Below are positions 1-32,000 of a stretch of 32,000 nt of DNA, one piece after another (position 1 is the stretch's first letter; each line of letters begins with the position of its first letter). The stretch spans positions 630,001 through 662,000 of the forward strand of contig NZ_AP013028.1 in assembly GCF_000829315.1 (NCBI RefSeq), given 5' to 3'. A program made the translations under genes and the position numbers. A model generated the notes under the pieces. The model had not been told where the DNA came from. It did no database searches and saw nothing but the letters and a program-made list of their open reading frames with translations. The DNA is from Wolbachia endosymbiont of Cimex lectularius (GTDB lineage Bacteria; Pseudomonadota; Alphaproteobacteria; Rickettsiales; Anaplasmataceae).

Positions 1-309
1 AAAAGATGCTCGCAGTTTATTTGCAGTTTTATGCGGTATCACATGATTGTTAATATTGCTACAGTTAATTTCTAAAGTATGATTTGCTTTATAGTCTTTA
101 TTGTACAAAAAGTTTACTTTTGCCCCAAGACTTTCGAGCAGCTCAGACATCAGATGCACATCAATTAGATCAGGCACATTATGCAAAGTTACTGAAGAAC
201 TACTCAATAGGCTTGCTGCTGCTATTGGTAAAATAGCATTCTTTGAACCATTAACCTTGATTTTCCCAACTAAAGGCTTATGGTTACTCCTTACTAATAT
301 TTTATGCAT
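1..309 (-). CDS. murA: UDP-N-acetylglucosamine 1-carboxyvinyltransferase, N-terminal 103 codons; gene continues past window start
   Basis: Reverse translation from the ATG at 309-307 gives MHKILVRSNHKPLVGKIKVNGSKNAILPIAAASLLSSSSVTLHNVPDLIDVHLMSELLESLGAKV, a canonical MurA N-terminus. It is absent from the ORF track because there is no stop in the window. The + ORF 101..313 is its antisense shadow. Confidence 0.85.
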   Translation of the reverse strand, partial: MHKILVRSNHKPLVGKIKVNGSKNAILPIAAASLLSSSSVTLHNVPDLIDVHLMSELLESLGAKVNFLYNKDYKANHTLEINCSNINNHVIPHKTANKLRASF

Positions 310-420
310 TTAATCAAACTAGATCCTACCGAATAAGTATAGTGAATTGGCAGTAAAAGGCAAACATAGCCTCTTGATGAGTATAGTACGCCAGCGTCAA
401 ACGCTTCCCAGTTTTACTTG

Positions 421-596
421 GCTTAAGAAATTTACTAAATAGAGAAAAAAAAGCAAAAGAAGCCCCGGTCAATGTCTATTTTAATAACTTGGCGTTAATG
501 CTCTATACGCTTGACAAGTAGCTGACCTTGGGGTTGTAAATACCCATAATTTATGATAAGGGAAACGTCAAAACTTGTCAAGCAACTTTTTTGTGA
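421..596 (-). ncRNA. candidate promoter-sRNA-terminator module, copy F' (inverted duplicate of 30631..30780)
   Basis: On the - strand: -35 TTGACA (581-576), 17-nt spacer, -10 TATCAT (558-553). The ~110-nt body has a long-range helix CCCCAAGGTCA/TGACCGGGG. The 3' motif is GGGGCTTCTTTTGC plus T8 (466-445), followed by the tail TAGTAAATTTCTTAA. Confidence 0.45.
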
Positions 597-630
597 AAAA
601 AATAGAACCGGTTAACTTTTTAACTAATTA

Positions 631-920
631 AAAAAAAAGACAAAAAAACCCCGCAACGTGAGTTGTTTACTGTTCTCTCAAAAACTTGGCGTCCGGTTCT
701 CTCTTACACCGCTTAGTAAGCGAGGCTCAGCTAATGTAGACAAAAAATTATAAAGGCATGCAGTGTCCATGCTGCAAAAATTAAACATAACACGCCTTGT
801 TTTATACTGTGCTTTTGTCACTTAATACAAGATTAAAAATAAATTTTAGACCTAAAACACCCACAACTCTATTGTAAAGGCGCTAGCGAAGGTTGTCAAG
901 TAGTTTTTTTGTTTCTGTTG
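631..920 (-). ncRNA. candidate promoter-sRNA-terminator module, copy E' (inverted duplicate of 30303..30591)
   Basis: On the - strand: A-tract CAGAAACAAAAAAACTAC, -35 TTGACA (899-894), 17-nt spacer, -10 TACAAT (876-871). Internal hairpins are TGCAG-N8-CTGCA and CGCTT-N3-AAGCG. The 3' end is GGGGTTTTTTTGTC plus a T-run (~655-631). Confidence 0.45.
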
Positions 921-1036
921 AATCCAATACGCTGCCAAGAACTGGTTTGATGTAGTTATGCTAAAAATCTAATAACAAAATTTCTAGCTTTTTTGTTGTG
1001 TAGGGCTTATCATTTTGATTTAACTTTGGTGAGATT

Positions 1037-2230
1037 ATGTCAGACCTTGCAGAAAGAATGTTCCTAATAAAGCCATCACCTACGATTGCTGTAACCGACA
1101 AGGCAAATAGGTTAAAAGGCGAGGGGAAAAACATCTGCGTTTTAGCTGCAGGAGAGCCGGACTTTGACACTCCAGATCATGTAAAAAAAGCAGCTATTCA
1201 AGCAATAAACGAAGGTAAAACTAAGTATACTGCTGTTGATGGGACACGTGAACTTAAAGAGGCAATAATCAATAAGTTAAAAAGGGATAACAATCTCGAA
1301 TATACATTTAATCAAATCTGCGTTGGTACCGGCGCTAAACAGGTGTTGTTTAACTTATTTATGGCAACGATTAACCCTGGAGATGAAGCTATAATTCCGG
1401 CCCCTTATTGGGTCTCATATGTTGATATGGTAAGTCTTTTTGGCGGTCTGCCAATTGTGATAAAGTGCAAGCAAAACTTCAAGCTAACACCAGAATTGTT
1501 AAAAAGCAAAATAACTAAGAAGACTAAGTGGTTGATCCTTAACTCACCGAACAACCCAGCAGGAATTGTGTATACACATGATGAACTGAAAGACATAGCA
1601 CAAGTATTGCTTGAATATCCCCACGTGAACGTTGTTACAGATGATATTTATGAGCATATAATATACGATGAGAAGTTTTTTACTATTGCCCAAGTTGAAC
1701 CGAGGCTTTATGATAGGGTTTTTGTGGTCAATGGGGTATCAAAAGCTTACGCAATGACAGGCTGGAGAATAGGTTATATTGCAGGTAAAAGTGATATAAT
1801 AAAAGCTATTTCTGCACTGCAATCTCAGAGCACCTCTAATCCAAACTCAATAGCACAGGCAGCAGCAGTTGAAGCTTTAAGCGACAATCATGATTTTTTG
1901 AAGGAAAGAACAAGAATTTTCAAGAATCGTAGAGATTTTGTGGTAGAGAAGCTAAGTTCTGCTTCAGGACTATCAGCATCTACTCCGCAAGGTGCGTTTT
2001 ATTTGTTCGTCTCGTGCAAAGGCTTGTTAGGTAAGAGCACAAAAAATGGTAAAGTAATAAATAATGACCTCGATTTCACTGAATACTTGCTGGAGGATCA
2101 TTTAGTTGCCGTAGTTCCAGGAGTTGCGTTCGGCCTTGAAAATTTTGCCAGAATTTCTTATGCGACCTCTCAGGAACAACTAGAAATTGGATGCAACAGT
2201 ATTATTAAAGCATGTGAAACACTAAGTTGA
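1037..2230 (+). CDS. aatA: aspartate/aromatic aminotransferase (PLP-dependent, class I)
   Basis: 397-aa ORF with class-I aminotransferase motifs NSPNNPAG and the PLP-lysine block SKAYAMTGWRIGY. Confidence 0.85.
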   Translation: MSDLAERMFLIKPSPTIAVTDKANRLKGEGKNICVLAAGEPDFDTPDHVKKAAIQAINEGKTKYTAVDGTRELKEAIINKLKRDNNLEYTFNQICVGTGAKQVLFNLFMATINPGDEAIIPAPYWVSYVDMVSLFGGLPIVIKCKQNFKLTPELLKSKITKKTKWLILNSPNNPAGIVYTHDELKDIAQVLLEYPHVNVVTDDIYEHIIYDEKFFTIAQVEPRLYDRVFVVNGVSKAYAMTGWRIGYIAGKSDIIKAISALQSQSTSNPNSIAQAAAVEALSDNHDFLKERTRIFKNRRDFVVEKLSSASGLSASTPQGAFYLFVSCKGLLGKSTKNGKVINNDLDFTEYLLEDHLVAVVPGVAFGLENFARISYATSQEQLEIGCNSIIKACETLS

Positions 2231-2285
2231 CTTTCTGCATTCTCATGTGTAATGTTTTCGTATGTCAGTAGAAAGGAACTAATTT

Positions 2286-2604
2286 ATGGCCTGGTTATAT
2301 TTATTGTTGGCTGGCTTACTTGAAGTTGTGTGGACAACGGCACTAAAGTATAGTGATGGTTTTGCCCGCATTACGCCTGTGGTAATTATTTTAGTTTGTG
2401 CTCCTGTAAGCCTTTACTAGCTATCAGTAGCAATGAAGTCTATTCCCCCTTGGCACATCCTACGCAATTTGGACTGGTATAGGCTCTATAGGCGCAGCGG
2501 TAGTAGGAGTAATGTTTTTTAATGATCCAGTGAATTTTGGGCGTTTATTTTCTATTGTTTTGGTGGTGCTGGGTATTATAGGCTTAAAAGTGTTTACCAA
2601 ATAA
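2286..2604 (+). pseudogene. sugE: SMR-family (SugE/Gdx-like) small multidrug/guanidinium exporter, disrupted
   Basis: The ORF starts MAWLYLLLAGLLEVVWTTALKYSDGF, a typical SugE TM1 with the conserved Glu. There is an in-frame TAG at 2418-2420. The frame then shifts +1 at the C5 run 2445-2449. After that, LGTSYAIWTGIGSIGAAVVGVMFFNDPVNFGRLFSIVLVVLGIIGLKVFTK reads to the TAA at 2602-2604. Confidence 0.8.
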
Positions 2605-2670
2605 GCAGTAAAGGCTAGGTGTGAGAATGCATATGCTAGAAATTGAGGTAAGTAGACGCTCATAAATTGT

Positions 2671-3207
2671 TTATTTTACCAAGTCGAGAATATTTACTGA
2701 AGTCACCTCGGATTCCTTAATTTGTGAAGAAGGGTGTCCTATTGATTGGGCAAGTATATTTCTGATGTTTAACTTATTTTCTTCATTTTGCTGAATTAAA
2801 TTAATATCATTTATTTTTTTCACCAAACCTTCTCCTCCCCCCAGGATTTTTAAATCACTTTCGTTGATATTATATTTGTTAAATCCCTCGACGATTTCCT
2901 TTTTCGTTTGGTGGGTATCCAAAAATGTCGACACTTGCTGCTTAGCAATAGCGTGAAGTAGTTTTTTATTAGACGTTAACTCTCCATATACACTTTCTAG
3001 ACTAATATCTAAATGTTTTGCTTTGCTTACAGCTAGTTTTATGGTCTCTTCTACTTTGCTTAAAAGTTCCCTATATAGCTTGTCATATCTGTTACCCGTA
3101 TGAGCGGCAAACGTTTGCTCGATGTATTTTGTTAAGTAATTTTGTAGCGTGTTGTTTTTTATGCTTGTACTCATTGGCTCACCTTTGCTTGACATTATAT
3201 TGACCAT
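2671..3207 (-). CDS. hypothetical soluble protein (178 aa), no recognisable family
   Basis: Long ORF in an otherwise empty interval, with no TM segments and a helical/charged composition. The start codon is uncertain because there are several in-frame Met near the N-terminus. Confidence 0.5.
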   Translation of the reverse strand: MVNIMSSKGEPMSTSIKNNTLQNYLTKYIEQTFAAHTGNRYDKLYRELLSKVEETIKLAVSKAKHLDISLESVYGELTSNKKLLHAIAKQQVSTFLDTHQTKKEIVEGFNKYNINESDLKILGGGEGLVKKINDINLIQQNEENKLNIRNILAQSIGHPSSQIKESEVTSVNILDLVK

Positions 3208-3464
3208 TATACATGCGGAAAGGTTAATATTGAGTTAACTAAAACGTTTCTGATGTTAGGTTTTACTAAAAATTATACTACTTTAGATATAATTATTCCC
3301 ATTTTTAGAAATGCTCTCTGTGTTCAAGCAGCTAAGGCTAGAAAATCTAGTTGATACATAGTTACTTATTTGCTATGAATTTAACTGCGCTAAATTTTAG
3401 CAAATTAAAATTTATAAAAAATAGTTTTTTATAAACCTATGATTTTAAATTTAAGGTGAGGTTG

Positions 3465-4673
3465 ATGCTACAAAGAAACTTTTTAATATGGTTGCTAGCA
3501 TCGCTGTTCTATGCGTACCAATACATATTACGCGTAATCCCGAACATAATCGCACCTGAATTAATAACAAAGTTTAACATAAGTGTTACAGATGTTGGTC
3601 AATTCGGTGGGCTGTATTATGTAGGCTATACGCTTGCTCACATACCTGTTGGTCTTTTTCTTGACAGATCTGGCCCAAAACTTGTTTTGCCTATATGCAC
3701 TATTTTGATATTTGCTGGGACACTACCGCTTATATGCTTCGATGAGTGGTATTACTCAATACTTGGTAGAATAATCATCGGAATTGGATCGTCTGCTTCA
3801 GCAATTGGGATCTTTAAAGTTGCAAGCATGTATTTTTCACAAGAAAAATCAGCAAGAATGGCCAGTTTGTCTATAATAATAGGACTACTAGGAGCTATTT
3901 ATGGTGGATTACCCTTGGACTTTTTACTCGATAAATTTGGTTGGGATTATGTTATTTATACTTTCTCGGCGTTTGGTTGTTTGCTTGCTTTGCTGTTATT
4001 CTTTGTAACGCCAAGCAGTAATGCACAAGAGAGTGCAAGTGACAATGTACTTCAAGATTTAAAAACTGTGCTCTTCAACAAACATATCATTCTGATCAGT
4101 TTTTTTGGTGGCTTAATGGTTGGTCCATTAGAAGGTTTTGCTGATGGCTGGGCAAAAGCATTCTTGTGTGAGGTGTATCAAATGACTGGAGATCTAGCGT
4201 CTTCGCTTTCTTCTCTCATGTTTATAGGTATGGGAGCTGGAGCATTCTTTTTGGCTTACCTGCTGGAAAAGTGTCCAAATAGGCATTACGAAGTAATTAT
4301 TGCGTGTTCTTTTGCAATGATCGCTAGCTTCCTTTTGCTTTTTACACGAGCTGGTGGCCTATATGTCGTGCTACCTGCACTTCTTGTTATTGGCTTTGCA
4401 TCTGGATATCAGGTAATTACCATTTACAAAGCAATAAGTTATGTGAACAATAACTTGGTAGGCTTGGCTACGGCCGTATCAAACATGATAGTTATGGTTT
4501 TTGGCTATTTTTTTCACGTTGGAATCGCAAAAATAGTAGATTTGTATTGGGATGGAATGATAATACAAGGAAATCCTGTGTATGGTGCTGGATTGCTGGT
4601 AAAAGCAATATCGATTATTCCTATATGTCTACTCCTGGCTGCTTTTGGTTTTGTGTGGTTGAAACGATCTTAA
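3465..4673 (+). CDS. MFS transporter
   Basis: About 12 hydrophobic segments. The MFS loop 2-3 motif is GLFLDRSGPK. I prefer the ATG at 3465, preceded by GGTGAGG, over the in-frame GTG at 3456 used by the ORF track. Confidence 0.8.
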   Translation: MLQRNFLIWLLASLFYAYQYILRVIPNIIAPELITKFNISVTDVGQFGGLYYVGYTLAHIPVGLFLDRSGPKLVLPICTILIFAGTLPLICFDEWYYSILGRIIIGIGSSASAIGIFKVASMYFSQEKSARMASLSIIIGLLGAIYGGLPLDFLLDKFGWDYVIYTFSAFGCLLALLLFFVTPSSNAQESASDNVLQDLKTVLFNKHIILISFFGGLMVGPLEGFADGWAKAFLCEVYQMTGDLASSLSSLMFIGMGAGAFFLAYLLEKCPNRHYEVIIACSFAMIASFLLLFTRAGGLYVVLPALLVIGFASGYQVITIYKAISYVNNNLVGLATAVSNMIVMVFGYFFHVGIAKIVDLYWDGMIIQGNPVYGAGLLVKAISIIPICLLLAAFGFVWLKRS

Positions 4674-4729
4674 AATTGCTTGTAGCGAACATACATTTTA
4701 ATATCATTGAGTTAAACGAAGTTTGATCT

Positions 4730-6007
4730 ATGACAAGTGTTTCAGAAAAAATCTGCAGTTTTAAAAATGGTTTAAAGTCTTTTGATGACGAGATTTATCA
4801 ATCTATAGAGAAGGAATTACAGCGTCAAAGGTTGCAACTGCAACTGATTGCATCAGAAAATTTTGCAAGCAAAGCAGTGATGGAGGCACAAGGCTCTTTT
4901 CTGACCAATAAATATGCGGAAGGTTATCCAGGGAAAAGGTATTACTGTGGTTGTGAATATGTGGATGAGGTCGAAAGTCTAGCTATAGAGAGGCTCTGTA
5001 AACTGTTTGGTGTTAAATTTGCGAACGTTCAACCTCATTCTGGTTCTCAGGCAAATCAAGCAGTGTTTGCTTCATTGCTTACCCCGGGCGATACGATACT
5101 TGGATTATCGCTGAGTTGCGGTGGACACCTAACTCATGGTGCGGCACCAAGCCTTTCTGGTAAATGGTTTAAGTCGATTCAGTATACAGTCAGCAAAGAC
5201 ACTTATCTGCTCGGTATGGACGAGGTAGAAAAACTGGCACTCGAGCATAAGCCAAAACTGATCATAGCTGGTGCTTCTACTTATCCAAGAAAGATAAACT
5301 TCAAGCGTTTTCGTGAAATCGCGGATAAAGTTGGCGCGTATTTGCTTACTGATATTGCTCACTATGCGGGGCTTATTGCAGCGGACGAATATCCATCACC
5401 TGCTGGATATGCACACGTTATGACTTCTACGACTCACAAAACTCTGCGTGGTCCTAGAGGTGGAGTAATAATGACGAATGATGAAACGTTACATAAAAAA
5501 ATTCAATCAGCAGTTTTCCCAGGGCTGCAAGGTGGGCCGCTTATGCATGTAATAGCCGCAAAAGCTGTTGCATTTAAAGAAGCATTGGCGCCAGAGTTTA
5601 AAACTTATAGCAGAAAAGTTGTGGAAAATGCGAAAGTGCTAGCTCAAGCGCTGCAAGAGCATGGACTGAGTATTATAACCGGTGGCACTGACTCTCATAT
5701 AGTGCTAGTTGACTTAAGACCACAAAAATTGACCGGAAAAGACGTTGTAGATAGCCTTGAAAGGGCTGGTATTACCTGCAATAAAAACTCTGTACCATTT
5801 GACACAGAGAAGCCAACCATTACTTCAGGGCTGCGTTTTGGCACTGCTGCTGAGACAACACGTGGACTTGGGGTGAAAAATTTTAAAGAAATAGCAGACT
5901 TAATAAACGAGATAATTCAAGGACTAATCAGCAAAAATAGCTTAAATGTTGAAAAAACAGTGAAGAGCAAAGTTGAAAAGATTTGTAATGATTTTCCTAT
6001 TTATTAA
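4730..6007 (+). CDS. glyA: serine hydroxymethyltransferase
   Basis: 425-aa ORF with the SHMT PLP-site signature [14 protein letters not shown] and [13 protein letters not shown]. Confidence 0.95.
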
Positions 6008-6055
6008 CTCTAGTAATTTATATGGTGTCATCCAAGCAGTTCATAGAAACAGGGT

Positions 6056-6326
6056 CAAAAAACTACTTGACAAATTCCTCCAAACCCTTTATAATGAGAC
6101 TGAAGCTATTCATTTAACTTCGCAATCTGCAGATTAAAATGACAAAGGAAACTTTGTATTTGGCGTCTCATGTCTTTTTAAAACTTCTGGTTTTTACCTA
6201 TACAAGCTGAAACGCGCTTATAAGTCGTTTAAGACAGTATAGAACGTCAAATAGAACAAGGGAGAATTTGAATACTAGCTGCTCTGGGTTTCTTTTGCCT
6301 TTTTTTTCTGCTTAGTAAATTTTTTT
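6056..6326 (+). ncRNA. candidate promoter-sRNA-terminator module, copy A
   Basis: -35 TTGACA (6067-6072), 17-nt spacer, -10 TATAAT (6090-6095). There is a 5' hairpin GAAG..CTTC. The 3' half (6180-6300) is nearly identical to 21686-21806. It ends GGGTTTCTTTTGCC plus T8 and CTGCTTAGTAAATTT. Confidence 0.45.
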
Positions 6327-6339
6327 AATATTTATTATT

Positions 6340-6660
6340 AAAGTAGTATCCTGGATGCCAGTGTCGAGCACATAGCTGTACGAACATTGCAATTAGCAGG
6401 TAATTTGCGTAACAGATGGTGTCATGCCAGTGCTTGACACTGGGATCCAGCATTTCCATAATCATCAAAACGTCGTATTTTAACATAAAACAGCTACTTT
6501 TATACTCGCCAACTTAATAAAACTCCTGGATGCCAGTGTCAAGCACTGGCATGACACCCTAGTGGTAGGCTCAAATTACAATGTTCGTACAGTTGTGTGT
6601 CGAGCACTGGAATGACAAAAAAAGCTACTGGGATGACAAGAAGGGGTGCCGAAATGACGC
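6340..6660. repeat. cluster of nested palindromic repeats (GGATGCCAGTGTCAAGCACTGGCATGACACC-type units)
   Basis: The unit occurs at 6349-6371, in reverse orientation at 6419-6451, and at 6527-6558 (hairpin GCCAGTG/CACTGGC). A second inverted pair is GTACGAACATTGCAATT (6378-6394) and AATTACAATGTTCGTAC (6573-6590). Degenerate CTGGNATGAC units follow up to ~6660. Confidence 0.85.
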
Positions 6661-6831
6661 TCTCCCTGAAATGCCCATGGCTAAATATCAAAGCTATGGG
6701 CATTGTTGTGCAGATTAGTTGCCTGCAGTCACTTCTTTATTATGATCAACAGCTTCGTGCTTTGTTTCACTAAACTTACTTGACACTTTATCAACAGCCC
6801 AAGTTAGTGGTGTAACAACAAGTGCGGCAGT

Positions 6832-7305
6832 CTAGATGACAGCACTGATAGCATAGCTCAAAACTGTGTTAACAAATTCAGCTACTTTTTCACTGTGCTC
6901 ATCCGCCTTCTTTGATAGCGTGTTTGAATAGCCCACCAATGACTCTGTATTGTCTTTAAGACCAAACTTATCTGTTACTTTCGTTAACCCTTTTGCTGGC
7001 CAGTATGAAAGATACGCAAATGCTAGATATAAAGGTTGTAGAACTATATTAGCTAGTGCACAAGTAGTAAGACCAACCATACCACGATTTCCGTGCTCTC
7101 TACTACCTAGGTTATCTTTGCTTTCCTCAACATCAAAAACTGCATCCTTCACTGGCCCTAGTACACTATCAATATAGTAAACGGATTTATAGAAACAGTT
7201 TTGTGGAACTTGATTGTTATTTTCTGCAACCGGAACAGTCCCGAGTTGAGCATATTGCTTGAAATTCTCATATGAACTCTTGAAGTTCTCAGATAGATTT
7301 GACAT
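6832..7305 (-). CDS. hypothetical membrane-associated protein (157 aa), probably truncated by an in-frame TAG
   Basis: The ORF has a strong SD (TAGGAGGCT) 4 nt upstream of the ATG at 7305. It has a hydrophobic core, MVGLTTCALANIVLQPLYLAFAYLSYW. Past the TAG at 6834-6832 the frame stays open for 38 more sense codons, to the TAA at 6717-6715. Confidence 0.5.
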   Translation of the reverse strand: MSNLSENFKSSYENFKQYAQLGTVPVAENNNQVPQNCFYKSVYYIDSVLGPVKDAVFDVEESKDNLGSREHGNRGMVGLTTCALANIVLQPLYLAFAYLSYWPAKGLTKVTDKFGLKDNTESLVGYSNTLSKKADEHSEKVAEFVNTVLSYAISAVI

Positions 7306-7318
7306 ATTAGCCTCCTAA

Positions 7319-8178
7319 GAACCTGTTTAAAATCTTGGAAATGTGAGGTAAAGTAAGCATAGATTAATAATGAGGTGTCTATGCAGAAAAGTTATCCAAG
7401 TAATATAAGTCAAGAGCAGTTTGAAAAAATCAGGCCAATTTTGGAGAGTAGCAAGCAGAAAACAAAACCAAGAAAACTTGATTTGTATGACGTATTTTGT
7501 GGGGTGTTGTACGTCTTAAAAAGTGGTTGTCAGTGGAGGATGTTACCAAAGGGTTTTCCAAGATGGGAAAGCGTATATTACTATTTTCGAGTGTGGAGTA
7601 AAAAGAATGGAGAAGAGCCAAGCTTGTTGGAATTAGTCTTAAAAAAAATTAGTTGGAGAGGTCCGTATCAGCAATGGTCGGAAAGAGAAAACTAGCTTTT
7701 GTATAATTGATTCTCAAAGCGTTAAAAACGCAGATACTGCTGAAAAAAAAGGCTATGATGCAGGTAAAAAGATTTCAGGGATAAAGCGCCATATTGCAGT
7801 TGATACACAAGGTTTGCCACATGCAATTTATGTAACAACGGCAGAAGCAACTGACCGTAGCAGTGCTGTGAAAATGGTCGAAAATGCTAAAGCAAACCTC
7901 TCTGAAGTTAAAAACATACTGGTTGATGCTGGCTACACAGGAGAAAATTTTGCAACACAAATAAAAGCTATCATTGGTGCGACTGTTGAAGTAATAAAGC
8001 GAAGTGAGTTACACACTTTCGTTGTATTGCCAAAAAGATGGGTTGTTGAACGCTCTTTTGCCTGGTTAGAAAAGTGCAGGCGATTGTGGAAAAATTGCGA
8101 GCGGAAGCTCAACACTAGCTTACAGATGATAGTCCTCTCCTTCATTTCTCTCCTGTTACGAAGATTTTAAACAGGTTC
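7319..8178 (+). mobile_element. IS5-family insertion sequence (IS427/IS1031-like), 860 bp
   Basis: Perfect 18-bp terminal inverted repeats: GAACCTGTTTAAAATCTT (7319-7336) and its complement (8161-8178). Flanking TAA direct repeats lie at 7316-7318 and 8179-8181. Confidence 0.9.
7375..8170 (+). CDS. IS5-family DDE transposase encoded in two frames joined at an A8 tract
   Basis: orfA 7375-7695 carries the N-terminal block DVFCGVLYVLKSGCQWRMLP. The second frame is open from 7643 and reads KKLVGEVRISNGRKEKTSFCIIDSQSVKN...VDAGYTG...ERSFAWL (DDE residues). The frames overlap at A8 (7641-7648), and one fewer A would give a single 264-aa ORF. Confidence 0.85.
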
Positions 8179-8344
8179 TAAAAAAACTATAATAAAAAAA
8201 TGCAATTCTTATTACATTACTATACTATTATAACTTATTTTAAAATAATTGCAATAGTTGTATTAATATTTTAACCAAATTATATGTTGCATAAAAGCAC
8301 TTATTGCTCTAACATCGCAGTAGGTTAGAAATGAAGAGGTTTTT

Positions 8345-8953
8345 ATGAGTTTTACTTTACCTGAATTACCATACGATAAAACAGCTTTAGAGCCTTATAT
8401 ATCTGCAAGGACTTTGGATTTTCATTATGATAAGCATCATAGGGGGTATTTAAACAAACTCAATGAGCTGGTTGAGAATACTGATTATCAACAGGCAAAA
8501 ATTGAGGAATTAATAACGAAAGTTTATGTTAACAGTGATAAAATTCCTGTGTTTAACAACGCAGCACAAGTTTGGAACCACACTTTTTACTGGAATTCAA
8601 TGAAGAAAAATGGTGGTGGTAAGCCTCAGAATGACAGTATTCTAGCAAAAAAAATTCAAGACGATATCGGTGGCTTTGATAAATTTTATGAAGGATTTTC
8701 AAGTCACGGAGTAGGCCAGTTTGGCAGCGGATGGGTATGGTTAGTGCTTGAAAAAGGAAAACTCAAAATTACCAAGACTTCAAATGCGGATTTGCCATTA
8801 ATTTACAGCCAAGTGCCACTACTTACTATGGATGTGTGGGAACATGCATATTATCTGGATTGTCAAAACCGTAGAATTGACTATATAAAAGTTTTCCTTG
8901 ATCATTTGATTAATTGGGATTTTGCAGAAGAGAATTTGAGAAAGAACACATAA
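8345..8953 (+). CDS. sodB: Fe/Mn superoxide dismutase
   Basis: 202-aa ORF with SOD metal-ligand motifs FHYDKHH and DVWEHAYYLD. Confidence 0.95.
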   Translation: MSFTLPELPYDKTALEPYISARTLDFHYDKHHRGYLNKLNELVENTDYQQAKIEELITKVYVNSDKIPVFNNAAQVWNHTFYWNSMKKNGGGKPQNDSILAKKIQDDIGGFDKFYEGFSSHGVGQFGSGWVWLVLEKGKLKITKTSNADLPLIYSQVPLLTMDVWEHAYYLDCQNRRIDYIKVFLDHLINWDFAEENLRKNT

Positions 8954-8954
8954 G

Positions 8955-10226
8955 ATGAATGTACCAAAGGTAACAAAATTAGATAATGGCCTGCGCATAA
9001 TAACCGAGCAGGTGCGTGATGTTGACTCTGTAGCTTTAAGTATACGAGTTGGTGTTGGCAGTAGAGCCGAAAGTGCAAATCAAAATGGAATATCCCATTT
9101 TCTAGAGCACATGGCTTTTAAGGGAACAAAAACAAGAACTGCATTTGAAATTGCAAAAGCCTTTGATGACATAGGTGGGGTGTTCAACGCTAGCACCGGT
9201 AGAGAAAGCACAAGTTACTACGTAAAAGTCCTTAAAAAAGACATTAAAACTGGCATTGATATATTAGTAGATATATTGATGAATTCGACATTTCCAGAAG
9301 ATGAATTGGAGCGCGAAAAAGGTGTTGTAACACAAGAGATTTTTCAAACTAACGATTCGCCGAGCGACATCATTTTCGATAAATATTTTGAAGCAGCTTA
9401 TAAAGATCAACCGTTTGGTAGGTCGATTTTAGGCACACAAGATACTGTAAAATCATTTACTCGAGAAGATCTAAATAGCTATATAAATGAGCATTACTTT
9501 GGCGAGAACACGACATTTTCTGTTGCAGGGAACGTTGAGCATGAAGAAGTTGTTCAGTTAACCAAAGATTTTATCTCAAAGATTCATGCAAAAAAGCTGG
9601 AGAAAAAGCAGAATGCGAATTACACTGGTGGTGAGTATTTGGAGCATCGTAAATTAGACCAGGTACACTTACTAATTGGTTTACCTAGTGTTTCTCGCCA
9701 CGACAATAGATATCACACATTTCAGGTGCTTGATTCTATATTGGGAAGCGGGATGTCATCACGCCTGTTTCAGGAAGTAAGGGAAAAGCAGGGACTGGTT
9801 TACTCTGTCTATTCATTTAATTCTAGCTACACCGATACAGGAATGCTCTCCATTTTCGCTGGCACAGATAGTAGCAACTTAGATAAGCTTTTAAAATCCA
9901 TAACGATGGAGTTGAAAAAATTGTCTACGGGTGATCTGAAGGAAGAAGAGGTAAATAGGGTAAAAGAGCGAATAAAATCCCAAATTTTAATGTCACGTGA
10001 AAGCGTCAGTTCCCGTGCTGAAGCATTGGAGCACTACTATAGCAACTATGATAGGTATATCAGTAAAAATGAATTGATAGAAAAAATTAGCACAGTTACC
10101 ACTGCTGGCGTAAAAGAAGCGGCAGAGGAGTTGTTATCTCAGCATGAAAAAACCACTTTAGCTGCAATTGGAGAAATAAAATCGTTGCCAAGTTACGATG
10201 AAGTGGTTTCTATGCTTAGGGCTTAG
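8955..10226 (+). CDS. M16-family (pitrilysin/MPP-like) zinc peptidase
   Basis: 423-aa ORF with the inverted zincin motif HFLEHMAFKG and a downstream Glu-rich block (EREKGVVTQE). Confidence 0.85.
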   Translation: MNVPKVTKLDNGLRIITEQVRDVDSVALSIRVGVGSRAESANQNGISHFLEHMAFKGTKTRTAFEIAKAFDDIGGVFNASTGRESTSYYVKVLKKDIKTGIDILVDILMNSTFPEDELEREKGVVTQEIFQTNDSPSDIIFDKYFEAAYKDQPFGRSILGTQDTVKSFTREDLNSYINEHYFGENTTFSVAGNVEHEEVVQLTKDFISKIHAKKLEKKQNANYTGGEYLEHRKLDQVHLLIGLPSVSRHDNRYHTFQVLDSILGSGMSSRLFQEVREKQGLVYSVYSFNSSYTDTGMLSIFAGTDSSNLDKLLKSITMELKKLSTGDLKEEEVNRVKERIKSQILMSRESVSSRAEALEHYYSNYDRYISKNELIEKISTVTTAGVKEAAEELLSQHEKTTLAAIGEIKSLPSYDEVVSMLRA

Positions 10227-10269
10227 AGCATGGGCTCCTCGCATAACAAACCAGTTTTTGGTATGTCGT

Positions 10270-10556
10270 GAAACGAAAAAATTACTTGACAAATTCCGCC
10301 GACACCCTTATCATAGAAATAAGGGTATTTCTGACTCAAAACTTGTTTTTGATCTGCAGCCTCAATGATAAAATTCAGTAAAAAACTCAGGGTATTTTTT
10401 GGCGGATTGTATCAAATTATAGCGGCTGCATGTCTTTTTCATTTTTTCTACATTCAGCCAAATCGTGCTTAAACTAAGCGTCAGCAAATTATTATAGAGT
10501 CAAAACTCGCCACTCGGGGTTCTTTTTGTTTTTTTTTATTTGGTAAATTTCTTAAA
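10270..10556 (+). ncRNA. candidate promoter-sRNA-terminator module, copy D
   Basis: -35 TTGACA (10286-10291), 17-nt spacer, -10 TATCAT (10309-10314). It has the hairpin GCTTA-AAC-TAAGC. It ends CGGGGTTCTTTTTG plus a T-run and TTTGGTAAATTTCTTAA. As in copy A, it is followed by ATCCTGGATCCCAGTG (10576-10591). Confidence 0.45.
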
Positions 10557-10631
10557 TACTTATTACTAAAATAATATCCTGGATCCCAGTGCCAGCTACT
10601 GCTTATGAATTTCTTTATCAAACAAAAAGAT

Positions 10632-10661
10632 GCATGGTCATTATTTAAATAATGACCATGC
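10632..10661. repeat. perfect 30-bp palindrome GCATGGTCATTATTT/AAATAATGACCATGC
   Basis: Read directly from the sequence: 15+15 nt with no spacer. It lies in the convergent gap between the M16 peptidase gene and the ABC transporter gene. A second hairpin, GCACGTGTGCT-AAAGT-AGCAC(T)ACGTGC, follows at 10682-10709. Confidence 0.9.
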
Positions 10662-11062
10662 GCTTTCAAAAGGGGCATATAGCACGTGTGCTAAAGTAGC
10701 ACTACGTGCATATATAAGTTGTTTAAAACAATCTTTTAGTAAACAAGCCCTAATGTATCACAAGGATTGTGATATGCGTCACAATAGTTGTGACATGAGT
10801 TGAAATGATTATGACATGAATTAACAGCATAAGGCATGTGTGCAGGCGTACAAGGTGTATGCACTGGAAAAACTGGTGCTGGTAAATGAGAAGTCATATA
10901 TTGTTGTTATAGTAAAAAACCATGAGTGTAAATCATAATAGTCCTTTAAAAAATAATATTAAATTATTATAAGTTAAAATGATTAAAAAATTAATAATTT
11001 TAATTTCAAATCTAGAATAACAGCTAATTTAGTTCCTCTTTTTACTTATATAATATCCATAT

Positions 11063-12772
11063 CTATTGTATCTTCACCAATTTTGCATATAGTCCATCTT
11101 TGCTTATTAGAGATTCATGAGTTCCTACTTCTTCTATTTCTCCGTGATTAATTACTATAATTTTGTCAGTTTTGAGTGCGGTTGATAGCCTGTGTGTGAT
11201 TATGATCGTTGTTCTGTTTTGCATTAATTTGCTCAGTGCTTTTTGTACGAAGTTTTCACTTTTGTAATCAAGGGCAGAGGTTGCCTCATCCAGTACTAAG
11301 ACTTGAGGATTTTTGAGTATGGCTCTCGCTATTATAATACGTTGCTTTTGTCCTTCGGAAAGTTTTAATCCTCTTTTCCCTACAAATGTGTCAAACTTAT
11401 CGGGCAGCTTGTCAATAAATTCCATCGCATAAGCATTGATGGCTGCTTGTCTCACTTCCTCATATTCGGCATCTGGTTTGCCATATAATATATTTTCCAT
11501 TATTGAACAAGAAAATATCATGTGATCTTGCGGCACTAAACCAAATAATGACCTGAGACTACTTAGCGCAATTGACTTAATATTATTCCCATCGATAGTA
11601 ACGCTGCCTTTGCTTGGATCATAAAAACGAAGCAGAAGCTTCAAAATGGTGCTCTTACCACTGCCAGATGGTCCCACAATTGACACTGCTTGGCCTGCCT
11701 CTATGGAAAATGATACGTTATTTAACGCTGGCTTACCAGGCCGAGATTCATAAAAAAACGTTATGCCGTTAAACGAAATTCCTTTTCGAACACTGCAAAC
11801 TTTTATAGGATCATCAGCATCTGCTATAGAGCTTTTCATATTCTTAAATTCAAATAAACGCTCTACTATCCCAAGACCCCGTTGTAAGTCACTGATATTA
11901 TCGCTCAGATTATTTACAGCTCCTGCTGCAAGCGCTGAATAAAATACAAATGAAGATAGCTCTCCAACAGTTATATTATTACTTAAGACTTCTTTAATAC
12001 CAAAAAAGATTAAAACGACCAGTGAACCTATCACACATGAGATAATCAAAGTTACCAAAATAGCGCGCAAGAGTACTAATCTTATGTATGATTTCGATAC
12101 TGAGTTTAGATGTTCCTTAAAACGGATTTTTTCATTTTCCTCTAATACAAACGACTTGATGGTTACTATGGATCTGAAATTTTCCTCACTAAGTGATGCA
12201 AGCTCACTCAGCTTACTCTGGGCAAAGCGTGCGTGATTGCGCACTTTTTTCCCAAGGGAAGTCATAATAATAAGTAGTATGGGTATTATCGCGACCGCAT
12301 ATGCAGTTAGATGCAGATCTGTATATAACAACATGGCAACACTACCAATCAAAATTACAAAATTTCGCAATATGGTGAGTAGGCTGCTATTTATTATCGA
12401 TTGTAACACAGAAGTATCAGTAATTAGTGCTGAGATGACATCTTGGACACCAGTGTTCTCAAAGAAACTTGGTTGCAAGTCAGTAATATTGCTATATAAG
12501 TCATATCTCATTCTTGCAATAACTTTTTCGCTGCCAATGCCAATGAAATACAATCTAATGAACGCAGTAAGAGAAACAGCTAAAACTATAAATATTGTAA
12601 CTACTAGTTTAGTAGTAAAGTCATGCTCTGCGCCAGAATTAATTATGCTGCTCAAACCCCTACCGAAAAGGAGAATCGTTAAAGCTGAAAATAAAACTGC
12701 AATAAAAGCTACAATGAAGTAATGTAGGTTGGGCTTTATATAGCAAAATAATTGCCTAATATTAGATCGCAT
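11063..12772 (-). CDS. ABC transporter, fused permease/ATPase (MsbA/exporter type)
   Basis: 569-aa ORF with an N-terminal 6-TM domain, Walker A GPSGSGKST, signature LSEGQKQR and Walker B LVLDEATSALD. Confidence 0.9.
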   Translation of the reverse strand: MRSNIRQLFCYIKPNLHYFIVAFIAVLFSALTILLFGRGLSSIINSGAEHDFTTKLVVTIFIVLAVSLTAFIRLYFIGIGSEKVIARMRYDLYSNITDLQPSFFENTGVQDVISALITDTSVLQSIINSSLLTILRNFVILIGSVAMLLYTDLHLTAYAVAIIPILLIIMTSLGKKVRNHARFAQSKLSELASLSEENFRSIVTIKSFVLEENEKIRFKEHLNSVSKSYIRLVLLRAILVTLIISCVIGSLVVLIFFGIKEVLSNNITVGELSSFVFYSALAAGAVNNLSDNISDLQRGLGIVERLFEFKNMKSSIADADDPIKVCSVRKGISFNGITFFYESRPGKPALNNVSFSIEAGQAVSIVGPSGSGKSTILKLLLRFYDPSKGSVTIDGNNIKSIALSSLRSLFGLVPQDHMIFSCSIMENILYGKPDAEYEEVRQAAINAYAMEFIDKLPDKFDTFVGKRGLKLSEGQKQRIIIARAILKNPQVLVLDEATSALDYKSENFVQKALSKLMQNRTTIIITHRLSTALKTDKIIVINHGEIEEVGTHESLISKDGLYAKLVKIQ

Positions 12773-12934
12773 CTTATTTCGAAGTTTCTAAGGCTAAGTA
12801 TATGGATTTTAGTATCAGGAGAAAGGAAAAAGGTATGGCTTTAGGTCTACTGATCGTACGGATGTTGTAATTTAACTCACAAAAAGGGCCAGTAGAGCTG
12901 GAAAACATTTTTGGATAGCATTCTTCTGATAATC

Positions 12935-13258
12935 TTATTCTGCCATAATCTTTTTTTCTTTTAGCAAGCTTTGCAGCTCGCCTTTTTCATACATCTCGCG
13001 AACGATGTCACAGCCACCAATAAACTCTTCCTTTATGTATAATTGTGGAATTGTTGGCCAATCAGAAAACTTTTTTATGGACTGACGTACTTCATCATTC
13101 TCTAGCACGTTGACGCATTTAAACTTTACATTCAAGTTTTTGAGAATTGACACGACAAGTCCAGAAAATCCGCATTGAGGAAAGTCAGAAGTGCCTTTCA
13201 TATAGAGCACCACATCATTTTCTGCTATATCTTTTTTTATTTGTTCAAAATTGTTCAT
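12935..13258 (-). CDS. grxD: monothiol glutaredoxin (Grx4 family)
   Basis: 107 aa with the CGFS active site (PQCGFSG) and WPTIPQLYI. Confidence 0.9.
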   Translation of the reverse strand: MNNFEQIKKDIAENDVVLYMKGTSDFPQCGFSGLVVSILKNLNVKFKCVNVLENDEVRQSIKKFSDWPTIPQLYIKEEFIGGCDIVREMYEKGELQSLLKEKKIMAE

Positions 13259-13273
13259 AAGTTCACCTTAATT

Positions 13274-13492
13274 TTAAGCACCAGTTTCTAATTGCAATGC
13301 ATGTATAGACTGGCCTTCTAACGCCTTATATACCATTTTATGCTGCTCTATCCTTGTCTTTCCAAGAAAGCACTTGGAGGTTATTTTCAAATGATAGTGA
13401 TCATTATCTCCAGCAAGATCATTAACCTCTATATCAGCACCCGGAAATGATTGTTTGATGATTTTCTCTAATTCATGAATTGCGATAACCAT
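13274..13492 (-). CDS. bolA: BolA-family protein
   Basis: 72 aa with a BolA-like pattern (DHYHLKITS...F.GK.RIEQHKMVY.AL). It lies directly upstream of grxD, the known BolA partner. Confidence 0.75.
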   Translation of the reverse strand: MVIAIHELEKIIKQSFPGADIEVNDLAGDNDHYHLKITSKCFLGKTRIEQHKMVYKALEGQSIHALQLETGA

Positions 13493-13552
13493 TAATTTAC
13501 TTTAAATTACAATACTTTTATTATAAATCTAAAATTACTTTGCGCAACTGAA

Positions 13553-14899
13553 TTATCGTGAAGACAATGAATTCAGCGTGCTGAGAGCACTCGCAAGACG
13601 AGATTTCAATTGATTTTCATATTTACCCCAATCCTGTATTGCTTTTTTGGCAACACCTGAATGCACTGCGGCTTTTGCAACTGCAGGAGAAACTATCGAA
13701 ATCAATCTTGGGTCAAATGGAGTAGGTATTATGTATTCACATCCATAGCTCATTTTACGACCACCATAAGCTGCAGATATCTCGTCAGGTACTGGCTCAC
13801 GAGCAAGCTTTGCTATTGCATTTGCAGCTGCAATTTTCATTTCGTTATTTATTGTTGTTGCATGTACATCAAGCGCTCCTCTGAATATATAAGGGAATCC
13901 CATTACGTTATTGACTTGATTGTTGTAATCTGATCTACCAGTTGCGATTATTGCATCCGGCCTTACGGATTTTGCAAACTCAGGCCTTACTTCTGGATCA
14001 GGGTTAGCAAGAGCAAAAATAATCGGATCTTTACCCATGCTCTTCAGCATCTCTTCGCTTAGCACATTCTTTGCAGACAGCCCAATAAATACGTCAGCGC
14101 CTTTTATTGCATCAAGTAGAGAACGTTCTTCAGTGTCAGTTGCATGCTTTTCCTTCCACTCATTCATGTCCTCTTTTCTGCCCCTATGTATTACTCCCTG
14201 TTTATCACACAGCACTATATTTTTAGCGCCCATAGACCTCAGTATTTCCAAACATGCAATACCGGCTGCTCCAGCTCCATTCATGATGATCTTAACGTCT
14301 TCTAATTCCTTTCCTGCAATATCAAGAGCATTTTCTATGCCGGCTGCAACAACCACTGCAGTTCCATGCTGATCGTCGTGGAATACTGGAATGTCCATCA
14401 ATTCGCTCAGGCGTTTTTCTATTATGAAACAATCGGGAGACCTTATATCCTCTAAATTTATCCCTCCCCAACTTGGTCCAAGATATCTCACTGCGTTGAT
14501 GAAATCTTCCACATTTTCTGTGCCAACTTCTATATCGACTGCATCGATGTCAGCAAAACGCTTGAATAAAACAGCTTTTCCCTCCATAACAGGTTTTGAA
14601 GCAAGAGGTCCGATGTTGCCGAGTCCAAGCACTGCAGTGCCATTTGAAATAACAGCAACACAGTTACTCTTTGCCGTATAATCATAAACTAGATCAGAGT
14701 TTTTAGCTATTTCAAGGCATGGAGCTGCAACTCCAGGAGAATAAGCAAGTGACAAGTCATACTGGGTAGATAAGGGCTTTGTTGGCAGGATAGATATTTT
14801 ACCAGGATTATTGCCTCCACTGTGATACTTAAGCGCTTCTTGTTTTGTGGTATAATCTAAATCGTCATTCATCATTATATCCTTATATTTTGAGCCCAT
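13553..14899 (-). CDS. maeB: NAD(P)-dependent malic enzyme (short form, no PTA domain)
   Basis: 448 aa. Malic-enzyme blocks are LSLAYSPGVA, FHDDQHGTA and the dinucleotide fold NGAGAAG. Confidence 0.9.
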   Translation of the reverse strand: MGSKYKDIMMNDDLDYTTKQEALKYHSGGNNPGKISILPTKPLSTQYDLSLAYSPGVAAPCLEIAKNSDLVYDYTAKSNCVAVISNGTAVLGLGNIGPLASKPVMEGKAVLFKRFADIDAVDIEVGTENVEDFINAVRYLGPSWGGINLEDIRSPDCFIIEKRLSELMDIPVFHDDQHGTAVVVAAGIENALDIAGKELEDVKIIMNGAGAAGIACLEILRSMGAKNIVLCDKQGVIHRGRKEDMNEWKEKHATDTEERSLLDAIKGADVFIGLSAKNVLSEEMLKSMGKDPIIFALANPDPEVRPEFAKSVRPDAIIATGRSDYNNQVNNVMGFPYIFRGALDVHATTINNEMKIAAANAIAKLAREPVPDEISAAYGGRKMSYGCEYIIPTPFDPRLISIVSPAVAKAAVHSGVAKKAIQDWGKYENQLKSRLASALSTLNSLSSR

Positions 14900-15016
14900 G
14901 GCTAGTGAATTTTTAAGTATATGGAATTTTTATAAATGTTCAATTGTAAACTATTAGCTTGTGAATTGCATTCCATTCCTGTATAAGTTTACCATACCGC
15001 ACTAAAGTTACACTGC

Positions 15017-15559
15017 ATGTTTAAGAAAAACTTGCCTAATTTACTGACAATTTCTCGTGCGCTTGCAGTACCAGCAATAATATTAAGTTTTTATATAGAA
15101 AATAAATATGCAAACTTGATAACAATATCAATCTTTATATTTGCATGCATTACAGATTTTTTTGATGGTTACCTAGCACGTGCGTGGAAAGTCCAATCAA
15201 AATTTGGCAGGCTATTTGATCCAATTGCTGATAAATTAATAGTGGTTTCAACAATAATGATGCTGGTTTATAAGCATAAGATCAATGATTACACGATAAT
15301 ACCATCAGTTATCATCGTTTGTCGGGAGATATTGGTTTCGGGTTTGCGGGAATTTCCGATCGCTACAAACGTTAGCCTACCTGTAAGCAAAGCTGGAAAA
15401 ATTAAAACATTTCTGCAGATGCTTGCTGTGGTGGCACTAATAATGGACGACTACGAAATAACTCAATATATAGGTACAATTTGTCTGTGGGTTGCAGCCA
15501 TTATAACCATTTGGTCAGGCTATAATTATGTCATAGCCGGCATCAAGCAGATTGACTGA
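15017..15559 (+). CDS. pgsA: CDP-diacylglycerol--glycerol-3-phosphate 3-phosphatidyltransferase
   Basis: 180 aa with the CDP-alcohol phosphatidyltransferase motif DFFDGYLARAWKVQSKFGRLFDPIADK. Confidence 0.9.
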   Translation: MFKKNLPNLLTISRALAVPAIILSFYIENKYANLITISIFIFACITDFFDGYLARAWKVQSKFGRLFDPIADKLIVVSTIMMLVYKHKINDYTIIPSVIIVCREILVSGLREFPIATNVSLPVSKAGKIKTFLQMLAVVALIMDDYEITQYIGTICLWVAAIITIWSGYNYVIAGIKQID

Positions 15560-15665
15560 ATTCTTTGAAAAACAATTAATACACAAATAGTTAAGATTTC
15601 AATAAAATTGACTAAGTAATTGAAATCATGTATAATATACTAGTCCATAAGTTAGTTGGGTTTAT

Positions 15666-16574
15666 ATGACTAGTATCGTTAAGAAATCTTCTGATGTTGA
15701 TGAAAAAAAAAGGCGTGAACAAGAGTTATTAGCACTAAAAGAGGAAGCAGAAAAAAAACTCAAACAAGAACTATTAACACTGAAAAAAAGAGAGCTATAT
15801 AGACAATACGTGTCATTGGCAACAATGGCCCCATTTGCATTGCTGATGGCTGTTAAGCTGGAAAAAATATGTAGCGATCAGGTATTGCTTGGTGTTATAA
15901 GTGGTGCACTAAGCCACGCTATATTACCTTTTGCAGCTTTATCTCTTATTTGTACGCTATATTTAGTTTACAATAATAGGAAGATAGCTAAAAAGGAACA
16001 GGAATTAAAGGATCTTGAAAATGGCAAAGTGGTAGAAGAAGAGAAGAGAGATGTTCCTTATACCGTTGATGATTACCTTAACTACGCTGATGCTGCTTTA
16101 ACTACATTAGTTATTGTAGCTAGTATAGTTAGCGAAGCATTGGATCAAGGAATAATAGAAGATGTAGCCTTTTCAATTTCTAGCCTATTTTACTTTGTGG
16201 CAAGCGCTAATTTCTTCTATTGTGAGTACAAGAAGAGCAAAAAACATGAGGTAGACAAAGGGCAAGAGAATTCTAACCTTGATGAAAAATCTGAAAAAAA
16301 GGCTAACAATATGTCTGCTGCTAGTTTAATGTTTGCTGGTTTTTCTATAATGTTAATAAGGAGAATAATGTTAATAGCATTAGCATCATTCTTACATCCT
16401 GCTGTTGGACCCGCTTTGGGTTTAGTATGCATCACTCTTTTGATGGCAGGAAGTGGACTGATTGTACATCTTTATAAGAGAGAGTTAAAGAATGTAGAGA
16501 TCAGTGGAAAAGGTATGACAGGTGCGAGCAATGTAGAAGGAATAGATGGCCCAAACCAAGGACTGTTTGCATAA
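15666..16574 (+). CDS. orphan polytopic membrane protein (302 aa) with three charged-linker/TM-hairpin units
   Basis: An N-terminal Lys/Glu coiled-coil-like stretch is followed by three repeats of a charged K/E-rich linker plus two hydrophobic helices. I recognise no family. Confidence 0.55.
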   Translation: MTSIVKKSSDVDEKKRREQELLALKEEAEKKLKQELLTLKKRELYRQYVSLATMAPFALLMAVKLEKICSDQVLLGVISGALSHAILPFAALSLICTLYLVYNNRKIAKKEQELKDLENGKVVEEEKRDVPYTVDDYLNYADAALTTLVIVASIVSEALDQGIIEDVAFSISSLFYFVASANFFYCEYKKSKKHEVDKGQENSNLDEKSEKKANNMSAASLMFAGFSIMLIRRIMLIALASFLHPAVGPALGLVCITLLMAGSGLIVHLYKRELKNVEISGKGMTGASNVEGIDGPNQGLFA

Positions 16575-16576
16575 CT

Positions 16577-16625
16577 TAAACTAAGCAGAAAAACAGGCAA
16601 AGAAGCCCCGTGGTGGCTAGTTATT
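16577..16625 (-). repeat. solo 3' end of the module family (terminator part only)
   Basis: The - strand reads CTAGCCACCACGGGGCTTCTTTGCCTGTTTTTCTGCTTAGTTTAAG. This matches the conserved 3' motif and the CTGCTTAG tail. It begins ~30 nt after the Rpn stop codon. Confidence 0.6.
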
Positions 16626-16656
16626 GATATTTACCTCAAAATACATCAGTGTCTAT

Positions 16657-17633
16657 TCAGCCAAGTGGTTTGAAATTAACTTGTACCTCTTCTTTAAGTT
16701 GTGCAACTTCAGCTCTAGGAAGACCAGTAGTTTGGGCTATGATATCAATAGAAACCCCTACTTTAAGTAGGTTTTTAGCCACAGCAATTTTAGCCTGTTT
16801 TTCGCCCTCCTCTCTCCCTTTCGCTCTACCTTTTTGATGACCGATGAGGATGCCTTCTTCCCTGCCGATTTGGATGCCTTCTTGTCTGCCTTTTTCAGTA
16901 GCATCATCAAGTTTTTGAGCGAGGACAGCTTTCTCATCACGAATACGCTTGATCTCTTGCTCGTAAGCTATAAATTCTTTTTCTGACCAGTTGAATCTAT
17001 TTAGCTCCTCATATGCTTTTTTGATTATTACGTCACTTCCTATTATTCTTTCCAATTCCCTTTCACTAGTTTCTTCCGCATACTTGAAGAAGTAGACCCA
17101 TTTTTCAACTATACTCTCTAATTGATCTTCCTTCGTTTTCGGAAATTTTGGCAGTTCAATAAATGTAAAATAAAAATCTTTTAGATCATGTTCATTGGTA
17201 TCCTCATCCCGAATAGTGTGCTTTGATTTATACTCAGACTTGTCAGGGAATAAGATACAATCGGCAATGGCGATAAAGATAATTTCTTTAAGGTCTTCAT
17301 ATTGATCGCCTTTATTAGCCTGTCTTGAATACGCTTTAGCTGCATAGTATTGAGCACGTTTTTTAAAGCCTTTAGTTTTAGCGACTGCATTTCGACTATC
17401 ACTTGCACCCCATTTTCATCTCTGCAGAGAACATCAACAATGCTTTGCTTTTTGGAGGCAATTTCAGCATCTTGAATAGTGCTGAGAAACTCTATTTCTT
17501 TTATTTCATCCTTGCCAGTAAAGTCCAAGATATCATTGAGAAAATGAATGAGGATGTCCTTATTTTTTTCAGTGCCAAAGATACGACGAAACGCTACATC
17601 ATTTTTAGGGTCGAGAAATTTTGAAAAAGCCAC
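16657..17633 (-). pseudogene. Rpn-family recombination-promoting nuclease / PD-(D/E)XK putative transposase, single 1-nt frameshift
   Basis: The N-terminus AFSKFLDPKNDVAFRRIFGTEKNKDILIHFLNDIL...VDVLCRDENGVQVIVEMQ is typical of the YhgA/Rpn family. At ~17385 (ATGCAG|TCGCT) one base is missing. The -1 frame then continues VAKTKGFKKRAQYYAAKAYSRQ...FIELPKF... to the stop at 16657. A candidate promoter is TTGAAT (17688-17683), 17 nt, TATAAT (17665-17660). Confidence 0.8.
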
Positions 17634-17749
17634 GACTACAATGCTTAAAAATATTAATAATTATACACAATTCTGTAGAAATATTCAATCTTTTTGTTTC
17701 GGATGTATCGATCTACGAACCCAAGCCTCATCTTGCATTGCAATTATAT

Positions 17750-18064
17750 TAAAAAATTTACTAAGCAGAAAAAAAGACAAAAGAAATCCCGTGGTAGAAG
17801 TTGCTCACTTTCTAATCCTGCAAATTGGCGTACTATACTGTCTTGAACGACTTATAAGCGCGTTTCAGCTTGTATAGGGAAAAACCTAGAATTCTAGGTA
17901 AAATTAACAAAGACATGAGGTGCACATAGTGCAAAAAATTAAACATAAGACGCCAACCGTGATACTTTCGTCGTTTAACCTGCACAGATTGAAGCTAAAT
18001 GAATAGCTTCATTACTATGATAGGGGGATTGACGAAGGTTGTCAAGTAGTTTTTTTTGTTTCAT
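17750..18064 (-). ncRNA. candidate promoter-sRNA-terminator module, copy C
   Basis: On the - strand: -35 TTGACA (18045-18040), 17-nt spacer, -10 TATCAT (18022-18017). It has a 5' hairpin GAAGCT-N8-AGCTTC and an internal hairpin TGCAC-TAT-GTGCA. It ends GGGATTTCTTTTGTC plus T7 and CTGCTTAGTAAATTT. Confidence 0.45.
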
Positions 18065-18095
18065 CCAACGCACTACTAAAAGCTATGCAAGAAGT

Positions 18096-20219
18096 CTATT
18101 CTACCAGTATCTTTCTCTTTCCCGAGTAGTTTGGAGCACTGACAATACCTTCTTTTTCCATTCTTTCAACAATATTTGCAGCTCTGTTATAGCCTATTCT
18201 AAATTGTCGTTGAATGTAACTAGTTGAAACCTTTCGATCTCTCTGAATGATAGCCACTGCTTGGTTGTACAGGTCGTTCTCTTCATCTTCTGTTTCACCG
18301 TCTAATTCTGCAGAGGAATTTTCATCCTCTTTGGTGATTTCCTCCATGTAGTTCGGCTCGCCTTGCATTTTCAAATGATCAACTATATTTTGCACTTCAT
18401 TATCACTCACAAACGGACCGTGAACTCTAATAATCTTACCACCAGAAGCCATATAGAGCATATCACCCATACCTAGCAATTGTTCAGCCCCCTGTTCACC
18501 GAGTATTGTTCTGCTATCTATTTTAGAAGTCACAGCAAAACTGATTCTCGTTGGGAAGTTTGCCTTTATCACACCTGTTATCACATCCACAGATGGACGC
18601 TGCGTTGCCATTATGATGTGTATTCCTGCAGCACGAGCCATTTGAGCTAAACGCTGAATAGAGCACTCTATTTCTTTGCCAGCAACAAGCATCAAATCTG
18701 CCATTTCATCCACGATCACCACGATATACGGAAATGTTTCCATCTTGATTGGTATTTTTTCAAACAAGGGTTTGCCTGTTGTTGAATTAAAGCCAATTTG
18801 CACAACACGCTCCAATTCTATCCCATTATTCATCGCTTCTGTGATTTTTTGGTTATAGTTTATCACATTGCGCACATTCAAATACGACATCATACGATAG
18901 CGATCTTCCATCTCTTTTACTATCCACTTAAGAGCAATAATAGCCTTTTTTGGTTCCGTTACCACTGGTGTTATGAGATGCGGTATTGCATCATATATTG
19001 AAAGCTCAAGCATTTTGGGGTCGATCATTATCATCTTGCATTCATTTGGATTTAATCGATAAACGAGTGAAAGAATCATGGTGTTAATTGCAACTGATTT
19101 ACCCGATCCTGTGGTTCCAGCAACAAGCAAGTGCGGCATTTTGGCCAAATCGGCAATAACTGATTTTCCGCTTATTTCTTTGCCAAGCGTAATTGGAAGA
19201 TTTAAGTTTGCATTCTGGTATTCTGGCGATTCGAGTAAGTCGCGCAGCATGACAATTTCTCGCTCCTTATTTGGCAATTCTATTCCCATGGCGTTTTGTC
19301 CACGAATTATTGAAATACGCGCAGAGAGCGCACTCATTGAACGTGCAATGTCATCCGCAAGACCAATTACTCTTGCAGACTTTGTGCCGGCCTGTGGCTC
19401 AAGTTTGTATAAAGTCACAACTGGTCCATAACATACATTGATAATTTTTCCTTGCACGCCAAAATCACTCAAAACTTGCTCCAGCAAAGATAAATTCTTG
19501 TTGCTCTCCATTTCATTCAACTGTTTTCTCTGCAAAGACTCTTCTACCTTAGAAAGTAAACGAATACTTGGAAACTTAAACCCACTAGAAGGTTTAAAAA
19601 TATCTCCAGTAACTTTTTTCTGTCTTTCTTTTGGTTGTTGTCTGGTAGCAACTTGAGCCCTATGTTGTTCTTTTACTACTGATGATACAATAGAATGTTC
19701 AGCAGTTTTACGTAACCTGAAAAACAGAACATTTGCAAAAAGGGGAGCTATTTTTTTACACAAGAAGAATATAAAGTAAATCGTTCTCTTCCAACCGATT
19801 AGTCCCACAATACCTATCGACATTGCTACTGTGAATATATAAAACGGGTAGTTACTAATTAGTGCATTTCCTATTATTCCACCGTGCATATACTTTGCAG
19901 TGATGCCGAGTGAAAGTTGTGCTAATATAGCGCACATCCCTAAATTAATTAATGTTAAGTAGAGAATTTTCAGCAACCTTTTTGATGGTCTGAGGGTCAA
20001 AAAATAAACTATAGTTGTAGCTACTGCAATACTAGTTAATCCGAGAAATTGAACTAATATATCAGATAAATACGAACCTACTATTCCACATAAATTCGTT
20101 ACTTCTTCTTCTGTAGCTGTGTTTAAGGATGGATCTTTATAGTTGTAGCTAAAAACTGATATATATACACACATCAGGAGCAATAGGCATATTGCTGATT
20201 TCAGATATTTTTTTAGCAT
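18096..20219 (-). CDS. ftsK: DNA translocase FtsK
   Basis: 707 aa with N-terminal TM helices, Walker A GTTGSGKS, Walker B VVIVDEMADL and a C-terminal winged-helix gamma domain (STSYIQRQFRIGYNRAANIVERME). Confidence 0.95.
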   Translation of the reverse strand: MLKKYLKSAICLLLLMCVYISVFSYNYKDPSLNTATEEEVTNLCGIVGSYLSDILVQFLGLTSIAVATTIVYFLTLRPSKRLLKILYLTLINLGMCAILAQLSLGITAKYMHGGIIGNALISNYPFYIFTVAMSIGIVGLIGWKRTIYFIFFLCKKIAPLFANVLFFRLRKTAEHSIVSSVVKEQHRAQVATRQQPKERQKKVTGDIFKPSSGFKFPSIRLLSKVEESLQRKQLNEMESNKNLSLLEQVLSDFGVQGKIINVCYGPVVTLYKLEPQAGTKSARVIGLADDIARSMSALSARISIIRGQNAMGIELPNKEREIVMLRDLLESPEYQNANLNLPITLGKEISGKSVIADLAKMPHLLVAGTTGSGKSVAINTMILSLVYRLNPNECKMIMIDPKMLELSIYDAIPHLITPVVTEPKKAIIALKWIVKEMEDRYRMMSYLNVRNVINYNQKITEAMNNGIELERVVQIGFNSTTGKPLFEKIPIKMETFPYIVVIVDEMADLMLVAGKEIECSIQRLAQMARAAGIHIIMATQRPSVDVITGVIKANFPTRISFAVTSKIDSRTILGEQGAEQLLGMGDMLYMASGGKIIRVHGPFVSDNEVQNIVDHLKMQGEPNYMEEITKEDENSSAELDGETEDEENDLYNQAVAIIQRDRKVSTSYIQRQFRIGYNRAANIVERMEKEGIVSAPNYSGKRKILVE

Positions 20220-20223
20220 CTAC

Positions 20224-20499
20224 TTAAAAGTAGTAATTTATCATATATTTTACAAAGTGAATTGCTATTAGCAATATCATCACAGACAAATCTAACTCGT
20301 TGAATGGTCGTATATACCTTCTAATAACCTTTAGTGGCGGATGGGTAAGTCGGTTCAAAGTGTGCATTATGTTGCTCACAACTTCGTTATACATATTTAC
20401 CACATTAAGCTTAATCAGCCAATTTAAAGCAATTCAACATATTAGAATGAAGCTATAAAGATCAAACAATGTGTTGAGTAAATATATTATTGGATGCAT
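20224..20499 (-). pseudogene. yggT: YggT-family membrane protein with an in-frame TGA
   Basis: The - strand reads MHPIIYLLNTLFDLYSFILIC, then TGA (20436-20434), then IALNWLIKLNVVNMYNEVVSNIMHTLNRLTHPPLKVIRRYIRPFNELDLSVMILLIAIHF.... The whole 91-codon frame is otherwise open and YggT-like. TGA is used as a true stop by aatA, pgsA and others in this window. Confidence 0.65.
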
Positions 20500-20643
20500 G
20501 CACGTTTATTACATGAAAATTATATATAAAGATAGATATTTAGGAATTCTAAATCAATCTCTTTAAGTAATACTTCCTCTATGCTTATTATTTGATTAGA
20601 CCACCTTTTTCCTCTCTCGCATGTCACGAAGCTAGGTTCGCAA

Positions 20644-21096
20644 CTACTGGTCACGCAGCTGGTCTATGGATATAATACTGCCATTTGGCAGGTTTTCAGT
20701 GTGTCTTTCACTGTTATATTCTTTGTCAGAATCGATACTGATCTTGTCAAATATTAAAACATCCCCTGAAACTTTATCATGGAATTCGCTAATAGCAAAA
20801 AATGGCACGGTAATTTGCTCTTGTTTTCCGCGGAAACTCAAACTTACGCTAAATTTATCCTCAAAAATTTTTAAATCATAGAATTGATGTTGTAATATAA
20901 TAAGTACTTGAGTAGGGTATGACTTTCTTAGGTAATCTGGCACGATAACACCGTTAAAATAAGTGAAAAATAATATTTCTAAATGAGGAGTAAAATCATT
21001 GCCTGATATGATATCTAAAGCCTTTTTAATGACTTGAAACTTGGCGAAATTAAGCGATCTCTTATAATCTATTTTGTCCATATAACTTTTGCACAT
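20644..21096 (-). CDS. sspB: ClpXP adaptor SspB (alphaproteobacterial type)
   Basis: 150 aa. The block YPTQVLIILQHQFYDLKIFEDKFSVSLSFRGKQEQITVPFFAISEFHD matches the conserved SspB-alpha core (YP..MTIVLQHQ.WDL.V.ED.F.V.LSF....L.IPF.AI..F.D). Confidence 0.8.
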   Translation of the reverse strand: MCKSYMDKIDYKRSLNFAKFQVIKKALDIISGNDFTPHLEILFFTYFNGVIVPDYLRKSYPTQVLIILQHQFYDLKIFEDKFSVSLSFRGKQEQITVPFFAISEFHDKVSGDVLIFDKISIDSDKEYNSERHTENLPNGSIISIDQLRDQ

Positions 21097-21103
21097 GTAA
21101 ATT

Positions 21104-21400
21104 CTGGGGGAACTTCTGTTACCCGGCGTTCCCTGAACCGTGCTTTAGTAATAAATTGGCTGTGCTAAATTAAGCAGCAACACGGAATTCATTACCGTTA
21201 GCAGCAAAATTATCGTTTGCATTTAAATTACGAACTCTTAACGGTGGTGTCTAACCGAGCAAAGTTACCATCTTTACTATGCATGTCGATCCTTATTCGC
21301 CCCCATATAAATTAAAAACATGGTGGAGGCGCCGAGTACTGCCCTCGGGTCCAATACACCTATTACAAGGTAATTTTATTGCCATAGTGTATAAAACGCA
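21104..21400 (-). ncRNA. ssrA: two-piece (circularly permuted) tmRNA precursor
   Basis: On the - strand the acceptor piece ends ...CCGAGGGCAGTACTCGGCGCCTCCACCA (CCA at 21323-21321). A 16-nt intervening segment spans 21320-21305. The coding piece starts GGGGGCGAATAAGGATCGAC at 21304, and GGGGGCG pairs with CGCCTCC including the G3:U identity pair. The tag frame GCA AAC GAT AAT TTT GCT GCT AAC GGT AAT GAA TTC CGT GTT GCT GCT TAA (21220-21170) encodes ANDNFAANGNEFRVAA. The outer ends are approximate. Confidence 0.9.
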
Positions 21401-21407
21401 CATAGCT

Positions 21408-21436
21408 ATTATATAATAATATCAAGTAAATGTCAA
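21408..21436 (-). promoter_or_regulatory. consensus sigma-70 promoter of ssrA
   Basis: On the - strand: TTGACA (21436-21431), 17-nt spacer, TATAAT (21413-21408). Confidence 0.7.
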
Positions 21437-21521
21437 GATATTTAACTTTAAGTTAATCGGTAGCCAATACCAATTCCCACTACACAAAAAGCGGACAGAC
21501 AACAGTAGAGAAAATCTATCC

Positions 21522-21836
21522 AACAGAAACAAAAAAACTACTTGACAAATTCCTTCAGTTCCCTTATCATGTTATTGAAGCTATTTATTTATCTTCGCAA
21601 TCTGTGCAGGTTAATGACAAAAAACTTAGGGTATTTGGTGCCTCATTGTTTAAATTTTTGCACTATGTGCACCTCATGTCTTCGTAAAACTTCTGGTTTT
21701 TACCTATACAAGCTGAAACGCGCTTATAAGTCGTTTAAGACAGTATAGAACGTCAAATAGACAAGGGAGAATTTGAATACTAGCTGCTCTAGGTTTCTTT
21801 TGCCTTTTCTCCTGCTTAGTAAATTTCTTAATATTC
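21522..21836 (+). ncRNA. candidate promoter-sRNA-terminator module, copy B
   Basis: A-tract CAGAAACAAAAAAACTAC, -35 TTGACA (21542-21547), 17-nt spacer, -10 TATCAT (21565-21570), hairpin TGCAC-TAT-GTGCA. It ends AGGTTTCTTTTGCCTTTTCTCCTGCTTAGTAAATTTCTTAA. Confidence 0.45.
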
Positions 21837-21917
21837 ATAGCTAAGGCAATTTAATAGCACATAAAAAATGCCAAAAATAATCGCCTTTTTCTGCTCATGT
21901 GCAAGAAGTCTATTACA

Positions 21918-22958
21918 TTAGTAGCTCTTCACTAAGTCTACTAATGCGGCAATATTTTCAACTGGAGTGTCAGGAAGCACTCCATGCCCGAGATTAAATA
22001 TGAAAGGTAAATCTCTAAAGCAATCTATTATACGCTTCGCTTCTTCAATTGCTTTAGCTTTGTTATATGCCAAGAGACTAGGATTGAGGTTTCCTTGCAG
22101 AGGGACTTTCAGGTTTTCTTTTGCCCATTCTATTGGAATGTCATAATCTATACTCACTGCTGACACACCCGTTTGGTCACAGTAATCCTTATAGAAACTT
22201 CCAGCAGATCTTGGAAAACCTATTATTGGAAAATCTGGGAACCTATCCCTTATCGCTAAGGTAATCTTCTCTGTCGGCTCAATAACATATTTCTTAAATA
22301 GCCCTTTCGACAACGCTCCGGCATTACTGTCAAACAACTGTATAACATCTGCTCCAAACTCTATTTGCTTAATCAGATAGGTGATTGTTGCCTCCGTTAT
22401 CCGCTTGATTATTTTTTCCAAGCTTGAGGGACAGAAATTCAGCACTTTAGAAAAGGTTTTGCTGCTTCCACCCTCTATGATGTACGAAGCAACTGTCCAC
22501 GGACCTCCAGCAAACCCTATGAGAGACTTTTCTTCCGGCAAACAACTCCTTACTCCCTTTATAGCGTTTAGAATTGGCAGGGTCTTAGCTTCAATTTCTT
22601 GTGGACTTCCCAGCTCTTTAAAATCTTCCACGGGCCTTATCATCGGACCTACGCCGAGCACGAAGTTTACATCACAACCCAAGGCATCAGCCACTATTAA
22701 AATGTCAGAGAAGATTATCGCTGCATCCATGTTAAACCTTGCAACTGGTTGCAGTGTCAGCTCTACCACCAAATCTGTGCTATAACACATCTCTATAAAA
22801 TTACTCACGTTTTTTACCGCTTCGCGGTACTCAGGGAGAGATCTACCCGCCTGGCGCATTAGCCAAATTGGTGTCTCCTTACCCTGCCTGCCCTCACTTA
22901 TGGTTCTTGCTATTATTGTTTTACTGTTTTTCAGTTTAGTTAATCTGTCTTCTTTCAT
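21918..22958 (-). CDS. hemE: uroporphyrinogen decarboxylase
   Basis: 346 aa with the URO-D signature [10 protein letters not shown] and a full-length match to the family pattern. Confidence 0.95.
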
Positions 22959-23340
22959 ATAGTAAAGTATAATAGTAGTAGTAGTTTTATCAACGGTCTG
23001 TTATTAACTTAAAATTCTATGAAGGTTCTTAATTGCCCGACTTGTGGATAAGTATGTTAATAACTTTTATATATTATTGATTTTCTGTAGTAACTTATGT
23101 GTATAAGTAGAATGTTCAGATTGTTAGTAATCTTCCCTTATGGAAAAGGTTTTCCCATTGTACGCTGTTATATAATTATGTGTACACCAGTGAAAAAGTT
23201 GTTGATCAATTGTTAGTATCCGGTATCAACAGATAATCCACAAATTAATTTGACATTATTCACATGCTTATTAAACATTTAACAACAGTTTTCTTGGTAA
23301 ACCTGATCCAAAAATATTTTTACCATTAGTAGGAAGCAAG
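22959..23340. other. putative chromosomal replication origin (oriC)
   Basis: Divergent hemE/tlyC intergenic region, which as I recall is the published Wolbachia ori location. There is a perfect DnaA box TTATCCACA (complement of 23043-23051) and a one-mismatch box TAATCCACA (23234-23242). Near-CtrA boxes are TTAA-N7-TTAT (23245-23259) and TTAT-N7-TTAA (23068-area not matched; 23268-23282). The AT-rich tract TTTTATATATTATTGATTTT is also present. Gene orientation switches from mostly - to mostly + here. Confidence 0.55.
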
Positions 23341-24156
23341 TTGAGTAAAAAAGGGACTTTTATCAAACGGGTAGCGTACAGAATTTTTTTGTTTCTTTTC
23401 AAAAGGGCTCGTATGCTGAGAGAGTGCGCAACTGAAGCATTAATGAAGGATTTACCAGATCTTAGTGTATTTAACGGTCTAATAAAATTCCATGACTGCA
23501 ATATAACTGATGTGATGACTCCACGTACAGAAATATGTGCAGTGGACATTGAATCGAGTAAACATGAGGTAATAAAGAAAATAAAAAATATTCGTCACAC
23601 TAAGGTGTTAATTTATAAAAATGATTTTGATAATGTGATAGGTTTTTTCTACGTAAAAGATGTTATCCTAAACGAAGACGAAGGTTTTAGCCTAAGAGAA
23701 CTTGTACAAAACGTAATATTTGTACCGCCCTCGATGAAGACTACCAGCCTTTTTGTCAAGATGAGATCTTCCAGATCGTATTTGGCTGTTGTGTTGGATG
23801 AATATGGTGGAACTGATGGCTTAATTTCAGTAACTGATCTTGTGGAAGAATTGGTATCAAATATTAACAGTGGAAGCGAACCTTCTGAGTATGCAATTGT
23901 AAAGTTATCTCAGAGTAAGTTTGAGATATCAGCTAGAACTCTGATAAAGGACATAGAGGAAAATCTAAAAATAGAATTACGCAGCCCTGAGGAGGATTAT
24001 GCCACACTTGGTGGGTTAATTCTTTCAGTCGTTGGCAAGGTACCTTCTGTAGGTGAAGTTGTTAAGTACAAAAATGGTGTAAAATTCGTTGTTAAGAATG
24101 CGAGTGAGAGGTACATTGATAAGGTAGTGTTAGACTTGAGTGATTACAGAAACTAG
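23341..24156 (+). CDS. tlyC: CBS-pair/CorC_HlyC domain protein (TlyC/CorC family)
   Basis: 271 aa. DVMTPRTEI opens a CBS pair, and LAVVLDEYGGTDGLISVTDLVEELV is the typical CorC block, followed by a C-terminal CorC_HlyC-like domain. The TTG start at 23341 is uncertain. Confidence 0.8.
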   Translation: MSKKGTFIKRVAYRIFLFLFKRARMLRECATEALMKDLPDLSVFNGLIKFHDCNITDVMTPRTEICAVDIESSKHEVIKKIKNIRHTKVLIYKNDFDNVIGFFYVKDVILNEDEGFSLRELVQNVIFVPPSMKTTSLFVKMRSSRSYLAVVLDEYGGTDGLISVTDLVEELVSNINSGSEPSEYAIVKLSQSKFEISARTLIKDIEENLKIELRSPEEDYATLGGLILSVVGKVPSVGEVVKYKNGVKFVVKNASERYIDKVVLDLSDYRN

Positions 24157-24515
24157 ATTAGATCCCTTGCACAACCTGCTTTCTGATTTTGCGTTAAAAT
24201 TTCCTTACGCTCCTCAAATACCTCAAGTATTCTGCGGTTGCGTTTCTCCTGAAAATTCCTTACCATAAATTGGTTATGAAAGAGATCTATTGATATTCCT
24301 TGTGAGAAAGTGCTTTGCCTTTAGGTAAAGAGGTCTATAATATTCACATGCATAGCGCCGATATGTGCTTTAGGTAAGTGCACTTAGCCTAGATCTGAGG
24401 TGCTGTGGAAAGTTTCGATTTTCGCGTTAATGCTTGTAAGTGCTTTTACAAAGTGTGGAATCACTTTAAGTCAAAGTTAAGCCTATTTCCAACAAGTTGT
24501 TTTCACAAGTGCAGT

Positions 24516-25107
24516 TTATTTTAGCATTATAGTGCTCAGTAGTAAGTAGGTCATGTAGATGCTAATATCTTTTGTATTTAGGCTGTTATCTTTTTTCTTG
24601 CTTAATTTCTCTACTAATGATTTGCTTAAGGGCTTGTGTTCACTCGAAACTTGCATAGTTAATAGAGTTTTGTCTTTCTCCTGGCTTAATAAAACGGACA
24701 CCCGTTCAACTTCTGCTACTGCGCTGGCTATGGTTATTACCATACTGGAAATTATTTTGTTTATCTTTTCAATTAAACTTACTTTGCATTTCACAAAATA
24801 TGCATCTGTTTTCCACGTGAGTTTTATTTTTTTTTAGTAGGTAGTTCTCTGTATTCAGCTTGGTCCGGTCAAAGCTGCGGTTGTCTGCTGAAGAAGAGTA
24901 TGCCTGTTTCATAACTTTGTGTTTGTACATTAAATCATCAGAACTTTCCCTAAGCAATGACAATGCTTCCTTCCACGCGCCAGCGTCGTTCTTGCCACCT
25001 GCTTCAAGCTCTTCTAAGGCGAACATTATCCCATTCATAGAGTTAGCAAAGTCATGAAGTAGTCGTCCTGATAGTAGCTCTGTTATCAATAACACGTTTT
25101 TGCTCAT
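24516..25107 (-). pseudogene. chpT: ChpT-like histidine phosphotransferase split by a frameshift in an A9 tract
   Basis: The N-terminal ORF (25107-24769) has LITELLSGRLLHDFANSMNGIMFALEELE, the ChpT/HisKA-like H-box. The second ORF frame is open from inside the A9 run (T9 on + at 24827-24835) to 24516. One fewer A gives a continuous 196-aa protein of normal ChpT size. Confidence 0.6.
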
Positions 25108-25240
25108 TAGACAATTGTAAATGATTTAGGTTACCCTATATTGGTAGACATATGATAGTCAATTGAGAGAAAGTTTCGTTGTACTTTTTGTGCCAGGTTA
25201 TTAATATAGTATTAATAATCGTAGAATTTGTGTAAAGATT

Positions 25241-26278
25241 ATGAGTATTTATGCTAAATCGGGAGTAGACCTTAAGCTGTATAATAAGCTAATAAAAGAG
25301 GTCAATCTTATAGTTGGGAAAACTAAAAAAAAGGAAGAGGTTATTAGCGAAGAAGGTTCATTTTCTGCGCTATTCGATTTCGCTGCGCTGAGTAAAAAAT
25401 ATGACCATCCAGTACTCGTTTCTTCAACTGACGGGGTAGGCACAAAGCTGTTGATAGCTCAAGAAGTAAACAAACATGATACTATAGGCATAGATCTAGT
25501 TGCAATGTGTGTGAATGACTTGCTTGCGCAAGGAGCAACACCTTTATTTTTCCTAGATTATTTCGCAACAGGTATTTTAAGTAAAGATGTTCTATTGTCT
25601 GTAGTTCAGGGTATTGCAGAAGGATGTAAGCAGGCTAATATAGCATTAGTTGGTGGAGAAACTGCAGAAATGCCTGGAATGTATAGTAATAATCACTATG
25701 ACCTTGCAGGATTTGTAGTTGGAGTGGTCGATAAAAGTAAGATCCTTCCAAAATGTAACACTATAAAGGAAGGCGACTGTATAGTTGGCTTAGAGTCGAG
25801 TGGAATTCACTCAAATGGGTTTTCTTTGGTGCGACATATTTTTAAAGATTTAGGCATAAATTATAATGACTTATCTCCGTGGAATAATAAAATCTGGAGT
25901 GAGATGCTACTTGAACCAACAAAAATATACGTTGATTCTTTATTGCCTATTATGTCAAAGGTAAAAGGTATTGCACACATCACAGGTGGTGGCTTGGTAG
26001 ATAATGTTCCACGGATTCTTCCAGAAGATTTGTCTGCAGACATAGATATTGGTTCTTGGGAATGGCCAGATATATTTTTGTGGCTGATAAAAGAGGGTAA
26101 AGTGGAGAAGAGGGAAATGTTAAGGACATTCAATTGTGGTATTGGTATGGTATTGATCGTAGATCCTGAGAATATGCAAAGTGTAAAAAATCATTTCCAA
26201 AAACGTGGAGAAAAAATTGAAATTATTGGAAAACTTCATGAGAAATATAAACCACCACTTGATGAAGTAGCGTCTTAG
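25241..26278 (+). CDS. purM: phosphoribosylformylglycinamidine cyclo-ligase (AIR synthetase)
   Basis: 345 aa with the PurM blocks STDGVGTKL and GGETAEMPGMY. Confidence 0.95.
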   Translation: MSIYAKSGVDLKLYNKLIKEVNLIVGKTKKKEEVISEEGSFSALFDFAALSKKYDHPVLVSSTDGVGTKLLIAQEVNKHDTIGIDLVAMCVNDLLAQGATPLFFLDYFATGILSKDVLLSVVQGIAEGCKQANIALVGGETAEMPGMYSNNHYDLAGFVVGVVDKSKILPKCNTIKEGDCIVGLESSGIHSNGFSLVRHIFKDLGINYNDLSPWNNKIWSEMLLEPTKIYVDSLLPIMSKVKGIAHITGGGLVDNVPRILPEDLSADIDIGSWEWPDIFLWLIKEGKVEKREMLRTFNCGIGMVLIVDPENMQSVKNHFQKRGEKIEIIGKLHEKYKPPLDEVAS

Positions 26279-27001
26279 TTAGACTAACTTTACTGACAAT
26301 CTTTCTGCAACTTTTGAATATGCTTCCTTTAGGTTTCCTAAACTTAAACGGAAGACATCTTTATCTAGTTTTTTGTGAGTACTGTTATCCCATAACCTGC
26401 AATTGTCAGGGCTGATCTCATCAGCTAGGATGATCTTTGTTTTATCGCTCATTAGCCTGCCAAATTCTAATTTGAGGTCGACTAAATCTATACCTGCATT
26501 TGAAAATAAGTCAATTAGAACTTTGTTGATTTTTAAGGTTGTAGTTTTAACCTCTTCCATTTCTTCACGAGATAGCCAGCCAAAATATAGCGCGTGGTTT
26601 TCATTTACCATTGGATCAGCCAGATTGTCATCTTTATAGAAAAATTCGATTATAGGAGATATAAGCTTCTCACCTTCTTTTACATTAAAACGTTTGCAAA
26701 AGCTACCGGCTGCGATATTTCTCACTACTATTTCAAGAGGTATAACTTTTAGTTTTTTAACTAGCTGCTCTCTTTCATTCAGAGTTTTTATAAAGTGTGT
26801 GCTAATTCCTGCTTTCTCAAGCTTTTCCATTATAAAAGCGCTAATGAAGTTGTTGATTATTCCCTTACCCTCAATAACCTCATATTTTTCTTTATTAAAG
26901 GCTGTTACGTCGTCTTTAAAGTGCTGTATGACAGTTAACGGATCTTTAGCTTTAATAATAGATTTCGCTTTACCTTCGTATATTATTTTGCCTGGCAGCA
27001 T
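26279..27001 (-). CDS. purC: phosphoribosylaminoimidazole-succinocarboxamide synthase
   Basis: 240 aa with the SAICAR synthetase blocks YEGKAKSI, PLEIVVRN and LADEISPDNCRLWD. Confidence 0.95.
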   Translation of the reverse strand: MLPGKIIYEGKAKSIIKAKDPLTVIQHFKDDVTAFNKEKYEVIEGKGIINNFISAFIMEKLEKAGISTHFIKTLNEREQLVKKLKVIPLEIVVRNIAAGSFCKRFNVKEGEKLISPIIEFFYKDDNLADPMVNENHALYFGWLSREEMEEVKTTTLKINKVLIDLFSNAGIDLVDLKLEFGRLMSDKTKIILADEISPDNCRLWDNSTHKKLDKDVFRLSLGNLKEAYSKVAERLSVKLV

Positions 27002-27070
27002 ATTTGATTTAACTATATATTGTAGATATTACATCAATTTACTACCTAAGTTTACTATAAATTTGCAAAG

Positions 27071-27778
27071 ATGTTCAATGTTACAATATTAACCATATTC
27101 CTAGAGATGTTTCCTGGGTTTTTAAACTATTCCCTTGCTGGAAGAGCGTTAGAAAAGAAAATATGGGATCTTGAAGTGGTAAATATTCGTTCCTTTGCTA
27201 AGGATAAACACTCAACGGTAGACGATGTTCCATATGGAGGCGGGGCAGGAATGATTATGCGCCCTGATGTTACTGGTGATGCAATTGATAGTGTGCTCAC
27301 TGCTCATAGGGATACTAAATTTATTTATATGACTCCATCTGGCACGAGATTTAATCAAAGCATTGCAAAAGAATTGATAGAATTCCCTCATATAACAATA
27401 TTGTGTGGTCGATTTGAGGGTATTGACCAAAGAGTGGTTGATGAGTATACTCCTTATGAGTTAAGTATCGGAGATTATGTACTTTCAGGAGGTGAGCCGG
27501 CTGCGATGGTAGTTCTTGATGCATGTGTTAGGCTTCTTCCTGGTGTAGTAAGTAATTCTGATAGTATTACTGAGGAAAGTTTTAGTTATGGTGGTGGTAT
27601 GCTTGAGTACCCTCAATATACTAAACCTAAGCAGTGGAGAGAACATGAAGTGCCTGAGGTTCTGTTATCTGGTAATCACAAAAAAATAAGTGATTGGAGG
27701 CGGAAACAGTCTCAAGCTATAACGAAAAGGCGTAGACCTGAATTATTAGATGGAGATATAAATGACAAATTTACTTGA
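27071..27778 (+). CDS. trmD: tRNA (guanine37-N1)-methyltransferase
   Basis: 235 aa with the TrmD blocks [20 protein letters not shown] and [11 protein letters not shown]. Confidence 0.95.
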
Positions 27779-28145
27779 AAAGTTCAATAAGCAGCAAATG
27801 CAAGTGTTAGCTAAAGAATTGCCAGAGTTTCGTCCTGGTGATGATTTGAAGATCACTTTTAAAGTGGTTGACAGTGCAAGTGAACGTATGCAAATATTTG
27901 AAGGTGTATGTATATCAAAAAGAAATCGTGGGCTACATTCTTCTTTTGTGGTTAGAAAAGTGAGTCATGGAGAAAGTATAGTATCACAGTTTTTTGTTTA
28001 TTCTCCAGCATTAGTTTCAGTGCAAGTGACAAGAAGGGGGAAAGTTCGTAGAGCAAAATTATACTACTTATATAAGCTATTTGGAAAAGCTGCAAGAATA
28101 AAAGAGCGTACTACTTACAAAAGCGGTAAGTCTAAGCAGCTTTAA
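27762..28145 (+). CDS. rplS: 50S ribosomal protein L19
   Basis: 127 aa. FRPGD...[14 protein letters not shown]...[13 protein letters not shown] is typical of L19. The gene overlaps trmD by 17 nt. Confidence 0.95.
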
Positions 28146-28206
28146 TGAAAAATGGTGTTGCTTCAGTTCTTGATGCGCTGAGGCAATAGGAAGGGACTGA
28201 AAATAG

Positions 28207-29457
28207 ATGAGCATAAAGACAAAATTCCTTAAACTGCTTCAGTCCAGGCGCGTACATGCTCGCATAAGAAGGAAAAATAAAAGAAATAGAACATTGTATT
28301 TCTGTTCTTTCATAACATTAGTTATTTCGCTTGGTTGTCCTATATGCATATTGTTGAGCATATTAATTAACTCTTATAGCGCCTTAACAATAACGAAGAT
28401 TTTGTTACCAGTTGAGATAACTGCTGATTTTGCTTTGGCAGATAATCCTGGTGATTTACGATATAAGTCCATTGATTTACTTAATAATTCTCTACGTAAA
28501 GTGTTTAAAGGGACCAATTTCAGGAGTAATGACGAGATTTTAAGTCGTAATTCTTACAAGGAGCTAGAGAATTTTTTTCGTAGGAAAGTGAAGCACAGTG
28601 GTGAATATGAAATCTGGTTTACTGCATCAAGTATAATCAATTCAATAAACAAAGATAAATATTTCAATAGTCATTATGCTGAACTGCTCAGTTGGCTAAA
28701 AGAAAAGGGGAGGGTGAAAAAGTCCTTTAATAAGTCTTTATTTCTTAAATCTGATTCTCGTGAGCCTGAGAATGCAGGAATTTTAGGAGCATTCATCGGC
28801 TCATTAATGACGATTATGGTGTGTCTAGCTTTGGCGTTACCAATAGGAGTTATGTCAGGCATCTATCTTCACGAATTTATGCCCAGGAACAGTATAATAA
28901 CTAGCATTGTAGAGGTTAGTATAAATAATCTTGCTGCAGTGCCTTCGATAATATTTGGTGTAGTAGGTTTAACTCTCTATCTTGGTATATTTGGTTTACC
29001 TCGTTCTTCGCCACTTGTTGGTGGAATGACTCTTTCATTTATGATGTTACCTAATATTATAATTGCAACAAAAAATGCCTTTGCGAACGTTCCTATTATA
29101 ATAAAAGATGCAGCTTTTGCCCTTGGAGCGCCTCACATCAAAGTAATATTAGATCACTCTCTACCGATTGCATTACCGAGAATAATACATGGCGCTGTGC
29201 TTGCAGTTGCAAGAGTTTTGGGTGAGTCCTCTCCTTTACTTATGATAGGTATGGTAGCATTTATAGCTGACGCACCAGCATCCTTTTTCGACCCGGCAAC
29301 TGTTTTGCCTGTACAAATATACATATGGTCAAGTAGTCCTGAGATTGCATTTGTTGAGCTTGCTGCCATTGCAATTATAGCTTTGTTGATAATGTTGTTT
29401 GCTCTGAATTTAGTAGCAAATTTTGTAAAAAGAAAATTCGAGTTTTTTAATTTTTAA
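28207..29457 (+). CDS. pstA: phosphate ABC transporter permease PstA
   Basis: 416 aa with an N-terminal TM, a long periplasmic loop, and then a permease core with the EAA-type loop DAAFALGAPHIKVILDHSLPIALP. No other pst genes are adjacent. Confidence 0.85.
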   Translation: MSIKTKFLKLLQSRRVHARIRRKNKRNRTLYFCSFITLVISLGCPICILLSILINSYSALTITKILLPVEITADFALADNPGDLRYKSIDLLNNSLRKVFKGTNFRSNDEILSRNSYKELENFFRRKVKHSGEYEIWFTASSIINSINKDKYFNSHYAELLSWLKEKGRVKKSFNKSLFLKSDSREPENAGILGAFIGSLMTIMVCLALALPIGVMSGIYLHEFMPRNSIITSIVEVSINNLAAVPSIIFGVVGLTLYLGIFGLPRSSPLVGGMTLSFMMLPNIIIATKNAFANVPIIIKDAAFALGAPHIKVILDHSLPIALPRIIHGAVLAVARVLGESSPLLMIGMVAFIADAPASFFDPATVLPVQIYIWSSSPEIAFVELAAIAIIALLIMLFALNLVANFVKRKFEFFNF

Positions 29458-29460
29458 TTC

Positions 29461-30267
29461 ATGAAAATTATTGTTTTATCTGGTTATGGCTTGAACTGTG
29501 AGAAGGAAACTGCATTTGCATTTATAGAATGTAGTAGAAAACTTGGTATCAACAATGTAGAAGTGAAGATCGTTCATATTAATGAGATCATAGGTAATCC
29601 AGGTGAACTGAAATCAAGTAATATACTAGCAATTCCAGGAGGTTTTTCCTACGGTGATGACACTGGTGCTGGTAATGCATTTGCTCTGCGCATTAAAAAC
29701 AATTTGTTGGATGAGTTTCAAGATTTTTTATCTCAGGATAAGCTTGTTATAGGGATATGTAATGGTTGTCAGGTATTAGTAAAGTTAATTCCAGAATTCT
29801 CTAACCTGGCTTTAATACGCAATGATGTAGGTAATTATCAGTGTCGTTGGATTAGAGTGAAAGTTAGCCCACAAAGTAATTCTGTTTGGCTACAGGACCT
29901 AAATGAGCTGTATCTTCCTATTGCTCATGGAGAAGGCAAGTTTTTTATGGATCAGAGTGTTTTGGATCAATTGATTGAAAATAATTCCGTTGCACTGCGT
30001 TATGTTGATGAAGAAGGTAACTACGCCAACTTGCAGTTTCCTTGCAATCCAAACGGATCTACGTACGATCTGGCAGCCTTATCAGATAAAAGTGGTAGAG
30101 TACTGGCTTTAATGCCTCATCCGGAGAGAGGGATATTTTTCACTCAGCAGGACAACTGGCCGCTTGAAAAGGAGAAAAGCAAGCGCTTAGATGCCGCTAT
30201 GCCAAAATATGGCGATGGAATGCTTATATTTGAAAATGCACTGAAATATTTTGCACAGGCGTTGTAA
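29461..30267 (+). CDS. purQ: phosphoribosylformylglycinamidine synthase, glutamine amidotransferase subunit
   Basis: 268 aa. It is a class-I GATase with the nucleophile GICNGCQ and the His/Glu pair in MPHPER. Confidence 0.85.
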   Translation: MKIIVLSGYGLNCEKETAFAFIECSRKLGINNVEVKIVHINEIIGNPGELKSSNILAIPGGFSYGDDTGAGNAFALRIKNNLLDEFQDFLSQDKLVIGICNGCQVLVKLIPEFSNLALIRNDVGNYQCRWIRVKVSPQSNSVWLQDLNELYLPIAHGEGKFFMDQSVLDQLIENNSVALRYVDEEGNYANLQFPCNPNGSTYDLAALSDKSGRVLALMPHPERGIFFTQQDNWPLEKEKSKRLDAAMPKYGDGMLIFENALKYFAQAL

Positions 30268-30302
30268 CACGACACAATGTTACATAGTAAACGGTGTTAC
30301 CC

Positions 30303-30591
30303 AACAGAAACAAAAAAACTACTTGACAACCTTCGCCAGTCCCCTTACAATAGAATTGTGGGTGTTTTAAGCCTAAAATTTATCTTTAATCTTTGTATTA
30401 AGTGACAAAAGCACAGTATAAAACAAGGCGTGTTATGTTTAATTTTTGCAGCATGGACATTGCATGTCTTTATAATTTTTTGTCTACATTAGCTGGACCT
30501 CGCTTATTAAGCGGTGTAAGAGAGAACCGGACGCCAAGTTTTTGAGAGAACAGTAAACAACTCACATTGCGGGGTTTCTTTTGTCTTTTTT
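30303..30591 (+). ncRNA. candidate promoter-sRNA-terminator module, copy E
   Basis: A-tract CAGAAACAAAAAAACTAC, -35 TTGACA (30323-30328), 17-nt spacer, -10 TACAAT (30346-30351). Hairpins are TGCAG-N8-TTGCA (with G:U) and CGCTT-ATT-AAGCG. It ends GGGGTTTCTTTTGTC plus T6. Confidence 0.45.
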
Positions 30592-30630
30592 CAAAATTCG
30601 TTAAAAATTTAACTAATCTCATTTTTTTTA

Positions 30631-30780
30631 CAAAAAAATTGCTTGACAAGTTTTGACGTTTCCCTTATCATGAAATTATGGGTATTTACAACCCCAAGGT
30701 CAGCTACTTGTCAAGCGTATAGAACATTAACGCCAAGTTATTAAAATAGATATTGACCGGGGCTTCTTTTGCTTTTTTTT
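30631..30780 (+). ncRNA. candidate promoter-sRNA-terminator module, copy F (short form)
   Basis: -35 TTGACA (30643-30648), 17-nt spacer, -10 TATCAT (30666-30671). The closing helix is CCCCAAGGTCA...TGACCGGGG, and the inner helix is ACTTG(TCAA)GCG...CGCCAAGT. It ends GGGGCTTCTTTTGC plus T8. Confidence 0.45.
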
Positions 30781-30882
30781 CGTGTAGTTTAGGTTATGCA
30801 ACGTGTCTACTCTCTAGTTTCACTATGAAACAATTGAATTGACTTTATATGAACAATCAGTATAACTTAGTTAACTTGTATC

Positions 30883-30954
30883 GACTCTTTCGTCTAGTGG
30901 TTAGGACACCACCCTTTCACGGTGGTAACACGGGTTCAAATCCCGTAAGAGTCA
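30883..30954 (+). tRNA. tRNA-Glu (anticodon TTC)
   Basis: A 72-nt cloverleaf folded by hand. Acceptor GACTCTT/AAGAGTC, D stem GTCT/GGAC, anticodon stem CCACC/GGTGG with loop CTTTCAC, and T arm ACGGG-TTCAAAT-CCCGT. CCA is not encoded. Confidence 0.9.
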
Positions 30955-31326
30955 CTCGTCATGTTTTATGGATCTCTCTTATAATGATTTTAGCATGGCA
31001 TAAATCCGCCACAATAGCCTGTTTTGCCACCCATAGAACCTTTTGCTTCTAATTGTTTACCTAAAGTTTACCATTTTCTTTCCATAATCTGTTAATTTTT
31101 TTAAAAAAGTGGGTACTTTTTTGCTATTTTGAGAAAAGTAAATAAACGCATTTGTTGTGACGCTAAAGACGACCTGTTTTTGCATGAACATGGTTGATCT
31201 AGTTAAGATCTAACTCAATATTAAAGAAGCGTAAAGTAGTACACCACACCTGCAGCACACTACCCGCATTTTTACTTTTTCACATTCAGCCTTAATAATT
31301 AGCGACGCCATGAAGCCTGCAAGTAA

Positions 31327-31559
31327 CTAGTTTGTGATCTGCCATTATCACTATTGTCAGAGTTGCCAGCTTGTGACCTGCGCAACTGTCTACGCGATGT
31401 TACCCGTACTTCCCTTAACCTGCTCTTAGATCTAACTGATCACTATTGTCAGCTCGTGATCTGCTAATATCACTATCGTCAGAGTCGTTAGAACGTGAAA
31501 ATCTCGGTAACCTATTAGACGATATTGACTGCACTTCACTTAACTCGCTGCTTAGATCT
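31327..31559. repeat. degenerate ~108-bp tandem duplication at the 3' end of the LRR gene
   Basis: Unit 31451-31559 and unit 31327-31432 align over GTGATCTGC.A.TATCACTAT.GTCAGAGT ... CTTAAC..GCT.CTTAGATCT. A third partial copy, ATCACTATTGTCAG, lies at ~31439-31452. Confidence 0.75.
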
Positions 31560-32000
31560 GACTGATCGCTATCGCTACCAGAGTTTGACAGGCTCGATGA
31601 GCTCTCTTCCATTTCTCTATTACGCCTTTTTTCTAATGAGATAAGGATATATACTTCTACACCTTTGTCATCAATTCTGTTCCATCTTAAATCAAGTGAA
31701 GTAAGCCGTGAAAGATTACCATTAGCTAAAGCCTCTGCACCTTTTTTACTAATATTATTACCCATAAGATCAAGTTCAGTGAGACGTATAAGATTACCGT
31801 TAGCTAAGGCTTCTACACCTTTATTACCAATACGGTTGTTATTTAAATTAAGTGAAGTAAGACGTGCAAGATTGCTATCAGCTAAAGCCTCTGCACCCTT
31901 TTCACCAATATCATTACTCGATAAATTAAGCTCAGTAAGCCGTGAAAGATTACCATTAGCTAGAGCCTCTGCACCTTTATCACCAATTTCGTTGAAACGT
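31415..32000 (-). CDS. leucine-rich-repeat protein (26-residue RI-like LRRs) with acidic Ser/Asp-rich tail; 5' end beyond window
   Basis: The frame is open to the window edge. There are four exact 78-nt periods (GCACC landmarks at 31741, 31819, 31897, 31975). They encode NL.RLT.L.L..N.IG.KGAEALA repeats, followed by EESSSSLSNSGSDSDQSDLSSELSE...SNDSDDSDISRSRADNSDQ. Confidence 0.75.
   Translation of the reverse strand, partial: RFNEIGDKGAEALANGNLSRLTELNLSSNDIGEKGAEALADSNLARLTSLNLNNNRIGNKGVEALANGNLIRLTELDLMGNNISKKGAEALANGNLSRLTSLDLRWNRIDDKGVEVYILISLEKRRNREMEESSSSLSNSGSDSDQSDLSSELSEVQSISSNRLPRFSRSNDSDDSDISRSRADNSDQLDLRAG

Follow-up and report, generated by a model that had tools for sequence, protein, structure and literature searches.

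A family of intergenic repeats in Wolbachia that may act as autonomous non-coding transcription units

What are the two similar units that follow each other between purQ and a tRNA-Glu gene in the genome of the Wolbachia endosymbiont of Cimex lectularius? They lie near the end of the window, by which we mean the whole stretch of 32,000 nucleotides that was analysed and whose nearest relatives are supergroup-F-like Wolbachia strains. A sequence-only reading had assigned both to a dispersed family of modules, each combining a promoter, a structured RNA, and a terminator. We hold, with moderate confidence, that the family consists of repeat-borne, Wolbachia-specific, autonomous non-coding sigma-70 transcription units. 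The family has not been described as such before, and individual members from wMel have been seen as transcribed regions.

The repeat unit is intergenic and about 330 bp long, and each copy has its own strong promoter (predicted, for the copies in the window). There are eight full copies in the 32,000 nt, along with one promoter-less 3' unit and one remnant. When up to 1 mismatch is allowed, the pattern AAAAAYTRCTTGACAA-N16-TAYMAT has 8 sites in the window (100 shuffles give an expectation of 0.00), and a profile built from family members recovers the nine places that the sequence-only reading had picked out. Together, the promoter pattern and the profile search confirm a dispersed family with eight full copies. 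An additional fragment had been proposed at 392-420; a 13-nt piece does exist at about 395-415, but it is too short to judge.

The two units that raised the question are modules E and F. Module E (30303..30611, + strand) begins 30 nt past the purQ stop and has its -35 box at 30323-30328, its -10 box (TACAAT) at 30346-30351, a predicted start site at 30358, and the end of its T-run at 30591. Module F (30631..30788, +) is a short form with just the promoter and the 3' unit: its -35 box is at 30643-30648 and its -10 box (TATCAT) at 30666-30671, with a predicted start at about 30678 and a T-run that ends at 30780, and the tRNA-Glu gene lies about 100 nt downstream in the same orientation. The E-F tandem is also found in wBm. 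Within the window, the pair recurs as an inverted duplicate 29.4 kb away, with 84-98% identity. Module E' (611..919, - strand), the duplicate of E, has its -35 box at 899-894, its -10 box (TACAAT) at 876-871, a predicted start at 864, and a T-run end at 630. Module F' (420..594, -), which is 98% identical to F, has its -35 box at 581-576, its -10 box (TATCAT) at 558-553, a predicted start at about 546, and a T-run end at about 445. The co-oriented ORF downstream of it looks, by eye, like the beginning of a murA-like gene, and the syntenic gene in the comparison locus L178 has an EPSP_synthase domain.

The other four full copies are scattered. Module A (6051..6347, +), which was identified by both the profile and the promoter pattern, begins 34 nt past the glyA stop, with the -35 box at 6067-6072, the -10 box (TATAAT) at 6090-6095, a predicted start at 6102, and a T-run end at 6307; it does not have the TGCAC hairpin block. 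Module D (10267..10575, +) begins 34 nt past the stop of an M16 peptidase gene and points at a convergent ABC-transporter gene. Its -35 box is at 10286-10291, its -10 box (TATCAT) at 10309-10314, its predicted start at 10321, and its T-run end at 10537, and its ortholog in L178 has a decayed promoter. Module C (17745..18064, -) begins 25 nt past the ftsK stop and precedes a fragment of an Rpn-family gene in the same orientation; its -35 box is at 18045-18040, its -10 box (TATCAT) at 18022-18017, its predicted start at 18010, and its T-run end at 17769. Module B (21523..21851, +) is divergent to the tmRNA promoter and convergent with hemE, with the -35 box at 21542-21547, the -10 box (TATCAT) at 21565-21570, a predicted start at 21577, and a T-run end at 21808. 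Behind it, a remnant that resembles a second promoter-less 3' unit (AAAAAATGCCAAAAATAATCGCCTTTTTCTGCTCATGTGCAAGAAGTCTA; 21860..21917, +; similarity judged by eye and unscored) adjoins the stop codon of hemE on the opposite strand. The solitary promoter-less 3' unit (...CGGGGCTTCTTTGCCTGTTTTTCTGCTTAGTTTAAGTTATGCAA; 16576..16639, -) was found by the profile search; it lies between convergent ORFs, 18 nt past the stop of a co-oriented ORF (16657-17055).

All eight full copies share the same order of parts: an A-tract, TTGACA, a 17-nt spacer, a -10 box (TATCAT in 5, TACAAT in 2, and TATAAT in 1), a mosaic body of 105-245 nt, and a U-rich end. The parts that the sequence-only reading had described are all there, including the ...GGG.TTTCTTTTG(Y)C plus T-run end, the CTGCTTAGTAAATTT tail, and the shared body blocks, and the claim of TTGACA followed by exactly 17 nt and one of the three -10 boxes holds for 8 of 8. 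From Wolbachia loci we collected 48 distinct full-length copies. In 44 of 54 full-length matches, the T-run ends 230-250 nt past the last base of the -10 box, and within the body, several blocks reach a conservation of 90% or more over 44 copies. As for 3'-only units, 52 of 68 sit in tandem behind a full module.

Are the promoters real? The eight copies are the top-scoring sites of a promoter scan of the window, together with the tmRNA promoter. The latter had been thought to be the only other consensus promoter, which is incorrect: two more sites have at most 1 mismatch, at 6434(+), inside a WsnRNA46-type palindrome, and at 15608(+). Of 108 distinct promoter regions, 96 have TTGACA. The majority base accounts for a fraction of 0.98 in the -35 box, 0.90 in the -10 box, and 0.71 in the spacer; these counts are biased because most of the loci were fetched for carrying the repeat, and many of the copies are orthologs from related strains and so are not independent. 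The spacer does not drift freely, as had been supposed: the copies have homologous spacers, in which the majority base at a position reaches 71%. Still, with the -35 box 98% conserved and the spacer 71% conserved, transcription appears to be under selection, and the proposal that selection on promoter function keeps the hexamers and their spacing is supported.

Experimental evidence that promoters of this family fire comes from wMel and wMelPop-CLA. Woolfit et al. 2015 described highly transcribed intergenic regions of wMel, including IGR-1047 and IGR-1021 (PMC4349823). We found that these two are paralogues of the modules in the window and that the first base of their 5'RACE clones is a G that aligns with our predicted start; module C aligns with such a clone. 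Three start sites from Cappable-seq of wMelPop-CLA (131390, 713865, and 1067756), which belong to the family with nhmmer E-values of 1e-23 to 1e-40, are also at the aligned G, the seventh nucleotide after the -10 box. So the prediction that 5' ends would lie about 7 nt after the -10 box is matched exactly by published data for the wMel paralogues. Two of these three sites were up 2.7- to 5.4-fold at 4 h after a temperature shift (PMC12558409). The primers for IGR-1021 and IGR-1049 have exact matches in modules B and C, while IGR-446, -392, -921, and -1035 have primers that look, by eye, like family blocks and are assigned to the family on that basis only. For IG-392 and IG-446, which were placed in the family from primer sequences only, the normalised expression values (S1 Data) are 844 and 392, and flanking genes have values of 9-34. 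Neither study recognises the family (PMC4349823, PMC12558409); the authors set such regions aside because they could be 5' UTRs or were too repetitive. Overall, the view of the modules as self-contained units with a real and selected sigma-70 promoter is supported.

If our reading is correct, then the A-tract, which resembles a proximal UP element, and the TTGACA-17-TATCAT promoter would fire at the G that lies 7 nt past the -10 box. This start is experimental for the wMel paralogues and is predicted by alignment for the copies in the window. The product would be a non-coding RNA that is rich in A and U and weakly structured, with a length of about 235-245 nt, or about 105 nt in the case of F and F'. 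It would begin with a short stem-loop and would carry the highly conserved and mostly unpaired blocks GGCGU, CAUGUCUU, and AAGCUGAAACGCGCUUAUAAGUCGUUUAAGACAG. It would end at a U-rich tract behind a weak hairpin, which may act as a leaky terminator and which would often be backed by a second, promoter-less 3' unit.

The RNA had been described as structured, and this our tests do not support. RNAalifold on 44 copies found no consensus structure (-1.48 kcal/mol, with 3 invariant pairs). Compared with shuffled sequences, whole RNAs had a mean z-score of the minimum free energy of -0.54 over 44 copies, their 3' 65 nt had one of +0.57, and folding the single sequences gave +0.65 for E and -0.69 for F. 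Short hairpins are all that we could find, with little covariation: hand-picked local hairpins are 87.5% paired, with double changes in only 14 cells of 6 pairs, and the central pair of the GCTTA/TAAGC hairpin is broken in 36 of 44 copies. A compensatory change had also been suggested, for the hairpin that is TGCAC/GTGCA in B and C. E and E' do differ in it, but the change is one-sided (G:U/G:C) and weak, and the 3' arm of the E-type hairpin lies in other alignment columns than the arm of the B/C type.

The terminator fared better, in part. The U-rich T-run end is present, but a consensus scan of the T-runs found no GC-rich hairpin in front of them, as a canonical terminator would have. What is predicted before the T-run, in some subtypes, is a long and weak hairpin that pairs an AG-rich 5' arm with a U-rich 3' arm. 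In wMel, the RACE product of IGR-1047 and the RT-PCR product of IGR-1021 run through the T-run, and the IGR-1021 transcript extends into the downstream coding sequence (PMC4349823). This transcript would fit with mobile promoters or leaders that express the gene downstream by way of a terminator that is leaky or regulated, similar to an attenuator. Also, F before tRNA-Glu, F' before the murA-like ORF, and C before the Rpn-family fragment are all co-oriented with what follows. Nevertheless, we think that this explanation is improbable: many modules (A, B, and D in the window, and 21 of 31 in the whole set) run toward the 3' end of a convergent ORF with their promoters intact, and there is no conserved ligand-binding or antiterminator structure.

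The position of the copies relative to genes suggests something else. Of 47 copies, 25 begin at most 80 nt past a co-oriented stop codon, typically 15-50 nt past it, and 21 of 31 face a convergent ORF. Because the copies follow co-oriented stops and face convergent genes, the 3' unit probably also ends the upstream mRNA. One could go further and view the module as a cis-acting insulator at gene ends, in which the 3' unit stops the upstream gene, the promoter fires at the convergent neighbour and blocks antisense read-through, and the RNA is a by-product. The promoter and the U-rich end are among the best-conserved parts, while the bodies are mosaic; promoter-less 3' units lie 18-36 nt past stop codons, and doubled 3' units are common. 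However, a pure insulator leaves the body blocks that are at least 90% conserved over 44 copies unexplained, it is at odds with the documented read-through in wMel and with the absence of a canonical terminator hairpin, and in 17 of 47 copies the orientation differs from that of the upstream ORF. We consider it quite unlikely that insulation is the whole explanation.

Could the RNA encode a protein instead? Type I toxin systems typically are repeated intergenic modules with strong promoters. For example, the QUAD/Sib-Ibs and LDR modules of E. coli and aapA/IsoA of H. pylori are repeated and have a strong promoter, an RNA of 100-400 nt, and a terminator, and each codes for a small toxin that is conserved, together with an antisense RNA. 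In our family, an ORF of at least 25 codons that starts with ATG and is in the frame that ends ...LYKLKRAYKSFKTV* is present in 21 of 43 copies, this frame is open for 24-57 codons in most copies, and the C-type ORF reads as a hydrophobic N-terminal part followed by a basic tail. But the start codon is absent from the other 22 of 43 copies, the N-terminal part is in three different frames depending on the subtype, and the E- and D-type copies use another frame for the homologous bases. We saw no Shine-Dalgarno sequence by eye. A convincing antisense promoter was not seen either: on the opposite strand of modules B and C, no promoter-like site scores 9/12 or more, though weak promoters may be present. 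So unlike the type I systems, the family has no ORF that is common across subtypes, as the sequence-only reading had already stated. We rejected the small protein ...LYKLKRAYKSFKTV* as its frame is not conserved, and we view a toxin-like gene as very improbable.

Nor do the modules match a known class of RNA or mobile element. Rfam 15 gave no family match at gathering thresholds, and with E-values for modules E/F and C it gave chance-level matches only (E of about 0.4). A blastn search with module C had 0 matches in 50,697 phage records and 72,556 plasmid records. In this sense, the claim that the modules cannot be assigned to an Rfam, IS, phage, or plasmid class stands. The broader claim of an unknown class needs to be qualified: the family itself is undescribed, but individual members had already been seen as highly transcribed intergenic regions of wMel, and unnamed repeat families were catalogued when the wMel genome was published. 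The suggestion of guide-type RNAs is without support: guide RNA, omega-RNA, retron, and riboswitch were all dropped, as the copies have neither a conserved scaffold nor a neighbouring partner gene. Resemblances to CtrA and IHF sites, noted by eye, are not conserved in the E and D types. Our search of the literature for the family's sequence blocks, or for mobile promoters and Wolbachia, found nothing relevant, and when we scanned a genome collection with the promoter pattern, most of the matches listed were generic strong promoters from Clostridia or other unrelated bacteria.

How does the family relate to other RNAs and repeats of Wolbachia? The named wMel RNAs ncrwmel01 and ncrwmel02 are unrelated to the family in sequence; ncrwmel02 has no nhmmer match to the family profile, and ncrwmel01 holds, by reading, a WsnRNA46-type palindrome. 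WsnRNA-46 (Rfam RF02625) and similar palindromic repeats are also Wolbachia-specific, repeated, and transcribed, and they often adjoin the modules (there is one behind module A, at 6355-6613), but they are strongly palindromic, unrelated in sequence, and separate elements with their own TTGACA box. In the part of Wu et al. 2004 available to us, unnamed repeat families of wMel are said to be "flanked by inverted repeats," and one of them, "repeat family 8," has 45 copies (PMC368164). By that description, which is our only means of comparison, these are likewise multi-copy Wolbachia repeats without similarity to known elements; unlike for the present family, promoters or transcripts are not mentioned in that part of the text (PMC368164).

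The family varies between lineages. We saw it in supergroups A, D, and F, and it makes up about 8% of the Wolbachia sequence that we fetched, most of it from loci fetched for carrying the repeat. Live promoters are found in the wMel group, in termite-associated strains, and in the Cimex lectularius strain of the window, while the promoters of all examined copies from wBm and from the sister strain C61_2 have decayed; therefore, the family is dispensable. Between close strains, the modules diverge by 14% and the surrounding DNA by about 7%, which counts against our main reading. E' is absent from C61_2, with the junction within the -35 region, and this case (E' versus L178), which is the sole case of presence and absence, is explained by recombination between two promoters. 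The genes for hemE and an aspartate aminotransferase are neighbours in supergroups A, C, and D; the window has them apart from each other, with B and E' at their flanks. Contig breaks coincide with copies as well. Copies recombine with each other and mark rearrangement breakpoints. Given the mosaic bodies, the tandem units, the deletion of E', and the copies at breakpoints, the family would have evolved by recombination and gene conversion between copies, with selection keeping the promoters of each copy in some lineages and all examined copies decaying elsewhere.

The same observations would be expected of a selfish or neutral repeat, similar to a MITE or a REP, whose promoter activity is incidental and whose RNA has no function. 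The mosaic and indel-rich bodies, the presence or absence of a copy in close strains, the breaks and breakpoints at copies, and the decay in wBm and C61_2 all fit, and so does the preference of the copies for intergenic regions that are convergent or lie 3' of a gene. Inverted end blocks (TAGACTTCTTGCATA...TATGCAAGAAGTCTA) occur in a subclass of copies, and inverted repeats are also given for the wMel families, including the one with 45 copies, in the part of Wu et al. 2004 mentioned above. On the other hand, among 38 copies the left block is present in 10, the right block in 9, and both in just 3, so inverted ends, which a MITE should have on every copy, are limited to a minority. No target-site duplication was seen by eye in the one presence/absence case, no matching transposase was seen, and the ends of the IS4/5 element in the window are unrelated to the modules. 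A DNA transposon does not need a promoter, yet the -35 box is far better conserved than the spacer, and the copy right behind glyA (module A in the window) has been held in supergroups A, D, and F. A selfish or neutral repeat is a real possibility, if on balance an unlikely one.

Short, abundant, genus-specific intergenic repeats are familiar from other bacteria: the Correia elements of Neisseria, ERIC, BOX, and REP/BIME. These can carry promoters, can be co-transcribed with their neighbours, and can drive rearrangements, and their defining feature is either a set of terminal inverted repeats or a stable stem-loop. The Wolbachia family has neither of these consistently, and unlike those repeats, it has a complete inward promoter and its own U-rich end, so each module behaves as a small gene.

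What would autonomous transcription units of this kind do? Our best guess is that the transcripts form an abundant pool of sibling small RNAs that act by base pairing or by protein binding, via their unpaired blocks and not via a fold. In about 550 kb of Wolbachia sequence, we found no sense or antisense match of at least 13 nt to the conserved k-mers that recurs outside of the repeats. We can also imagine that the sibling RNAs, made from dozens of selected promoters, use these blocks to act, in sense or antisense, on the repeat copies in the 3' ends of unrelated mRNAs, or that they are exported and affect the host, but we give this little credence. If the first were true, then a network of mRNAs would have its stability coupled across the genome, in a bacterium with few protein regulators.

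Wolbachia is a tool for the control of arboviruses and a drug target in filariasis. To our knowledge, almost nothing is known about how it regulates its genes. A family of dozens of strong promoters, each conserved and producing abundant non-coding RNA, would rank among the largest transcriptional outputs of the cell after the stable RNAs. It is hidden when RNA-seq or Cappable-seq data is filtered for repeats, and annotation pipelines mislabel its members as "hypothetical protein." With the family defined, earlier small-RNA candidates can be reinterpreted, and assembly breaks and inversion sites are explained. Finally, some lineages have live promoters while in others (wBm and C61_2) they are dead, and comparing the two could reveal the role of the RNA.

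The window holds eight full copies of an intergenic repeat of about 330 bp: modules A (6051-6347, plus strand), B (21523-21851, plus), C (17745-18064, minus), D (10267-10575, plus), E (30303-30611, plus), the short form F (30631-30788, plus), E' (611-919, minus), and F' (420-594, minus). E'F' (420-919, minus) is an inverted duplicate of EF (30303-30788, plus), 29.4 kb away. The eight copies can be aligned end to end, and all of them have TTGACA, a 17-nt spacer, and TATCAT, TATAAT, or TACAAT. The pattern AAAAAYTRCTTGACAA-N16-TAYMAT matched eight times in the window with at most one mismatch and never in 100 shuffles. A window search with a profile of family members regained all eight copies and a 3' fragment (16576-16639, minus), as the sequence-only reading had listed them. 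By eye, we also see the remnant of a second 3' unit (a module end with a T-run but no promoter) at about 21860-21917.

The window is from Wolbachia and is closest to supergroup-F-like strains, judging from its two-piece tmRNA of the alpha-proteobacterial type (21079-21440, minus), a match to Wolbachia sRNA 46, and its glyA product, which is 95-97% identical to those of Wolbachia strains from Mansonella ozzardi and M. perstans and to those of related metagenome bins, as against 89% for supergroup A strains and 83-86% for filarial strains. It also carries a tRNA-Glu and, immediately downstream of the tmRNA gene, an sspB homologue (20644-21096, minus). The promoter of the tmRNA, TTGACA-17-TATAAT (21436-21408, minus), fits the consensus perfectly. 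It had been called the only other consensus promoter in the window, which overlooked two near-consensus sites. One of these, TTGACT-17-TATAAT (15608-15636, plus), is upstream of an ORF (15666-16574, 302 aa) for which we found no confident family match. The other, TTGACA-17-CATAAT at 6434 (plus), is inside a palindromic region just past module A (6355-6613) that comprises two nested inverted repeats and includes the Rfam WsnRNA46 match (6402-6580, minus). In published Cappable-seq tables for wMel and wAlbB, the same CCAGTGCTTGACACTGG palindromes give the -35 box to several antisense and primary starts.

The modules had been proposed to carry promoters, and this is right, with experimental backing from relatives. 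Among the wMel 5'RACE clones whose sequences are given in the supplement to Woolfit et al. 2015 (PMC4349823), IGR-1047 spans an entire family member, from GAAGCTATTG through GGGGATTCTTTGTCTTTTTTTCTGCTTAGTAAATTTCTTAA and past it, and the IGR-1021 clone belongs to the C type. Modules B and C contain exact matches to the primers for IGR-1021 and IGR-1049, and those for IGR-446, -392, -921, and -1035 resemble family blocks by eye. Three Cappable-seq starts from wMelPop-CLA (131390, 713865, and 1067756; PMC12558409, Table S1) have a family promoter upstream and a family body downstream, with nhmmer E-values of 1e-23 to 1e-40. Aligned to modules A and C, the 5' ends from wMel and wMelPop-CLA share one column, a G at the seventh position past the -10 box. 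So the predicted 5' end, about 7 nt past the -10 box, is matched in paralogues from these strains rather than in the window strain itself.

Four hours after the temperature is shifted to 34 or 21 °C, two of the three starts are up 2.7- to 5.4-fold (PMC12558409). In a wMel RNA-seq table, normalised expression is 844 for IG-392 and 392 for IG-446, which we placed in the family from their primers only, and 9-34 for the flanking genes. The Cappable-seq study discarded multi-mapping reads, so it under-counts the family, and its annotation labels two members "hypothetical protein". Woolfit et al. reported that repetitiveness ruled out primer design for many candidates. A description of the family is absent from both papers.

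Among 108 distinct promoter regions, which were found by profile rather than by pattern, the majority-base fraction is 0.98 in the -35 box, 0.90 in the -10 box, 0.71 in the spacer, and 0.75-0.79 in the flanks. TTGACA survives unchanged in 96 of the 108, while about 13% would be expected under spacer-like drift, and the exceptions cluster in two genomes. The spacer does not drift freely, as had been supposed, but is homologous among copies. In C61_2, a metagenome-assembled genome of a sister strain that shares 92-93% identity with the window across 20 kb, we examined the orthologues of A (TTAACA and CACCAT), D (ATGGCA and TACCGT), and F' (TTAACA, with TATCAT unchanged). Their T-runs are eroded, and changes affect 9 of 36 hexamer positions versus 102 of 727 positions elsewhere in the modules (Fisher p = 0.06). 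In wBm, hexamers have decayed both in the copy past glyA and in an E-F tandem. Together, this conservation and decay indicate that each copy's transcription is kept in some lineages and given up in others.

When we scanned species-representative genomes with the promoter pattern, the matches listed were mostly generic strong promoters from unrelated bacteria, but at least 28 Wolbachia or "Rickettsiales" loci have full-length homologues that are 65-92% identical to window copies. Scanning metagenomes for a conserved body block added 49 stretches, and contig ends frequently fall within copies. We gathered 48 distinct full-length copies, and in 44 of 54 full-length hits the -10 box and the end of the T-run are 230-250 nt apart. 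The family makes up about 8% of the Wolbachia sequence that we fetched, a figure that overstates its share, since the repeat itself led us to most loci. Searches of phage and plasmid collections gave no match, and neither did Rfam.

Where an upstream ORF is recognisable, 30 of 47 copies share its orientation, and 25 of these 30 start within 80 nt past its stop codon. The downstream ORF is convergent to the copy in 21 of 31 cases. We consider it quite improbable that the modules are mobile promoters or leaders. Directly downstream of module C and co-oriented with it is a truncated Rpn/PD-(D/E)XK "transposase-like" gene (17181-17633, 150 aa). The wCfeT and Mesenet loci have PDDEXK_2 relatives at their ends.

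A copy lies directly past glyA in supergroup A (wAu and wMel-like strains), wBm, the window, and C61_2; we found none at the glyA loci of wDimm, wCfeT, and Mesenet. The wAu copy is 81% identical to C and 70% to A, which points to exchange between copies. Comparison with the sister strain did reveal presence/absence polymorphism: C61_2 is without E', and the junction is within the -35 region. Copies also mark a rearrangement. In supergroups A, C, and D (L126, L179, and L180, three Wolbachia loci), hemE is directly followed by an aspartate aminotransferase gene, about 60-70 bp apart. In the window, about 20 kb separates hemE (21918-22958) from the aminotransferase gene (1037-2230), the two genes have opposite orientations, and the two breakpoints are occupied by copies B and E'. 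The wBm E-F tandem (L179 3221-3674, downstream of tlyC) is homologous to the window's E/F, so the tandem arrangement arose before supergroups D and F diverged. The interval from hemE to the divergent tlyC-like CBS/CorC gene (22959-23340) is what we take to be the proposed Wolbachia origin of replication (Ioannidis et al. 2007).

Such dispersal and exchange might be expected of a selfish or neutral repeat. One subclass does have inverted end blocks, TAGACTTCTTGCATA...TATGCAAGAAGTCTA, adjoining stop codons. Both blocks are present in only 3 of 38 copies, and in the copies that we looked at, we saw no target duplication or matching transposase. Given the promoter conservation as well, we view this explanation as somewhat unlikely.

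Elsewhere in the window, an insertion of about 860 bp (7318-8179) between 45-bp inverted repeats encodes a split IS4/IS5-type transposase (DUF4096 and a DDE_Tnp_1 domain) and is missing from C61_2 (L178), where the alignment skips from window position 7322 to 8183. Near the window's end, within 31415-31965, three copies of a direct repeat (31654-31965) begin 78 nt apart. They are overlapped by a minus-strand ORF with a leucine-rich-repeat match, probably a repeat-protein gene that extends beyond the window.

The description of the modules as structured RNA is a weak claim. The E and F RNAs fold no better than shuffles, the mean fold z-score over 44 copies is -0.54 (+0.57 for the 3' 65 nt), and RNAalifold found no consensus structure in the family copies. 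The GCTTA/TAAGC hairpin that had been proposed has its central pair broken in 36 of 44 copies. What is left are short local hairpins: a 5' stem-loop, GAAGCTA/TAGCTTC, with changes from C:G to G:C or G:U; AATCT/AGATT; GGCGT/ATGTC enclosing TGCAC/GTGCA; and CGCTT/AAGCG. These are 87.5% paired, versus 24-46% in slid controls, although they were picked from the same sequences, and double changes are few (14 cells in 6 pairs). What stands out most is instead that largely unpaired blocks such as AAGCTGAAACGCGCTTATAAGTCGTTTAAGACAG are at least 90% conserved.

The proposed terminator is likewise a weak claim. A consensus terminator scan called nothing at the T-runs, and wMel transcripts read through past the T-run (PMC4349823). 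In some subtypes a long, weak hairpin between an A/G-rich arm and a U-rich arm is predicted to finish at the U-tract, and the U-rich arm has subtype-specific variants (UUUCUUUUG or UUUUAUUG) opposite differing putative partner arms. A leaky, non-canonical terminator is plausible. Among the promoter-less 3' units, 52 of 68 are in tandem behind a full module, and the few solitary units of known context, including 16576-16639 in the window, are 18-36 nt past a co-oriented stop codon. Those positions might suit a cis-acting insulator, that is, a terminator plus a promoter, but with such leaky ends we think that this is distinctly unlikely.

It is also unlikely that the family encodes small proteins. 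A frame ending ...LYKLKRAYKSFKTV* recurs in family copies, but an ATG-started ORF of at least 25 codons is present in only 21 of 43, the N-terminal part lies in three different frames across subtypes, and the homologous bases are in another frame in the E and D types. That no ORF is conserved between copies was therefore a correct observation, and a toxin-like small protein is very improbable.

We conclude that the family is real and sizeable, and that its members, borne on a Wolbachia-specific intergenic repeat, are autonomous non-coding transcription units. Earlier work had not described it as a family. As for what it does, we see about an even chance that these are sibling RNAs maintained by selection, which would work via their conserved unpaired blocks.
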